DNA of 64,000 nt, taken from an uncultured bacterium. Its GTDB lineage: Bacteria; Bacteroidota; Rhodothermia; Rhodothermales; UBA10348. The stretch lies in contig CALSQR010000002.1 of assembly GCA_943788505.1 (NCBI GenBank), positions 1,244,161 to 1,308,160 of the forward strand, read 5' to 3'. Shown piece by piece: positions 1-64,000 of the stretch; position 1 is the stretch's first letter; each line of letters opens with the position of its first letter. The notes beneath the pieces were generated by a model that was not told the DNA's origin, did no database searches, and was given only the letters and a program-made list of their open reading frames with translations. Position numbers and translations under genes: made by a program.

Positions 1-306
1 GTCTGGATTTTCCATACGCCAGCGCAGAAGAACCTGAGGGTTGGTGGGGTCGGAAATGTCGATGATGTCCGTTCCGCGTTCGGAGTTTGGACCGACCGTT
101 CCGCGGGAAACGTAGGCATATGGGCGGCTTAGCTCTTGCTCGATCTCGAGGTCCATGGTATTCAGGATTCCACCGAGTGGAATGTGACCTTCGACCGTGA
201 TGTTATCGGATCCCGGCTTCAGGGTGGTCCAGGGAGTGTCATCCTGCGCCATAGCCGCCGGCGCCATTAAAAGAATGGCTGCGAACAATGGAAAAAGCTT
301 TTTCAT
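1..306 (-). CDS. LVIVD-type beta-propeller protein, secreted (paralogue 4 of the array; only the 5' part is in the window)
   Basis: Absent from the ORF track because it has no stop in the window. The reverse-strand ATG at 306..304 gives MKKLFPLFAAILLMAPAAMAQDD (signal peptide), then GHIPLG, DLEIEQE, RPYAYV and DIIDISDP. These motifs are colinear with the N-termini of the three complete paralogues to the right. Confidence 0.7.
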   Translation of the reverse strand, partial: MKKLFPLFAAILLMAPAAMAQDDTPWTTLKPGSDNITVEGHIPLGGILNTMDLEIEQELSRPYAYVSRGTVGPNSERGTDIIDISDPTNPQVLLRWRMENPD

Positions 307-392
307 GGAGTGCAGTGTTAGTAATGAAATGATGTGCTAGTGGGTAGGGCCGCCCGTACCGATTTGACCTTCCGTGCCGGCCAGCCCAGGTT

Positions 393-1712
393 TTATCGTG
401 TGCCCTCTTTGGACTCTTCGTCCCATTTCTGGACGGAGGAAATATCAGGTTGACCCCAGTCTTCTCCGTTCCAGCCGTTGAAGCCATCCATGCGGAAGGT
501 CCAAAAACCCGTAGACATGTCAGAAACGACGATGAGTCCATCTTCATTCCGGACGTCTACGCCAAATGCACCATTGATGACAGGATTGAATCCTTCCTGG
601 TTGTTGCCAATGTAGGTGTCGTAATACCCAACCGTTTGAGGGTTTTTGGGGTCCATGAGGCTGAAGACCTGAAGGCCATCGAGGTAGCCGCTGACAAATA
701 CGTACGGCCAGCGGACTTCGTGATTGTGGCTCAGGTTTTCCCAGTTAGCGGTCCAGGCCGAAATAGGCTGGTTTATGTTAAGCTGATCGCCATCAAGTGC
801 CGGCTTTAGGTCAAAAATCCGCAGCGGTGCATACTGATACTCGGCTTCCGCGACCACATATCGTCCGTCAGGGGAGGGAGTAAAGGTGTGTCCCCACGTG
901 ACTCCCGAGATGTTCTGAAGCGTTACGCGGATTTCCGGATTGTGGATATCCGTAATATTCCACACGTAGTACCCACCGGATCCTCCCCCGTAAAAACGAT
1001 CTTCTCCCGAGTCGGGGTGAAATGCCACGTAATGGTCGTGATACGAGCGTCGTACGCTTTCAGGCTCATACGTGGGAATCGTTGCCACGTACGAATTTTC
1101 TATGTCTCCAGCCGCAGCCATGTTCAAGTCAAACACCTGAACCATGTCTCCGCGGACCGTAGCAAGCAAATAAATATTGCCATCGGAATGCTTGTAGATA
1201 AAGATATTATGCATTCCGCCCGGATTGTCAGGAAGAATCCAACGCCCTACTTCAGTTGGCTCATTGGGGAGATCGGTCACGTCAAACAGGACGGCACCCA
1301 ATTCATAGTGCGGGCCAGCGCTGAATTCGAATGACTGGACCACGTAATAGCGTCCACCGGTCTTGAAATACTTCACGTCCATGCCACCTCGGTTGGGTAG
1401 CAAGTCCTGATATTCGAGACGGAATTCATAGATGACTTCCGGTTTTGCCGGATTGGACAGATCAATTACATCCATGCCTTTCGGTCCGCCATCGACAATG
1501 GAGGCCCGACCGACATACGCATATGGGCGGTCCATGTCCTGCTCCAATTCGATGTCAGTCACACTGGAGTGCTTGCCGAGCGGAATATGCCCGACCACTT
1601 TCATATTGTCCGAGCCCCGGTCAATGGGGGTGGCCTGCCCAAATGCAGTCGAAGTAAGCATGCCGGCAAGTGCCAGTGATGCGAGGAAACGGATGGGTTT
1701 CATGAGTGTCAT
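393..1712 (-). CDS. LVIVD-repeat beta-propeller protein, secreted (paralogue 3)
   Basis: 439 aa with signal peptide MKPIRFLASLALAGMLTSTAFGQ. It carries repeated blade motifs of the type GMDVIDLSNP, VLFDVTDLP and LQVFSLMDP, plus a C-terminal GLIVVSDMSTGFWTFRM (LVIVD-like). It is closely similar to 1712..3121. An alternative ATG lies at 1703. Confidence 0.8.
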   Translation of the reverse strand: MTLMKPIRFLASLALAGMLTSTAFGQATPIDRGSDNMKVVGHIPLGKHSSVTDIELEQDMDRPYAYVGRASIVDGGPKGMDVIDLSNPAKPEVIYEFRLEYQDLLPNRGGMDVKYFKTGGRYYVVQSFEFSAGPHYELGAVLFDVTDLPNEPTEVGRWILPDNPGGMHNIFIYKHSDGNIYLLATVRGDMVQVFDLNMAAAGDIENSYVATIPTYEPESVRRSYHDHYVAFHPDSGEDRFYGGGSGGYYVWNITDIHNPEIRVTLQNISGVTWGHTFTPSPDGRYVVAEAEYQYAPLRIFDLKPALDGDQLNINQPISAWTANWENLSHNHEVRWPYVFVSGYLDGLQVFSLMDPKNPQTVGYYDTYIGNNQEGFNPVINGAFGVDVRNEDGLIVVSDMSTGFWTFRMDGFNGWNGEDWGQPDISSVQKWDEESKEGTR

Positions 1713-3121
1713 TATTGGTTGTCAGGGATAGAATTCCAGTCTTGGGCACTGGAAACGTTGGGCATGCCCCAGTCTTCGCCATTCCAACGGCCGAAGCCGT
1801 CCATTTTAAAGGCCCAGAAGCCGGTGGTCATGTCACTGACGACGATGAGGCCATCCGCATTGCGGACGTCCACTCCCCACGCGCCGTCATAGACTTGCCA
1901 AGTGTATGGACTGCCGAGTCGCTCCATGGCGGCTCCACGGTCATTATGAATACCGTTGAATGTGTCGTAGTAGGCGACTGTATATGGGTTTTCTGGGTCT
2001 ACCATATTGAAAACACCCAGTCCGGTCTGATATCCTGATACGAACACGTACGGCCAGCGCACCTCGTGGTTGTGCGCAATACTTTTCCAGTCGGCATGCC
2101 AGGCACCGACGGCATGGTCAATATTCTTGTCGGGTAGCTCGCCATTGAGCGCTGGGCGTAAATCAAAAATGCGCAGCGGCTGGTATTGGAATTCCGTTTC
2201 GCCGATAGCAAAATTACCGTCGGGCGTGGGAGTAAAGGTGTGACCCCATGCCACGCCGGGAACGCCAACCATAGTGGCAAGCAATTCGGGGTTGCCTAGA
2301 TCCGTGACATTGTACACGTAGTAGCCGCTGCCGCCGCCGCCATAGAATCGGTCCTGTCCTGTTTCGGGATGGTACTGAACCATAAAGTCGTGATAGCCCC
2401 GGGACCACATCGCGTCAGATTCGTGGACTGGGATGCGGGCGATGAGCTCGCGGTTGTCATCTCTCAGAACAGGATCCATCTCGGTCTGGTCGCCATCGAC
2501 GAACTGCCCCATGTCGAAGACTTTTGCATAGCCGGCAGACGTGGCAAACAGCAAGGGACTCCCCGAGCTGTGGTTGTACATAAATATGTTGTGGAAGCCG
2601 CCGGGTGAATCACCTTGGCGAACGCGCCCCACTTCAGTCATCTGCTCTGGAAGGTCCGTGACGTCGAACACGATCGCACCAACGTCAGAATTGGGCCCAG
2701 ATTGGCGTAGCTGCATAGACTGTACGTAATACGTCCTGTCGTTGTGCTTAAAATAGCGCCCGTCCATGGCACCTCCTGTGTGGAGGTCCTGGTTTTCAAT
2801 GCGCCAGCGCCGAATCACTTTCGCGTTGTCAGGGTCCGACAGGTCAATCACATCGAATCCGATTTCCCCATTCCGACGCGCCACGTAGGCATAGGGTCGA
2901 GATGGATCCTGTTCGATTTCGACGTCAGACACGCTGCCAGGAGCGCCGAGTGGAATATGGGAGAGGACCTGAATATTGGCAGAGCCCCGCATACCGGGTG
3001 GCGGCGGGTGGTCGGGTTGCTGGATACCCTGTTGCGCCGATGCGGTCACGGACACTAACGCCGCGAACGCCAGTGCGGTAAGGCCTGAAAGAATGCGATT
3101 GAATCTCATTGGGCTCACCAT
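1712..3121 (-). CDS. LVIVD-repeat beta-propeller protein, secreted (paralogue 2)
   Basis: 469 aa with signal peptide MRFNRILSGLTALAFAALVSVTASAQ. It has the same motif order as 393..1712 (HNIFMY, GYHD, WGHTFTP, AHNHEVRWPYVFVSGY, GLIVVSDMTTGFWAFKM). Its stop overlaps the next ATG by 1 nt. An alternative ATG lies at 3109. Confidence 0.8.
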   Translation of the reverse strand: MVSPMRFNRILSGLTALAFAALVSVTASAQQGIQQPDHPPPPGMRGSANIQVLSHIPLGAPGSVSDVEIEQDPSRPYAYVARRNGEIGFDVIDLSDPDNAKVIRRWRIENQDLHTGGAMDGRYFKHNDRTYYVQSMQLRQSGPNSDVGAIVFDVTDLPEQMTEVGRVRQGDSPGGFHNIFMYNHSSGSPLLFATSAGYAKVFDMGQFVDGDQTEMDPVLRDDNRELIARIPVHESDAMWSRGYHDFMVQYHPETGQDRFYGGGGSGYYVYNVTDLGNPELLATMVGVPGVAWGHTFTPTPDGNFAIGETEFQYQPLRIFDLRPALNGELPDKNIDHAVGAWHADWKSIAHNHEVRWPYVFVSGYQTGLGVFNMVDPENPYTVAYYDTFNGIHNDRGAAMERLGSPYTWQVYDGAWGVDVRNADGLIVVSDMTTGFWAFKMDGFGRWNGEDWGMPNVSSAQDWNSIPDNQ

Positions 3122-4413
3122 GTCATTGAACGGGTTGGTCCATTTTCCCAGTCCTGTACGGAGCCCACGTTGGCAAAGCCCCAGCCACGGCCATCCCAGC
3201 CTTCGAATGCTTCCATTCGGAAGAGCCAGAGGCCCGTGTTGACGTCGGAGACGGCAATCAATCCATCATAATTGCGGACATCCACATCCCACGCGCCATT
3301 TCGGTCCGTCGCTTCATTGGAAAGGGACGCCTTTGGGCCATCCCACGTATGATAATACCCGACCGTGTAGGGGTCGAAAGGATTCATCATGTTGAATACC
3401 TGCAAACCATCATCCATGGATGCCACGAAAACGAACGGCCATCGCAATTCATGATTGGCAGCATAATTCCGCCAGTCCGCCGTCCACGCGCTAGCAGCCA
3501 CTCGGACCCTAGGAACGGTGCCGTCGAAGACCGGTCGAAGATCGAAAATTCGCATCGGTGCGGTACGGTAGCCTGCAGCCGTAACGAGATGCGTCCCATC
3601 GGGTGTGGGAGAGGCGCCATGACCAATCTGAACGGCTGCCGAGCTAACAGAGGCCAACGGAGAGGGGTTCATGGGATCAGTGATATCGAACACCCAATAA
3701 CCGCCAGCACCTGCCGTATAAAGTCGGTCGGTTTCAGTCTCGGCATCCCATTGGGCCATCGTGCTGTGATACCCGTAGTCCACATTCGGCACTTCTTCGG
3801 GAAGATCGTAAGAGGCTACAGGTGTGCTGTTGCCGTCGAGGAAGCGTCCAACGTCATATACATCGATAGGACCACCACCGGTAGCCATCAAATACGAACG
3901 TCCGTTCGAATGGCGATAGGCAAAAACGTCGTGATATCCATCCTCTGCCTCAGCAGAACCACTTGGATCAAACTGACCTTCATCGGGATCCGTTACCTCC
4001 AGCACTGAAAGACCGGAGGAGTGCGTCACACCCAAATACGTCCGAGTGCCATGGCGGAAAAGGGCAAGGTCGTTCACCGTGGTGGCATCGGTCGCCCATT
4101 CGCCTACCTGAATCGGATGGCTAGGATCATTAATGTTGATTGCTACGACGCTGGAGCCCTCGTTTTGATTACGGGCTACAAATACGAACGGCCGTCCTTG
4201 GTCTTGATCTATGACCAAATGCCCTGTGCCTCGTCCAAGAGATTCAAAGCCACCCGAGGGAGACGTTGACGCCCCCATTCCTCCCAGTGCAAGATGTCCG
4301 CTGAGCTCAATATTGCGACTGCCGCGTGAGCCATCATCTTGTCGGGCCTCAGAAGGGGAGGACAATAACAAGAGTAGTGCCACACCGACGACAAATGCCG
4401 GGTGATTTTTCAT
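3115..4413 (-). CDS. LVIVD-repeat beta-propeller protein, secreted (paralogue 1, the most diverged)
   Basis: 432 aa with signal peptide MKNHPAFVVGVALLLLLSSPSEA. It keeps the family motifs in order (YHDVFAYRHS, GYHS, IGHGASPTPDG, ANHELRWPFVFV, GLIAVSDVNTGLWLFRM). It overlaps the next gene by 7 nt. Confidence 0.75.
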   Translation of the reverse strand: MKNHPAFVVGVALLLLLSSPSEARQDDGSRGSRNIELSGHLALGGMGASTSPSGGFESLGRGTGHLVIDQDQGRPFVFVARNQNEGSSVVAININDPSHPIQVGEWATDATTVNDLALFRHGTRTYLGVTHSSGLSVLEVTDPDEGQFDPSGSAEAEDGYHDVFAYRHSNGRSYLMATGGGPIDVYDVGRFLDGNSTPVASYDLPEEVPNVDYGYHSTMAQWDAETETDRLYTAGAGGYWVFDITDPMNPSPLASVSSAAVQIGHGASPTPDGTHLVTAAGYRTAPMRIFDLRPVFDGTVPRVRVAASAWTADWRNYAANHELRWPFVFVASMDDGLQVFNMMNPFDPYTVGYYHTWDGPKASLSNEATDRNGAWDVDVRNYDGLIAVSDVNTGLWLFRMEAFEGWDGRGWGFANVGSVQDWENGPTRSMTW

Positions 4414-4433
4414 GACGGGATCGAAGAGGTCTG

Positions 4434-4475
4434 GGTGGGATCTAGGTGGGATCCCGGTGGAATACGGGGTGGAAT
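4434..4475. repeat. Four phased direct repeats GGTGG(G/A)AT, a candidate regulatory element of the propeller array
   Basis: Read directly from the sequence: GGTGGGAT at 4434 and 4445, GGTGGAAT at 4456 and 4468, giving spacings of 11, 11 and 12 nt. The block lies 21-62 nt upstream of the ATG at 4413. Confidence 0.6.
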
Positions 4476-4507
4476 TCGCCGGTTAGAGCGAAATCGGGGA
4501 CTTTACT

Positions 4508-5506
4508 TTACGAATCCGGCTCTTGATTTGCAAAGATTCCGTGTGCCCCAGTAAGCGCAGTCAGTAACTGGTCGTATACCTCGATGAGAACCTGCCTCAA
4601 GGAAGCGGCCCTTTCATGGAATTCTCGCTGCTGAGTAACAAATTCAGCCCTTCCTGCCGGATCTTCGACTGGGACCGCATCGATGCCAAACCCAGAGACA
4701 TCATATGGACTCGACGCCATGTCCAGTTGCCGAATATCCATAGTCAACTCGAATGCGTCCATGATCAACTCGGATGGAACCCATGGCGTCCTTTTGAAGG
4801 CCCATCGATAGACATCCATGTTCGCATGAAGACATCCCGGTTGTTCCATTTGGGGCATGCTTTGTCCGTCCAAAACATGAGCATTCAACGGCGTAGCTGA
4901 CTCCGTAAAAAATCGGAAGGCATCATAATGAGTGCATCGAAGCCCAGCGTCATCAACCGTCTGAGCTAGTTTGTCCACCGAAACGCGCAGGGGAAGCTGT
5001 TCATGACGAGGCGCTTCACTTCGGTAGATCATTGCCCACTCGTGAAGTCCAAAGCATCCATAAACAGGCTTGCGCGCGGCGGTTAGCCTCAGCAGATTGT
5101 GAATCCAGCGGGTGGCAGTGATATACCGTTCTGCCCGTCGTCCCATCGTATCTGAGCCTGGCCACACGTAGACCCCATCGGGATGGGGTCGGACACCCAG
5201 AATACCGGGAAGATCGGCGGGTGATGCGCCTTCAAGTAGAATGCCCAATCCGGGGCTCCATCGACGCAGATGAGAGGGACGGAACGAATAGTATTCGAAA
5301 AGAAAATCGGCTACTGGATGTTTTTCGTGCCGTGATCGGCGTAGAAGGTGTGGCGCGATCAGTTGTTGATATCGCTCTTCGTGGCGCTCTTTCGTCTCGT
5401 ACCACTCGGCGCGACTGATCCTGCGCAGGAAGTCATCGCCAACGGGAATGTGCTCGGCCGCGGTCCGCGGAAGAAGGGTGTCTTGTGTTGGGCTAGAAAT
5501 CTGCAT
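4508..5506 (-). CDS. Conserved protein of the family commonly labelled 3-methyladenine DNA glycosylase (function unverified)
   Basis: Motifs HPVADFLFEYYSFRPSHLRRW, CFGLHEWAMIYR, THYDAFRFFT, EQPGCLHANMDVYRWAFK and LDMASSPYD match that family as I remember it. The ORF-track start at 5626 would overlap the divergent PPIase gene by 19 nt, so I prefer the ATG at 5506. The start is uncertain. Confidence 0.6.
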   Translation of the reverse strand: MQISSPTQDTLLPRTAAEHIPVGDDFLRRISRAEWYETKERHEERYQQLIAPHLLRRSRHEKHPVADFLFEYYSFRPSHLRRWSPGLGILLEGASPADLPGILGVRPHPDGVYVWPGSDTMGRRAERYITATRWIHNLLRLTAARKPVYGCFGLHEWAMIYRSEAPRHEQLPLRVSVDKLAQTVDDAGLRCTHYDAFRFFTESATPLNAHVLDGQSMPQMEQPGCLHANMDVYRWAFKRTPWVPSELIMDAFELTMDIRQLDMASSPYDVSGFGIDAVPVEDPAGRAEFVTQQREFHERAASLRQVLIEVYDQLLTALTGAHGIFANQEPDS

Positions 5507-5607
5507 GTCATCAAAATAGGATGCTACAGGGACCGATTCTGTAAAGCTGCGTTGGAAAGCGTATACGAATGTAGATTGGCCAGTCAAATGACTATTTTTC
5601 ACGCTAT

Positions 5608-6222
5608 ATGATCCAGCAACGTCCAACTCACTACTTCCACCTTCGTCTTTTAAAGGTGTTTGCAGCTGCTATCCTGATTTTCTCGATGGGCTGTTCCTCG
5701 AATCAATCGCTAGTTTCGGTATCGATGTATACCTCCGAAGGCCAAATTGATATCGTCGTGGATACTCTGGCCGCACCAATTACCACATCTAACTTTCTCC
5801 GGTATGTGGATGCCGGCATGTATGATGGTGGTTCATTTTTCAGGGTGGTCAGAATGGACAATCAGCCAAGTGACTCTATCCCAATTGAAGTCATTCAAGG
5901 TCGTGCCAACATGGCTTTCAATGAGCAGTTCTTTGACCCTATTCCGCTAGAAAGGACATCGGAAACTGGCATATACCATCGTGATGGGGCAATTTCTATG
6001 GCAAGGGGTGGACCGGATACGGCAACTCACTCCTTCTTTTTCACTATTGGTGAGCAGACATCGCTCGATTTTGGTGGACAACGAAATCCGGATGGGCAAG
6101 GGTTTGCTGCGTTCGGAAAAGTGACTGATGGAATGGACGTAATCCAGGTTATTCAGCAAGGTGAAACCGAGCAGCAAACGCTGTTGGTGCCAATTACTAT
6201 TGATAGTGTTCGAGTTAACTGA
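5608..6222 (+). CDS. Peptidyl-prolyl cis-trans isomerase, cyclophilin type, lipoprotein
   Basis: 204 aa with lipobox LIFSMGC. Cyclophilin-like stretches include APITTSNFLRYVDAGMYDGGSFFRVV, GAISMARGGPDTATHSFFFT and AAFGKVTDGMDVIQ. Confidence 0.85.
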   Translation: MIQQRPTHYFHLRLLKVFAAAILIFSMGCSSNQSLVSVSMYTSEGQIDIVVDTLAAPITTSNFLRYVDAGMYDGGSFFRVVRMDNQPSDSIPIEVIQGRANMAFNEQFFDPIPLERTSETGIYHRDGAISMARGGPDTATHSFFFTIGEQTSLDFGGQRNPDGQGFAAFGKVTDGMDVIQVIQQGETEQQTLLVPITIDSVRVN

Positions 6223-6233
6223 ATTCTACTGTT

Positions 6234-6401
6234 ATGCGTGAATGTCCTGCATGTGCTCTCGAATCTGATATCGAAGAGGTGGCCTGCCCATACTGTGGAT
6301 ACGAATTTCCGGAAAACCGTCAATCCCTTCCATGGTTTGCCTGGCTGTTTGCCCTACTCATGTTATGGCCGCTGTTTGAAATCCTGAAACGGATACTTTA
6401 A
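6234..6401 (+). CDS. Small zinc-ribbon membrane protein (55 aa)
   Basis: Below the ORF-track size cutoff. Translation is MRECPACALESDIEEVACPYCGYEFPENRQSLPWFAWLFALLMLWPLFEILKRIL. It has a CPxC...CPxC zinc ribbon followed by one hydrophobic helix and fills the gap between the PPIase gene and roxA. Confidence 0.5.
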   Translation: MRECPACALESDIEEVACPYCGYEFPENRQSLPWFAWLFALLMLWPLFEILKRIL

Positions 6402-6451
6402 CTCTGCTTCGTTTTTCCACTCTACCAGCCGCCCGTTTTGCGGGTCGGAAT

Positions 6452-7609
6452 ATGGATATGAACCTACCTGACTCATTTTTTGGCAACCTCACTCCAGACG
6501 AATTCCTTGCTGAGTACTGGCAGAAAAAACCGCTATTGGTTCGAGGCGCATGGCCTGAGTTTGAAACGCCGTTGTCCCCGGAAGCCTTTATGGCGCTCTC
6601 CGCGAGGGAAGACGCATTTAGCCGCCTCTTGGTTGAGAAGCCAGAAAAAAATGATTGGGAGATGCGGGAAGGTCCGTTTCAACGGGAAGAGTTCGATGCC
6701 ATGCCCGACTCCCATTGGACACTGCTTATCCAAGAAGCAGATCGGCTCGTTCCCAATGTTCGTAAAATGCTCAGCGCTGTTTCCTTTCTCCCTAAGTGGA
6801 GGTTGGATGACGTGATGATCAGCTATGCAGCTAATGGAGGAGGTGTAGGTGCTCACATCGATAATTACGATGTTTTCCTGCTTCAGGGATATGGGCAGCG
6901 CCGTTGGCAGATCAATACGACACCGGTAATCGAAGAAAACCTGATCGAAGACATTGATGTCTCAATACTGGCTGACTTTGTGCCTGATCGGGACTGGGTA
7001 CTTGAGCCTGGAGATATGTTGTATCTGCCACCTAGAATTGCTCACTTTGGTGTCGCTCTTGGTCCGTGCATGACGTATTCGATTGGATGCCGTGCGCCCT
7101 CTGAGCAGGAAATGCTAGCGGCTGTCATCGAGCATGCCATGATGACGCTCGATCCGGATGAGCGGTACGGAGATTCTGATTTGAAGGCTTCGGATGCTCC
7201 GGGCCGTCTTGGTCGAGACGCGGTCAAGTGGATTCAGGAGCGCGTCCGTGCATTGGTTGATGACGAGGAAGGACTAACGGAACTCGTCGGGGCCATTCTT
7301 TCACAGCCGAGACGGTGGGTAGACGAAGATGCATTACCCGAAGACTCGGTAATGGACGCTCTCTCCTCAGGTGGGATGCTTCGTCCGGCCTCGTCATCAC
7401 AGGTTTTATATGAGCCATCCGCAGATGGTGACCTAATTCTCTTTGCCGCTGGTGAATCGTATCGGTTGACGGCTGATCTCGAGTCGTCGGTTCGGCAGCT
7501 CGTTGAAGGGCCAGGACTTTCCCATTCAGACTTGAAGGCCGATCTTGAATGGGCTGAGTTGCTCGATGAGCTGTATGGGCAAGGCACGCTGGTAGTAGAC
7601 GCGGGGTGA
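6452..7609 (+). CDS. roxA: Cupin-4/JmjC ribosomal protein uL16 arginine hydroxylase (YcfD/RoxA family)
   Basis: 385 aa. FLAEYWQKKPLLVRG, WRLDDVMISYAANGGGVGAHIDNYDVFLLQGYGQRRWQI and LEPGDMLYLPPRIAHFG are colinear with E. coli YcfD. Confidence 0.8.
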   Translation: MDMNLPDSFFGNLTPDEFLAEYWQKKPLLVRGAWPEFETPLSPEAFMALSAREDAFSRLLVEKPEKNDWEMREGPFQREEFDAMPDSHWTLLIQEADRLVPNVRKMLSAVSFLPKWRLDDVMISYAANGGGVGAHIDNYDVFLLQGYGQRRWQINTTPVIEENLIEDIDVSILADFVPDRDWVLEPGDMLYLPPRIAHFGVALGPCMTYSIGCRAPSEQEMLAAVIEHAMMTLDPDERYGDSDLKASDAPGRLGRDAVKWIQERVRALVDDEEGLTELVGAILSQPRRWVDEDALPEDSVMDALSSGGMLRPASSSQVLYEPSADGDLILFAAGESYRLTADLESSVRQLVEGPGLSHSDLKADLEWAELLDELYGQGTLVVDAG

Positions 7610-7701
7610 TCCGGCTATTGCCGAATCACCCCGAGTAGTCCTCCTCGCAGCTTTTCAAGAGGTGCGGTGGCTGCGGAAATCGTCGCAGAAAAGAGCGACG
7701 C

Positions 7702-7732
7702 CACTAGGCCACTAATTCACTAGGCCACTAAT
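7702..7732. repeat. Tandem direct repeat, 2 x CACTAGGCCACTAAT separated by one T
   Basis: Copies at 7702..7716 and 7718..7732 are identical. CACTA occurs four times. The repeat lies between convergent gene ends (7609 and 7755) and follows a CGTCGC/GCGACG hairpin at about 7681..7700. Confidence 0.8.
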
Positions 7733-7754
7733 GCGCCAATGGGTCACGGCTGAA

Positions 7755-8144
7755 TCATTCGTCGAAAAAGACTCGGATTGCCACGACTCGTCCGCGCCGC
7801 GTAGAACCCGTTCCAAGCACTTCGCCAGCAATCTGGGCAGCTGCACTTGGCTCTTTTATTTCTTCGATGAGCAAGCCGTTAGCACCAAGCTCAGCGGCAC
7901 GCTCCCGGGACTTGCGCAACATTTTACTTTCCGTCGTTAGCTGGGCTTCACCCTGCGCGTGGATGATGGCAATTGGTTTCCAATCAGCAGGGATGTCGTC
8001 TTCGCTGAGGTAGATGACAACGTCTGCAGGATCGACGGGTGGGTACGTAGTGCCATCGAGAAGGGTTGCTTGGGTCTGCACACATCCGGCCAGGAGCAGC
8101 AGTGCAAGAAAAGGGAAGAGCAGGGACTTCATATCAGTAACCAA
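7755..8144 (-). CDS. Hypothetical lipoprotein
   Basis: 129 aa with a signal peptide and lipobox LLLLAGCVQ. I recognised no domain. Confidence 0.55.
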   Translation of the reverse strand: MVTDMKSLLFPFLALLLLAGCVQTQATLLDGTTYPPVDPADVVIYLSEDDIPADWKPIAIIHAQGEAQLTTESKMLRKSRERAAELGANGLLIEEIKEPSAAAQIAGEVLGTGSTRRGRVVAIRVFFDE

Positions 8145-8286
8145 TTAGAGATTTGATAGGACGCGGCCGGTGGATGGTGTTCATAGAGATAGCCGTGGTG
8201 ATGCCTATAGAGGTAACACATCTGGCGCACTACGGTGTTTCAATATGAGGTCTCCCTTTTCCAACGTTTGTTGGATCAGGTACCGA

Positions 8287-9819
8287 CTAGCGGACCGGGA
8301 TCGTATCCACGCGGCGGAACTGAGCAAGTCCTTCTTTCTTGCTTCCGGACTCTGAGCGGCCCATACCGGTCGAAACAATGCGGCTTGCAGAGACGCCGTT
8401 GTCTACGTAGAACTGTTCGACAGCGCGAGCGCGGTCGTCAGACAGTTCCTGTGGACGACGTTCGCCAGGTGCTGACCAACCTTCAACGCGGACGTTGAGG
8501 TTCGGGCACTCAAGTAGGATCTCGAGGTTTTCCTGCAACTGAGCACGTCCTTCTTCGGTGATGGCAGACGAGTTGCGATCGAAGAATGCCGAGTTCATTT
8601 CCGTGAGTTCACGGCAGATGGCAGCTTCGTAAGGAACCACTGTGATCGTCATTGTGCGGCTTGTTACGCCGTTGCAATTTTCAACTTCCAGCGTAACAGT
8701 GTAGGTACCAGCTTCGCTGTAGGTATGCGTTGCGCTAGCTCCCGTGCCGGTTGATCCGTCTCCAAAGTCCCAACGCCATTCACCGTCCGTACCCGTTACG
8801 TTAGCACTGAACTCAACTGCTGTCTGCGTGTCAGGGCTCATGTTCGATGCGCGCATCGATGTGATGGCGGCTGGCAGGCAAGGATCCTTGACGGAAACGG
8901 CACAGGTCATTGCTGAGCTGTATTTGCCACTACCGTTAGAAGCAGAAACGCCGACTGTGTAGTCACCAGCGCGGGTGAACGTGTGGGTAGCAGTCATGCC
9001 TTCGGCAGACGAACCATCTCCAAACGTCCACAAGTAGTCAACCGGCATCGTCGCATTATCATTGTGCGATGCGGTAAACGTAACCGGCGTACCGGCATCA
9101 ACTACGTCAGCAGGACAGATCATGTCGGTTAGTTCGACAGGCTGAACGCGTTTGAAGTTGAACTTGAGACCAACCACATGGGCTCCAAGGAAGTCGAGAC
9201 CAGAAAAACCGTTGTCATCACGGCCGTCGGCTGCGTCATCCGGCGTCATTGCATTGACACCCGTCTGGAGGAAGAACGACGTTCCAGAGTTCACGAAGAA
9301 ATCCAGACCGAAACCGAGGCTTGCGCCATACGTCATTTCGTCCTGCTCAACACAGCCAGTTCCTGTACCTGCGGCACAAGTTGGGGAGTATACGTTTGAC
9401 GTTCCTCCTCCAATGCCGACGCCCGCAAACCAGTATGGAGCAATCTTTTTATCAGACAGCAGCTTACGAGCAACCAGGCCTACCGACCAGCGGCTATTCG
9501 GGTGATCTGTTGCGTCAGTAGTGGCTTCAAAGTCTGTGATCTGGGTATATTGGCCGGTTGTAAACCGAAGACCGAGGCTGTAGCTCGGTGTGAACTGGTA
9601 CCCCAGTTCGGCTCCCAGATTGTACGGGAAGGTATCGAACATGTCACCGTCGAAGTTGAACGGTGACTTTTCGTTATCTCCCATGTAGTATGAGATTCCG
9701 ACCTGTGGACGGATATAGACTGTTTCCGATCCTCGTTCGACCTGCGCCGATGCTGACTGCGGGAGAAGACCGGCAGCAGTTAGAGCAGTGAACAGAAAAA
9801 GTAGTACAAGTTTCTTCAT
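8287..9819 (-). CDS. OmpA-family outer-membrane protein with N-terminal beta-barrel and two PKD domains
   Basis: I prefer the ATG at 9819 (MKKLVLLFLFTALTAAGLLPQSASAQ) to the track start at 9900. An N-terminal porin-like barrel is followed by two PKD-like repeats (WTFGDGSSAEGMTATHTF and WDFGDGSTGTGASATHTY) and a C-terminal OmpA domain (RVEGWSAPGERRPQELSDDRARAVEQFY). Confidence 0.85.
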   Translation of the reverse strand: MKKLVLLFLFTALTAAGLLPQSASAQVERGSETVYIRPQVGISYYMGDNEKSPFNFDGDMFDTFPYNLGAELGYQFTPSYSLGLRFTTGQYTQITDFEATTDATDHPNSRWSVGLVARKLLSDKKIAPYWFAGVGIGGGTSNVYSPTCAAGTGTGCVEQDEMTYGASLGFGLDFFVNSGTSFFLQTGVNAMTPDDAADGRDDNGFSGLDFLGAHVVGLKFNFKRVQPVELTDMICPADVVDAGTPVTFTASHNDNATMPVDYLWTFGDGSSAEGMTATHTFTRAGDYTVGVSASNGSGKYSSAMTCAVSVKDPCLPAAITSMRASNMSPDTQTAVEFSANVTGTDGEWRWDFGDGSTGTGASATHTYSEAGTYTVTLEVENCNGVTSRTMTITVVPYEAAICRELTEMNSAFFDRNSSAITEEGRAQLQENLEILLECPNLNVRVEGWSAPGERRPQELSDDRARAVEQFYVDNGVSASRIVSTGMGRSESGSKKEGLAQFRRVDTIPVR

Positions 9820-9896
9820 TGTGGTCCTCTTTGAGACGTTACGTCTGGCGCTAACGGTACAAAATAGCTGACTGGTTTTCCAGTTTAAGCGGGGTT

Positions 9897-11183
9897 TCAA
9901 GTAGCATTGGCCCGGCGACCGATCTGGATATACTCCCGATGGTTCTGGCCGATGTATATCTGTCTTGGGCGATTGATGCGTGTGGCTGGGTCGTTTTTCA
10001 TCTCCATGTACTGAGAAATCCAGCCTGGAAGACGTCCTAGAGCAAACATCACGGTGAACATGTTTGTTGGGATACCCATTGCTCGGTAAAGAATACCGGA
10101 GTAGAAATCCACGTTCGGGTACAAGCCCCGAGCTACGAAGTACTCATCTTCCAACGCAATGCGTTCGAGCTGCTTGGCAATATCCAATAGTGGATCGTCG
10201 ATCCCAAGCTGCCCTAATACTTCATCCGCCGTCTTTTTGATCACGCGAGCACGCGGATCAAAATTCTTGTAGACACGGTGTCCGAAGCCCATAAGGCGAA
10301 ACGGATCGTTCTTGTCTTTCGCTTTCCCGACGTATTTCTGGAAGTTGCTTCCGTCTCGACGGATCATTTCCAGCATGTCGATGACTGCCGTGTTGGCACC
10401 ACCATGAAGTGGTCCAGAAAGTGCACTGATTCCAGCCGAAATAGACGAGAAAAGGTCGGCGCCCGAGCTACCTACCATTCGAACGGTCGATGTCGAACAA
10501 TTCTGTTCGTGGTCGGCATGCAAAATGAGCAGCATGTCGAGCGTGCGAACGAGCAGTTCGTTGACTTCGTATTCTTCACTCGGCACGGCAAACATCATGT
10601 GCAGGAAATCGCCTGCATAGCTCAGATCATTCCGTGGGTAGATGTACGGCTGCCCGATTGACTTCTTAAAAGAGAAGGCGGCAATCGTGTTCAACTTGGC
10701 CAACAACCGAATAATGTTCAGGTTGACGTCTTCTTCCGACTGTCCATTTGGATAGTAAGCGGACAATGAGGAAACGATGGCAGATAATACGCTCATCGGA
10801 GGGGCTGAAGCAGGATACCCTTCGAAAAAGCGCTTCATATCTTCATGCAGAAGACTATGCCGGGCGATTTCCGTGTGGAAAACGTCTAATTCATCACGTG
10901 TTGGGAGCTGGCCGTAAATGAGCAAATAGGCTACGTCTAAGAATGACGAATGCTCTGCAAGGTCCTCGATCGAATAGCCTCGATACCGGAGAATGCCTTT
11001 CTCTCCATCAATGAAGGTAATAGCGCTTTCACACGAACCAGTATTTGCGAATCCCGGATCCACGGTAATTGCGCCTGTTTGGCCACGCAGCTTACCGATA
11101 CCGAAGCCTACCTCGTTCTCCGTTCCAACGGTAATGGGGAGGTCAATATCCTGATCGTTAATAGTTAGACGAGCGTTATCCAT
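9897..11183 (-). CDS. gltA: Citrate synthase
   Basis: 428 aa with canonical citrate synthase blocks (LRYRGYSIEDLA, LILHADHEQNCSTSTVR, GPLHGGAN, MGFGHRVYKNFDPRA). Confidence 0.97.
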   Translation of the reverse strand: MDNARLTINDQDIDLPITVGTENEVGFGIGKLRGQTGAITVDPGFANTGSCESAITFIDGEKGILRYRGYSIEDLAEHSSFLDVAYLLIYGQLPTRDELDVFHTEIARHSLLHEDMKRFFEGYPASAPPMSVLSAIVSSLSAYYPNGQSEEDVNLNIIRLLAKLNTIAAFSFKKSIGQPYIYPRNDLSYAGDFLHMMFAVPSEEYEVNELLVRTLDMLLILHADHEQNCSTSTVRMVGSSGADLFSSISAGISALSGPLHGGANTAVIDMLEMIRRDGSNFQKYVGKAKDKNDPFRLMGFGHRVYKNFDPRARVIKKTADEVLGQLGIDDPLLDIAKQLERIALEDEYFVARGLYPNVDFYSGILYRAMGIPTNMFTVMFALGRLPGWISQYMEMKNDPATRINRPRQIYIGQNHREYIQIGRRANAT

Positions 11184-11427
11184 GACTGTACTGATCTGTG
11201 TGGGCAGATGCTTTAACCTCCATTGAGCGAGCCTGACAACGAAATGTGGCAGGCCTGGAGGCAGCTGGTTGTGAAAGTAGTAGATTTAGACGCCTTAAAA
11301 CGGCTTTTGAGCCATCCGTAAGCAGTCTACAACGAAAATTCGCTGACGAAACTGTCGTTGAACCATATCTGTCATTGATCTTGACGCAGATTCGGGAAAC
11401 GTCATTGATCACATTACGGGCTACATC

Positions 11428-12102
11428 ATGAATACACCGGCTGCACTCATCCGACTCAATGATCGGATTGCGAATTTATTGTGCGACATGCCTTCAAAGG
11501 CCGATTTGTTCAATATGTACTCTTCGCGCAATCCAGATATCGATCGAGTAGATGCTGTGCAGGCTCGACGAGCGAATCTGAAGCGATATATAGTAGAAAG
11601 AAAAAAAATGCCGTCTTTGTTCATTCTGGCGGAAGCGCCAGGACCTTGGGGGTGCCGCTTTACTGGCGTTCCTATCACGAGTGAAGAGCAGTTGATAGAC
11701 CCTGCGTTTCCACATGCTGGCGAGCGTAGTAGCTTACAGTCGGATCCCCTTAAAGAATACAGCGCCTCTATTTATTGGAGGGTGTTAGCTCCGTATTGGG
11801 AAGACATATTTACGTGGAATACTATCCCTTTCCATCCTCATAAGATTGGCAAGCCTCTTACCATCCGCACGCCTCGGTTGGGAGAGATCAAGGAATTCGT
11901 CCCGGTCCTCGAAGAAATCATTGATGAATTGCGTCCAGCGCGAACCATTGCCATAGGACGTAAGGCAGAGCGCGCACTTGATTTAGCCGGTGTTGAAACC
12001 ACGTACGTTCGCCATCCCTCCCAAGGAGGTGCGTTGTTGTTTGAAGAAGGCGTCCGTACCATCATCGAAGAAATGAAGCTCACTCCTACCCATGTCCGAT
12101 AG
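11428..12102 (+). CDS. Uracil-DNA glycosylase superfamily protein
   Basis: 224 aa with a UDG-fold motif LFILAEAPGPWGCRFTGVPITS and a C-terminal RHPSQGG. The subfamily is not resolved. Confidence 0.65.
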   Translation: MNTPAALIRLNDRIANLLCDMPSKADLFNMYSSRNPDIDRVDAVQARRANLKRYIVERKKMPSLFILAEAPGPWGCRFTGVPITSEEQLIDPAFPHAGERSSLQSDPLKEYSASIYWRVLAPYWEDIFTWNTIPFHPHKIGKPLTIRTPRLGEIKEFVPVLEEIIDELRPARTIAIGRKAERALDLAGVETTYVRHPSQGGALLFEEGVRTIIEEMKLTPTHVR

Positions 12103-13480
12103 CGACCTCTTCGACGCCTCTGCCAAGGACTTCATGTCCTCTCGCGCTCCGCTAGCGGATCGCTTGCGCCCCCGCACGCTCGATGAGTACATCGGACAGG
12201 AGCACATTCTTGGACCTGGCCGCCTGCTGCGCCGCTCGATTGAAGCAGACAGGGTTTCTTCGATCATCTTCTATGGACCTCCGGGTACGGGCAAGACGAC
12301 GCTTGCTCGCATCATCGCCAACACGACTAAGTCCCATTTTGTCACGCTGAATGCGGTTCTAGCCGGCGTCAAAGATATTCGGACGTCCATCGCAGAGGCT
12401 GAACGTCGGCTGAAGCTGCATCGGCAACGCACTTTTCTGTTTGTCGATGAGGTTCACCGCTTCAACAAGGCGCAGCAAGACGCACTTTTACCTCATGTCG
12501 AGAATGGAACGGTGACGCTGATCGGTGCGACGACAGAAAATCCCTATTTCGAGGTTATCAAGGCACTTGTATCCCGGTCGCGGATCTTCGAACTAAAGTC
12601 CCTTACTGAGGAAGATCTGGCCAACGTCGCTCGCTTTGCACTCACGAATAAAGAACGTGGGTACGGCAAGCGAAACGTCTCGGTCGATGACGACGCGTTG
12701 GCTCACTTGGTCTCGACGGCCAATGGCGATGCGCGGTCTCTCTTGAACGCGTTAGAGTTGGCGGTAGAGACAACGACCGACGGCGAGCCTGTCACGCTGG
12801 AAGTTGCTGAGGAAAGCATCCAGAAACGGGCTGTACTGTACGATAAGGAGGGGGACGCGCACTATGATACCATCAGCGCCTTCATCAAGAGCCTGCGCGG
12901 GTCCGATCCCGACGCGTCGATGTACTGGATGGGTCGTATGCTTTACGCCGGTGAGGATCCGCGTTTCATTATCCGACGCATGATGATTTTTGCCGCCGAA
13001 GACATCGGCTTGGCCGACCCGCGCGCCATTCAGGTGGCAACGGCCTGTGCTCAGGCTTTCGAATGGGTGGGATTGCCGGAGGGGCGTTTTCATCTGGCTG
13101 AATGCTGTCTGTATCTCGCAACGGCTCCCAAGAGCAATTCGACCTATACGTTCTTCGAGGCCCTGAAATTTGTTGAGAAAGAGCAAAGTGGTGAGGTCCC
13201 GAACCCCCTGAAAGACGGCTCCAGAGACGGGAAGGGCCTGGGTCATGGTGATGGCTATCTCTATCCCCATTCATATAGGAATCACTACGTTCCGCAGCAG
13301 TACATGCCCGATGAAATGCAGGGCGTCTATTTTTATGAGCCCAGTGATGTGGGCTATGAGCGCACGATCAAGGAGCGTCTCGATTATTGGCGCTCGCGCG
13401 ATGAGGAAATGGATCTATCGCGGCGCGTCAAGAGGTATGCTGATAAAGACAGCGATGACAAGTCTCCTGAAGAGTCCTAA
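12092..13480 (+). CDS. rarA: Replication-associated recombination protein A (AAA ATPase MgsA/RarA)
   Basis: 462 aa with Walker A GPPGTGKTT, FVDEVHRFNKAQQDALLPHVENGTVTLIGATTENPYF and the MgsA C-terminal domain (HYDTISAFIKSLRGSDPDASMYW). Confidence 0.95.
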   Translation: MSDSDLFDASAKDFMSSRAPLADRLRPRTLDEYIGQEHILGPGRLLRRSIEADRVSSIIFYGPPGTGKTTLARIIANTTKSHFVTLNAVLAGVKDIRTSIAEAERRLKLHRQRTFLFVDEVHRFNKAQQDALLPHVENGTVTLIGATTENPYFEVIKALVSRSRIFELKSLTEEDLANVARFALTNKERGYGKRNVSVDDDALAHLVSTANGDARSLLNALELAVETTTDGEPVTLEVAEESIQKRAVLYDKEGDAHYDTISAFIKSLRGSDPDASMYWMGRMLYAGEDPRFIIRRMMIFAAEDIGLADPRAIQVATACAQAFEWVGLPEGRFHLAECCLYLATAPKSNSTYTFFEALKFVEKEQSGEVPNPLKDGSRDGKGLGHGDGYLYPHSYRNHYVPQQYMPDEMQGVYFYEPSDVGYERTIKERLDYWRSRDEEMDLSRRVKRYADKDSDDKSPEES

Positions 13481-13525
13481 ATTGCCTCCTTCAAGCGCCA
13501 ATTCCTTTTCCTCTTCCGCCCAATC

Positions 13526-14113
13526 ATGCAGCGATTCCTGCGCATAGCTGACGCCATCGACCGATTCCAAGATCGGATTGGGAAATGGCTGTACTGGCTT
13601 ACGCTCATGATGGTGGTCGTTGGCGGGTTCAATGCCGTAGTCCGATACATGGACAAGTTCACCGGCATGTCCCTCAGTTCGAATTTCTATCTGGAGCTGC
13701 AGTGGTATCTCTTTAGCCTGCTCTTCCTTTTCGGAGCCGCTTACACGTTGCGCCACAACGCCCACGTTCGGGTGGACATCGTCTATTCTAATCTGAGTTT
13801 GAAAGGAAAAGCTTGGGTCGATTTGCTCGGCACCTTGATCTTCCTCTTCCCGTTTTGCGTGTTGATGCTCTGGGTATCTTGGCCTGCCGTGATGAATTCC
13901 TGGGAGGTTCTGGAGATGTCACCAGATCCTGGTGGACTTCCGCGCTATCCAATCAAGACGGCCATTCCGGTGGCCTTTTTGTTGGTTTTAATTCAAGGCG
14001 TGTCGATGACGATTCGAAGCTTGGCTGTGCTGATGGGCGTGACCGACGAACTTGGTCTTGAAGGTAGGCGTGGCGCTGGGATTGCCCAGATCCAGATTGA
14101 GGAGGGCAGCTGA
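13526..14113 (+). CDS. TRAP transporter small permease (DctQ/FcbT2-like)
   Basis: 195 aa with four hydrophobic helices. Its stop TGA (14111..14113) overlaps the ATG of the large permease by 1 nt. Confidence 0.85.
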   Translation: MQRFLRIADAIDRFQDRIGKWLYWLTLMMVVVGGFNAVVRYMDKFTGMSLSSNFYLELQWYLFSLLFLFGAAYTLRHNAHVRVDIVYSNLSLKGKAWVDLLGTLIFLFPFCVLMLWVSWPAVMNSWEVLEMSPDPGGLPRYPIKTAIPVAFLLVLIQGVSMTIRSLAVLMGVTDELGLEGRRGAGIAQIQIEEGS

Positions 14114-15432
14114 TGGAAGGCGAATGGCTAGCACCTCTCATGTTTATTGGGGCGCTCCTCCTGATTTTCACTGGATTCCCCGTAGCCCTCGCTTTGGGTG
14201 GAACGGCTATGATTTTCGCCGTTATTGGCATTGAAATGGGCATGTTCGATTGGCCATTGCTCTTGGCGCTGCCCGACCGCACGTTCGGCATTATGTCGAA
14301 CTTTGTATTGCTGGCCATCCCGTTTTTCATCTTCATGGGGACGATGCTCGAAAAGAGCCGATTGGCAGAGGATCTATTGACGACTGTTGGGCAGGTGTTT
14401 GGGCCCGTGCGCGGCGGACTAGCTTTTGCCGTTGTCTTTGTGGGGGCGCTGCTAGCCGCTGCTACTGGTGTTGTTGGAGCAAGTGTCGTGGCGATGGGGC
14501 TGATATCACTGCCGGTGATGATGCAATACGGATACTCGAAAGAGCTTTCTGTAGGCGTGATTACCGCTTCAGGGACCCTTGGTCAGATTATTCCGCCATC
14601 TGTGGTTTTGATTGTTTTGGCCGATCAGATGGGCATCTCCGTCGGCGATCTGTTCATGGGTGCCCTTGTACCAGGCATTCTGCTAGCTGGGCTTTATGCC
14701 GTGTACGTTGGGGGTGTTGCCATTTTTCAGCCTTGGAAAGCCCCCGCACTGCCAGCTGAAACGCTCGATATCGAACGGAAGGAATTGGTTAAGAGGGTCT
14801 TCCTGGTATTGCTACCGCCCTTGGTCCTAATCCTGTTGGTTTTGGGTAGCATTTTCTCGGGCGTCGCCACACCAACAGAGGCAGGTGCACTTGGTGCAAT
14901 TGGAGCGATGGGCCTTGCAGCAGCGAACCGACGTCTGACCTGGAAGGCGTTGAAGGAAACCATGGATAACACCACGAAGCTGACCTCCATGGTCATGTTT
15001 TTGTTGATTGGTTCGACCGCGTTTGCCCTCGTCTTCCGAGGATTGAACGGCGACCTGTGGATCGAACACCTTCTCACGAATTTACCCGGTGGTGTGATCG
15101 GGCTTTTGATCGTAGCCAACCTTGCAGTGTTCATTCTAGGCTTTTTTATCGACTTCTTCGAGATCGCGTTTATCGTGATCCCGTTGCTCGTGCCGGCTGC
15201 CGCTTTGCTCGGTATAGATCTCGTCTGGTTCGGCGTTATGCTGGGCATGAACCTACAGATGTCCTTCTTGACACCGCCTTTCGGCTTTGCCTTGTTCTAC
15301 CTGCGAGGGGTGGCCCCTCCGGAAATCTCGACGGCGCAGATCTACCGCGGCGTCGTGCCCTTCATTATCATTCAGGCGATCGGGCTTCTGCTAATCATTA
15401 TCTGGCCGGAGCTCGTCACCTGGGCGTTGTAG
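14113..15432 (+). CDS. TRAP transporter large permease (DctM/FcbT3-like)
   Basis: 439 aa polytopic membrane protein with typical DctM blocks (FIFMGTMLEKSRLAEDL, ASGTLGQIIPPS, FGFALFYLRGVAP). Confidence 0.95.
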   Translation: MEGEWLAPLMFIGALLLIFTGFPVALALGGTAMIFAVIGIEMGMFDWPLLLALPDRTFGIMSNFVLLAIPFFIFMGTMLEKSRLAEDLLTTVGQVFGPVRGGLAFAVVFVGALLAAATGVVGASVVAMGLISLPVMMQYGYSKELSVGVITASGTLGQIIPPSVVLIVLADQMGISVGDLFMGALVPGILLAGLYAVYVGGVAIFQPWKAPALPAETLDIERKELVKRVFLVLLPPLVLILLVLGSIFSGVATPTEAGALGAIGAMGLAAANRRLTWKALKETMDNTTKLTSMVMFLLIGSTAFALVFRGLNGDLWIEHLLTNLPGGVIGLLIVANLAVFILGFFIDFFEIAFIVIPLLVPAAALLGIDLVWFGVMLGMNLQMSFLTPPFGFALFYLRGVAPPEISTAQIYRGVVPFIIIQAIGLLLIIIWPELVTWAL

Positions 15433-15529
15433 TAGGGGATCGCCCCTGACTCTCGACTCCCTTATAGAGCTGAAGGAAGTTCGACTTGAAAGCGTTCACA
15501 ACTATCAAGGCTGCTTGAGGCACAGGCGG

Positions 15530-16780
15530 TTAGGGATGCCGAACAAGTTCCCCGTTTTGCATTACCCAGTTGATTTCGTGCAGTGCAGCCGTGCTGTCAA
15601 GAGGATTATTCGGCATGGCGACGATGTCTGCAGCAAGGCCGGGAGCCAGGATACCTCGGGTGTCACTAATGCCCATCATTTCAGCAGCCGTTGCCGTGAT
15701 GGCGCGTAGCGTGTAGTCGTTGGGCATACCGGCTTCACGCCAGCTATTCAAGACGTCGAGGCTTTCTATACCACGACCATGTTCAGCGTTCCTGAAAACG
15801 GCGTCGGAGCCATAGACATTCATGACACCGACAGCATGCGAACGTCGCAGGCGGTCCACGAACATGTCATGTTCGGGTTGAAACGCGGATACATCGGCAG
15901 ACGGGTCAGCCCAAGCCAAGCCGGCCAAGGTGAATTCTGTTCCGACCAAATAGACTCCTGCGTCTTTCGCCAATTGCAGCGTTTCGTCGGACATGTTTGG
16001 CCCGTGTTCGATGGTGTGGACGCCTGCCTCAATTGCGTTTCGTGCACCCTGCTCCGTCCAGCAATGAGCGGCGACATAAGTGCCTGCGCCCTCTGCCTCT
16101 TCAACCGCAGCTCGTATCTCGTCGACTGAATAGATATAGCGCTGATCGTCGATTACAATTTTTATAAATGTTGATCCAAAATGGAGATTTTCGCGTACAG
16201 CTTTGCGAATATCGTCTGGTCCATCTGCAAAGAAATACTCTGGATTCCCAACGTGTCGCTTCTCCGGCTGAAGATGAAATTGTCCTCCAAACGGAGCAAT
16301 AATCCGTCCGGCGACCTCCATATGAGGCCCTGGGACTAGTCCCTCGTCGATTCCCTGTTTTAACGCGACGTCTGCATAATTTCCGTTGTTGCCGATGTCT
16401 CGAATGGAAGTGAAACCGGCTTCCAGCATGTCTTTGGCATTGCGAACGCCTTGCACAGCCCGATAAGCAGTGGTGTTCAGAATTCCAGTAACGAAGTAAT
16501 TGCCCCCGTCTTTTTTAGGGTCAACTTCCAAGGCCATGTGGGCGTGAGCATCGATTAAACCGGCCATGATATAACTGTCGGACAAATCGATGACATCATC
16601 GGACATTGCACCCGACCAAGTGTCGATCGATGCGATCTTCCCATCAATGACGGTAATTTTTTGATCAGTTGTAGTTGACCCGTCATGAGCGTAAATCACT
16701 GTACCTGCCCGTAGGACAGCGTTCTGGGCAGACGTGGGGGCAACAAAGAGAAAAAGCAGGAGCAAAAAGCGGAATTTCAT
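15530..16780 (-). CDS. Amidohydrolase-family metallo-hydrolase, secreted
   Basis: I prefer the ATG at 16780 (MKFRFLLLLFLFVAPTSAQ signal peptide) to the track start at 17005. It has the amidohydrolase signature GLIDAHAHMA and a later AAHC, with a C-terminal LAPGLAADIVAM. Confidence 0.85.
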   Translation of the reverse strand: MKFRFLLLLFLFVAPTSAQNAVLRAGTVIYAHDGSTTTDQKITVIDGKIASIDTWSGAMSDDVIDLSDSYIMAGLIDAHAHMALEVDPKKDGGNYFVTGILNTTAYRAVQGVRNAKDMLEAGFTSIRDIGNNGNYADVALKQGIDEGLVPGPHMEVAGRIIAPFGGQFHLQPEKRHVGNPEYFFADGPDDIRKAVRENLHFGSTFIKIVIDDQRYIYSVDEIRAAVEEAEGAGTYVAAHCWTEQGARNAIEAGVHTIEHGPNMSDETLQLAKDAGVYLVGTEFTLAGLAWADPSADVSAFQPEHDMFVDRLRRSHAVGVMNVYGSDAVFRNAEHGRGIESLDVLNSWREAGMPNDYTLRAITATAAEMMGISDTRGILAPGLAADIVAMPNNPLDSTAALHEINWVMQNGELVRHP

Positions 16781-16970
16781 GGGAATCCTTTGGTGAGTGG
16801 GACGAACAGATAGCAGGGTGTTGAATAAAAGTACTCTTTCCTCGAGAATAGTGACGATCGACTCAAAATTACCACCTTCTGTGTGGAAGGTGGGTTGATT
16901 GGGGGGCAAGGTGAGCCGATGAGCACAAAAATGTCGTATTGTTGGTGAAGCGAAATATCCAATTCCCGAA

Positions 16971-18050
16971 ATGGACCTCTCTCCCAACGAAATAGCCGAT
17001 ATCAAACAAGCTGTCGAAGAGACGGCACGTGCCTTGCATACGGCTCACTTGACCCGTGGCGAAGGGTCGCTGGAGTATTTCATGTCCTTCTGTGACGAGG
17101 ATGTTTTTGCTATCGGGACGGGTCTGGAAGAGGTAATGGACGGCAAATCGAGCCTGCAATCCTTCATCGAAAGGGAGTGGCAGGAGATTTCGCACAACGT
17201 GCATCACGTCATCCATTCCGTGCATGCGCAGGTCCTGTCACGGGAGTCTGCCTACGCTCACACGTTTCTGGCGCTCAACATGAGCGAGACCGGAGAGGGC
17301 GAGTACATCGAAGCCCGGATGACCAGCATGCTTCGAAAACAGGGGGATGAATGGAAAATCATCGGCTGGCACGCGTCGACGCCGTGGGATATCCAACCCG
17401 AGGGGGTGTCCTGGCCGACGGATGAATTGCAGGCGCGGGCTGAAAAGCTGGAGCGGGAGATCACTGCCCGCACCGAAGAGCTGTCTCTGGCGAACCGCGA
17501 ACTGGCGGTCGATGCTGCATTAGAGCGCATCCGCCGCGTGACGGCCGACATGGAAGGCCCATCTGACCTGATCGAGGTGATCAAGCAGATCAGTAGGGAG
17601 ATCGAAGGACTGTACGGAGCGCAAGCTCTCGATGCGTACCTGATGTTCGAGGCGGACGAGGAGACGTACAAGTTCTGGTCCATCTTATCCGTCGCTGAAA
17701 TGCCGGATAGCTTGGAGCAGTTCGGCCTCCTCTATCCCAAGAGTCCAGACCCGCCTCATCCGCTGCTGGATAAGGTCTGGGCCTCCGAAGGACCGTTTAC
17801 GATGTGCCGCTTTGATATGGATGAGATGTGGCAGATGCATGCTTCGCTGGCGAAGTACAGTCCGTCGGAGGCCGCCATGCTCAAGACGGCTCTTGATTCC
17901 GGTGACGTTGACGGGACTTGGGCAACCGTGTCTTCCATTCAGGAAGGCTTCGTGCACGATCGCTGTCGTGTTCATCGTAGTGACGCCGCCATTTCCGGCG
18001 CGCTGCTGCGCAGCGCGCCGATGCAATTCCTCGTACACCAGCGGAAATAA
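16971..18050 (+). CDS. Sensor-like protein: NTF2/SnoaL-like domain, coiled coil and GAF-like module; no output domain (possibly truncated)
   Basis: 359 aa with an N-terminal DUF4440/SnoaL-like fold. A coiled coil (ELQARAEKLEREITARTEELSLANRELAVDAALERIRRV) is followed by a degenerate GAF-like region. The last roughly 40 codons are antisense to a sigma-factor fragment and are probably not native. Confidence 0.55.
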   Translation: MDLSPNEIADIKQAVEETARALHTAHLTRGEGSLEYFMSFCDEDVFAIGTGLEEVMDGKSSLQSFIEREWQEISHNVHHVIHSVHAQVLSRESAYAHTFLALNMSETGEGEYIEARMTSMLRKQGDEWKIIGWHASTPWDIQPEGVSWPTDELQARAEKLEREITARTEELSLANRELAVDAALERIRRVTADMEGPSDLIEVIKQISREIEGLYGAQALDAYLMFEADEETYKFWSILSVAEMPDSLEQFGLLYPKSPDPPHPLLDKVWASEGPFTMCRFDMDEMWQMHASLAKYSPSEAAMLKTALDSGDVDGTWATVSSIQEGFVHDRCRVHRSDAAISGALLRSAPMQFLVHQRK

Positions 18051-18125
18051 TTGATCTAGCGCAGACGCATCACCCGTCTGGGCGGCATGAAGCAGCTGGG
18101 TGATGTTTGTCTGGTCGGAGGGCAT
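17928..18125 (-). pseudogene. N-terminal fragment of an ECF sigma factor (Sigma70_ECF/TIGR02999-like)
   Basis: The first ~65 aa of the ORF 17685..18125 read ITQLLHAAQTGDASALDQLFPLVYEELHRRAAQ...TTAIVHEAFL, the hallmark N-terminus of this sigma family. The similarity then ends and regions 2.4 to 4 are missing. The rest of the ORF is antisense to the convergent gene. Confidence 0.5.
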
Positions 18126-18240
18126 GAACTGAATGCGTAGGCGCCAGTTAATTCAAAGGAGAGGAACTAGGGACTGGTATTTTCCCATCATAATACGCAC
18201 ATTGTTTATTCACCAGAACCTAAACCTGTTTCGCACTTCA

Positions 18241-18618
18241 ATGAAAGTATTGGTCGTTGATGACGAGAAAGATGTAGAACCGTTATTTCGGATGCGTTTC
18301 CGCCGCGAAATCGCGAAAGGAGATATCGAATTGATTTTTGCTTTTTCAGGCGAAGAGGCGCTCAAGCAATTGATGGATCACGGCAAGACAGATGTTGTGC
18401 TAGTACTCTCTGACATCAATATGCCGGGTATGACCGGTCTAGAGTTGCTCAGGCGCATCAAAGAGGATCCGCCTCCTGTACCTGTCTGCATGATGACGGC
18501 GTATGAGAATGATGAGTATCGGGAAAAGGCTGCAGCTTTGGCTTGTGACGGATATGTCTCCAAGCCTATTGACTTTGCTTCGTTGAAGGAAAAAATCGTA
18601 TCGATGAAGAGCGCCTGA
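18241..18618 (+). CDS. Single-domain response regulator (CheY-like receiver)
   Basis: I prefer the ATG at 18241 (MKVLVVDDEKD). It has the phospho-acceptor context VLVLSDINMPGMTG, a conserved T (MMTAY) and K (YVSKP). The gene ends 3 nt before def. Confidence 0.85.
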   Translation: MKVLVVDDEKDVEPLFRMRFRREIAKGDIELIFAFSGEEALKQLMDHGKTDVVLVLSDINMPGMTGLELLRRIKEDPPPVPVCMMTAYENDEYREKAAALACDGYVSKPIDFASLKEKIVSMKSA

Positions 18619-18621
18619 TCT

Positions 18622-19191
18622 ATGGTCTTAGACATCACCCAAATTGGCAATCCTGTTCTTAGGGAAAATTGCCAGGAAGTGACTGTGGCTGAGCTGGCTA
18701 AGCCAGAAATGCAGACGTTCATCGATGACCTAATCGAAACGAAACGTGCTGCAAACGGGGCTGGAATTGCAGCCCCACAGGTCGGCAAACCGTGGCGAAT
18801 CTTCGTGGTGGAGGTCAAGGACAATCCGAGATATCCGTACAAACCAGAAACAGAGTTGACAATCTGCGTCAACCCTGAAATCACGTTCCTGACCGAAGAG
18901 CGGTACCTGAACTTTGAAGGATGCCTGTCCATTCCCGATCTCCGGGGCAAAGTGCCTCGCTGTCCTCACATACTGGTCAAAGCGTGGGACCGAAACGGGC
19001 AGCCATTCGAGCGTCAGGTCAAAGGCATCACGGCCGGAACGTTCCAACATGAGGATGATCACCTAAACGGGATCATGTTTCCCGACCTCGCAGACTCACG
19101 CACCTTCAGCACGTGGGCCGAATTTGAACAGCGCTATGAAGCAGACGTCCGGGAAGGTGTAAAGGACATCGTTACCAAGTGGGGCGAATAA
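18622..19191 (+). CDS. def: Peptide deformylase
   Basis: 189 aa with all three PDF motifs: GIAAPQVG, EGCLSIP and HEDDHLNG. Confidence 0.95.
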   Translation: MVLDITQIGNPVLRENCQEVTVAELAKPEMQTFIDDLIETKRAANGAGIAAPQVGKPWRIFVVEVKDNPRYPYKPETELTICVNPEITFLTEERYLNFEGCLSIPDLRGKVPRCPHILVKAWDRNGQPFERQVKGITAGTFQHEDDHLNGIMFPDLADSRTFSTWAEFEQRYEADVREGVKDIVTKWGE

Positions 19192-19197
19192 GTCGCC

Positions 19198-20019
19198 TTA
19201 ATCCTCTTTCTTTCGCCTGAATAGGCGCACCAATGAGGCGCCAACAAAGACAACTCCTAGCATTGCAACGACGGAAGATCCCGCGGGAAAGTCGAACGCA
19301 ACGGAGAATTGAATGCCAGCGAAGCTACCGATTACTGCCAGTACCATTGCGATCAGAATCACTCCGGCATTGGAGCGTGTCATCAGGATAGCGGCAACTG
19401 GTGGGACCACTAGGAAGGCAAAGACCGGAATGACGCCTCCAATCCGAACGGCTAGTACGATGGCCAACCCAATCGAGACGTAAAACAGGAAATTCCAGAC
19501 ATTGAATATTCCGATATCGTCAACGTTCCGGTCCTCGAATTTCTTGGTGATGGCGAAAAACTGCTTACGAAAAACGAAGTGCATTATGCCGAGCAGTCCA
19601 AATACGACGGCCATCGAAACGAGCTGCTGGTTTGTGACCGTAAATACACTGCCGAAAAGGACTTCCTGAATGTCTGCATCGCCGTGCGCAGCCTTTGAGA
19701 TTAAAAGCACGGTCACAGCCGATGACACGGCGTAGATGATTCCAATAATCGACTCCAGTTTGAGTCGTTTATCACTCACCTTGATGAAGGACATAAGAAA
19801 GGCTCCCACCAACGTGAAGGTCACCGAAACTATTAGCGGATCCATCTCGAAATAGGCCGCAACGGCTACGCCCAGCATCGAAATTTGGCCAAGGGCCAAA
19901 TCGACGAAAACGATTCCCCGACCGACGACGTGAACGCCGAGGTATGAAAGCAACAGTCCCATTACCACACTCGCTAACAGAGCGTTTCGAATGAACTCAA
20001 GAGAAAACAGGTCAAACAC
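19198..20019 (-). CDS. Metal (Zn/Mn) ABC transporter permease (ZnuB/TroD family)
   Basis: 273 aa with 8-9 TM helices and typical ABC-3 family sequence (LALGQISMLGVA, AHGDADIQEVLFGS). Confidence 0.9.
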   Translation of the reverse strand: MFDLFSLEFIRNALLASVVMGLLLSYLGVHVVGRGIVFVDLALGQISMLGVAVAAYFEMDPLIVSVTFTLVGAFLMSFIKVSDKRLKLESIIGIIYAVSSAVTVLLISKAAHGDADIQEVLFGSVFTVTNQQLVSMAVVFGLLGIMHFVFRKQFFAITKKFEDRNVDDIGIFNVWNFLFYVSIGLAIVLAVRIGGVIPVFAFLVVPPVAAILMTRSNAGVILIAMVLAVIGSFAGIQFSVAFDFPAGSSVVAMLGVVFVGASLVRLFRRKKED

Positions 20020-20067
20020 GTCGGGATCCAGCTTGGTTACGGCAGTGAGTTACAACGAGCAGGCGGG

Positions 20068-21033
20068 TCAGTCCGTCCCGGGCTGCAAGGCTTCGATCAG
20101 GACTTTCAAGTTGTGTTCGAATACATCAAAGTAGGACTCTACATCCTCAAATGCGCCAACCGATGGCGCTAGCGTAACAACGTGTGCCCCAACTTGTCGA
20201 GCGACGAGCGCTGCCGTGTCTGGCTTGTAGTATGGGGAAATAATGATGACATGTACTTCATTCGACTTCATCGTCTCCATCACTTTGGTCAACTGAGATG
20301 GAGTTGGGGGAATCCCCGGCTTCGGCTCGAGAAAATCTACGATATCGAGTCCAAAAGCTGTCTCGAAATAAGGCCACTGATCGTGAAAGGCTACAATTTT
20401 GGCTCCTTCATACGGCTCCATTCGGGTGTGCCATTCTTTGATCTTGCCCTCAAGGGTAGTGTCGAATTGCACTAGATTAGCCGTGAAGTAGGCTTCGCTT
20501 TCGGGCTCTACTGCGACCAGTGCTGCATGGATGTTGTGCGCAATCTGGTGTCCGCGAGCAGGATCTAACCAGTAGTGTGGATTGCCAAAAATGTGAATGT
20601 CGCCTTGATCGCGACTCGTATTCGTTGGCACATTAAGTAGCTCAACTCCGACCGAAGTGTCCACAAATCCGGATCCACCAGGCTGAATGTCCGAATTTCG
20701 AGAACTGGACAAAAGGGGGGGGACCCACCCGCTAGTCAAGTCTAAACCAGAGGTTACAAACAGATCAGCTCGCAAAAGCTTGAGAATGTGACTCGGCTTT
20801 GGATCGACAAAATGAGGGTTCTGATATCCGGTTGCAATCGAAAGGACTTCGACCCTGTCTCCACCGATGTATTTCGTTATATCTGCGAGATCGGTCAGCG
20901 TAGTAACAACGTTGAGGCGCTTTTGTGCGTGGGTGTCCACAGCCGAAAAAGTCACTGTCGCCGTACTTACCAAAGCAATCATCAGTAGGAGTCCGCTCAA
21001 GGCGCTCTTACTTCGACTCTTTTCCATCGTCAT
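20068..21033 (-). CDS. Metal ABC transporter substrate-binding protein (ZnuA/TroA family)
   Basis: 321 aa with a signal peptide. Cluster A-I SBP motifs include VVTTLTDLADITKYIGGDRV, NPHFVDPKPS, GDIHIFGNPHYWLDP and AFHDQWPYF. Confidence 0.9.
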   Translation of the reverse strand: MTMEKSRSKSALSGLLLMIALVSTATVTFSAVDTHAQKRLNVVTTLTDLADITKYIGGDRVEVLSIATGYQNPHFVDPKPSHILKLLRADLFVTSGLDLTSGWVPPLLSSSRNSDIQPGGSGFVDTSVGVELLNVPTNTSRDQGDIHIFGNPHYWLDPARGHQIAHNIHAALVAVEPESEAYFTANLVQFDTTLEGKIKEWHTRMEPYEGAKIVAFHDQWPYFETAFGLDIVDFLEPKPGIPPTPSQLTKVMETMKSNEVHVIIISPYYKPDTAALVARQVGAHVVTLAPSVGAFEDVESYFDVFEHNLKVLIEALQPGTD

Positions 21034-21076
21034 AATCCGTCTCCATGATGGCCATCTGGCCAGGTATTATTCAAGT

Positions 21077-22108
21077 CTAATACTCGTGGGCGCCGTGCGT
21101 TCCAATTACAAATATGGCTCTAACAAGACCTTGCCACGACGCATCAAGGTCCGGGCCCCATGAGTGTCGCGCACCCCATTCCAGTTTTTGAAATTCGCTG
21201 AGATGCCATCCCAAAGTTGCAGAAACGGCCTTTTCATTCCAATCTGGGTTGTCCGGCAGGTCTGAGTGGTCGAATCGACCCACTGCAAACCACCGACGGG
21301 CAAGCTGGTAATTGGCCATGGCATACAGTCCATCGGCCGTAATTGTTGACCCTCCGGTATCCTTCCAACTGCGGAATACCTCGACCTGAAGCGTGAACGA
21401 GTGATAGGTGTTGTAGCGCAGAGGTTTTCGTTTATACGTAACGTCCACTCCTGCAATGGTAGACGTTTCCCCTAATCCATTCATGCCGTTTATGCCGCTC
21501 AGGCCAAGTTCAAGGCTCGCATCGTCCGAGAGGTCCCAAAAGTTTTTGAGGTGTCCTACCATCATCATTCGGTTACTGTCCTCATCATGCACAAAGCTTT
21601 CGCTTTCACCCGGACCGCGGGTCATCTCGACCGTGAGCTCTTGGTAGAACCGGGCGTTGGGGACTAGCCAGTTCAGGGAAAGGCCTTGGTCGTTAAGTCC
21701 TTCATCGCCGAAGAAGTTGGCGTACACTGCCGGTGTATCAATAAAAGGTAGCGCGTGGGGATGGATCTGATTGATTTTACCCACATTGCTACGGAATTTT
21801 CCTGCTTTGATCTGCAGCTGGTAGGGAAGACTCAGCGATGTGAGATAGGCTTCTTCAAGTTCAAATTCGAATTCGCCGTCGTGCTGTCCAATGCCAATGT
21901 ATATATCGGCCCGGGCATACGGGTCGATGACCGAGCGATAGGAGGTTTCGAGTTCCTGAAGTCCAAGATCGATGTTTCTGGGCCCTTCAGAATCATACCA
22001 GGCCCTTACATCTCCAATTAGGCTGATATCTGGATTTGTCTGTGCCTGTCCAAATGCATTTACCGAGAGAGCTAAAAACAAGCAACAGGAGATCAATCTT
22101 GGCATCAT
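21077..22108 (-). CDS. Outer-membrane beta-barrel protein (porin-like), first gene of the metal-uptake operon
   Basis: 343 aa with signal peptide MMPRLISCCLFLALSVNAFGQ. It shows an alternating amphipathic strand pattern and ends in an aromatic residue (HGAHEY). Confidence 0.6.
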   Translation of the reverse strand: MMPRLISCCLFLALSVNAFGQAQTNPDISLIGDVRAWYDSEGPRNIDLGLQELETSYRSVIDPYARADIYIGIGQHDGEFEFELEEAYLTSLSLPYQLQIKAGKFRSNVGKINQIHPHALPFIDTPAVYANFFGDEGLNDQGLSLNWLVPNARFYQELTVEMTRGPGESESFVHDEDSNRMMMVGHLKNFWDLSDDASLELGLSGINGMNGLGETSTIAGVDVTYKRKPLRYNTYHSFTLQVEVFRSWKDTGGSTITADGLYAMANYQLARRWFAVGRFDHSDLPDNPDWNEKAVSATLGWHLSEFQKLEWGARHSWGPDLDASWQGLVRAIFVIGTHGAHEY

Positions 22109-22141
22109 GGGTGTGTAATGTCGATATCTATTTCTGCGTCA

Positions 22142-22173
22142 GGATTAACCGTTTTTCGCAAGACGGTTAGTCC
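22142..22173. promoter_or_regulatory. Imperfect inverted repeat GGATTAACCGT-N10-ACGGTTAGTCC upstream of the metal-uptake operon
   Basis: The arms at 22142..22152 and 22163..22173 match at 10 of 11 positions. The repeat lies 34-65 nt upstream of the ATG at 22108. It is a candidate metal-regulator operator or 5' leader hairpin. Confidence 0.35.
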
Positions 22174-22301
22174 GTTTGTGTTGAACGAATTGTCCTCTCC
22201 CTGAATGATACTCAAGGTATTAGGATCCCTCGCTCAAGCCACCTACGTAAGTGAACGTTCTGTAATTCGTTCCGCATCGGAGGTTTTCATATTTTGAGAA
22301 A

Positions 22302-22700
22302 ATGTCGGATACCCAGTCCACCACAGAGCAAATCATTGCGGCCTTTGAAGAGGGTCTGAGCGCTGCCGAAATTTCGGAAGCATTCGGTCTTTCCCTCGAG
22401 GCGGTCCATTCGCGTCTTGAACGCGCTGGCATCGCATCCCGTCAAGCCGAGAAGGAAACAAAGGCAGAGAAAGACCAGCGTCAGCTCGAAGAGGTCATTG
22501 CCATGGTGCGCAAGGGGTTCCGGACAAAAACCATTTCAACTATGATTGGCATGTCGCTGCCCAGAGTGCGCGATATAGTCAAGAAATCCTACATCATTAC
22601 GCGTGATCATGGCGGAAATGAAGTGCTGATTCCGCGCCACGAAAAGAACAAGATTGAACGCCCGCGGCATCGCTGGTGGCAGTTCAAATCACGGGGTTGA
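22302..22700 (+). CDS. Hypothetical DNA-binding protein with two helix-turn-helix-like segments
   Basis: 132 aa. Two similar segments, EEGLSAAEISEAFGLSLEAVHSRLERAGI and RKGFRTKTISTMIGMSLPRVRDIVKKS, flank a charged linker. Confidence 0.5.
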   Translation: MSDTQSTTEQIIAAFEEGLSAAEISEAFGLSLEAVHSRLERAGIASRQAEKETKAEKDQRQLEEVIAMVRKGFRTKTISTMIGMSLPRVRDIVKKSYIITRDHGGNEVLIPRHEKNKIERPRHRWWQFKSRG

Positions 22701-22886
22701 GACGCTGTTCTTGGCTCGTTCGGATGGGTCCGGCTCCCCCGGTCCGGCCCGGCCCGGCCTGTCGGTCCAATCGGCCTTTGCGCCCCTTAGGCATACTCGA
22801 CGTACGTTTGTACAACAAATCTGTCTAAGGGCGAAATACAATATTTCGCGACCTGACCGGCCCCCATCTGATTGGCCTCCCCACCC

Positions 22887-23198
22887 CTAGTCGTCCGCTT
22901 CCTCGGATTCCATTTCGAGGATTTTGCCGTCCGCGGTGACCTCGAATTCGTACTCGATGCCGTCGGCCACACCTTCGATTTCGTAGACGTTTCGTCCTCT
23001 TTCTTCTTCGACGGTAGCTTCGGTAATTTCGATACCCGGCACTTCAGCGCGCACGGCTGCCAGTACGGCATCAGGCACTTCAGACACGGCGATCATGCGC
23101 TCGGTTGATATGCATCCTGCCATGAGAAGCACGAGCAGAAGCAAGACAGGTTTTTCAAGGGGCCTCAGGGAAATGTTATTCCCCAATACCCGCATCAA
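22887..23198 (-). CDS. PepSY-like small lipoprotein
   Basis: 103 aa with lipobox LLMAGC. The fold signature EITEATVEEERGRNVYEIEGVADGIEYEFEVTADGKILEME is typical of PepSY-like domains. Confidence 0.6.
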   Translation of the reverse strand: MMRVLGNNISLRPLEKPVLLLLVLLMAGCISTERMIAVSEVPDAVLAAVRAEVPGIEITEATVEEERGRNVYEIEGVADGIEYEFEVTADGKILEMESEEADD

Positions 23199-23838
23199 CC
23201 AAGAAAAGGTCCATCAGGACACTGTCCTGTAGGTGATGGCCGCCTTCGTATCGGATGGTCTCAAAACGGCACTGGTGATCACGAAACGCCTCCTCAGCGC
23301 GAAGCAGTCGGCCACGAGTTACAAATTGATCAAGCGTTCCTGCAACGAGTTGGATGTCGTCGACATCAGACACAGCATCCCACTCGTCATCGCTCAAGTC
23401 TTCAGCCGGGTCTGATCCCCAGAGAGTGAAGCGCTTGGGCTTGATCGTACCGTTGCCAATCCACCTACTGGCGGTGTGACACCCTTGAGAAAAGGCAAAT
23501 ACTTCGATGCGAACATCCTCAGGAAGATCTTCAAGGATCATTTCCGCCAGGCCATCGAGATAGGTGACATAGTCCATGATTTCAAACTCCCGGTCGTAGC
23601 TCGTCATCCACGAGGAACCTGTCTGGCGAGGCTGGAAACCGACGTAGAACTTGGAGAGTGCTTCCGGGCAAATGATCAACCGGCCTTCCCGCACGAGCGA
23701 GACAAGGTCGGAGGCGAACCCTTCAGCCAATTGTCCCCAGCCATGAAGCGCAAATATGACTTCATTGACGGGGCCATCTGGATCTCCCAGAATGACGTAG
23801 CGGGTTGTCCGAGGTGTTACGTATCGCTTGATCTGCAC
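23176..23838 (-). CDS. Alpha/beta hydrolase (carboxylesterase/phospholipase-like)
   Basis: 220 aa with FALHGWGQ, a nucleophile elbow FAFSQGC and a C-terminal GGHH. Confidence 0.7.
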   Translation of the reverse strand: MQIKRYVTPRTTRYVILGDPDGPVNEVIFALHGWGQLAEGFASDLVSLVREGRLIICPEALSKFYVGFQPRQTGSSWMTSYDREFEIMDYVTYLDGLAEMILEDLPEDVRIEVFAFSQGCHTASRWIGNGTIKPKRFTLWGSDPAEDLSDDEWDAVSDVDDIQLVAGTLDQFVTRGRLLRAEEAFRDHQCRFETIRYEGGHHLQDSVLMDLFLVDAGIGE

Positions 23839-23839
23839 G

Positions 23840-24394
23840 TTAGTCTCCCAGTTTCAAGGTGGGTAACACGTCCTCAGGGCGCGTTACAACTTCAAAGTAA
23901 TTCTGTGCAGGTTCGCGGGCGAAGCCGGCATCCGTCATCTTATCAAAAAAGCCCAGTAGCTCGTCGTAAAACCCACTCGTATTGAGCAGGATTATCGGTC
24001 TGTCATGATACCCCAGCTTACGAAGTGTGAGAACCTCCAGGAACTCTTCCAGCGTGCCATATCCACCCGCCATGGCAACGTATGCATCTGAGCGCTCAAA
24101 CATTATCCGCTTTCGTTCGCGCATCGTGTCCGTCAATATGAGCTCATCTGATTCGTGGTATGAAATACCTTCGATCTCTTTGAGAGCATGTGGAATCACA
24201 CCGACGACACGCCCACCATGTTCATGCACGGCCCGGGCCATTTCTCCCATCAGTCCGACTCGTCCGCCACCGTTCACGAGCTGCACGTGATGCTCGGCAA
24301 ACGACTTTCCAAGCTCCTTAGCGGCCTGGATAAAGGCAGCATCGATCGAATTACTAGATGAGCAGTAGACCGTTACTGAGCGATAGGAAGCCAT
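23840..24394 (-). CDS. LOG-family cytokinin riboside 5'-monophosphate phosphoribohydrolase (TIGR00730)
   Basis: VTVYCSSS, GGGRVGLMGEMA and AMAGGYGTLEEFLEV are present. The ATG at 24394 avoids overlap with the upstream gene's stop at 24399; the track start at 24409 is a GTG. Confidence 0.9.
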   Translation of the reverse strand: MASYRSVTVYCSSSNSIDAAFIQAAKELGKSFAEHHVQLVNGGGRVGLMGEMARAVHEHGGRVVGVIPHALKEIEGISYHESDELILTDTMRERKRIMFERSDAYVAMAGGYGTLEEFLEVLTLRKLGYHDRPIILLNTSGFYDELLGFFDKMTDAGFAREPAQNYFEVVTRPEDVLPTLKLGD

Positions 24395-24398
24395 GTCA

Positions 24399-25511
24399 TC
24401 ATCCTCCACTAAGGGTGAAATCTGCGTACGTATGTTCGGAGGCCCGCAGCCAGCGGTTTGATGCCTGCTGGAAGGCCTGGTAGTTCTCTAGAATACGTCG
24501 GTAGGTGGGATCAGACGCAGCCTCTGATGACAGGATCTCTCGCGTAATTTCGCGGGCTTTGTCCATCACTTCTTTCGAGAAGGGGCGCATGGTCACGTCT
24601 TCCGTATCGAGCAAACGAGCCAGAGCGACGGGGTTCTTGGCGTCATAGCCAGCCAACATATCCACATTAGCTTCTGCTGCAGCTGCTTCAAGTGCCGCTT
24701 TGTAGTCAGCAGGGAGTTTCTCCCAGGCATCCTTGTTGATGTAAAAACTGAGACCTGGTCCCGGCTCCCACCATCCCGGATAGTAGTAGTTCTTGGCGAT
24801 CTGATGAAAGCCCAGTTTTTCGTCATCATAGGGACCGGCCCATTCGGCAGCATCGATGACGCCTCGTTCGAGAGCCGGATAGATTTCGCCCCCAGATAGG
24901 ACCTGTACATTTACGCCCAGTTCGGCCATTACCTGCCCACCAAACCCAGGGATACGCATTTTCAGGCCACCAAAGTCACTCAGTGTGTCCACGCGCTCGC
25001 GAAACCAGCCACCCATCTGCACACCTGTGTTTCCACCGGGTAGATTGATAATATTGAAATCAGCGAACAGTCCGCGCGTGAGTTCGAGGCCATCGCCGTA
25101 ATACATCCAAGCGTTGAACTGTCGTGCGTTCAAGCCAAAGGGGACAGTACAATCGAAGGCAAGGGCAGGGTTTAAACCCGTGAAGTAGTAACTGGCTGAA
25201 TGCCCCACTTGAACAGTCCCCTTCTGAACGGTCTCCAAGACTTGATTGCCCGGGACGAGTTCTCCAGCAGGAAACACCCTGATGGTGAATCGACCGCTGG
25301 TGAGTTCAGATACCCGGTTGGCCAAGACTTCTGCCGCGCCAAAAATGGTGTCCAGTGACCGAGGAAAGCTGGACGTTAGGCGCCATGACACTCGGGGATT
25401 GGTCTGAACGGCTGCTGCACCGCCCTCCGTCTCATCGGAGGCACATCCTGCTACGAGGGCTCCACCTGCAGCAGCCATTGATGCGTTTCTGACAAACTGA
25501 CGACGTTTCAT
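24399..25511 (-). CDS. TRAP transporter substrate-binding protein (DctP/FcbT1 type, COG4663-like) with Tat signal and lipobox
   Basis: I prefer the ATG at 25511 (MKRRQFVRNASMAAAGGALVAGC). It carries WRLTSSFPRSLDTIFG, PAGELVPGNQVLETVQKGTVQVGHS, PFGLNARQFNAWMYYGDG and GPYDDEKLGFHQIAKNYYYPGWWEP. Confidence 0.9.
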   Translation of the reverse strand: MKRRQFVRNASMAAAGGALVAGCASDETEGGAAAVQTNPRVSWRLTSSFPRSLDTIFGAAEVLANRVSELTSGRFTIRVFPAGELVPGNQVLETVQKGTVQVGHSASYYFTGLNPALAFDCTVPFGLNARQFNAWMYYGDGLELTRGLFADFNIINLPGGNTGVQMGGWFRERVDTLSDFGGLKMRIPGFGGQVMAELGVNVQVLSGGEIYPALERGVIDAAEWAGPYDDEKLGFHQIAKNYYYPGWWEPGPGLSFYINKDAWEKLPADYKAALEAAAAEANVDMLAGYDAKNPVALARLLDTEDVTMRPFSKEVMDKAREITREILSSEAASDPTYRRILENYQAFQQASNRWLRASEHTYADFTLSGG

Positions 25512-25606
25512 CTGAGAAGGGACTCGTGGGCAAAAAAAGATGGTAGGACAAGATAGCGAATTCAAGTCCGCCTTTAATGCGGCGAGTGAACCATGCGATT
25601 GCGGGC

Positions 25607-26326
25607 TCAGCCTTTAGGTCGCAACGGGCGCATCACGATCTCTGAAATCAGGTAATTGTCTGGCGTCTCCAGGACATGGACCAGTGTTGTAGCAATTTGC
25701 TCAGCCGTCATCGGGTTGGCAGAAATAGGAATACCGGCCGTATCGAAAAACTCGGTTTGGATGGATCCCGGGTAGAAGCAACTGACTTTGATGCCGTCCT
25801 GGCGTACTTCCTTAAAGAGTGCTTCGCTATATCCTTTGAGACCGAACTTGGTCACGTTGTAGGTACTGATGTTGGGATTACCCAACAGTCCTGCGACTGA
25901 GGCAATGTTTACGATATGGCCACCAAACCCGTTGTCAGTATTTTGGGCCTTCATTACGGGTAAAGCGGCCCGCGTGCAGAGGAAGACGCCTTTGAGATTG
26001 ACGTTCATCTGAATCTCCCATTGTTCGAGCGTCACCTCATCGGCCGGTCCAAATATTCCTAAGCCAGCATTGTTCACGAGGGCATCAATCCGGCCTGACC
26101 GTTCCATTACGTTGGCGAATGCGTCGATCACGGTCTGCTCATCAGTCACGTCACACGTGATTCCGACAAAAGCCGACCCGAGCTCTACCTCTAATGCACG
26201 TAGTCGATCTGTTCGCCGAGCCAGTCCGAACACGGTGGCACCGCGTTCTACAAGGACACGAGAGAAGGCCGAGCCTAGTCCGGAGCTGGCGCCCGTAATG
26301 ACGATGATCTTGTCTTTGAGATTCAT
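25607..26326 (-). CDS. SDR-family oxidoreductase
   Basis: 239 aa with the Rossmann motif ITGASSGLG, NNAG and a catalytic YxxxK (YNVTKFG). Confidence 0.9.
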   Translation of the reverse strand: MNLKDKIIVITGASSGLGSAFSRVLVERGATVFGLARRTDRLRALEVELGSAFVGITCDVTDEQTVIDAFANVMERSGRIDALVNNAGLGIFGPADEVTLEQWEIQMNVNLKGVFLCTRAALPVMKAQNTDNGFGGHIVNIASVAGLLGNPNISTYNVTKFGLKGYSEALFKEVRQDGIKVSCFYPGSIQTEFFDTAGIPISANPMTAEQIATTLVHVLETPDNYLISEIVMRPLRPKG

Positions 26327-26505
26327 TTACATACTACGTGATGGGGGTGTGTCCGCCTTGGAGCAGCGATGAGCCAAGGGCTCTCACCTTCGATGCGATG
26401 GATAGATTGCGGTTCCCTAACGTATCTGTTTATGAGTACGAAGTCATCGGCACCGGATGACTCACTTGGGGTTGATTCTTGAGCTTGCATGAAGCAGATT
26501 CCAGA

Positions 26506-27249
26506 ATGGAAAATCCAGATCTGGTCATGCAGGAATTACTTGGTGCCAGCGGATCCCGGTTTGAAGGGTTTCGCTTGGGTGATGTTGCGCTTTCTCCAGA
26601 TCGAGTGGCTGACATACTGTCTGCACAATTATCCGACGAACGCCGACAGCGAATTGAAGACGTTCTCGATGGCAGAACCTATGACATAGCCACGGTTGTC
26701 GAGGGCGTGATCAATACTGGCAATGTAAGTGCCGTGATGCGAACGGCTGAGGGGCTGGGTTTTCAGCCATTCCATGTAATTACGGGAAATGTCCCATTCA
26801 AACATTCTCGTCGTACGACTCAAGGTGCCCAGAAATGGCTCGATGTCCAGCAATGGGAGGATCCTTCTGGATGTGTGAATGCCCTGAGAGACAATAGGTA
26901 CCAGATTGTTGTCCTAGCCTTGACGGATGATGCCGTTCCGCTTCGGGACATTGATTTCAATCGAAAGACGGCGCTCGTTTTAGGTAACGAGCAGAATGGT
27001 GTGAGCGAGGCTATGCTCGCGGCCGCCGACACCACCTGTGTTCTTCCTGCCCCAGGATTCGTGCAGAGCTACAACATCTCAGTAGCGGCTGCAATGGCCT
27101 TACATGCTGCACACGCGGCCCGATTCGCAGCTGGTAGTACTGGAGGGAATCTGTCCGATGCGGACCGCATCCGCCTGCGCGCGGATTTCTATGTGCGTTC
27201 AGTCCGGCGATCAGAGGACATCTTGCAACGGGTCCTCGAGTCAAGCTGA
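26506..27249 (+). CDS. trmH: SpoU/TrmH-family RNA 2'-O-methyltransferase
   Basis: RRQRIEDVLDGRTYDIATVVEGVINTGNVSAVMRTAEGLGF, LVLGNEQNGVS and SYNISVAAAMALH are present. The track start at 26479 is a TTG and the first ATG is at 26506, so the start is uncertain. Confidence 0.8.
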   Translation: MENPDLVMQELLGASGSRFEGFRLGDVALSPDRVADILSAQLSDERRQRIEDVLDGRTYDIATVVEGVINTGNVSAVMRTAEGLGFQPFHVITGNVPFKHSRRTTQGAQKWLDVQQWEDPSGCVNALRDNRYQIVVLALTDDAVPLRDIDFNRKTALVLGNEQNGVSEAMLAAADTTCVLPAPGFVQSYNISVAAAMALHAAHAARFAAGSTGGNLSDADRIRLRADFYVRSVRRSEDILQRVLESS

Positions 27250-27343
27250 ATAGGCGTCACGTAGGCTGGGGGACAATTGGCCCAAGCCACCCTTTTGGCA
27301 TCGATTATCGCATCGATAAAGTCAGAGTTGAAGAAGTCCCTAA

Positions 27344-29122
27344 TCAGCTGTGGCGCAACGATTTTATTGGATTGGCACGTGCTGCAGTGATCGACTGATA
27401 GGCAACGGTTAACCATGCAATGGCAAGCGCTAATAAACCGGCCAAAGCAAAGGACATGATGCTCAATTCAGTCCGATATACAAACCCGTCCAGCCACTTG
27501 GTCATGCCAAAATAACCAGCGGGGATGGCCAATACGAGGGCTATCAGGACCAATCGCGTAAAATCTTTTGAAAGCATCAACGCGATTTCACGCACGCTGG
27601 CTCCAAGAGCTTTCCGGACGCCGATTTCGCGTGTTCGCTGCTCGGTAACGAAAAATCCGAGACCGAAGAGGCCGAGACTGGCAATCACGATAGCAAAGAG
27701 GGAGAATCCAGCGAACAGCTCGCCAAGTCTTTTGTCCGAGGCCGCGAGGTTGTCGTAGGTATCATTGAGGAATGTCAAACTGATGGGCGTTTCAGGACGG
27801 AAGGTCGTCCAAGTTTCCCTGATGTGATTCAGGGACGCTTCAATATCATTACCAGTAACCCGAATTAGGATATTGGCTGGAGTGAAGTTGGCGAATTGAT
27901 AAACCGCACCTCCAATTTCATTCCGGAAAGACATGAAATGGTAGTCCTCGATGACCCCCACTACCTCACTCATCCCGACGGTAATGTCATTGCCATCCAA
28001 CCGGTCCATGCCTGTAAGCAGCTTACCGACTCCACTGTCCCAGCCGAGACGTCTCATGGCGGCCTGATTGATCATGTACGCTGAACTATCTGAAGGGAAA
28101 TCCGGAGAAAAATGGCGGCCTTCGGCCATCGTAATGCCCATGGCTTCGACAAACCCTTCGTCGATAAAGATAGGTGCGAAGAGATACGGATGATCGGGTG
28201 TTCCACCTTCTGGTACGTATCCTGAGCCCCCATGAATTTCCCCTGGAATACTGTTAGCAGCACCAACGGCGACAATATTCGAGTTGGACTTGAGCTCTTG
28301 TTTGAATGCGTCAAACTGGCTGTCTAGTTCGAAACCACGAGAGACTACAATAACGTGTTCTTTGTCGAACCCGAGGCGCTTGTTCTGTATGTAGTTGAGT
28401 TGGTCTTGCACGACAAACGTGCCAATCAACAAGCAGATCGAGATACCAAACTGAAACACCACAAGCGTATTGCGCAATTTTGACCTGCTGCCGGCTGAGA
28501 AGGTCTCAGACTTCAAGACGATAGCTGGATCAAATGACGCCAGATACAGAGCCGGATATAACCCGGCAACTAGGCTGACGAGAATTGCTCCAATCAGCAG
28601 GTAGCCTAAGAACCCCGGTGTTATGAGCGAAGAGATCGTGAGTTGAAGTCCAGCGATCGCATTAAAGGTGGGTAAGGCAAGCCAAACGAACCCTGCAGCC
28701 AGGATTAAGGCCAATACCGTCATAAATGCCGATTCGAAAAGGAATTGGACAACTAGTTGACCACGATCAGATCCAACCGCTTTGCGCACGCCAATTTCCC
28801 GAGCGCGAGTCGCCGACCTGGCTGTAGCCAAGTTCATGAAATTGATACAGGCCAAAAATAAAATGAAAATGGCTATGGCGCTGAAGAGCAGCACATAGGT
28901 CATACTTCCCGATGTCTGAATATCGATGTCGAATTCCGATCCGAGATGGATATCGAGCAATGGCTGCAGGTCGTAGGCAATAATATTACCACCATCCACA
29001 AATTGCTGATACGATATGCCCATGGCCGCCATGCCAATTGCGAGACCAAATAAGTTTATGAGTGCATACCCGGTATGCTTACGCATAGATCGGATAGCAA
29101 TGGAGATGTAGTTCTTGAACAT
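27344..29122 (-). CDS. ABC transporter permease, tandem FtsX/MacB type, lacking the first periplasmic domain
   Basis: 592 aa. It has the typical N-terminus MFKNYISIAIRSMRKH and two FtsX modules (CINFMNLATARSATRAREIGVRKAVGS and TEQRTREIGVRKALGAS). Only about 35 aa separate TM1 from the first FtsX module, where roughly 200-230 aa are usual. Confidence 0.85.
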   Translation of the reverse strand: MFKNYISIAIRSMRKHTGYALINLFGLAIGMAAMGISYQQFVDGGNIIAYDLQPLLDIHLGSEFDIDIQTSGSMTYVLLFSAIAIFILFLACINFMNLATARSATRAREIGVRKAVGSDRGQLVVQFLFESAFMTVLALILAAGFVWLALPTFNAIAGLQLTISSLITPGFLGYLLIGAILVSLVAGLYPALYLASFDPAIVLKSETFSAGSRSKLRNTLVVFQFGISICLLIGTFVVQDQLNYIQNKRLGFDKEHVIVVSRGFELDSQFDAFKQELKSNSNIVAVGAANSIPGEIHGGSGYVPEGGTPDHPYLFAPIFIDEGFVEAMGITMAEGRHFSPDFPSDSSAYMINQAAMRRLGWDSGVGKLLTGMDRLDGNDITVGMSEVVGVIEDYHFMSFRNEIGGAVYQFANFTPANILIRVTGNDIEASLNHIRETWTTFRPETPISLTFLNDTYDNLAASDKRLGELFAGFSLFAIVIASLGLFGLGFFVTEQRTREIGVRKALGASVREIALMLSKDFTRLVLIALVLAIPAGYFGMTKWLDGFVYRTELSIMSFALAGLLALAIAWLTVAYQSITAARANPIKSLRHS

Positions 29123-29234
29123 TCGACTGCTGGCAGGGTAGATTGGCGAGTCGTTCCTCTAACGTGGTCCACGTTATTGATGTTACGGATCGACTCCGTT
29201 TGAATTCCTTGTACTACAGAGACCTCCCTTCGGC

Positions 29235-30404
29235 ATGAATCGTTTGCCCATTGTCCCTTTTCTATTGTTGACCGTGTTATTTGCTGGGTGTGCTTCCACG
29301 CCCTCCCTTGTGGACGTGTCGCCACCACCTAATACGGCCTCACCCCTTGCTGGATATTCGTACGTAGAAGCCACAGGAGGGTTGATAAAACTAGTTGGGC
29401 CCAGTACTGCTGAGGTGTCATTTTCGGTTTCAGGCCCGATAGAGTTTTCGTCGATGGCGCCCAATGGAGAGTCAAGCCTCGTGGCTATCGGCGGGTCACT
29501 CGTATATGTAGGCCGCGCATCGGGCACCATGGGCTTAATCCACGAAGGACCCAGCAGTCTTCAATTCACTGCTGCTTGGTCGTCTTCGAGTGAAATGGTC
29601 GCTTTTGGCTTCTATGAGCCAGCTGGTAATGGTATGGGCCCTGGTGGTATCCATCTTTACGACCCAGCAACCGGAGAAATCTCTGATGTAGGATGTTCTG
29701 CATCGAAGGCTGTTCTCTCAATGCTCCCGGATGGATCTCTTCTGGTACGCAATGCGGATAATCTGTATCAGGTTTCGGCTGAAGGATGCAACACAATTCG
29801 CTCGGTTGATGCCCGCAAATTGTACCACGTCACATCGTCGCCGGACGGGAAGCGATTAGCCTACGTTCTTCGGGACCTTGTTTTTAATCGCGATACACGA
29901 GCGTACGACCCAGACTCCACTCTGTACATCGAATCCACGTCAGGATCTGACCCGATAAAAGTCATCGGGGATAAGTATTCCCCACGAAACGTCGTGTGGT
30001 CACCCGACGGAAGTGAGTTGATGTATGACGTGCAACCACCAGAAGCCGAGGGCATTCGGGCCATTTCGATCTATTCGATCTCCGATGCTCGTTCTTCTTA
30101 TCTACTACCGCCTGGAAGCGTATCTGCCACCAACGCCGTGTTTTCTCCTGATGGCCGTCACGTGATCTATCGCAGTATGGCTACTGATGGGGTGGGTGAC
30201 TGGATGATCAAGACGGAGGGCGTCCAGTTTTCGCAGACACTTCCACTTGATGCATTGGACCCGCACGCTATTAGTTGGATCGATTCGAACACGTTCTTGA
30301 TTCCATCCGTGGCAAGTCAGAGTCAGATGGTCAAGATGGCTTCCGGAACGCCGCAAGTGGAAGTGCTGGAAGAGACGCTAATTGCCGTCTGGCCTAGTCG
30401 CTAA
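29235..30404 (+). CDS. Lipoprotein with TolB/PD40-like beta-propeller repeats
   Basis: 389 aa with lipobox LFAGCAS. PD40-type repeats are present (SSPDGKRLAYV, WSPDGSELMYD, FSPDGRHVIYRS). Confidence 0.7.
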   Translation: MNRLPIVPFLLLTVLFAGCASTPSLVDVSPPPNTASPLAGYSYVEATGGLIKLVGPSTAEVSFSVSGPIEFSSMAPNGESSLVAIGGSLVYVGRASGTMGLIHEGPSSLQFTAAWSSSSEMVAFGFYEPAGNGMGPGGIHLYDPATGEISDVGCSASKAVLSMLPDGSLLVRNADNLYQVSAEGCNTIRSVDARKLYHVTSSPDGKRLAYVLRDLVFNRDTRAYDPDSTLYIESTSGSDPIKVIGDKYSPRNVVWSPDGSELMYDVQPPEAEGIRAISIYSISDARSSYLLPPGSVSATNAVFSPDGRHVIYRSMATDGVGDWMIKTEGVQFSQTLPLDALDPHAISWIDSNTFLIPSVASQSQMVKMASGTPQVEVLEETLIAVWPSR

Positions 30405-30411
30405 GAAACCG

Positions 30412-32730
30412 TCAGCCCAGCTTCTCTTGCAACAACGCCCTGACTGTTTGGGGATTGGCAGCTCCGCCTGTCTGTTGCATGACCTGGCCCATAAAGAAGC
30501 CAATTAGGCCCTTCTTTCCTTCACGATACGCTTGGACTCTGTCAGGATGTGCTTCCAGAACATCATCCGCCAGTGCGCCTAGTTCGTCGGTATCGGAAAT
30601 CTGACGTAATCCGCGCTCGTCAACAATCTCAGAAGCTGATTTCCCTGTTTCAATCATTGCCTCGAGGACCTCTCGTGCCATGGAACTGGAAAGTGTTTTA
30701 TCCGCATGCAGCGCAACGAGTTCTGAAAATATTGTTGGCCCAAATTTGAGAGCTTCAATGCCTCCAGCGGGCAACAATGGTCTCAGTTCGTGTATGAGCC
30801 AGTTGGCTACACCGACAGGATTCGAACCGGAAGCTGCTTCGAAGAAGTTCAATACATGGCCTCGAGCGGCTAAAAATGCAGCATCGTCTAAGCTTAGGCC
30901 GTAATCAGCCTCAAGCTTTCGTGCGCGGGCCACGGTCTCTTCCGTCAATCCTTCGAGTGGATCGACTTTTTCCTGGGGCACACTCGGGTGTGTCTTAGCC
31001 GAATCTGTCTTCGATTTCGAAGGAATAGCCGGCTCTTTCTGTTTACCCCACGAGTCCCGTAACGCAACCGTTCGGTTCCAGACGCGGTTGCCCTGCTCAA
31101 ACTCGACCGGATCGAGATAGAAATACCCCTGGCGCTCAAACTGGTACCACGTTTCTGGCTCGTCGTTAGCTGCACTTGGCTCAATAATGGCCTGAATGGT
31201 GCGCAGGCTGTCCGGGTTCAAGTGGTCAATGAACGTCTGGCCTTCTTCAACATCATCCGGATTGGCGACGCGGAAAAGCCGATCGTACAGGCGCACATCT
31301 ACCGCCTTGCCGTGCTCAGCGGAGACCCAGTGGATGGTGCCCTTTACTCGCCGGTCTGATGATTCACCTGATCGAGTATCGGAGTCATGGGAGCAGCGAA
31401 GTTCGATCACCTTACCGGTAGCATCTTTAATCACTTCATCGCATCGAATTATGTATCCGTAACGGAGGCGGACCTCATGGCCAGGACTAAGTCGATGGAA
31501 TTTCTTGGGCGGGTCTTCCATGAAGTCGCCTCGCTCGATCCAAATCTCTCGGGTAAGCGGTACGGTTCGGAATCCTTCTTTGGGCACGTCATGTGGCCAA
31601 TAAGGGGCTTCCAGATCCTCGGTACGACCTTCCTCGAACGTGGTCAAGACCACTTTTAATGGGTCTAGCACACACATTACGCGTGGCGCTTTCGTGTTAA
31701 GATCATCACGAACGGCAAACTCCAGCATAGCGAAATCGACCCGGTTGTCGGCTTTCGCCACCCCGATCATGTCACAGAATCGACGAAGAGATTCTGGAGT
31801 GTACCCACGACGACGCATACCGGATAGCGTCGACATGCGGGGATCATCCCAGCCAGTCACGTTGCCTTCTTTCACGAGCGTGAGAAGCTTACGCTTGCTC
31901 ATAACCATGAAGTCCAAATTCAAACGGGCAGATTCATACTGGTGAGGGCGCGGGGCATCAAAAAGATTGTCAACTAACCAGTCGTACAACGGGCGGTGAA
32001 CGTCGAACTCAAGGGTGCAAAGCGAATGAGTTATTCCCTCAATTGCGTCCGAAAGAGGATGTGCGAAATCGTAGAGCGGATAGATGGGCCACTCGTCGCC
32101 GCGGCGATAATGCGAAGCTTTTTTAATGCGGTACACCACTGGATCTCGCATTAGCATATTCGGAGACGACATGTCAATTTTGGCCCTGAGTACGTGGGCT
32201 CCGTCATCGAATGCCCCTTCTCGCATGCGGCGGAAAAGATCGATGTTTTCTTCTACAGAACGAGTTCTGAACGGGCTGTCAGTGCCAGCCTCTGTGACAG
32301 TACCACGTGTTGCGCGGATTTCGTCACCCGTCTGGCTATCAACATAGGCTTTCCCATCCCGGATCAGTCGCACTGCAAGATCATACAGCTGCTCGAAATA
32401 GTCCGACGCATAAAATTCGTTTTCTCCCCAGTCAAACCCGAGCCAGTTGATATCCCTTTTCATCGCGCGGACGTACTCCATGTCCTCGGTTTCGGGATTA
32501 GTATCGTCAAAGCGAAGGTGACACCGACCTTTGTATTCCGCCGCAAGGGAGAAATTGAGACAAATCGCCTTGGCGTGTCCAATATGCGGGTAGCCGTTAG
32601 GCTCAGGTGGGAAGCGCGTGACGATGTCGCCACGTACGCGACCTTTCTTCAGATCATTATCGATGATCTGCTGAATAAAGTGCCTACTTTCTCGGGAAGT
32701 CGTGCTTCCGCTGGAATCGTTGGAGCTCAA
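30412..32730 (-). CDS. glnS: Glutamine--tRNA ligase with a C-terminal YqeY/GatB-like domain
   Basis: 772 aa with a class I core (RFPPEPNGYPHIGHAKAICLNF and VMSKRK as the KMSKS motif). After about aa 600 comes a GatB_YqeY-type tail (ANWLIHELRPLL...LEAHPDRVQAYREGKKGLIGFFMGQVMQQTGGAANPQTVRALLQEKL). Confidence 0.95.
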   Translation of the reverse strand: MSSNDSSGSTTSRESRHFIQQIIDNDLKKGRVRGDIVTRFPPEPNGYPHIGHAKAICLNFSLAAEYKGRCHLRFDDTNPETEDMEYVRAMKRDINWLGFDWGENEFYASDYFEQLYDLAVRLIRDGKAYVDSQTGDEIRATRGTVTEAGTDSPFRTRSVEENIDLFRRMREGAFDDGAHVLRAKIDMSSPNMLMRDPVVYRIKKASHYRRGDEWPIYPLYDFAHPLSDAIEGITHSLCTLEFDVHRPLYDWLVDNLFDAPRPHQYESARLNLDFMVMSKRKLLTLVKEGNVTGWDDPRMSTLSGMRRRGYTPESLRRFCDMIGVAKADNRVDFAMLEFAVRDDLNTKAPRVMCVLDPLKVVLTTFEEGRTEDLEAPYWPHDVPKEGFRTVPLTREIWIERGDFMEDPPKKFHRLSPGHEVRLRYGYIIRCDEVIKDATGKVIELRCSHDSDTRSGESSDRRVKGTIHWVSAEHGKAVDVRLYDRLFRVANPDDVEEGQTFIDHLNPDSLRTIQAIIEPSAANDEPETWYQFERQGYFYLDPVEFEQGNRVWNRTVALRDSWGKQKEPAIPSKSKTDSAKTHPSVPQEKVDPLEGLTEETVARARKLEADYGLSLDDAAFLAARGHVLNFFEAASGSNPVGVANWLIHELRPLLPAGGIEALKFGPTIFSELVALHADKTLSSSMAREVLEAMIETGKSASEIVDERGLRQISDTDELGALADDVLEAHPDRVQAYREGKKGLIGFFMGQVMQQTGGAANPQTVRALLQEKLG

Positions 32731-32890
32731 GGCCTTGCCGTATGATTATCGCAAAGGATCGTTGGGTAGGGAACCGCCATATCCGTGGACCCATTGCCCG
32801 GTTTGGAGGAACTCTTCGTGCTTACGCTTCCGAAACTAAAAAAATCCCCTACCGTGTACTCACTCCCCGCTTGACCTGCACGAGAATTCC

Positions 32891-33412
32891 ATGACGATAC
32901 ACGCACGCACCGAGCGTCTCATTTTACGGGACTGGTCCATTGACGATGTCGACTCCTATGCGTAGATAGTCGCTGATCCTGACGTCATGCGTCACATTGG
33001 TAATGGAAAAACCAGGGATCGGGACCATGCTGATGAGTTTGTTCGAACCATGATCAAGCATCAGACCTCGCGTGGTTGGATGCGTTTTGCTGTCGAACAC
33101 AGCCAGTCGGGCGAGTTTATGGGGTTTGCTGGGTTTGACGATAAGAATGGGCTACTCGATTTCGGTTGGCGACTTGGGCAAGCCTTCTGGGGCGGCGGAT
33201 ATGGCTTCGAAGCGAGTGCTGCTGCCCTCTGGGTTGGGCAAAAGACGTTTTCACTTGAAAAAATCACGGCCCAGTCCTACCCAGAAAATGTGGGCTCCAT
33301 CCGGCTAATGAAGAAGATGGGGATGAGCCAAATTGGTGCATCAGAAGCGTTCGGAAGACCATTGGTAGTGTATGGCTTCTCTGCCGAATGGCCGGATGGC
33401 TTTCCAGGCTGA
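32891..33412 (+). pseudogene. GNAT (RimJ/RimL-like) N-acetyltransferase interrupted by an in-frame TAG
   Basis: The ATG at 32891 gives MTIHARTERLILRDWSIDDVDSYA, then TAG at 32963..32965. The same frame continues IVADPDVMRHIGNG into the track ORF 32987..33412, which holds the acetyl-CoA motif region (WGGGYGFEASAAAL). The upstream piece is the normal GNAT N-terminus. Confidence 0.7.
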
Positions 33413-33457
33413 TTTCACAGGCGATGCCTCTAGAGTTCGGAGAGATTACCTCGTATG

Positions 33458-33495
33458 ACAAGGGCGCCGGAGCGAAATCGCTCCGGCGCCCTTGT
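33458..33495. terminator. Bidirectional intrinsic terminator hairpin between convergent genes
   Basis: A perfect 17-bp stem pairs ACAAGGGCGCCGGAGCG with CGCTCCGGCGCCCTTGT around the loop AAAT. It lies between the stops at 33412 (+) and 33518 (-). Confidence 0.7.
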
Positions 33496-33517
33496 GTCCA
33501 CACACATTTAGGTTCAG

Positions 33518-34645
33518 TTATCGACCCTCCCTCAGGATCACGTCGCCGTTTACGGTGCGAATAATAATTTTATTGGCACCGTTTCCTGTACGGCCGGTTG
33601 CCACTACTTCCCGCGAGCTGCGCCAGCGACGTTCGGACGACGACGACTCCGTCTCAATGTCCAGTTCGAAATCGGAGATGATTTCGAACTCGTCCCCGTC
33701 ATCATCATCGGAAAGCTGGATTTCAACTTCGATGTCCATCGCCAGTCCGCTTGGCACGGTTAGCTCTATCGTTCCACCCATGGATTCAAGCTCCACGTGA
33801 CGATCACCATCGGTGCCGCCAACCATCGTGACTTTGATGTCACCACCCATCGTGTTGGCTTCAATCCAACCATTGATTTCGGCGACGTCAATATCACCAC
33901 CCATCGTGGTTGCCTTGACAAATTCGGCAGCCCGATTTATGGTAATATCTCCTCCCATCGTATGGACGTCAGCGCCGTAAAGTGCCTCATCTACATCGAC
34001 ATCACCGCCCATAGTGCTGATGCTTACTTCGTCCTTGGCTCCGCTGCGGTTGGAGCGAACGTTGTTGTACGTGACGTCGCCGCCCATTGTCGTACCGTTG
34101 ATATTACCAGTCACATTGGAAATTGTGACGTCACCTCCCATTGTATGCAGCGTTCCATCTACTTCTGAGTCGGTCAATTCGATATCTCCACCCATGGTGG
34201 ACATATCGACTTCACCGCGCAGTCCATCAAGCGTAAGATCGCCGCCCATGCTTGATCCTTCGATTCGTCCGGTGATACCACTAACATCGATGTCTCCACC
34301 CGTCGTAGAAATTTCCAGATTGAACTCGCTAGGGACATTGATTTCCATGTCAACATCGGCGTTGGAACTACGCGATTCGTATTCACTGAATACTTCGATG
34401 GCCCGAGAGGTCTGATCGAACTCTACAATGACTTCATCAGCATCCCTGCCGTCGACGGAAACCGAGACCTCAACTTCTGAGCGATCCCACCCGCGAATAG
34501 TTATTGTTCCCCCTGTTTCTAGGTCGAGAACCAATTTCCCTCCGGAGGAGGCGTCGAACGTTCGGTGCAAATCCTGAGCCTGCGTTCCAGAAACCACTGC
34601 AAGAAGCAGAGCGGAAACGAACAGGGAGCGGAATACAGCTTTCAT
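33518..34645 (-). CDS. DUF4097-type beta-helix repeat protein (putative adhesin), secreted
   Basis: 375 aa with signal peptide MKAVFRSLFVSALLLAVVSGTQAQ. About ten roughly 20-aa repeats are centred on (S/T)MGGD(I/V), followed by an acidic C-terminal region. Confidence 0.8.
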   Translation of the reverse strand: MKAVFRSLFVSALLLAVVSGTQAQDLHRTFDASSGGKLVLDLETGGTITIRGWDRSEVEVSVSVDGRDADEVIVEFDQTSRAIEVFSEYESRSSNADVDMEINVPSEFNLEISTTGGDIDVSGITGRIEGSSMGGDLTLDGLRGEVDMSTMGGDIELTDSEVDGTLHTMGGDVTISNVTGNINGTTMGGDVTYNNVRSNRSGAKDEVSISTMGGDVDVDEALYGADVHTMGGDITINRAAEFVKATTMGGDIDVAEINGWIEANTMGGDIKVTMVGGTDGDRHVELESMGGTIELTVPSGLAMDIEVEIQLSDDDDGDEFEIISDFELDIETESSSSERRWRSSREVVATGRTGNGANKIIIRTVNGDVILREGR

Positions 34646-34818
34646 TTATTTCTTGTCTCGCGTCGGTCATTCATCCTGGAAGTGCAGCCTGAACTCGACG
34701 CATGGTGTTTGTGTCAGTACCGCTTTGACAATAGCTTTTGCAGAAAGGTTGGCATCGCGCACTGAAGTTTGTGTACGGGTACATTTTAATCCCGTTTCAG
34801 CCTCACGTTATTCCTGTT

Positions 34819-35613
34819 TTAATCTCGGGTTATGATGCGCGGTAATAGGAAACGGACGAGAGCAGGTGATATCCGCTCCAACCATGGTGCAAATCGCTCC
34901 ATGCCTCCGATATATGCTACCGCCCGTCGTTTTTTTATAGCTTTGGCGGCTTTTCTAGCGAATACGTCTGAGGACATCGCATCGCGATGCGCATCGTCCA
35001 TAGCGCCATGGGGTGTTCCGTCACCTAGGACGGAATGGAAGCTGATTTCCGTTTTGATATATCCGGCGCACAAGAGAGTTATGTCGATGTCCGCAGTGTA
35101 CAATTCTGCCCTTAGTCCCTCGAACCAACCATGCAGCGCGTGTTTTGAGGCGGCGTAGGTAGCTCGTCGAGGCGTGGAAAGCTTGCCCATAATGCTCGTA
35201 ATAACGACGAACTGCCCTGAATTTTGTGCTTGGAAGTGAGGAAGCACGGCGCGTGCTGGCATAGTCTGCCCAAAGAAATTCACCTCCATCAGGCGGCGAT
35301 GTATCTCTGCTGAGGTTTCCGCCACACTAACTCGCTGTCCGATACCGGCATTCAAAACGACGACATCCAGTCTTCCCATTTCGTCCAAAATGAACGACGG
35401 TGCAGAAAAAACAGCCTTTTCATCGGTTACATCGAGTGGGAGAACGAAATGCTGATCTGGTTTAGCACATAGGGCTCTCGTCTCATGTAGCCGAGCCTCG
35501 TTGCGGGCTGAAAGCACTATACGAGCGCCTTGAGCGGCTAGCTCGATAGCCAAGGCTTTTCCGATTCCAGATGAAGCACCGGTAATCCAAACGACTTGTT
35601 CTGAAAAAGACAT
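34819..35613 (-). CDS. SDR-family oxidoreductase
   Basis: I prefer the ATG at 35613 (MSFSEQVVWITGASSGIGKA). It also has NAGIG and a catalytic YAASKHAL. The track start at 35673 would run through the terminator hairpin. Confidence 0.9.
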   Translation of the reverse strand: MSFSEQVVWITGASSGIGKALAIELAAQGARIVLSARNEARLHETRALCAKPDQHFVLPLDVTDEKAVFSAPSFILDEMGRLDVVVLNAGIGQRVSVAETSAEIHRRLMEVNFFGQTMPARAVLPHFQAQNSGQFVVITSIMGKLSTPRRATYAASKHALHGWFEGLRAELYTADIDITLLCAGYIKTEISFHSVLGDGTPHGAMDDAHRDAMSSDVFARKAAKAIKKRRAVAYIGGMERFAPWLERISPALVRFLLPRIITRD

Positions 35614-35642
35614 AGATAGGGAGGTTGATATATCAATTTCCA

Positions 35643-35683
35643 AAAATACACGAGCGGGAGGCTGCATGCGCAACCTCCCGCTC
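35643..35683 (-). terminator. Intrinsic terminator after the adaptor/ATPase operon
   Basis: A 10-bp stem pairs GAGCGGGAGG (35652..35661) with CCTCCCGCTC (35674..35683). On the minus strand it is followed by UAUUUUUG. Confidence 0.6.
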
Positions 35684-35710
35684 AGGAGTCAAAAGAGAAT
35701 GTTTTGAGCT

Positions 35711-35821
35711 TCACGACGAATCGTCATCGTATCCATTGATTTTTGAACGCAGGAAGGCGAAGCGACCACCAATATCCTGTCCTCCTTGTGTCCAATCAAA
35801 GGATGCAACGCGGTAATTCAT
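35711..35821 (-). CDS. Possible 36-aa peptide gene between the ABC ATPase and the terminator
   Basis: Hand translation gives MNYRVASFDWTQGGQDIGGRFAFLRSKINGYDDDSS. The ATG is 18 nt after the ATPase stop and the ORF ends 30 nt before the hairpin. There is no homology evidence. Confidence 0.25.
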   Translation of the reverse strand: MNYRVASFDWTQGGQDIGGRFAFLRSKINGYDDDSS

Positions 35822-35839
35822 GAGTTAGGGCGTTGTTAC

Positions 35840-36550
35840 TCAAGCACCAAGAGCATCAGCGTGAAGATATTTCTTCTCGATCACGTTCTCCGTAACGACA
35901 TGGCCGTCGAAGAGATGTATGACTCGGTGGCTGTACTCCGCATCGGCAGGCGAGTGCGTCACCATGACGATCGTCGTTCCTGCCTCGTTGAGGTGAGTGA
36001 GGAGGTTCATTACTTCCTCTCCATGTGTTGAATCCAGGTTACCCGTAGGTTCATCAGCAAGGATCAGTTTAGGACCTGCCACGACGGCTCGGGCGATTGC
36101 AACACGCTGCTGCTGACCACCTGAGAGCTGCTGAGGAAAGTGTGTCGAGCGGTGCAGAATCTGAACGGAGTCCAGTGCGGCGCTGACACGCTCCCTACGC
36201 TCTTCGGACGGCATACCGAGGTAGAGAAGCGGCAGCTCTACATTTTCATATACGTTCAATTCGTCGATGAGATTGAAGCTCTGGAACACGAATCCGATGT
36301 TGCCTTTTCGAAGCTGTGCGCGCTGGCGCTCACTGAGGCGGGATACTTCGGTATCGAGAAACCAGTACTCTCCGTCGGTCGGGTTGTCCAATAGGCCCAT
36401 GATGTTGAGCAAGGTGGACTTTCCGCAACCGGACGGACCCATTATGGAGACAAATTCTCCTTCCTTAATTTCAATATTGACGCTGTTGAGGGCGATCGTT
36501 TCGACCTCTTCCGTCATATATGATTTTTTAAGACTGTTTGCTTTAATCAT
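35840..36550 (-). CDS. ABC transporter ATP-binding protein (MacB/LolD-type ATPase)
   Basis: 236 aa with Walker [10 protein letters not shown], signature [14 protein letters not shown], Walker [13 protein letters not shown] and an H-loop VTHS. Confidence 0.95.
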
Positions 36551-36711
36551 GATCTATCGTCCCTTTTCAAGGGTTCTGGATGGCGTTAATCGGTGGTGCG
36601 TACTGACTTGCTCGGGCCGGAATTCAGAAAGGCGAACCGCCTTGAAGTCTCCGGTATATCGCATAGACAGCGGGTTTGGTTACAAGGTTGGCATGAATTT
36701 GCCAGATTGCC

Positions 36712-38085
36712 TCATTTAAAGACCAATCGGTCTGCTTCGTTGAAGGTGTCATAGGAAGAGGTAACAACACGTTCTCCCGGCTGTAGGCCTTCGAGAACTT
36801 CGTACACTTCGAGATTTTTGCGTCCACGGCGGATAGCCCGTTTTTCGGCAAACTCTCCTGATGGATCGACAACATAGATCCAGTTACCACCGGTGGTCTG
36901 GAAGAACCCACCTTGAGGTACGACAACTGCATCAGCCGGGTCACTCATTTCCAATCTGAAGCGGACGGTCTGGCCACGCCGAATAGTTGGAGGCGATTCG
37001 TTTACGAAGTCCAAATCGATCTCGAATCGGGAATTGACCACTTCAGGGTAAACGCGGCGAACAATCATTTCGTATTCCTGACCCGCAATAGCATTGGTCA
37101 AGGCTCTCTGACCTCGTTGGACACGACTAATATGGAATTCGTCGATACCTGCGCGAACCTTAACACCGTCGAGTACGTCGATCTGTCCGAAACGGAAACC
37201 AGATGTTTTCAATTGCCCAAGCTCAGCATTCAGCTGCGAAAGCTGACCAGCTACAGGAGCACGAAGTGTCAGATTGTCCAGCCGCTGGTTGATGATGGTG
37301 AAGTTCTGCTCCATGCGAGCGACAGCTCCTTCCATCTGGTCAATTTGGATGCGCTGGCGCAAGCTGTCCTGTTGATAAGCGCGAAGCGTTAGAGCACGTC
37401 GGTTGAACAGGTAGTCATACTCGTCCTTAGTCGCTTCATATTCAGCTAGGGAAATGAGCTGTCGTTCGTAGAGGGCCTCATTGCGATCGTGATCGCGCTT
37501 CAAACGCTTGATATTGTAGTCCATGTCGGCAAGCTGCTGCTGCATAGACAAGTTGTTCTGCTCGACCCGGAAACGAGTGTCTTCGAGCCTGTTGTTCTGC
37601 TCGATTCGCTGTGTTTCGGTCTGCAGGAGGCTCAGTTGCAATGTCGGGTTGGATAGCCGCAGAATTGGTTGTCCTTCGATGACTTCTTCGCCCTCAAGAA
37701 TAAAGATCTCCTCGATTCGGCCACCTTCTACGGCATCCAAGAAATGAATAGTTCTAGGTTCAACATTTCCCGTGCCCGGTACCATTTCCTGGAACGGCTC
37801 AAATGTGACGTCTGAAATGGAAAGCCGCTCAAGCTCAACATTCAGTTTTCGACCACCCGTGGTCGTTGATAATCCCCAGATTACCAGCGCAATAAAAGCC
37901 AAAATGACCGCTATCATCCCGATCCGTTTCGGAGTCCAGGTCTTTTTTTCAAGTTTGCGATCCATGCCTTCTCCACCACCGCGGCTCTGTGGGCCCGAAG
38001 GAGAATCGCCGCCGGTGGAGGTACCACGCGGAGCAAGCAGCGTATCAAGCGAGCTGCGTTTTGCAGAGGGGGACTCGGTGCTCAT
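36712..38085 (-). CDS. HlyD/MacA-family periplasmic adaptor (membrane fusion protein)
   Basis: 457 aa with an N-terminal TM anchor (IGMIAVILAFIALVIWGL). A biotinyl-lipoyl-like hairpin, a long coiled coil and a C-terminal beta-barrel (GERVVTSSYDTF) follow. Confidence 0.9.
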   Translation of the reverse strand: MSTESPSAKRSSLDTLLAPRGTSTGGDSPSGPQSRGGGEGMDRKLEKKTWTPKRIGMIAVILAFIALVIWGLSTTTGGRKLNVELERLSISDVTFEPFQEMVPGTGNVEPRTIHFLDAVEGGRIEEIFILEGEEVIEGQPILRLSNPTLQLSLLQTETQRIEQNNRLEDTRFRVEQNNLSMQQQLADMDYNIKRLKRDHDRNEALYERQLISLAEYEATKDEYDYLFNRRALTLRAYQQDSLRQRIQIDQMEGAVARMEQNFTIINQRLDNLTLRAPVAGQLSQLNAELGQLKTSGFRFGQIDVLDGVKVRAGIDEFHISRVQRGQRALTNAIAGQEYEMIVRRVYPEVVNSRFEIDLDFVNESPPTIRRGQTVRFRLEMSDPADAVVVPQGGFFQTTGGNWIYVVDPSGEFAEKRAIRRGRKNLEVYEVLEGLQPGERVVTSSYDTFNEADRLVFK

Positions 38086-38350
38086 CAGATAAAAAGGGAG
38101 TGGAATTGGTAGTCATTCAAGGCGTTCTCCTTCACGTAAAGAGCAGGGCAATTGTTGCACTTAGGATTAAAGACGCTCTATTCGGCCAAAAACGAAGAAA
38201 AAGGATACCATTTCTCACGAGAGCGGACAGGGTGCGTTACATTTTAGTCGGCTTCATGGCCGGCAGATGTATATTTAGACTCATTCGAGGAGGAAGGGAC
38301 TAGACCCAACCGATTCCTTGTTTTGATACATTGAATTAGCCTCCTTCCAG

Positions 38351-38800
38351 ATGGGACGAATTGTCCGCACCGGCGATACACCGGCTAAGCGCCGAAATCT
38401 GCACCGCCGCTCATGCGCTGAAGTTATTCGCATGCTTTCTCAACGCCACACCATTGATGATGAATGGGCAGATATGGTGTCTTTCCTTGTTTTCAGTCTA
38501 CGGGGCATCCACGAAACTATCGAACAGAGTGCCGGTGCGTGGGACGATCGGAATTATTGGAAAAAAGCTGAAGCTCTTCGTCATAAATGGCGATGGACGG
38601 AGAAAAAATCCGAGGAAATTGCCCAGATGATCGTGAAGGAAGACTGGCACTTGATAGCAAATGAGATGATTGGGTTGATCCCGCACTTCTCGGATGTTAC
38701 TATAAACAGCATCACCCGGGGACCGGACTGGTGGGTTGGAGCCCGAAAAGCCTTGGTCAAAGAACTCCAGAACCCGGAGTCTTCCACATCAACGACCTAG
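38351..38800 (+). CDS. Hypothetical protein
   Basis: 149 aa ORF with no antisense competitor and protein-like composition. I recognised no domain. Confidence 0.5.
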   Translation: MGRIVRTGDTPAKRRNLHRRSCAEVIRMLSQRHTIDDEWADMVSFLVFSLRGIHETIEQSAGAWDDRNYWKKAEALRHKWRWTEKKSEEIAQMIVKEDWHLIANEMIGLIPHFSDVTINSITRGPDWWVGARKALVKELQNPESSTSTT

Positions 38801-38811
38801 AGGTACGTCCC

Positions 38812-39375
38812 GTGATCAAGGATCATACGTCGCTCAAAGCAGGGTCCCTGCTGATCGCTCCGCCCATGCAATGGGATTCAAATTTTCGCCGATCGGTCAT
38901 ACTGCTGTGCGAACATTCGGATAACGGGAGTTTCGGTTTGATCCTAAATCGGACGCTAACACTCGTGATGGAACAGGTCTTTGATGACCTTCCTGGATTC
39001 AGCGAGGAAATAAGTTGGGGTGGTCCAGTCCAGCCCGAAACCCTCCATTTTTTACATCGTCTCCCAGATCAATTGGACGGCGGTATTGAAGTACGTCCCG
39101 GTGTTTTCTGGGGAGGTGACTTCGATTTGGTTAAGGCGGGAATTCGATCCGGAACGATAAGTCCAGATGACATCCGCTTCTTCCTTGGGTATTCCGGCTG
39201 GTCACCGGGTCAATTGGCTGATGAAGTAGGTCACGGTGGATGGATCGTGGCCGACTCCTCTGAGGAATTTGTATTTGACACAGCCGAAGATGCTGTTTGG
39301 GGCCAGTCAATGCGCTCCAAAGGGGGCTCTTATACCATCCTAGCAAATTTTCCGGAGTACCCGAGCCTAAACTAA
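38812..39375 (+). CDS. YqgE/AlgH-family protein (UPF0301)
   Basis: SLLIAPPMQWDSNFRRSVILLCEHSDNGSFGLILNR and FLGYSGWSPGQLADE are present. The in-frame GTG at 38812 gives 187 aa, the usual family length, and removes a 70-nt overlap that the track start at 38731 creates. Confidence 0.85.
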   Translation: MIKDHTSLKAGSLLIAPPMQWDSNFRRSVILLCEHSDNGSFGLILNRTLTLVMEQVFDDLPGFSEEISWGGPVQPETLHFLHRLPDQLDGGIEVRPGVFWGGDFDLVKAGIRSGTISPDDIRFFLGYSGWSPGQLADEVGHGGWIVADSSEEFVFDTAEDAVWGQSMRSKGGSYTILANFPEYPSLN

Positions 39376-39427
39376 TAGGCTCCGGTCATGTGAGTCACTA
39401 CGTGCCTAGCACGTGAGAATGCAGAGA

Positions 39428-40096
39428 TTATCCACCGCTGCTGATCAAGCGCATGAATTCTGCTCTTGTGTGGGCGTTGTCAAGGAAAGGCCCCGACATG
39501 GAACTGGTTGTCGTGGACGAATTCTGCTTTTGCACGCCACGCATCACCATGCAAAGATGAGTTGCCTCGATGACTACCGCGACTCCCTGAGGCTTTAGTG
39601 CCGTCTGGATGGCGTCCCGGATTTGGAGCGTAAGTCGCTCTTGAACTTGGAGCCGACGAGCAAAAACATCAACGACCCGAGGGATCTTGGACAGTCCAAC
39701 GATATGGCCGTCAGGGATGTATGCTACGTGAGCCTTGCCGAAAAACGGGACCATGTGGTGCTCGCACATGCTGTAGAGTTCAATATCCTTGACCACGATC
39801 ATCTCGTCATACGATTCTTCAAACACGGCGCTGCGAAGTATTTCCTCTGCATCCTGTCCGTATCCCTGGGTCAAGAACAGCTGAGCTTTGGCTACCCGCT
39901 CAGGCGTTTTGAGCAGTCCTTCGCGGTTAGGGTCTTCCCCGATAGCTTCAAGAGTTGTCTTGACGCTTCCTGACAGCCGTTCGATCGCGTCGGCGTCGTA
40001 GCTCAATTTTTCGTCGAACAATTTGTGATGGTCCATGGGAGGAAACGTTGATGATAACTGATTGATTAATTGGACGTTATTGACTTCAGGGGTCAT
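39428..40096 (-). CDS. folE: GTP cyclohydrolase I
   Basis: 222 aa with the diagnostic [20 protein letters not shown] and QVQERLT. Confidence 0.95.
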
Positions 40097-40119
40097 TGAC
40101 TTCAGGGGTCAGAGGTAAG

Positions 40120-40548
40120 CTATTCTCCTCTGTAGTCAACAAAATTGCGTTCGGTTTCATAGAGCCTGATACACTCCAGGCGAGCGCCTTCGATGCGAGG
40201 TTCGAGTTGCTTCCAGAAAGCAACCACAAGGTTTTCAGCAGACGGAATGATTCCTTTCAAAAAAGGGACGTCCAAATTCAGGTTCGAGTGGTCGCAAGGT
40301 TCGATAATTGTCTCCCATAGGAGGTCCTTGAGTTTACCCAGATCCATAACATATCCCGTGTCTGGATCGGGCTCTCCAGCGATGGTCACTTCCAAGTTGT
40401 AGTTGTGACCATGCCAATTGGGAGAATTGCATTTACCAAAGGTATCTCCGTTCCACTCGTCTGATTTCTCCGGGTTATGGAGACGATGAGCGGCGTTGAA
40501 ATGGACCTTGCGAGTTATATGGACCGTAGGCATGATTCGAATGGTCAA
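40120..40548 (-). CDS. queD: 6-carboxy-5,6,7,8-tetrahydropterin synthase / 6-pyruvoyl-tetrahydropterin synthase family
   Basis: 142 aa with FNAAHRL, CNSPNWHGHNY and the EPCDHSNLN motif. It lies immediately upstream of folE on the same strand. Confidence 0.85.
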   Translation of the reverse strand: MTIRIMPTVHITRKVHFNAAHRLHNPEKSDEWNGDTFGKCNSPNWHGHNYNLEVTIAGEPDPDTGYVMDLGKLKDLLWETIIEPCDHSNLNLDVPFLKGIIPSAENLVVAFWKQLEPRIEGARLECIRLYETERNFVDYRGE

Positions 40549-40701
40549 CAGTGATGGATGGCCGAAAACCCGGCCTCTAATCGTAAACAGGGCTTACCAC
40601 TGTGCGTTCCGGACCGCTGAGTTGCGCAGCCCTTCCATGTGTTTCAACAAATCCCTGCCAGACATCACCTATATTCTGATCGAATCAGAAAATTGGACTT
40701 C

Positions 40702-41046
40702 ATGGCTGAAAAAACACTATTCCAACGAATTGCTGACGGGGAAATTCCGGCAGATATCGTACATGAGGATGAGCTCTGTATCGCATTTCGCGATATCAAC
40801 CCTCATGCTCCAACCCACATCTTGGTAGTGCCAAGAAAACCGATTCCATCGCTTGACGATCTCGAGGATGCAGATCGAGACGTAGTGGGCCATCTTTTTC
40901 TATGTGCTCGAGATATTGCGAAGAGCGAAGGTCTAAGCGAAGGGTACCGAACGGTCTTCAATTGTGGAAAACACGGACAGCAAACTGTAAACCATCTTCA
41001 TCTCCATCTCTTGGGTGGGCGACAGATGCAATGGCCACCTGGGTGA
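40702..41046 (+). CDS. HIT-family (histidine triad) nucleotide-binding protein
   Basis: I prefer the ATG at 40702 (MAEKTLFQRIADGEIPADIVHEDE). The histidine triad HLHLHLLGG is present. Confidence 0.9.
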   Translation: MAEKTLFQRIADGEIPADIVHEDELCIAFRDINPHAPTHILVVPRKPIPSLDDLEDADRDVVGHLFLCARDIAKSEGLSEGYRTVFNCGKHGQQTVNHLHLHLLGGRQMQWPPG

Positions 41047-41166
41047 TTTTAGAAACCGAAGAGAAGGTCGGTGGGTCTCGTGATGGAGCATTCTTTGTCG
41101 GACATATCGATATGGCTTCGGAAGAGGGCGGTGGCGCCCAACATTTTGCATGGACGCAAGCGAGAC

Positions 41167-43200
41167 ATGGTACGCTTGCCATTACTGCTGTTTGCTGTCC
41201 TTACCACCGTTTTTGTAGCTGTATTCGCCGCTGCCCCGGCCGTCAATGCCCAGGCGCAATCAAGACCTCGAGATAGCGATCCCCCCCAAACCACAGTGCT
41301 ACAAGCAGGGTTTGAACGCGACGTCAATCGGTATCGGTGGACAGCAGGCTTGGACTCGCGTCTTGATCTAGGAGGATGGAATCTGATGCTGAGTGACAGA
41401 TACCGATCTGACGCTTTCCTGCTATTTGATGATCGGCTCAGTTTCCGAGATGAGAACAAATTCCGCTTTGATGCACGACAACAACAGGATGGACAAGGGG
41501 GCGAATTCGTTGTATTTGGTACGGCCGATTGGTACAGTTTGAGCAGAGTCTTCAGGCAGGATGTTTGGGGAGGATATCGATTTCGCCCTACCTCGCGAAT
41601 ATGGATTGAACCGGCGGTCGGGTTTTCAACAGATGCTCGTCCTGGCTTCGGCGCCAATGCTGCTACGGTTCCGGTGCGCACTGATTTCGGTCCATCAGCC
41701 GGACTGCGCTTTGCCATGCCCATGGCAGATCTTGGTGGGTATCTGACAGAGGCCTCTGGGATCGCACAAATCCAGCGAACAGCACCACGAACTGGGCGAA
41801 TGCTACGATCTAATCTGGCTAGCTCGAGGACGTTCGAACGAACAAGTATTAGGACTCGAGTCTCGGGCTCGAGTGTGAGGCGGGATGCGTATCAGGCAGC
41901 TTCATTCCTGAATCGGGACGATTCGTCTGGTCGGCAAACAGAAACCGTTGAATCTACCCGAAGCGATACGGTTATGGTTGGGCTTGACGTAGAATCCAGA
42001 TTAGCCAGGCCGTTTATCGTAACGGGGTCACTTGACGTATCGGCCAACTCTCGTCGCGTTCAGACCTTACGGGCTCCGGAGTCAGCCTTGTTTTTCGACT
42101 CGGATTTTGATCGGCGAACCGTGGAGGCGACGTTCGCAGGTCGGTGGGAAAAGGACGAGGTTCGGGCTCGTCTCGCCTTCACGGCAGGCGTTGAAACGGA
42201 GCGTCGTCGGCTTCGCAATGCTGATGACTTACCTGCGGCACAAGCCGTACAAAAATTGAATCTCTTAAGGCAGGCCGACAATGAGCGTGGCTATTTTTCG
42301 TTCCAAGGAACGGTCAATATGATGCCGCTGAGGTGGTGGAGCATAATGTTTGATGGTTCTGCGAACATCCTTCGACACGATACACCAGAAGTGAACCCCG
42401 ATGATCGGGACGAACTCCTCTATAACGGTGTTATGGGTTCCAGAATCCAAATCAGGGACGGTCTGGATGTAACACTGCAGGTTTTTGGATCATGGTTTCA
42501 CACAGTGTACCTGAAATCGATACGGTCCGCTGAAAACTCGGTGCAGCGCTCCCTGAGGTACCGACCGAGTATTCGCTGGAGCCCAACTCGGGATACGCGG
42601 TTGCGGCTCTCAAGTGAAGTGCGAGCAACCTACACAGTAGATGATTTTCTTCTTCCCGGTCGTCGGCCCACTGATCAGGCTGCTCGGGAAATCAGGTATG
42701 ATTTTGAGGGAGATCATAATTTTGGCGATGGTCTTCGCCTGCGAATTACGGCTTCTATTTCTGACTTGCAGCTAGGCCGGTTCTTGGACGATGTGTTTGC
42801 CGAAATCCCCTTTGATACTCTTCGGACGTATAGCGGCTGGGCTCGAGTACAGACCGGCGGAAAGGTATCGGCGGAGATTGGAATGAGGCTCTTTATTCGA
42901 ACGGGTTTTGATCGATCATCTACCATTCGGTATATCATACCAGAATCTGGTGAGGAAGCCGCCGTTACTCGTCAAGGAAGGCAACGTATCGACCAGATTG
43001 GGCCAACAATGGCCGTTTCATGGCCAATGCGGCATAACGCGTATCTTCGAGTCGATGGATGGGCAACTCTTCAGCGTGTATCGTACACCTTGTATGGTGA
43101 TCTTCCTGAAGGACGCGAGTCGCTCATAAGGAAAGCAGCTTCAAAGGGACGCACAACAATGATTCCCAACCTTTCTGTTACCATGCAGTGGGGATTTTGA
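41167..43200 (+). CDS. Large outer-membrane beta-barrel protein, function unknown
   Basis: I prefer the ATG at 41167 (MVRLPLLLFAVLTTVFVAVFAAAPAVNAQ signal peptide). It shows an alternating strand pattern throughout and ends in the OMP-type terminal residues MQWGF. Confidence 0.7.
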   Translation: MVRLPLLLFAVLTTVFVAVFAAAPAVNAQAQSRPRDSDPPQTTVLQAGFERDVNRYRWTAGLDSRLDLGGWNLMLSDRYRSDAFLLFDDRLSFRDENKFRFDARQQQDGQGGEFVVFGTADWYSLSRVFRQDVWGGYRFRPTSRIWIEPAVGFSTDARPGFGANAATVPVRTDFGPSAGLRFAMPMADLGGYLTEASGIAQIQRTAPRTGRMLRSNLASSRTFERTSIRTRVSGSSVRRDAYQAASFLNRDDSSGRQTETVESTRSDTVMVGLDVESRLARPFIVTGSLDVSANSRRVQTLRAPESALFFDSDFDRRTVEATFAGRWEKDEVRARLAFTAGVETERRRLRNADDLPAAQAVQKLNLLRQADNERGYFSFQGTVNMMPLRWWSIMFDGSANILRHDTPEVNPDDRDELLYNGVMGSRIQIRDGLDVTLQVFGSWFHTVYLKSIRSAENSVQRSLRYRPSIRWSPTRDTRLRLSSEVRATYTVDDFLLPGRRPTDQAAREIRYDFEGDHNFGDGLRLRITASISDLQLGRFLDDVFAEIPFDTLRTYSGWARVQTGGKVSAEIGMRLFIRTGFDRSSTIRYIIPESGEEAAVTRQGRQRIDQIGPTMAVSWPMRHNAYLRVDGWATLQRVSYTLYGDLPEGRESLIRKAASKGRTTMIPNLSVTMQWGF

Positions 43201-43216
43201 TACCCGGACTTCATTC

Positions 43217-43831
43217 ATGATACGTGTAGGAATAACAGGGGGGATCGGTAGCGGCAAGTCCATGGTTCGGGACCTGTTTCAGAAACATGGTGCGCTTGTT
43301 TTTGACGCAGATGCCGAGGCGCGAGAATTGATGGAGAATGACCCTCGGGTCATTGACAAACTCCGGCGTGTTCTAGGCGAAAAAGCGTGGCAGCCGAATG
43401 GCAAGCTCGACCGTCCATGGATAGCGACCAGAATATTTTCTGATGATGAGCTTCGACAACGGGTAAATGCTATTGTACACCCGGCTGTCCGCGAAAGATT
43501 TTTGGCTGTAGCCGCCAAGGCAGAAGCTGACGGTTTTGTCATGTTGGTTAGGGAGGCCGCCCTCTTGCCTTCTGCCTCCCAATTGGATCAGTTGGATGTC
43601 CTACTTTATGTCGCGACTCCAGAATCTGTTCGGCTACAACGGGTTATGACAAGAGACAATGCGGTCCCATCGGATCTTCAAGCCCGAATGCGTGCCCAAC
43701 CATCGGATCAGGAGTATGCAGCTATTTCCGATATTGTGTTGAAGAATGACGGATCGGTGGATGACCTTGAAGCCGCTGTCAAAAAGTTATGGGACGATTT
43801 TAATAGTGGGGTCTACTCAAGAAATGATTGA
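43217..43831 (+). CDS. coaE: Dephospho-CoA kinase
   Basis: 204 aa with the P-loop IGITGGIGSGKS and VFDADAEARELM. Confidence 0.9.
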   Translation: MIRVGITGGIGSGKSMVRDLFQKHGALVFDADAEARELMENDPRVIDKLRRVLGEKAWQPNGKLDRPWIATRIFSDDELRQRVNAIVHPAVRERFLAVAAKAEADGFVMLVREAALLPSASQLDQLDVLLYVATPESVRLQRVMTRDNAVPSDLQARMRAQPSDQEYAAISDIVLKNDGSVDDLEAAVKKLWDDFNSGVYSRND

Positions 43832-44402
43832 AATCGGTCCAAACGTTCCCCGCAGGCGCAATCGCTTTTTGCGCTTCATCGGCAATTCAGTGCTGCGCAT
43901 CGCGGGATGGAAGATTACCGGTCGCATCGCCGACGAATCACGCTTTGTACTCTCAGGTGGGCCTCACACGTCAAATTGGGATTTTATCTTTGCCCTCATG
44001 TCTTGCTGGAGCTTAGAGTTGGAAGTTCATTGGGTGGGCAAGCACACCATATTCCGGTGGCCTTTCAAAAGGTTGTTCCGGTATTTCGGCGGTATTCCCG
44101 TTAACCGAGCTAATCCCGGGGTCCTTTTCAGAGATATCCTGAATGGCTTTAACAATAACGAGGCGTTCGTTTTAGCCCTTGCCCCGGAAGGTACACGGCG
44201 TAAGGTCAAACGCTTCAAGCCGGGGTTTCACCGCATCGCATTGAAAGCTGGGGTCCCCATAATTCCAGCTGGAGTTGACTTCGGCAAAAAGGCACTCGAA
44301 TTCGGACCACCTATCATTGCGTCGACAGATTATCAGGCGGATAGCGATAAGCTGCGCTCCTACTACTCAGGCTTTACGCCCCGGTATCCAGATCAATTCT
44401 GA
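43824..44402 (+). CDS. 1-acyl-sn-glycerol-3-phosphate acyltransferase-family protein
   Basis: The ATG at 43824 overlaps the coaE stop by 8 nt. It has the HX4D acyltransferase motif (PHTSNWD) and APEGTR. Confidence 0.8.
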   Translation: MIEIGPNVPRRRNRFLRFIGNSVLRIAGWKITGRIADESRFVLSGGPHTSNWDFIFALMSCWSLELEVHWVGKHTIFRWPFKRLFRYFGGIPVNRANPGVLFRDILNGFNNNEAFVLALAPEGTRRKVKRFKPGFHRIALKAGVPIIPAGVDFGKKALEFGPPIIASTDYQADSDKLRSYYSGFTPRYPDQF

Positions 44403-44537
44403 CCGATCTACTTGATCTCTTTCGCTGAAAGGAACAAACTAAGTGCTGAAATACGCTCTCGGTGCTTAATTACGTCGTAAATCCGTCGATTAAAGAGGGG
44501 ACTCCAAGAGCTCAAGCTCTCCTGAATACCCTGAGCC

Positions 44538-46973
44538 ATGACGAAACTCCTTTCACTTTACGGAAGAACGGTCAGCCTGATCGTTGTCTTATTCGTTGTT
44601 TCCTTTACCGTTTTGACACTCGCCTTTCTGGCTATGTCTGCCATGGAGGAACGCGACCGCGTGAGGGATTTAGAGAAAACCATTCTCACGGCAAATACCG
44701 GGGCACGGGACTTCATGCTGACGCGTGATCCGCAGGATGCAAAAGATACCGAGCTACTCCTCCAAAAAGCGGATTTGGTTGTGCGTAAAGGTATACGGGC
44801 AACCAATTATCAGCAGTTACACAACGAGGTACTGCTGTATCTGCACACGATTAATAATCTGATCGAAGTCTATCAGCGACGGGGCTTCTACGAGGATGAA
44901 GGGATAGAAGGACAGATTCGCTCACGGCTGAATCGTCTAGATGCAATGCTGGAAGAACGAGGGCAATCTGAAGCCCGCATTTCGCTTCTTTCTGCCCGTC
45001 GCATGGAAAAAAACTTTTTGCTGCGGGAAGATTCTCGTTATGCAGATGGTGTCCATGTGGCTATCGACGACCTCATGAAGCAAATAATGCTCAGTTCGTT
45101 GCCTCAACAGGAAATGACTGCCATTTTTAGCGATCTGAACGAGTATCAACACGATTTCGATGAACTCGTCTCTCTTGTAAATAGGGCTGAATGGATCCAT
45201 GAAGATCTACTGTTGCTTCAGCGTGCTATCGGAAATACGTTGAGTCATGTTATTGGATTGGAGCAGCGCAGAGCGAGGTCTTTTCTATGGGCCTCCCTAG
45301 GTCTCATTTTGTTGGCCTTCGTTATAGGCATCCTTTACTCGATGCACGTAGCCCGAACAGTCCTAAAACCACTCGAATCCGTTCGTGGGTTTGTGAAACG
45401 CGTAGCTGATGGAGAAGAAATTGACCTGGATACCTGGAATGAGTCTGATGATGCTTCTTCGGGCTTGCACGAGTTAATGATTTCGTTCCAAGACGTGGCC
45501 GAGCAGGTTCGATTACGTAAAGAGGCTGAACATGATCTGAAGGTGTCTAAGGAAGCTCTTCAACAGTATGCGGATGAACTCGAGGAAAGGACGGAGCAGT
45601 TAGATCTTGCGGTGGATAAGCTGGGTTTGGCCAAATCCAAGGCAGAGGATGACTCCCGAAACAAGGCTGAGTTCTTGGCCAGCATGAGCCATGAAATTAG
45701 GACGCCGCTCAACGGCATTATTGGAATGACGAGCCTGCTGAATCATGACGAAATGTCAGCTGATCAGCAAGAAATTATTGGCGTCATTCGTACAAGTGGT
45801 GAATCTCTTTTAAGCGTCGTCAACCACGTGCTCGATTTTTCCAAAATCGAAGCGGGTGGGATGAGTCTTGAAGCAGAGCCCACAGATATTGCCACATGCG
45901 TCGAAGATGCGTTGGGAATGATTTCCAGGCAGGCAGCTGAGAAAGGCTTGGATCTTTCCTGCGCTATAGACCCTTGTGTGCCACACGAGATTCTGGGCGA
46001 TGCAGCGAGGATTCGTCAGATCCTGATCAATCTGCTGGGCAACGCTGTAAAGTTTACGCACGAAGGAGAAATTCAGGTTCGCGTTGGCTGCGCCGAGCGA
46101 GGACGGGATCATTTGGTATTGCACTTTAGCATCGAAGACACCGGCATTGGTATCGACGAGGAGCAACTCAAGCATCTATTTAAACCGTTTACTCAGGCTG
46201 AAGCCTCCACATCGCGAAGATTCGGAGGGACGGGTCTTGGCCTTACCATAAGCCAGCGACTTGCCGACCTCATGGGAGGATCGATGTGGGTGGAAAGCCG
46301 CCCTGGACGTGGGTCAACATTCCATTTCAGGATTAATGCCCAGGTCTCCGCTAATTCTAAGCAATACGAGCCACTCGAAATCGCTGGCGGGAAGCGTCTG
46401 CTTTTTCTGACTCAAAAGCCGTTGATCGGCGAGGCGATGGCCATCAATGTCAAGGAGTTCGGGCTCAAAGTGGACATCGTCCAAAGCGAGGAAGAAGCAA
46501 CTGCCCGTTTGAATGAATCCGATTATCTAGCCGTATTCATCAATGAATCGAACGGTGGAATCGACGGCGTTGCCGGGGCAGCTATTGCCCGAATGCTACG
46601 AGGCGATGCGTTGGATACGCCCTTTGTGGTCTTGAGGCACATTCAGCAGCAACTGGGTGACGAAACGATTGCGTGTCTTCTAAAACCACTACGTGCAAGT
46701 GCTTTGCGTGACTTTCTCCAGAGAATTGTAGGAGTTGCAGGCCAACACGAAAACATCATTCCGCTTATGGCCTCTGGGCCATCAACTGTGCGACGCACAA
46801 TCGCAGATGACCGAGAAGCTCAACGCAATGCAACCAGGTTGAAGGTTCTGCTTGTCGAAGACAACGCCGTCAATCAGAAAGTCGGCGTGCGGATGCTAGA
46901 AAAATTGAATTGCTCTGTAGACGTCGTGGACCGCGGGGAAAAAGCGATCGAAGCTGTTCGTTTAGGCAATTAA
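44538..46973 (+). CDS. Hybrid sensor histidine kinase, terminated prematurely inside its C-terminal receiver domain
   Basis: 811 aa with two TM helices flanking a sensor domain, then a HAMP/coiled coil. It has HisKA ([20 protein letters not shown]), HATPase_c ([18 protein letters not shown]) and a degenerate receiver. The true receiver begins [19 protein letters not shown] and hits TAA at 46971..46973. Confidence 0.85.
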
Positions 46974-46985
46974 TCACATGTCTTT

Positions 46986-47279
46986 ATGGACGTGCAGATG
47001 CCCGGTATGGATGGCATGGATGCGACAAGACAGATTCGTCGATTAGATAGAATCGTACAGCCGGTAATTATCGCCCTCACAGCGAATGCCACCACAAAAG
47101 ACAGGCATAAGTGCTTGGAGTCCGGAATGGACGATTATGCATCCAAACCCGTCGATCCGAAAATGCTTGGGCTGTTACTTGAGCGGCATTCGTCCGGGGA
47201 TGGGCATCATGGCCTCGTAAGACGAGCGCCTTCGCTCAACAATGGACAGACCGGGGACGTAGAAACGTCAGCTGACTGA
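46986..47279 (+). pseudogene. C-terminal two-thirds of the receiver domain severed from the kinase by the in-frame TAA
   Basis: It is in the same frame as 44538..46973, reading ...RLGN * SHVF MDVQMPGMDG. It holds the phospho-acceptor Asp (FMDVQMP), the conserved T (ALTAN) and K (YASKP). Confidence 0.7.
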
Positions 47280-47291
47280 TCCTTCTTTTTA

Positions 47292-47621
47292 TCAGCCGTT
47301 TTCCTTCCCGCTCTCTTTCGCGTTTACCGAAGAGAGGGAGCTTTTCTCGAAACGCAGCTTCGTGTTATTGTCCACCTGAACGAGTACCGAGGTATCATCA
47401 ACCTGTGTAACCGTTCCGTGGATGCCACCGATGGTGATTACACGATCGTTCTTCTTAACGGCTTCGACCATCGACTTGCGCTGGTCTTCCTTCTTCTTCT
47501 GCGGGCGAATAATAAAGAAGTAAAAGACGACAAAAATCAGAATCAGCGGAAGGAACATTGCCAATGGATTGGACTGTTCGCCTGCTGGTGCGCCGAGAAG
47601 GAATAAGGAATAGAATGACAT
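47292..47621 (-). CDS. yajC: Preprotein translocase subunit YajC
   Basis: 109 aa with one TM (MFLPLILIFVVFYFFIIRPQKKK) and the YajC core (VITIGGIHGTVTQVDD). Confidence 0.9.
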   Translation of the reverse strand: MSFYSLFLLGAPAGEQSNPLAMFLPLILIFVVFYFFIIRPQKKKEDQRKSMVEAVKKNDRVITIGGIHGTVTQVDDTSVLVQVDNNTKLRFEKSSLSSVNAKESGKENG

Positions 47622-47753
47622 AGGATGCGATTCAAGTTGATTTAGGACGGAACTGTCAACGTAAGCCGAATCTACGTTAAACCTTGCTTGTGGATCCGGG
47701 AGGAACGTCTGATCGTGGGATCATGGAAGCCTTTCAGAAAACCGGATGCGCAC

Positions 47754-47861
47754 AAAAAAGGGCAAGCTACCCGCATCGCGACGCTACAACCTCCTACCGC
47801 TGCTGCCTTCCGGCCCTGACGGAGTTCAGAGGGAGCTGTCCGTACGGGACTTGCCCTTTGG
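47754..47861 (-). ncRNA. ffs: Signal recognition particle RNA (small bacterial 4.5S type)
   Basis: The minus-strand sequence contains CCGUCAGGGCCGGAAGGCAGCAGCGG, the conserved domain IV with its GGAA tetraloop; E. coli has CAGGUCAGGUCCGGAAGGAAGCAGCC. A 10-bp terminal helix pairs 47850..47859 with 47757..47766 and is followed by a U-tract. Confidence 0.85.
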
Positions 47862-47934
47862 AGGCTCCCCAACCCCGGTCTTGACCCCTTGTTCCGTTGC
47901 TATCTACTTCAGTTCTCGGAAACGCCGGTGTTCA

Positions 47935-47961
47935 CGAAAACTCCGATATTAGCATTCGGAG
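47935..47961 (-). terminator. Weak intrinsic terminator after priA
   Basis: A 6-bp stem CTCCGA/TCGGAG (47941..47961) is followed by UUUU on the minus strand. It begins 37 nt after the priA stop. Confidence 0.4.
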
Positions 47962-47997
47962 CCCATATTCTGCCTTAGATAGCCGTGATGTTCAAGG

Positions 47998-50289
47998 TCA
48001 GCTCAGACCAACAGGATCCACATCAATAGTCATGCGCAGGCCTGAGGGTAGTGAACCTGCAGCCGATTCCGCTTTTCTTAATCCCTCCCGTACCCTCGAG
48101 GCGGGAACGGACTCCGGAATTTTCAGGATGATCTGGTGCCGATAACGGTTTTTTACTCGATGAATGAAGGCAGGTGAGGGTCCTAGACGATCAACGTCTT
48201 TTAGGTGATTATCAATGAGCGTTCTAAACTGCTCCGCTCTCGTTCGGGTGGCATCATCGTCCGGTCCTGAAAACAGGATAGAGACCAATCTTCCTGCCGG
48301 GGGATAATTGAGCGCATGTCGCGTTTCGAGAGCATATTTTGCGAATCCTGCGTAGTCATGACGCAGGGCAAACTGAATGACAGGGTGCCCAGGTTGAACG
48401 CATTGCAAGTACACCTGCCCCGCCAGATCGGCTCTGCCGGCTCGGCCTGCGACCTGGGTCAATAGTTGAAAGGTGCGTTCCTCGGCCCGAATGTCAGGCA
48501 GTTGCAGGCCAGCCTCAGCTCTAATGATTCCCACCAGCGTGACTCGTTCGAAATCCAGTCCTTTGGCCACCATTTGCGTGCCTAGCAATACGTCTGCTTC
48601 GCCCCGCCCAAACTGCTCAAGAATGGCATTGTGACTGCCCTTTTGGGAGGTAGTATCAAGGTCCATGCGAAGCACTCGGACATCGGGAAGACGCTCAGCC
48701 AGCTCTGCCTCCAGGCGTTGCGTTCCACTTCCCAGAAAGGCTAACTCTGTACCCTGACATTCCGGGCATGTCCGTGGTGGTGGCTTCGTGATGCCGCAGT
48801 AATGACAACGCAGATGATTGAGAGGGCGATGATACACCATGCTCACCGAACAATCCGGGCATTCTGGGACCCAACCACAGGAGGTACACTCCATTACTGG
48901 AGCAAAGCCTCTTCGGTTGAGCAAGAGGATCGCCTGCTCCTTCTTCTCGGCGCGTTCTTCGATGGCCGCTAAGAGACTGGGAGACAATGCGTTATTCGTT
49001 CCGCGCATCGAAGCTTCGTTGCGCAAATCGACCACTCGTACATCGGGCAGGCGTGCTGGAACGCCATCGATCGGAACCCGCTCGGGCATTTCTAGCAGCT
49101 GGTACTTGCCTGCACGGGCGTTGGATAAGGACTCGAGGCTTGGTGTAGCTGAACCTAGGATACACGTCGCGCCGTTTTTCATTGCCCGAATCACGGCTAC
49201 ATCCCTGGCATGGTAGCGTGGTGCGGGGTCAAACTGTTTGTACGACGACTCGTGCTCCTCGTCCACGATGATCAGCTGAGGGTCTTTAAGCGGCGCCAGG
49301 ATGGCAGATCGCGGGCCGATGACGATAGGGAAACGGCCTTCACCAATGCCTCGCCAGGCATCATAACGCTCACCATCACCCATCCGAGAGTGCAAAACAG
49401 CGACCTCATCCCCAAAACGGGCACGGAATCGACGGACCGTTTGAGGTGTCAAGGATATTTCCGGGACCAGTACGATGCCCGTTTTCCCCTCCTGTCTGGC
49501 TGCTTCTAATGCCTGCAGGTACACTTCCGTCTTGCCCGAGCCGGTCACGCCATGCAGTAAAAACGTTTTGAAGGCTCCCGAGGCTATTTGAGCCGATATG
49601 GCATCGACCGCTTCCTGTTGGCGGACATGGAGATCCGGGCGTGAAACGGTTCTGAGCAGTTCTTCCAGGTCTTCTCTGGATCGATCCAACTCTTCCGTCT
49701 CGATGTGCAAATACCCCATTTCCGCCAGCCGCTTCAGGGTAGCGGCAGTGCCACCACATTCGGCCAAGACCTGTGTCTGAGGCACGGGCGTCTCTTCGGC
49801 GGCTTTCCAGACCCTCATCTGCTCGATGATTTCCTGTTGGCGTGCGCCGCGGGGTAGCTCAAAAGGTGCTTCGTCCGACAAATCGACCATGGCCACAGTG
49901 CGGACCCGGGAACGAGCCGACCCCCCTGAACTGCCTGGAGGCAAGGCAGCACGAAGCGCTTCTCCCCACGCGCACATGTAATAGGTTGCTATCCACTTGG
50001 TGAGGTGCAGCAGCTCCGCTGAAAGCGGCGGTAGCTCCACATCGACGTCTAGGATGTCCCTTGCTTTGTACTTAGCCAAGTCGGCTTCCGTCCCAGCTTC
50101 AATCACCACACCGGCCATTTTTCGCTTTCCAAACGGTACCACCACGCGTCGGCCTGGAGTGATCCAGTTCCGAAACGTTTCTGGAACTCGATAGCTGTAG
50201 AGCCTATCGAGCGGAAGGGGAAGCGCTATGCGGGCTATGTCCAAAGTGAGGCAGGTCGAGTTTATTGCGCCAGGCGGAAGGGCAGGCAA
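47998..50289 (-). CDS. priA: Primosomal protein N' (replication restart helicase PriA)
   Basis: 763 aa with Walker A GVTGSGKT, DEEHE and a Cys-rich zinc-binding insert (CTSCGWVPECPDCSVSMVYH...CHYCG...CPEC). The exact start is uncertain. Confidence 0.95.
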   Translation of the reverse strand: MPALPPGAINSTCLTLDIARIALPLPLDRLYSYRVPETFRNWITPGRRVVVPFGKRKMAGVVIEAGTEADLAKYKARDILDVDVELPPLSAELLHLTKWIATYYMCAWGEALRAALPPGSSGGSARSRVRTVAMVDLSDEAPFELPRGARQQEIIEQMRVWKAAEETPVPQTQVLAECGGTAATLKRLAEMGYLHIETEELDRSREDLEELLRTVSRPDLHVRQQEAVDAISAQIASGAFKTFLLHGVTGSGKTEVYLQALEAARQEGKTGIVLVPEISLTPQTVRRFRARFGDEVAVLHSRMGDGERYDAWRGIGEGRFPIVIGPRSAILAPLKDPQLIIVDEEHESSYKQFDPAPRYHARDVAVIRAMKNGATCILGSATPSLESLSNARAGKYQLLEMPERVPIDGVPARLPDVRVVDLRNEASMRGTNNALSPSLLAAIEERAEKKEQAILLLNRRGFAPVMECTSCGWVPECPDCSVSMVYHRPLNHLRCHYCGITKPPPRTCPECQGTELAFLGSGTQRLEAELAERLPDVRVLRMDLDTTSQKGSHNAILEQFGRGEADVLLGTQMVAKGLDFERVTLVGIIRAEAGLQLPDIRAEERTFQLLTQVAGRAGRADLAGQVYLQCVQPGHPVIQFALRHDYAGFAKYALETRHALNYPPAGRLVSILFSGPDDDATRTRAEQFRTLIDNHLKDVDRLGPSPAFIHRVKNRYRHQIILKIPESVPASRVREGLRKAESAAGSLPSGLRMTIDVDPVGLS

Positions 50290-50376
50290 GATACGAGGTG
50301 GGATGGACCTGGATCCGCCTTGATTCGGAAACAGGATCTTCTGGGCGAAGTACAGGATTGCCCATCCCCGAGACCC

Positions 50377-51408
50377 ATGTTTTTGTCCAACCGTACCCTC
50401 CCTTTCTGGCTTTTCCTGCTACTGACAGCAACAGGTTGTCTGCCGTCAAGCTGCGCGCGCGTGGAGTCGCGAGCAATAACGCCGGATGACTCCCTTTCGC
50501 GTGCCTTGGCTGCTGCCATGCCCATCGATACGCTTGACGTGATCGATTCGATCGTTCCGGAGCGTGATGATTTTCAGCATCCTAGGACGATTCTTTTTAC
50601 GGGCGATGGTGGACTGATTATTTCTGATTCTCGCTCTAACATGCTATTCAGGCTGGCGCCCGATGGAACGATCTCTGAGGAGACCCTGATGGCCGGCAGC
50701 ATTCCCTATCTCGCTGGGGTTTTCGGCGATTCCGTCTGGGTATTCGGTCCAGTCAATCGCAATATGCATCTCCTGAAAGCAGAGGGAGTCATAGACAGTC
50801 TTGATCTGGATCTCGGATCGGGCAATGAGCGCTCCCTTACATGGGCCGTTCGGACGGACTCAGGATTTGTCTCGAAGGTTCTCGACGATGATTCTGGCAA
50901 TTATCTGGGCCTGCACAATGAGACCGGCGAACTAATTCGAACTGTTACTTTGGATGGGCCCTCATGGCGCTACGCTGGCTTGCTCCGATACCATCAAGGC
51001 TCAGTGTATAGTTTGGTTGGATATCTACCCTGGGTGGATATTTGGAACGGCATTGAGCTGGACTCAATGAGACTAAAGGGCTTTGACTCCCCGATGTTGG
51101 CGCGCAGCTTTCAATTTCAGGTGGGAAATACCAATCAGCCACCGCTTTTGACGGCGTCATCAGCATTTGCTGGGGATTGGATGTTCGTGCTGAACATGCG
51201 GCCAGGCTGGTTGAATATTGACGTCTATGACCTTGAGGGGACGCTGAAGTACATCATCACACAGCCTGATCCGTCTTTTTCTAAAGAGTTCTATCCAACT
51301 GACCTGGCTGTTCGGCAAACTGCACTTGGCACATTTGAACTGGCCGTTACCGTAACAGAGCCCGAGCCGCGCATTGATCGATATCGATGGGTGATGCCTC
51401 GCCGGTAG
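50377..51408 (+). CDS. Hypothetical lipoprotein (beta-propeller-like)
   Basis: I prefer the ATG at 50377 (MFLSNRTLPFWLFLLLTATGC lipobox). I recognised no family. Confidence 0.55.
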   Translation: MFLSNRTLPFWLFLLLTATGCLPSSCARVESRAITPDDSLSRALAAAMPIDTLDVIDSIVPERDDFQHPRTILFTGDGGLIISDSRSNMLFRLAPDGTISEETLMAGSIPYLAGVFGDSVWVFGPVNRNMHLLKAEGVIDSLDLDLGSGNERSLTWAVRTDSGFVSKVLDDDSGNYLGLHNETGELIRTVTLDGPSWRYAGLLRYHQGSVYSLVGYLPWVDIWNGIELDSMRLKGFDSPMLARSFQFQVGNTNQPPLLTASSAFAGDWMFVLNMRPGWLNIDVYDLEGTLKYIITQPDPSFSKEFYPTDLAVRQTALGTFELAVTVTEPEPRIDRYRWVMPRR

Positions 51409-51450
51409 GACGCTATATTCCTCTGTCCCCGTCAGACGCCAAACGACCCC

Positions 51451-53550
51451 ATGTCCGTTTCTTTTCTACAGCAGCCGGTACAATTCCTCAAAGGAGTCGG
51501 ACCTCGTCGCGCTGACGTGCTGAAGGAAGAGGGCATTATTACGGTTGCTGATCTCCTTTCCCTCTTTCCGCGTCGGTATCTGGATCGGACATCTGTTCAG
51601 GCGATCAGGGACTTGAAGGCCGGCTCAGATCCGGTTACAGTGATGGGTACGGTGGTTGTGGCGTCCCTCATTCCAGGTAGACGCGGTAAGCGATTCGAGA
51701 TTGTGGTTGAAGACGAGCCAGGTCGCCGAATGAAGTGCGTCTGGTTTCAGGGAGTTGCCTGGATATCGCGGGTCATTGAAAAAGGTCACCGGCTGGCGCT
51801 GCACGGCAAACCGTCTCGATATGGAGGTTCACTCTCGTTTTCCCATCCCGACTTCGATCGGATCGACGAGGAGGGACCGTCGATGGAGACGGGTCGGATC
51901 ATTGCACTGTATCCCGGAACGGCCAACTTGCAAAAAGCAGGTCTGACAAGCCGATCCTTCCGCAGGATTATCTATGAACTACTCAAAGAGCACGGTGAAG
52001 AACTACGGGAAAACTTGCCTGATGACGTGCTAGAGGCAGATGGATTGCTCGATGGGCGAGTGGCTCGGCGGGCTGTGCACTTTCCGAGGAATCAGGAAGA
52101 ACTGAAGGCGGCACGACACCGACTGAAATTCGAGGAGCTGTTCTTCTTCCAGTTGATGTTAGCAACTACCCGAACGAAGAGAGAGGCTCTGCCGGGCTTG
52201 CGAGTACCGGGGGGAGGGGTCTTGGAAACCCGATTCGTGGACGAGATCCTGCCGTTTCGCTTTACGTCTGCGCAGGAACGGTCGCTGGTGGAGATTTCAG
52301 CAGACATGGACAGCGGTAAGCAGATGAATCGCTTGTTGCAGGGCGATGTTGGCAGCGGAAAAACCGTGGTGGCTGCTACGGCTGCCCTCAAGGCTATTGA
52401 TGCGGGTCATCAAGCTGTCGTGATGGCTCCCACCGAAATTTTGTGCGAGCAACATTTCCGGTCCTTGTCCCAGCTAATGGAGCCATTGGGCGTTCGGGTT
52501 GGGCTCTTAACGGGCTCGACGTCAGCGGCTAACCGCAGAGTACTTCTTGAGGATTTATCCTCGGGCCGATTGTCCCTGCTCGTGGGGACACATGCCGTCA
52601 TTCAAGACGGTGTTGAGTTTGCTTCCCTTGCATTGGCGGTAATCGATGAGCAGCATCGGTTTGGGGTGATGCAGCGGGCCACGCTTTTCGACAAAGGAAC
52701 GCGCCCACATATGCTATTGATGACCGCGACACCCATCCCCAGATCGCTCGCTCTTACGCTGTATGGCGATCTGCACGTGAGCATCATGCGGGAGCGTCCG
52801 CCCGGGCGGCAGCCAATCACCACAAAAATGGTGCGGGAGAAGGAGCGGGAGCGAGTCTATAACATGATGCGGGAAGAGGTCCGCCAGGGTCGTCAGTGCT
52901 ACGTGGTTTTTCCTCTGGTTGAAGAGAGCGAAAAGCTAGATTTGCGCGATGCGGTTTCAGGCCATGAACACCTGTCAGAGGAATTTCCTGGGGTGTCTGT
53001 GGAATTGATCCACGGACGAATGAAAGCGCCGGAGAAGGAAGAGGCCATGGCGCGCTTTGTCGCTGGCACGTCACCCATTTTAGTTTCTACTACCGTTATT
53101 GAGGTGGGGGTCGATGTACCTGCTGCCACATTTATGCTCATTGAGCATGCGGAGCGATTCGGGCTGAGTCAGCTGCATCAGCTCAGAGGAAGAATCGGTA
53201 GAGGTGAACACGCCAGTACATGCATCCTGATGGCAGAGTATCGTCAGTCGGAAGAATCCAGACGACGGCTCAAGGCGATGGAGGACACGGAGGATGGATT
53301 TCGCATTTCCGAAATAGACATGGAGTTGCGTGGTGTGGGAGATTTCTTCGGTACCAAGCAGAGTGGTCTGCCAGCATTTCGAATCGCTGACATTCTTCAG
53401 GATCAATCAATTCTTGAGTCGGCTCGGGAAGCAGCCTTCAAGCTCATGGCGCGAGATCCTGGGTTGACGGCCGCTGAAAATCGGGTGATGCGTGATTGGT
53501 TTGAAACCTTCGTGCTGTCGGAAGGACTACGACTGTCACGGATTGGGTGA
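51451..53550 (+). CDS. recG: ATP-dependent DNA helicase RecG
   Basis: 699 aa with a wedge domain. Helicase motifs include GDVGSGKT, DEQHRFG, TATPIPRSL and QLHQLRGRIGRG. Confidence 0.95.
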   Translation: MSVSFLQQPVQFLKGVGPRRADVLKEEGIITVADLLSLFPRRYLDRTSVQAIRDLKAGSDPVTVMGTVVVASLIPGRRGKRFEIVVEDEPGRRMKCVWFQGVAWISRVIEKGHRLALHGKPSRYGGSLSFSHPDFDRIDEEGPSMETGRIIALYPGTANLQKAGLTSRSFRRIIYELLKEHGEELRENLPDDVLEADGLLDGRVARRAVHFPRNQEELKAARHRLKFEELFFFQLMLATTRTKREALPGLRVPGGGVLETRFVDEILPFRFTSAQERSLVEISADMDSGKQMNRLLQGDVGSGKTVVAATAALKAIDAGHQAVVMAPTEILCEQHFRSLSQLMEPLGVRVGLLTGSTSAANRRVLLEDLSSGRLSLLVGTHAVIQDGVEFASLALAVIDEQHRFGVMQRATLFDKGTRPHMLLMTATPIPRSLALTLYGDLHVSIMRERPPGRQPITTKMVREKERERVYNMMREEVRQGRQCYVVFPLVEESEKLDLRDAVSGHEHLSEEFPGVSVELIHGRMKAPEKEEAMARFVAGTSPILVSTTVIEVGVDVPAATFMLIEHAERFGLSQLHQLRGRIGRGEHASTCILMAEYRQSEESRRRLKAMEDTEDGFRISEIDMELRGVGDFFGTKQSGLPAFRIADILQDQSILESAREAAFKLMARDPGLTAAENRVMRDWFETFVLSEGLRLSRIG

Positions 53551-53589
53551 GCAGGGTGTTAGCTGGCTGGAATCCCCGCACAGGGCGGT

Positions 53590-54723
53590 TTACCGCACCA
53601 GTGTCCTGCGCCACCGATCTCCATCATCTGTTTCTTCGGGGATGTCAAACGGTATTCGCGTCAGAACTTTGCCATCCTCTGTGACGACAACGACCCGCCA
53701 TTGCCCAGGCGTGAGATTGCGTTTGAAGGTACTTCCTCGGTACCCGTCCTTGCGTCCTCCTGTCATGCGGTATCCGATACGATCACTTTCAATCCACTTT
53801 CCTGTGGCGACATCTTTGCGTTTCCAGACGTGATAAATGGTTTCTTCCAATCGTGTGGGAGCAAATACGGCTGTAAAACAATAAACGGGCTCGCCTTCTT
53901 CCCGAATCACGGTCCGAGCATAGTCAGGGGACAGCCAACTTCGTTTGAGGGAGGTCCATTCTAGGCGATAGGTCCCGTTTTCTTTGATTACCGAGTTGTA
54001 GATCCCTCCCTCCTGTACGGACAAGGGAACGGGTGGAATCCAGTTGGCCCGATAGCCGACATCGAGCAGAAGAGCCATCGATGCCAACACCCAAAGCTCC
54101 GCATGCCCGATGCGGTAGGAGATGACGCGTCCTGCCTTCCGGCCAACCAGGTACACAACAAGCCCAAGGAGCAGGCTTAGGCCGATCGCCAGCCTGAAAA
54201 CCCCGAGGGACATCTCAGCCAATGCTACAGGAAGTAGCCAAGCCATCATGGTGACGGAGGCGAAAAACAAGAGGGCGATTTGGGCCGGAAAAGAGGACAG
54301 TTTGCGTGTCAGGAACTCGTTGGCCACCATGCCGATAACGAGAATGAGCCAGAACGCTAAATGGGTCGACCAGGTGATGCTCCGCGAATAGAAAATGACA
54401 TAGGCCGATAGCAGTGCGCCCAGCAAGAACTGTATGGCCCCGCGCAGAAGTGCTTGTGGTTCGTCGATTCTCTTCAGTTTGAACCGGCCCGAACGGGCGC
54501 GTATGTCCAGGATGATGACAGTTGTCAGACCAACCAGATACCCGATCAGAATCAGGTTGTCGATGGGGTTGTCGATCGTGCGCAGGGTCAAGGCATCCCA
54601 GACGATACCGCCGAGGAAAAAGCTGAGACCCAGTGCCCGCTCATGCCGGGCATAGAACGAGTGAATGGCGCGTGAGTAGCGCTTTAATAACGTCGGTCTG
54701 GCTGGAGGAGTCTCCATAGACAT
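53590..54723 (-). CDS. Polytopic membrane protein with a C-terminal DUF2914-like domain
   Basis: 377 aa with about 7 TM helices, then a soluble tail YHVWKRKD...GYRGSTFKRNLTPGQWRVVVVTEDGKVLTRIPFDI. The tail resembles DUF2914 as I remember it. Confidence 0.55.
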   Translation of the reverse strand: MSMETPPARPTLLKRYSRAIHSFYARHERALGLSFFLGGIVWDALTLRTIDNPIDNLILIGYLVGLTTVIILDIRARSGRFKLKRIDEPQALLRGAIQFLLGALLSAYVIFYSRSITWSTHLAFWLILVIGMVANEFLTRKLSSFPAQIALLFFASVTMMAWLLPVALAEMSLGVFRLAIGLSLLLGLVVYLVGRKAGRVISYRIGHAELWVLASMALLLDVGYRANWIPPVPLSVQEGGIYNSVIKENGTYRLEWTSLKRSWLSPDYARTVIREEGEPVYCFTAVFAPTRLEETIYHVWKRKDVATGKWIESDRIGYRMTGGRKDGYRGSTFKRNLTPGQWRVVVVTEDGKVLTRIPFDIPEETDDGDRWRRTLVR

Positions 54724-54733
54724 CAGCGTACCA

Positions 54734-55246
54734 TCAGGCTCCGGCTGGCCGGCGCCAAATAGGGACGGACGAACACGGCTCTCCGTACATCATCTTGCGG
54801 GCCACTTGTTGCAAGTGGGACGTCGCGAGAACGTAGGCCGCAGGCGTGATCAGGTCAGAGCCACATCCTTTTAAAACGACGATGGTGTCTTTGTATTGGT
54901 CCCAATCATGCGTTGATAGGCGTTCGCGCATGAGTGCTTCACGAATGTCTGCTTCGCGTCCCGCCGTAACGGACGCTGCGATCCCATCGAGATGAACGCC
55001 TACGAGCATATAGGCCCAGGTCGGAATGATGGCATCGGTGGAGCAGAAAATGCCGACATGATGTCCGTCGAAGGCTTTCCAGTCATACCCTTTCACGGCT
55101 GCGCGGAAGTCCTTTTCCCGGAGAATGAATCCGCCGGCAAGAAACTCAGCTAGGTCGATTTCGGAAATCGGCGCCTCGGGAAGAAAGGCCTCAAGATTGA
55201 CGACTTCGATGCCACTTTCGGCGACTTTGTTCTGGATCACATCCAT
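54734..55246 (-). CDS. DUF2480-family protein
   Basis: I prefer the ATG at 55246 (MDVIQNKVAESGIEVVNLEAF), giving 170 aa, the usual size. The family is typical of Bacteroidota. The assignment is from memory. Confidence 0.6.
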   Translation of the reverse strand: MDVIQNKVAESGIEVVNLEAFLPEAPISEIDLAEFLAGGFILREKDFRAAVKGYDWKAFDGHHVGIFCSTDAIIPTWAYMLVGVHLDGIAASVTAGREADIREALMRERLSTHDWDQYKDTIVVLKGCGSDLITPAAYVLATSHLQQVARKMMYGEPCSSVPIWRRPAGA

Positions 55247-55485
55247 GGTAAAAGGTCTGGCTGGTGGGGGCTGAATCTGCCCTATTGAGCAAGGTGAGGG
55301 CCAAGAGAACTCTTCAAACGGTGCAACATCCTTCGGGTTCGATACACTCAGCTCAAAGCCCTCACCCCTACGAGCTGTCCGGTTCATTTTTCAACCGGCC
55401 GGAATCTAGAAGGGGCTGCTTTCAGTATAGCGGCGTTATTGGTTCCCATTTACGCCCCGACCTATCACCTGATTGACTCTCGAAG

Positions 55486-56562
55486 ATGAAGCGTTTTCTA
55501 CTCTTTTCCCTCGCCGTATTTCTGTTCACAGGCTGCGAGGTCTCCTCTTCGGAAGAAGGCGACAAGATCGTCAGCGGCGTCAATCTATCTGAAGTCTTTG
55601 CCGAGCCGACGCAGTCGGAGCTTAATGCGGTCCTCGCCGATTGGGCAACTCGGGATCCGAGGGCTGAGGGGGTGACGCTTGAAGTGGAGCAGTCGTTGAC
55701 GGTCGGCGCAGGTGTACCAGCGACGCTGCGCATCTTCGGCCATGAGGTCGATGGAGTGACTCACTATGGCGCCGTCATCGCGCCGGACAACCTGGCCCCG
55801 GGCTCGACACCTGTGTTGGTCTATTCCCACGGTGGGGATAGCGGCGTGAGCGTCGATGGGGAGGTGCTGCTCTTGCTCGGTCTTTTCCCCGACCTGGCCT
55901 CGCAGTTTATCATCGTCGTACCCTCGTTTCGGGATGAGCCCTTGTTCTACAACGGCTCGCAATGGCGTTCCGAAGGCCCCGCTAGTCCCTGGGATCGGGA
56001 TGTTGATGATACGTTTGCCCTCATTGATGTGGCAAGAGAGGCTGTACCTGCAGCTGACGTTAACCGGATTGCGGTACTTGGTTTTAGCCGAGGCGCAGGC
56101 GTAGGTATGTTGATGGATGTCCGGAGCAATGCTGTGAAAGGTGTGGTCGACTTTTTTGGGCCAACGGACTTCTTTGGCCCCTTTGTACAGGAAGTCACGA
56201 GCGAAATTCTGGAAGGCAGTCCCCGTGAGTTACCTGGCTTGGACTACCTCTCTTCCGAATGGGTGCTTCCTTATCAGGCAGGAGAAGTATCGCTAGAAGA
56301 CATTCGGGTCGAACTTGTTCGGAGGTCTCCGGCGTTGTTCGCGGATCGAATCGAGCGATTACAGATCCATCATGGGACGGCTGATGTCGTTGTGCCGGTT
56401 TCTCAAGCGGAGGCCATGATTGAGGCGATGCAGAATGCAGGACACACTTCTGCTTCCTTTGAGAGTTTCCTTTACGCAGGCGGGGGGCATAATCCGTTTA
56501 CGCTGGAAGGTAGCTTCACTAGAGCGTCTGCGTTTCTAGAGTCTATGCTGTTAGTGCAATAA
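55486..56562 (+). CDS. Alpha/beta hydrolase / S9 prolyl-oligopeptidase-family lipoprotein
   Basis: 358 aa with lipobox LFTGCEV, nucleophile elbow GFSRGAG and a late HHGTADVVVP with a C-terminal GGGH. Confidence 0.75.
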   Translation: MKRFLLFSLAVFLFTGCEVSSSEEGDKIVSGVNLSEVFAEPTQSELNAVLADWATRDPRAEGVTLEVEQSLTVGAGVPATLRIFGHEVDGVTHYGAVIAPDNLAPGSTPVLVYSHGGDSGVSVDGEVLLLLGLFPDLASQFIIVVPSFRDEPLFYNGSQWRSEGPASPWDRDVDDTFALIDVAREAVPAADVNRIAVLGFSRGAGVGMLMDVRSNAVKGVVDFFGPTDFFGPFVQEVTSEILEGSPRELPGLDYLSSEWVLPYQAGEVSLEDIRVELVRRSPALFADRIERLQIHHGTADVVVPVSQAEAMIEAMQNAGHTSASFESFLYAGGGHNPFTLEGSFTRASAFLESMLLVQ

Positions 56563-56806
56563 GCGTCCGGGGTCCAACAGGTCCAGCGCTGACCTAAAAA
56601 TCCTGCCGGCGGAATAATCGCAAGGCTATAAAAGCCGGCACAGCTGTCCACGTAATTAGGGCCGTAGCAGCCAGCAGTATCCCTGTTGTGGAGCAAAAGG
56701 CACACAAGCAGCAGGATGGTTTGAGTAAGTTTCAGATGTGTCATGAGTGGATGCTGTATAAAAGATAAAAGACTATTATGTCTTAAATAGGGATAAAAAA
56801 ACACTA

Positions 56807-57238
56807 CTACCCAGGTACCAGACGAAGCCCTTGCTCGTCTGTATTTTTCGCAAGGGTAGCTACTGTTGTGTTTTCAAGCATTTGACAGAAGTCCGTGCGC
56901 ACGGACGTCCAGGTTTCGTGAAGCGGACACGGCGCATTGCTGCCACAACCGGGGAGGCCCAGTACGCAGCTTTCGAGCATTTTTCGGCCATCTATAGCTT
57001 CAACAATATCGTTGAGTACGATAGAAGAGGCCGACTTCGAGAGCTTGACGCCGCCAGTTGGACCTCGGAGTGAAACTACTAGGTCATGTGCTACAAGCTG
57101 TTGCATGATCTTGGACAAAAAAGGATTCGATACGTCCAAGTCATTACCGATCTGTCGAACTGGAATAAATCCAGCGTCAACGTTGCGAGCTAGATGAATC
57201 ATCGCCAGAACTCCATATCGGCAAGCGCTAGTAAGCAT
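56807..57238 (-). CDS. Rrf2-family transcriptional regulator (three-Cys cluster type)
   Basis: 143 aa with the N-terminal wHTH ACRYGVLAMIHLA...IPVRQIGNDLDVSNPFLSKIMQQL. The Cys cluster is CVLGLPGCGSNAPCPLH. Confidence 0.9.
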   Translation of the reverse strand: MLTSACRYGVLAMIHLARNVDAGFIPVRQIGNDLDVSNPFLSKIMQQLVAHDLVVSLRGPTGGVKLSKSASSIVLNDIVEAIDGRKMLESCVLGLPGCGSNAPCPLHETWTSVRTDFCQMLENTTVATLAKNTDEQGLRLVPG

Positions 57239-57259
57239 TGGGGAGCGAGAATTTGTGGG

Positions 57260-57281
57260 TTAAAGAATAAAGACTCTTTAA
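57260..57281. promoter_or_regulatory. Perfect inverted repeat TTAAAGA-N8-TCTTTAA, a candidate Rrf2 operator
   Basis: The arms lie at 57260..57266 and 57275..57281. The repeat is 22-43 nt upstream of the Rrf2 ATG, in the region shared with the divergent DUF2892 gene. Confidence 0.4.
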
Positions 57282-57684
57282 TCCTAATTTAACCACGGGA
57301 AGGACATAGGCAATGACTTTACCGTCTCTTCACGTTGATTGCAGGATTCCCCTACACAGGCCCGACGTGTACTTGGGTCCACCGGGCCTCCTCTGCGTAA
57401 CGTCAACCCTGGACCCGATCAGGAATTTCTCCGAGGCGGGTGTGCCTGAAAGCGTCACGATACTTGAGACCATATCCAGCTTTTTGGTCTAGGCTGATTA
57501 AAGGGTGGACAATCCAATGTCCACGCTGTAGAATAGTCAGGAATCACTCATTTCGACAATGAAAGACTGGTACAAGCCCATCCTGATCTGCGTAGCCTGC
57601 CTGGGTGTTATCTCGGCTGGCGTGCTCCTCTTTGAAGCAATCGTTGGATAACGTCGCTTTACCTTCCATCTCCACCAAAACAGT

Positions 57685-57906
57685 ATGTACATGGCCATCC
57701 ACAAAAACATGGGTCGTTTTGATCGCACTATCCGCTTCATCGTAGGAGTCGTTCTTATAGGACTCTACTTTTTTACTGAAATACTAACAGGAACGATCGG
57801 AACGATTGCTTTGGTCTTTTCCATCGTGCTCATCGGTACGAGCTTTATCGGTATCTGCGGACTGTACATACCATTCCAGTATCGCACCTGCGAACCACAC
57901 GAATAG
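57685..57906 (+). CDS. DUF2892-family small membrane protein (YgaP C-terminal-like)
   Basis: 73 aa with the motif NMGRFDRTIRFIVGVVLIGL followed by a second TM helix. The start could be one of several nearby Met codons. Confidence 0.7.
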   Translation: MYMAIHKNMGRFDRTIRFIVGVVLIGLYFFTEILTGTIGTIALVFSIVLIGTSFIGICGLYIPFQYRTCEPHE

Positions 57907-57935
57907 GCTAGATAATAAACGCGGTGTCGGGCCGA

Positions 57936-59609
57936 TCAGCGTGTCAGGTGACGGTACTTGATGCGGTGTGGCTGGTCGGCTTCCATACCTAGGCGTTCCT
58001 TGCGATTTTCGTCGTAATCACTATAGTTGCCCTCAAACCACACAACTTCCGAGTTGCCTTCAAACGCTAGAATGTGTGTCGCAATACGGTCTAAGAACCA
58101 GCGATCATGCGAGATGACTACCGCACATCCAGCGAAGTTCAATAGTGCCTCTTCCAGCGCACGAAGCGTGTTAACATCGAGGTCGTTGGTAGGCTCATCG
58201 AGCAGAAGCACGTTGGCGCCTTCCTTGAGCATTTTCGCTAGGTGAACGCGGTTTCGTTCTCCACCTGACAGCTCTGAAACGAGCTTCTGCTGATCACTTC
58301 CACCAAAGTTGAACTGTCCGACGTAGGCTCGAGAGTTTACTTCCTTGCCTCCCATCGAGACGAAATCAGTTCCGCCTGTAATCTCCTGCCAAACATTTTT
58401 GGTCCCATCAAGCGGGCGGTCTTGATCGATGTATCCCAACTGGACTGTATCACCGATGGAAAACGTTCCACCGTCTGGCGTTTCTTGCCCAGTGATCATT
58501 CTGAACATGGTGGTCTTACCGGTACCGTTGGCCCCGACGATCCCGATGATGCCGCCTGGAGGTAAGGAAAATGTTAAGTCGTCGTATAGAAGTTGGTCTC
58601 CGAATGCCTTCATGACACTGTCGGCGGCAATAACCTGCGCACCTAGACGCGGACCTGGCTGGATGGGCACCTGTACTTCTTCCTGACGTTTCTCACCCTG
58701 CTGCTCGACCATTTTCTCGTAGGCCGTGATACGAGCTTTATTCTTGGCGCGTCGTCCTTTAGGTGACATCCGGACCCATTCGAGTTCATCCTGAAGTGCC
58801 TTCTGTCGTTTGGACTCTTTCTTTTCTTCCTGGGCAAGGCGTTTGTGCTTCTGCTCAAGCCAAGATGAGTAATTCCCTTCGAACGGAATACCCTGTCCGC
58901 GGTCGAGTTCGAGGATCCAGCCAGCTACGTTATCGAGGAAGTAGCGATCATGCGTTACTGCGATGACCGTTCCTTCGTAGCGCGCCAGATGCTGCTCGAG
59001 CCACGCGACGCTTTCTGCATCGAGGTGGTTCGTGGGTTCGTCCAACAGGAGGACGTCAGGTTTCTGGAGGAGCAAACGCACTAGCGCTACGCGGCGTTTT
59101 TCACCGCCAGAAAGCACGCCGATTTTGGCATCTGAAGGGGGGCAGCGGAGTGCATCCATCGCCATTTCCAAACGGCTTTCAAGGTCCCAAGCCCCCATGG
59201 CGTCGATCTTGTCCTGCAGCTTTGCCTGCTGTTCCATCAAGACCTCGTAATCCGCGTCCGGCTCGGCAAATTTTTCGGATACGGCATTGTAGTCCTTCAT
59301 CAACTGGACCGCTTCGGCTGCGCCTTCTTGAACGATGTCAAGGACGGTGGCTTCTGGATCGAGTGCCGGCTCCTGTGGAAGGTATCCAAAGGTGATGCCT
59401 TTCTGTGACTGGATTTCACCGAGGTAGTCAGTGTCTAACCCTGCAATGATGCGCAAGAGCGAGCTTTTTCCAGCGCCGTTCAGACCTAGTACGCCAATCT
59501 TCGCGCCATAGTAAAAGGAAAGCCAGATGTCCTTGAGGACCTGTTTGCGGGTCGACTTATAAATCTTGCCGACGCCGTTCATCGAAAAAATGATCTTTTG
59601 ATCGCTCAT
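57936..59609 (-). CDS. ettA: Energy-dependent translational throttle protein EttA (ABC-F ATPase)
   Basis: 557 aa with two ABC cassettes (GLNGAGKSS and GANGTGKTT; LSGGEKRRVAL and LSGGERNRVHL). It has the EttA-type arm/linker and the C-terminal HRIKYRHL. Confidence 0.95.
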   Translation of the reverse strand: MSDQKIIFSMNGVGKIYKSTRKQVLKDIWLSFYYGAKIGVLGLNGAGKSSLLRIIAGLDTDYLGEIQSQKGITFGYLPQEPALDPEATVLDIVQEGAAEAVQLMKDYNAVSEKFAEPDADYEVLMEQQAKLQDKIDAMGAWDLESRLEMAMDALRCPPSDAKIGVLSGGEKRRVALVRLLLQKPDVLLLDEPTNHLDAESVAWLEQHLARYEGTVIAVTHDRYFLDNVAGWILELDRGQGIPFEGNYSSWLEQKHKRLAQEEKKESKRQKALQDELEWVRMSPKGRRAKNKARITAYEKMVEQQGEKRQEEVQVPIQPGPRLGAQVIAADSVMKAFGDQLLYDDLTFSLPPGGIIGIVGANGTGKTTMFRMITGQETPDGGTFSIGDTVQLGYIDQDRPLDGTKNVWQEITGGTDFVSMGGKEVNSRAYVGQFNFGGSDQQKLVSELSGGERNRVHLAKMLKEGANVLLLDEPTNDLDVNTLRALEEALLNFAGCAVVISHDRWFLDRIATHILAFEGNSEVVWFEGNYSDYDENRKERLGMEADQPHRIKYRHLTR

Positions 59610-59938
59610 TGGGACGTTCTATTCAAAAATGGAAGGTGGGAAATCCTGGATTTGAGCCCACTGGGGATGCGCGTGAAAGCGGAAAGTTCAGAATTGTTCG
59701 GTCTTTCGAGTCTTCTGGAGGCTATTCTGCAGGAAATTCGCCGGCAAGCCTACATCCTGAATATCTTCGAGAGTTTCGTGATAGTGGAATCGAGCAATAT
59801 TGACTGACGAAAAGATACGATGATGAATACTTGTACTCTCCCGGAACGACTTCTCTTCAAAGTCGAAATCTTGTAGGAGGCGAACCCATCCACTACCGGT
59901 TGAGTTATTATCACTGAATACCTAATCGATTTGAGATC

Positions 59939-60547
59939 ATGATTCCAGCAACAGAAGCCCTTGCGAGACTAAAAGAAGGCAACAAACGATATCTATCAGG
60001 AGGGCATGCCCGATCTGCCATTGATATGCAAAAAATGCGGGATGATCTGGCCGATGGCCAAGCTCCATTTGCGGTCGTGCTGAGTTGTTCAGACTCCAGG
60101 GTGCCAACAGAATATGTATTTGATCAACATCTTGGGGATCTGTTCGTGATCCGGGTAGCAGGCAATATCGTTGAACCCTCTCAGATTGCGAGTGTTGAGT
60201 TTGCAGTTGAACAATTGGGCACCCGATTAATCGTCGTGATGGGGCATACGAGGTGCGGCGCTGTTCAAGCTGCATTGAAGGCGATGGAAGACCCTGAATT
60301 CAAGTTTTCGATCCACATGGAGGCGATCGTGAATCGGGTTGAGACGGCAATTCGATCCGAACCAGCATTTGATTCAGCCCAATCTCATGAGGAAAAGTGT
60401 CGAATAGCTGGGCATGCCAATGTCGAGCACTCGGTGGAGCGTCTTTACTCCAAATCAGAATCGCTGGCCGCATTGATATCGTCTGGGGACGTCATGTGCA
60501 TCGGCGCAGAGTATTCCGTTGAGACAGGCATCGTATCCTGGCTGTAG
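59939..60547 (+). CDS. Beta-class carbonic anhydrase
   Basis: 202 aa with the zinc ligand motifs CSDSRV and GHTRCGAV. Confidence 0.9.
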   Translation: MIPATEALARLKEGNKRYLSGGHARSAIDMQKMRDDLADGQAPFAVVLSCSDSRVPTEYVFDQHLGDLFVIRVAGNIVEPSQIASVEFAVEQLGTRLIVVMGHTRCGAVQAALKAMEDPEFKFSIHMEAIVNRVETAIRSEPAFDSAQSHEEKCRIAGHANVEHSVERLYSKSESLAALISSGDVMCIGAEYSVETGIVSWL

Positions 60548-60570
60548 TAACACCCTACCGTTGTTGAACC

Positions 60571-61404
60571 ATGAGCTCTCCCACACGCCGCTACTCGGAC
60601 AAGGAAATCGGTCTGCTGATTCAGCGGGCAACGGAATTACACGAGGAACGCGCTGGAAGCCCCGCTCGGTCTCTATCCCTTGCCGACGCCGAACATATTG
60701 CTGAGGAGTTGGGCGTTTCGAAGGATTTCGTCCATACCGCCGCACTTGAAATGGAGCGCGGTGTCCATCGGAAGAAGTCGTTTTCTCTCTTTGGTGGACC
60801 GTTTCGTGAGATTGCCGCAGATTCTATTGACGTAGAGCTTACCGACGAAATATGGGAAGAGATAGTGTTGGACATGCGTCGTTTGACGGGTAGCTCCGGA
60901 AAGGTCGAGCAAATCGGGCGATTGAGGGAATGGAAAAAGGAATTAAAGGACATGGATCTGGTCCTATATCGCTTTCAAGTTTCAGCCATGGCCCGAGATG
61001 GCAAAACCCAGATCGAAGTTGAAAAGCAGTTCGGTGGGATGGCGTTCCTTTCTTTCGTGGTCTCATTAGCTGCAGGATTCGCTCTTGCAGGGATTGCTAT
61101 GGATGGCTCCGGACTACCTCCTGAGGTGGTTTTCCCTATTGCAGCAGGTTCAGGTGCTGGTTTTCTAGTGATGGCCCGTGCGGCGCTGAGGCTCAGAGCA
61201 AGACAGCATCAGGCACGTGTCCAAGAGATTCTAGGACGGGTTCGCAATCTGTTTCCAGCTTCGTCTGACGGGGGGCTTGACGCTCAACATGTGTCAGACG
61301 CTGCCAGTGTGATATCCGACGAAGCAGGACGCATCGTCTTAGATGAGGAGGAGCCTTCGCCTGATCAATCCCTTCTATATCACGATCGAAACCGAGATCG
61401 CTAG
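60571..61404 (+). CDS. Hypothetical membrane protein
   Basis: 277 aa with a soluble N-terminal half, two central TM helices (GGMAFLSFVVSLAAGFALAGIAM and VVFPIAAGSGAGFLVMA) and an acidic tail. Confidence 0.55.
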   Translation: MSSPTRRYSDKEIGLLIQRATELHEERAGSPARSLSLADAEHIAEELGVSKDFVHTAALEMERGVHRKKSFSLFGGPFREIAADSIDVELTDEIWEEIVLDMRRLTGSSGKVEQIGRLREWKKELKDMDLVLYRFQVSAMARDGKTQIEVEKQFGGMAFLSFVVSLAAGFALAGIAMDGSGLPPEVVFPIAAGSGAGFLVMARAALRLRARQHQARVQEILGRVRNLFPASSDGGLDAQHVSDAASVISDEAGRIVLDEEEPSPDQSLLYHDRNRDR

Positions 61405-61636
61405 AGAAGGCTTGCGACCTTTTGAACAGCCATTCCGAATACGCCCATGCAGTCATTGATCAAGGCCAACAAGGCGATGAACATCATAAGGGTCTTGATA
61501 TTCGTGTTTTCAACGTACGATGCCTGAAAGGCTTAATCCTGGAAACTGCCGGTGTACTCCTGTGTGGGCAAAAGCTCTTTCCAAATGGCCCTTACGGCCT
61601 CTTCGGTCTGACTTCCCAAAGGGCTCTATAGCTAAC

Positions 61637-61903
61637 CTAGCAGAAGCGAGGTAACTCCTGACCATTTACGGCCTGGAGCCGATCCAGCCGGACTTCAAAG
61701 GCCTTCGTTTCGTCTTCCCCGACAGAGAGCATTCTGACCCAGTCCGCACCATCCTTGGCGAATACGTCCAGTAGCCAGAACGATCCATCCTGCGTTTCTT
61801 CTGCTCCTTCGTAGACCACACGAACCACGTCACCACGCGTCGCGTGATGCTCAAGTGCATCATGAAAGGAACAGGAAATGGGTACGTAGTCAGTGTTCGA
61901 CAT
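61637..61903 (-). CDS. rof: Rof/YaeO-like protein (Rho-binding antiterminator family)
   Basis: 88 aa. The N-terminal YVPISCSFHDALEHHA matches the Y.PI.C..(Y/H)D.LE start of the Rof family, and the size and beta-rich remainder are consistent. The assignment is from memory. Confidence 0.6.
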   Translation of the reverse strand: MSNTDYVPISCSFHDALEHHATRGDVVRVVYEGAEETQDGSFWLLDVFAKDGADWVRMLSVGEDETKAFEVRLDRLQAVNGQELPRFC

Positions 61904-62076
61904 AGACGATGTAAAAAGCTCTAGAGACAGTATAAGACTAGTCCGGCCGGGAAAACCCTACGATTATGACCCGCTGAACGACAAATCAGTGGTGTTGTTG
62001 CATCTTGCTCATTGAGATCCCTCTAACCATGTCCGACCATTATCCCAAGGCGCTCGATGACTGCTGGTAAGAGTTG

Positions 62077-62916
62077 CTACTCGTTGTCGACGTCGAAAAT
62101 CTTGTTTACGATTTCCCATCGGCCATCGATTTTCAATAGCTGCATGTAGTCTGTGAAATAGGCACCTGGATAATCCAGAATGATTTTGCCTACGGCTGCA
62201 TTACCCGAGACGTCTACCCAATCGATATAGCGAAATCGATCCGCTTCGTTCTCGGCGGGCTGACCTGGAGCGCTCGCAATGTATTCGGCGCTAGAACGGG
62301 AGTTGAATTCACCGTCTCGGATCCAGTAAAGGTTGGCAACGTCATTAAATGCCTGTTCGTGTTCACTGCCCATCCCCGTAGCATGGCCACGTAGGTAGTG
62401 ACGAAGTGCCGTACGAACCATCGCCTCTTCGTTCTTGTTCTGATCGATTAAGCATGGATCGCTGGCGCGGGTATCAGCCATCGCAATAACTTTCCAGTCG
62501 TCGTCAGCATTTCGCACAAACTGAAATGTGTTTGAACCACAATGCGAGAATTGGTCGCCTGCATAAAAGGCATAGTCCATCCAGGCAGTGGCCAGGTTGT
62601 CTTGTATCTCGATGTCCACATTCCAGATACGTTCATCCCAGGCCGGGCCTGAAGTGCCTTGGCGGATGGCCTCAGCAAAATCAGTTGCTGCCATGGTGCG
62701 CACAAACGACGCGCCATCAAGGCTGCCAGTAGAGTTGAGACTGGCACCGTCTGCGAATATGGACGATACTTTATCTGCATCCATTTGCCGCATACCGTCA
62801 AACATGGTTTCGATGACTTCCATAACCTCTTGAAGAGCGTAGTCCTGGGCAAGACTCTGGCGTCCTGGGAAAAACAGGAATAAGAGCACAAAGGCAGGGA
62901 TTGAAAATCGGCGCAT
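62077..62916 (-). CDS. Secreted two-domain NTF2-like protein (DUF4440/SnoaL-like plus putative lumazine-binding-like)
   Basis: I prefer the ATG at 62916 (MRRFSIPAFVLLFLFFPGRQSLAQ). There are two cone-fold modules. The second ends GKIILDYPGAYFTDYMQLLKIDGRWEIVNKIF. Confidence 0.7.
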   Translation of the reverse strand: MRRFSIPAFVLLFLFFPGRQSLAQDYALQEVMEVIETMFDGMRQMDADKVSSIFADGASLNSTGSLDGASFVRTMAATDFAEAIRQGTSGPAWDERIWNVDIEIQDNLATAWMDYAFYAGDQFSHCGSNTFQFVRNADDDWKVIAMADTRASDPCLIDQNKNEEAMVRTALRHYLRGHATGMGSEHEQAFNDVANLYWIRDGEFNSRSSAEYIASAPGQPAENEADRFRYIDWVDVSGNAAVGKIILDYPGAYFTDYMQLLKIDGRWEIVNKIFDVDNE

Positions 62917-63140
62917 GGGTCTGGGGGTCGTTGGAAGTAATAGGTTCTTCAGGTGCAGAAGACGAAGTACGTTGTTCGAAGTTACCTTGATCGCATCAGA
63001 AAAACCTCTACTCAAGGTCAGTTTACATCAATGCTTGCCTGTTGATTGAAAATGGAGTAGTGTTGACTGACTGAGGGCAGACTAACAAATGCCAGAACCG
63101 GCATGATCGCCCGTGCACTCCCACCTATTTCGAATTCATT

Positions 63141-64000
63141 ATGCAACGTATTCTTTTTTCCTTTTTGTCTCTGTTTCTCGTTGTCGGGGTGTCTTCAGCT
63201 CAGACGATGCCTGACGGTGATGCCGGATCTCGCCTAGGCTTTGGCGGAGCGCTGACCATTTCAGATGGCCATATTTATGTTGGGTCAGCGCCTATTGGTT
63301 GGCCAACTGGGTCAGATCCAGCTGGTCAGGTGTACGAGTTCACCAAAGGAGCCGACGGCACGTGGATTGAGTCGGCCCGCATCGGCGCTTCCAACGGAGA
63401 GATGGGCGATGATTTTGGCCGGTCTATAACCGTGGATGGCGATGTGATGCTGGTTGCGGCTCCTGGACTAGGAGCTGTGTATGCATTTGAGCGCAGTGCA
63501 GATGGATGGTCAGAGTCTGGCAAGATCTATCCAGGGATGACACTTCCTGAAGACGAAGAGTTTGGTGGCGCCTATGCTCGAGGCGGACTCCGCACTGAAA
63601 CGATGGCCCGCATTGGCGACACGTGGCTCGTCGCTTCTTACAACGGCCTTGATGACACTGGCCGTGTGCATGTCGTTCATCATATGGGAACCATGTGGCA
63701 CTCCATGGGCACCACACCTGCTTCAGGAGCATGGTCAATTGCATCAGCTGGCAATATGCTCATTGCAGGCGTGCCGTCTGCGCACGACGGAACGGGTCAT
63801 GTGATGGTTTATTCTATGCAGGACGATGGATCTTGGTCGACTGGCGAGATGCTGATGGGTGATGGCTTGACCGAGAACGCTGGAATGGGACGGTCTTTGG
63901 CAGTTTCTGGCGATCGTCTATTTGTAGGCGCGCCTGGACATGAAGATGGTGGCGCTGTTTTGGTATTTGACAAGGGTCCGATGGGCGGATGGGCCCAGAC
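63141..64000 (+). CDS. Secreted FG-GAP-like beta-propeller repeat protein (5' part; runs off the right edge)
   Basis: Absent from the ORF track because it has no stop in the window. The ATG at 63141 gives MQRILFSFLSLFLVVGVSSAQ. Repeats of the type FGGALTISDGHIYVGSAP, DDFGRSITVDGDVMLVAAPG and GMGRSLAVSGDRLFVGAPG follow. Confidence 0.7.
   Translation, partial: MQRILFSFLSLFLVVGVSSAQTMPDGDAGSRLGFGGALTISDGHIYVGSAPIGWPTGSDPAGQVYEFTKGADGTWIESARIGASNGEMGDDFGRSITVDGDVMLVAAPGLGAVYAFERSADGWSESGKIYPGMTLPEDEEFGGAYARGGLRTETMARIGDTWLVASYNGLDDTGRVHVVHHMGTMWHSMGTTPASGAWSIASAGNMLIAGVPSAHDGTGHVMVYSMQDDGSWSTGEMLMGDGLTENAGMGRSLAVSGDRLFVGAPGHEDGGAVLVFDKGPMGGWAQ

Follow-up and report, generated by a model that had tools for sequence, protein, structure and literature searches.

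An array of secreted propeller genes

At the start of the window (the whole stretch of DNA analysed, 64,000 nucleotides), the list of open reading frames gives three complete paralogous genes, W1, W2 and W3, arranged head-to-tail on the minus strand, together with part of a fourth:

W1, positions 393-1712, minus strand: 439 aa; secreted seven-bladed LVIVD-type propeller with a complete predicted site (D53, D112, H168, H225, H275, E289, E291, H329 and H331)
W2, positions 1712-3121, minus strand: 469 aa; 53-55% identical to W1, with a complete predicted site
W3, positions 3115-4413, minus strand: 432 aa; divergent paralogue, 37-38% identical to W1
W4, positions 1-303, minus strand: N-terminal 101 residues of a fourth paralogue, its gene cut by the window start

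W1, W2 and probably W4 are Sec-exported seven-bladed LVIVD-type propellers. The propeller proteins carry signal peptides in which the twin arginine is absent, and the translated W4 fragment contains a signal peptide, the motif GHIPLG and the equivalent of D53; it shares 77% identity with copy three of a six-copy array in L002. Tandem arrays of related genes reach up to 8 copies. In the AF2 model, the proteins stop soon after blade 7; the W1 family has a conserved, Trp-rich C-terminal tail (GWNGxxWGxPNxSSxQxW), and we see no anchoring or sorting domain and no C-terminal sorting signal in the propeller proteins. The family is large and unannotated, with 2,640 matches in a first search, 6,134 cluster representatives at E <= 0.001, and members labelled 'hypothetical' or 'LVIVD repeat' in the sources.

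Position of the conserved histidines in the fold

An earlier note on this DNA had claimed five histidines that stay invariant across the three complete copies, in motifs spaced roughly one per blade. In a MAFFT alignment, all five are indeed unchanged across W1, W2 and W3, and the motifs read as they had been quoted: H168 in GGMHNIF / GGFHNIF / DGYHDVF, H175 seven residues later in YKHS / YNHS / YRHS, H225 in SYHD / GYHD / GYHS, H275 in WGHT / WGHT / IGHG with (S/T)PxPDG two residues on, and H331 in NHEVRWP / NHEVRWP / NHELRWP. A sixth invariant histidine, H42 (GHIPLG / SHIPLG / GHLALG), is absent from that note, which also overlooked the acidic partners D53, D112, E289 and E291. H329 is common to only W1 and W2 among the three. 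The codons, all on the minus strand, and the positions of the W1 residues in the predicted fold are as follows:

W1 H168, 1209-1211, minus strand: start of strand A (166-174), blade 3
W1 H225, 1038-1040, minus strand: start of strand A (224-232), blade 4
W1 H275, 888-890, minus strand: directly precedes strand A (276-279), blade 5
W1 H329-N330-H331, 720-728, minus strand: start of strand A (330-334), blade 6
W1 E289-A290-E291, 840-848, minus strand: end of strand B, blade 5, adjoining H275
W1 D112, 1377-1379, minus strand: start of strand A (110-118), blade 2; candidate bridging carboxylate
W1 D53, 1554-1556, minus strand: start of strand A (51-56), blade 1; His in W3
W1 H175, 1188-1190, minus strand: A-B turn of blade 3, right after strand 166-174; outside the ring
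W1 H42, 1587-1589, minus strand: end of the N-terminal closing strand; the sixth invariant histidine
W2, the five histidines, minus strand: H177 2591-2593, H184 2570-2572, H244 2390-2392, H294 2240-2242, H352 2066-2068
W2, further conserved residues, minus strand: H55 2957-2959, D66 2924-2926, D120 2762-2764, E308 2198-2200, E310 2192-2194, H350 2072-2074
W3, the five histidines, minus strand: H161 3931-3933, H168 3910-3912, H216 3766-3768, H265 3619-3621, H321 3451-3453
W3, replaced site positions, minus strand: A279 3577-3579, G281 3571-3573, A319 3457-3459

The AF2 model of W1 (pLDDT 92.1, pTM 0.90) has 28 strands forming 7 blades, with the propeller closed by an N-terminal strand that is followed by 27 further strands. 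In each of blades 3 to 6, the N-terminal end of the innermost strand carries one of H168, H225, H275 and H331, either among residues 1 to 3 of strand A or directly preceding it; in the model, this is where the central channel opens. H175 sits at the far end of the strand that begins with H168, on the opposite face and in a conserved turn (YxHSxG), and therefore cannot share a site with the other four; in the model it is a turn residue outside the ring. A spacing of one motif per blade is accordingly true of only four histidines, since H168 and H175 are the two ends of a single strand in blade 3. Topology and homology both suggest that the ring histidines would converge in three dimensions.

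Conservation across the family

Within the three paralogues alone, 6 of the 12 W1 histidines are invariant, compared with about 27% of all columns, an enrichment that is weak and not significant (binomial p = 0.07). A main clade of 171 W1/W2-type copies from 80 species-level genomes, defined by the presence of E289 and E291, gives 7/12 invariant histidines versus 90/439 columns (p = 0.0045), at a mean identity of 65% (pairwise 50-98%). Eleven residues are invariant in this clade: H42, D53, D112, H168, H175, H225, H275, H329, H331 and the defining E289 and E291. H168, H225 and H275 are found in 171/171 copies each, H329 and H331 in 170/171 with one gap, and the remaining five W1 histidines vary freely. 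Close homologues of W1 keep all site residues, including D53, D112, E289 and E291, in 120/120 cases.

As a set, the histidines are not invariant family-wide: members of the W3 lineage and more distant relatives carry R, Q, Y, F, V, T, L, M or other residues in their place. Only H175 of the five is conserved in the wider family (at least 90%, alignment A2), where it belongs to a set of conserved residues in the opposite-face turns (H175, S176, D238, D282, R334, D386, R388, N389 and D391).

LVIVD proteins are commonly read as inert surface repeats, and the literature treats them as cell-surface or attachment proteins. If this held for W1 and its paralogues, the invariance of the histidines would reflect nothing but the recent common descent of the copies, as the non-significant enrichment among three sequences would allow. 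Yet the invariance spans all 171 copies and 80 genomes at 50-98% identity while other histidines drift, the positions coincide with a crystallographic metal site (that of Sb-PTE, below), and an anchoring or sorting domain is lacking. We disfavour this explanation and regard it as highly improbable.

Correspondence with the two-metal centre of Sb-PTE

Just one specific relative has a solved structure: Sb-PTE, a phosphotriesterase (haloalkylphosphorus hydrolase) from Sphingobium sp. TCM1 (PDB 5HRM, 5IOJ). A structural search, a check that the earlier note had proposed, returns it as the best match, whereas nitrous-oxide reductase (NosZ), the example given there, is absent from the best 50. In Foldseek against the PDB, W1 matches 5hrm with E = 3.6e-12 and TM 0.62/0.56 at an identity of only 16%, and all other matches among those listed are generic WD40 propellers. 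The W1 family profile also retrieves 5hrm from the PDB sequences (hmmsearch, E = 1.7e-5), and global hhalign of this profile with a 61-sequence Sb-PTE profile gives a probability of 98.5% (E = 3e-14), with a register that is kept all the way from the closing strand at the N-terminus into blade 7. When a single Sb-PTE sequence is the alignment partner, the alignment slips by one or two blades.

For Sb-PTE, Mabanglo et al. reportedly described in 2016 a two-metal centre consisting of E201, H258, H317, H389, E407 and H475. E201 is said to bridge the metals, with H258 and H317 on one and H389, E407 and H475 on the other. The expected E or H occupies all six of these positions in an orthologue, and all six are invariant in 61/61 members of the Sb-PTE family. 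The profile alignment pairs H168 with H258, H275 with H389 and E291 with E407 exactly, and the pairing of H329 with H475 appears when the main-clade profile is used. H225/H317 and H331/H475 are shifted by hairpin insertions and left unpaired by the automatic alignment, so that their equivalence is one of strand position only; the same applies to D112 and E201, which lie 1 to 3 residues apart in the alignments. With these correspondences, counterparts of all six ligands are present in W1 and W2 (D112, H168, H225, H275, E291 and H329/H331), whereas W3 fails the pattern, its Glu being missing (A279, G281).

We therefore favour, with a probability of roughly 0.6, the reading that four of the five histidines and the acidic residues form an Sb-PTE-like two-metal site in W1 and W2, as suggested by sequence, model and homology. 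The strand A starts of blades 2 to 6 present D112, H168, H225, H275 and H329/H331 at the channel mouth, E289/E291 are contributed by the end of strand B in blade 5 and D53 by blade 1, and this predicted ligand set matches that of Sb-PTE blade for blade. Given such a set, W1 and W2 most likely bind two divalent metal ions and function as enzymes, periplasmic or secreted, in which the metals would activate a water or hydroxide bridging them. The fold, the strand positions of the residues, the homology to Sb-PTE, the conservation pattern and the operon are observed here, whereas metal binding, the number and kind of metal, and catalysis are predicted. Of the ring-shaped metal site that the earlier note envisaged, the four histidines at Sb-PTE ligand positions stand; H175 drops out, and the histidines vary across the family. 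Several observations weigh against an Sb-PTE-type site. Besides the unpaired positions, the 16% identity, the slipping single-sequence alignments and the Asp of D112 in place of Glu, D53, E289, H329 and H42 are conserved beyond what a two-metal centre needs, and the operon partners described below (a multicopper oxidase or a Gfo/Idh/MocA oxidoreductase) are not suggestive of phosphotriester hydrolysis.

W3-type copies and a possible structural role for the histidines

W3 retains all five histidines, but Ala or Gly stands in for the two glutamates and H329 (A279, G281 and A319), and His replaces D53; the presence of D53, D112, E289 and E291 sets the intact sites of W1 and W2 apart from this incomplete one. 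The W3-type copy is always the first in an array, and E289 and E291 are missing from 22/22 such copies. Between species, its histidines are replaced as well (H225 by Y, E, F or V; H275 by R, V or T; H331 by F, L, M or V), and the predicted site is decaying across the lineage. W3 is probably inactive or doing something different. As the W3-type copy nevertheless persists as a conserved array member, the histidines are dispensable for the fold.

This dispensability bears on whether the histidines are structural. In WD40 proteins, the histidine of the GH dipeptide lies in the loop before strand A and takes part in a hydrogen-bond network within its own blade, and a structural ion in the channel is common among propellers. 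The ring histidines could serve either purpose and have no catalytic role: literal G-H dipeptides precede strand A in WGH275T and VGH42I, and the Foldseek matches listed other than 5hrm are WD40 proteins. However, the fold signature is still present in W3-type orthologues and distant members that lack these histidines, and the residues that are conserved family-wide are different ones, in the opposite-face turns. The Pfam WD40 profile has no match to the propeller proteins at E <= 1. Finally, the histidines are lost in the very lineage that is without E289/E291, which fits one shared site better than separate networks in each blade. We consider a structural role improbable.

A conserved downstream operon

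Among the 70 loci with enough downstream sequence, 48 have a gene for a 183-residue protein with a Met/His motif and a multicopper oxidase gene on the same strand, starting after the propeller gene or the last array copy, with a gap of 75-440 nt in 47/48 loci. In two others, the 183-residue gene lies at the contig end, while 12 have a Tat-exported Gfo/Idh/MocA oxidoreductase in place of the oxidase, and 8 have neither. The oxidase is CueO/CopA-like with a Met-rich N-terminus, and the 183-residue family has an invariant C-terminal motif, RGMSRSGxMHTMAGHG...C. The operon loci belong to Rhodothermales, Longimicrobiales, other Gemmatimonadota and bins labelled Gammaproteobacteria.

This conserved pair of genes, the invariant Met/His motif, and a site that holds as many as six His along with two Asp and two Glu, a surplus for a pair of metals, could instead point to a ring that binds copper or at least three metals. 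In that case, the propellers would not be Sb-PTE-like hydrolases and would act with the oxidase and the 183-residue protein, whether to handle copper in the periplasm or as parts of one oxidation pathway. We find this rather unlikely: the sole homologue with a solved structure takes Mn or Zn rather than Cu, the ring residues include neither Cys nor Met, and nitrous-oxide reductase and thiocyanate dehydrogenase are absent from the sequence matches and from the best 50 fold matches. The loci with the oxidoreductase or with neither gene also depart from it, and a gene neighbourhood by itself cannot name the metal. A more specific proposal, which we advance tentatively, is that the propeller array constitutes, with the multicopper oxidase and the 183-residue protein, an undescribed three-part periplasmic system of Rhodothermales and Gemmatimonadota. 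In such a system, the ring would bind copper or a metal cluster larger than two, the paralogues (up to 8 per array) would differ in their specificity for substrates or partners, and the W3-type copy would be a non-catalytic subunit. If so, 'LVIVD surface repeat' proteins in general would be metalloenzymes rather than adhesins.

To our knowledge, Sb-PTE is the only LVIVD-type propeller studied as an enzyme, and it is usually regarded as a recent, xenobiotic-degrading oddity. Should W1 and W2 carry an Sb-PTE-type site, as we favour, this kind of two-metal propeller would be an ancient and broadly distributed enzyme architecture whose natural substrates have yet to be found. It would also become directly testable, with the W3-type copy as a built-in negative control and the multicopper oxidase as a defined operon partner.

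Comparison with known systems

NosZ, whose CuZ site had been offered as an analogue, resembles W1 and W2 in being a seven-bladed propeller in which histidines from successive blades hold a metal cluster at the channel mouth. It uses seven His and a Cu4S cluster, compared with four or five His and four carboxylates in W1/W2, which are also without its C-terminal CuA cupredoxin domain and its twin-arginine signal. Pfam and NCBIfam give no match to NosZ or to a cupredoxin for W1, W2 and W3, no nos accessory genes lie nearby, and the neighbouring genes are unrelated. With no sequence match, and no fold match among the best 50, we reject the analogy.

WD40 proteins share the fold class and a histidine near the start of strand A. 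They differ in that W1 has such histidines in only four of its seven blades and that they disappear in a sister lineage that keeps the fold.

The W1 family has weak matches to the Pfam LVIVD repeat (PF08309; 11.0 bits for W1, 13.3 for W2 and none for W3, with a gathering threshold of 20.2) and to choice-of-anchor B (TIGR04312; 59.0, 42.4 and 38.5 bits for W1, W2 and W3, with a curated cut-off of 100). An Sb-PTE orthologue likewise remains under the PF08309 threshold, at only 16.2 bits, and neither the W1 family nor Sb-PTE has an NCBIfam model above cut-off. These weak matches place the W1 family within the same broad superfamily of bacterial secreted propellers as the LVIVD and choice-of-anchor B families, to which no function is assigned.

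Sb-PTE is the closest known system. It has in common with W1 and W2 the seven-bladed LVIVD-type propeller, the closing strand at the N-terminus and the ligand pattern, with a carboxylate and four histidines from the strand A starts of blades 2 to 6 and a glutamate from the end of strand B in blade 5. At about 16% identity, the W1 family is nonetheless, judged by sequence, a separate family without a Pfam or NCBIfam model of its own. W1 and W2 have Asp (D112) for the bridging Glu and add the invariant D53, E289, H329 and H42, and the Trp-rich tail is conserved in the W1 family. Whereas the Sb-PTE gene is found on sphingomonad plasmids, W1-type genes form tandem arrays that share an operon with a multicopper oxidase, and their hosts are Rhodothermales and Gemmatimonadota.

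A tandem array of propeller paralogues

The window contains three complete propeller paralogues (W1, W2 and W3), whose ORFs are arranged head to tail on the minus strand, together with a truncated fourth copy (W4):

1-303 (start near 303), minus: W4, fourth propeller paralogue, cut by the window start, read from translation
393-1712, minus: W1, ORF of 439 aa
1712-3121, minus: W2, ORF of 469 aa
3115-4413, minus: W3, ORF of 432 aa

The stop and start codons of adjacent genes overlap by 1 nt between W2 and W1 (1710-1714) and by 7 nt between W3 and W2 (3115-3121), which suggests translational coupling within the array. W1 and W2 are 53-55% identical, and W3 is 37-38% identical to W1. As W4 is cut by the window start and shares 77% identity with copy three of the six that make up the array at a homologous locus of another genome (L002), the array extends past the start of the window. 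The N-termini of the copies, read by eye, carry a hydrophobic stretch that resembles a signal peptide, with AFG-Q, ASA-Q or SEA-R at its end. At the other end, blade 7 is followed by a Trp-rich tail (F.GW.G..WG.PN.SS.QDW; W1 residues 409-439, window 393-488), which is also present in W2 and W3 and is conserved across the family.

On its upstream side, the array is immediately preceded by a 372-residue ORF (4508-5626, minus) with neither a Pfam match nor a signal peptide; a homologue of 310-338 residues occupies the same position in three homologous loci (L002-L004), with the common motif CLHANMD.YRWAFKR. The other neighbours within the window, namely cyclophilin, a JmjC/RoxA-like protein, an OmpA-PKD protein, citrate synthase, UDG and MgsA, are unrelated housekeeping genes that give no functional clue to the propellers. 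The OmpA-PKD gene (8287-9900, minus) encodes an outer-membrane protein that combines a beta-barrel at the N-terminus with two PKD domains and an OmpA domain at the C-terminus; the gene is syntenic in L002-L004.

Searches against Pfam return only LVIVD matches, all below threshold, and the NCBIfam choice-of-anchor B matches, at 59, 42 and 38 bits, fall short of the cut-off of 100. The family is large, with 2,640 matches at E <= 0.001 in a collection clustered at 90% and 6,134 representatives at 50% clustering, and where sources name its members they are called 'hypothetical protein' or 'LVIVD repeat-containing protein'. The nearest genomes, with 87-89% identity to W1, are assemblies of Rhodothermales. 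In the literature on 'LVIVD' and 'choice-of-anchor B', we found nothing on metal sites.

Conservation of the histidines

The earlier note had pointed to five histidines (H168, H175, H225, H275 and H331 in W1 numbering, used throughout) that stay constant in the three complete copies. All of the motifs it quoted are present, and alignment of W1, W2 and W3 finds these five residues invariant along with a sixth, H42, while H329 is common to W1 and W2 only. Taken alone, the three copies are too few for significance, with 6 of the 12 W1 histidines invariant versus ~27% of columns (p = 0.07). Among the 120 closest homologues (60-86% identity), each histidine is kept in 119 or 120. A broader sample of the main clade, comprising 171 W1/W2-type copies from 80 species-level genomes with a mean pairwise identity of 65%, yields 7 of 12 invariant histidines versus 90 of 439 columns (p = 0.0045); the remaining five drift freely. 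Eleven residues in all (H42, D53, D112, H168, H175, H225, H275, E289, E291, H329 and H331) are invariant in 169-171 of these 171 copies.

The claim of invariance thus stands for the three paralogues and the main clade but not outside them, where the ring histidines (H168, H225, H275 and H331) are replaced both in distant members and in a divergent lineage to which W3 belongs. The W3-type lineage consists of 22 copies, each the first gene of a multi-copy array, and all 22 lack E289 and E291. At the H329 position, 21 have Glu and one has Arg, with Ala in the window's own W3. Across species, the residue at H225 becomes Y, E, F or V, that at H275 R, V or T, and that at H331 F, L, M or V; some copies have almost no ring histidine left (pattern RAAKAETTGRF). 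The window's W3 keeps the four ring histidines in an otherwise incomplete site, and is probably a degenerate or repurposed copy. We also considered co-occurrence of H225 and H275, which is perfect in 19 distant representatives and broken in the W3-type lineage, where several copies pair H225 with R275; it is not used as evidence here.

Because the ring histidines are replaced in W3-type orthologues and are also lost from distant 50%-cluster representatives, the fold does not depend on them. Their strict retention in the main clade argues for a functional role. It is improbable that the histidines serve a purely structural purpose, a reading that their loss in W3-type orthologues contradicts. 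A structural role instead fits a different set of residues, conserved family-wide with distant members included (H175, S176, D238, D282, R334, D386, R388, N389 and D391, among others), which in the W1 model lie mostly in A-B turns on the face opposite the ring.

Beside the propeller gene of another homologous locus (L006) lies a gene for a 680-residue protein with Big_2 and LVIVD matches (7718-9760, minus), in which we see by eye histidines at similar blade places (GGVHNAF, SRVHDVW, GSTHAVF and GTHNIWV). Such a ring may therefore be a general feature of LVIVD propellers; the protein itself is too distant for reliable alignment to the ring positions.

Position of the conserved residues in the predicted structure

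AF2 run on W1 alone gave an unusable model (pLDDT 38), while a 51-sequence alignment raised pLDDT to 92.1 with pTM 0.90. The resulting model has an N-terminal strand (37-43) followed by 27 strands, which form six full four-stranded blades and three strands of blade 7, the latter closed by the N-terminal strand. The A strands, innermost in each blade, begin at residues 51, 110, 166, 224, 276, 330 and 382. In standard propeller geometry, the entrance to the central channel is encircled, on one face, by the N-terminal ends of these strands. In the model, H168 is the third residue of A3, H225 the second of A4 and H331 the second of A6, with H275 directly before A5 and H329 just before A6; the equivalent positions in blades 1, 2 and 7 are D53, D112 and G384.

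The proposal that all five histidines build one site is therefore retained only in part. The predicted structure places H168, H225, H275 and H331 at the A-strand starts of blades 3-6, but H175 directly after strand A3 (166-174). Lying seven residues along the same strand, on the opposite face, H175 cannot share a site with H168 in this model and would instead be a turn residue.

Match to a two-metal phosphotriesterase

A phmmer search of W1 against PDB sequences returns only chance matches. The family profile, by contrast, finds one significant solved structure (E = 1.7e-5), that of the phosphotriesterase of Sphingobium sp. TCM1 (Sb-PTE; 5hrm/5ioj), which the title of Mabanglo et al. (Biochemistry 2016), as cited in PMC11656708 and 10.1101/416081, describes as a seven-bladed propeller with a two-metal centre. 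Foldseek with the W1 model also ranks 5hrm first (E = 3.6e-12, TM 0.62/0.56), and the other 48 matches listed are generic WD40 propellers. The analogy to nitrous-oxide reductase drawn in the earlier note had to be abandoned, as every membership test run came out negative.

We take the ligands of Sb-PTE to be E201, bridging the metals, H258 and H317 on one metal, and H389, E407 and H475 on the other. All six numbers fall on the expected residue type in a 583-residue orthologue encoded on plasmid NZ_CP022749, which is 98.6% identical over a 73-residue test fragment, and none of these positions, nor H545, varies among the 61 sequences of the Sb-PTE family. As read from the sequence, the ligands sit at A-strand starts of blades 2-6, with E407 at the end of strand B in blade 5.

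When hhalign is run against one Sb-PTE sequence, in local or global mode, the mutual similarity of the blades lets the register slip by one blade or two, and cheaper gap penalties in profile alignment give unstable results. Global alignment to the 61-sequence Sb-PTE profile (probability 98.5%, E = 3e-14) is in register from the closing strand (NMKVVGHIPLG versus GVRLVGRTDIW) to blade 7. It pairs H168 with H258, H275 with H389 and E291 with E407 exactly, and the 171-copy profile pairs H329 with H475. D112 falls 1-3 residues off E201 in the alignments. H225/H317 and H331/H475 are offset by hairpin insertions, their equivalence coming from strand position only.

On this basis, we consider it somewhat favoured (probability about 0.6) that W1 and W2 are exported enzymes with an Sb-PTE-like two-metal site at the channel mouth; only the fold, the homology, the placement and conservation of the residues and the order of the genes are shown, and the rest is inferred. 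The match to a metal site known from a crystal structure contradicts the idea that the propellers are an inert surface repeat, which is very improbable.

Gene order beyond the window

In a syntenic Rhodothermales assembly, a 183-residue gene and then a multicopper oxidase gene come after six paralogues, all of which have the full site. A Gemmatimonadota assembly has the same pair behind a lone propeller gene. Between these two assemblies, the 183-residue proteins are 50% identical and the oxidases 61%. The pair lies after the propeller or array at:

L002, 18279-20554: 183-residue gene and oxidase gene
L006, 11365-13612: 183-residue gene and oxidase gene

Our downstream survey covered 80 genome loci (L008-L087), 70 of them with at least 2.5 kb of downstream sequence. 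The pair is immediately downstream on the same strand in 48 of the 70, with a gap of 75-440 nt in 47 of these 48; in two more, the 183-residue gene lies at the contig end. In 12 loci, all single-copy (L031-L041 and L055), a Gfo/Idh/MocA oxidoreductase gene directly follows the propeller, and the remaining eight have neither this gene nor the oxidase. One such oxidoreductase was read through (L005, the same contig region as L033): it carries a twin-arginine signal, and the NCBIfam model that it most resembles is glycoside 3-dehydrogenase, with a score far under the cut-off. Among relatives with full arrays, the four nearest (L008-L011, 87% identical to W1) begin with a W3-type copy, continue with five or six full-site copies, and end in the 183-residue gene and oxidase. 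From this gene order, the window's array very probably ends in the same way.

Met-rich at its N-terminus, the oxidase resembles CueO/CopA, and all four copper motifs can be read in its sequence. No Pfam or NCBIfam model covers the 183-residue family, which contains an invariant C-terminal motif, W.GP.V.RGMSRSG.MHTMAGHGPFE.ENCA.YGY. This operon bears on the main alternative, in which the metal site is kept but holds copper or several metals and is tied to the oxidase; we regard this as clearly less probable than the Sb-PTE-like site.

Thirteen loci carry a second, divergently oriented pair upstream of the propeller, at about positions 5.7-7.9 kb of the locus in most, made up of a gene resembling the 183-residue one (34-39% identity) and a further multicopper oxidase (47-51%). 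These loci (L049, L050, L053, L054, L057, L063, L064, L069, L072, L074, L075, L078 and L080) come from Longimicrobiales, other Gemmatimonadota and 'Gammaproteobacteria' bins.

Comparison with known systems

W1 and Sb-PTE are alike in the cyclic order of their site residues, which from blade 2 onward is a carboxylate, His, His, His with a Glu on the neighbouring strand, and His. They differ in several respects: identity is ~16%, Asp stands in for the bridging Glu, and W1/W2-type copies have four extra invariant site residues. The family also has its conserved Trp-rich C-terminal tail, whereas Sb-PTE has nothing like it. It is further distinguished by its tandem arrays, which reach eight copies and are headed by a degenerate one, and by its conserved linkage to a multicopper oxidase in one operon. 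Metal sites at the mouth of a propeller channel are already known, and Sb-PTE can be recognised as a relative, so the family represents a new variant rather than a new category.
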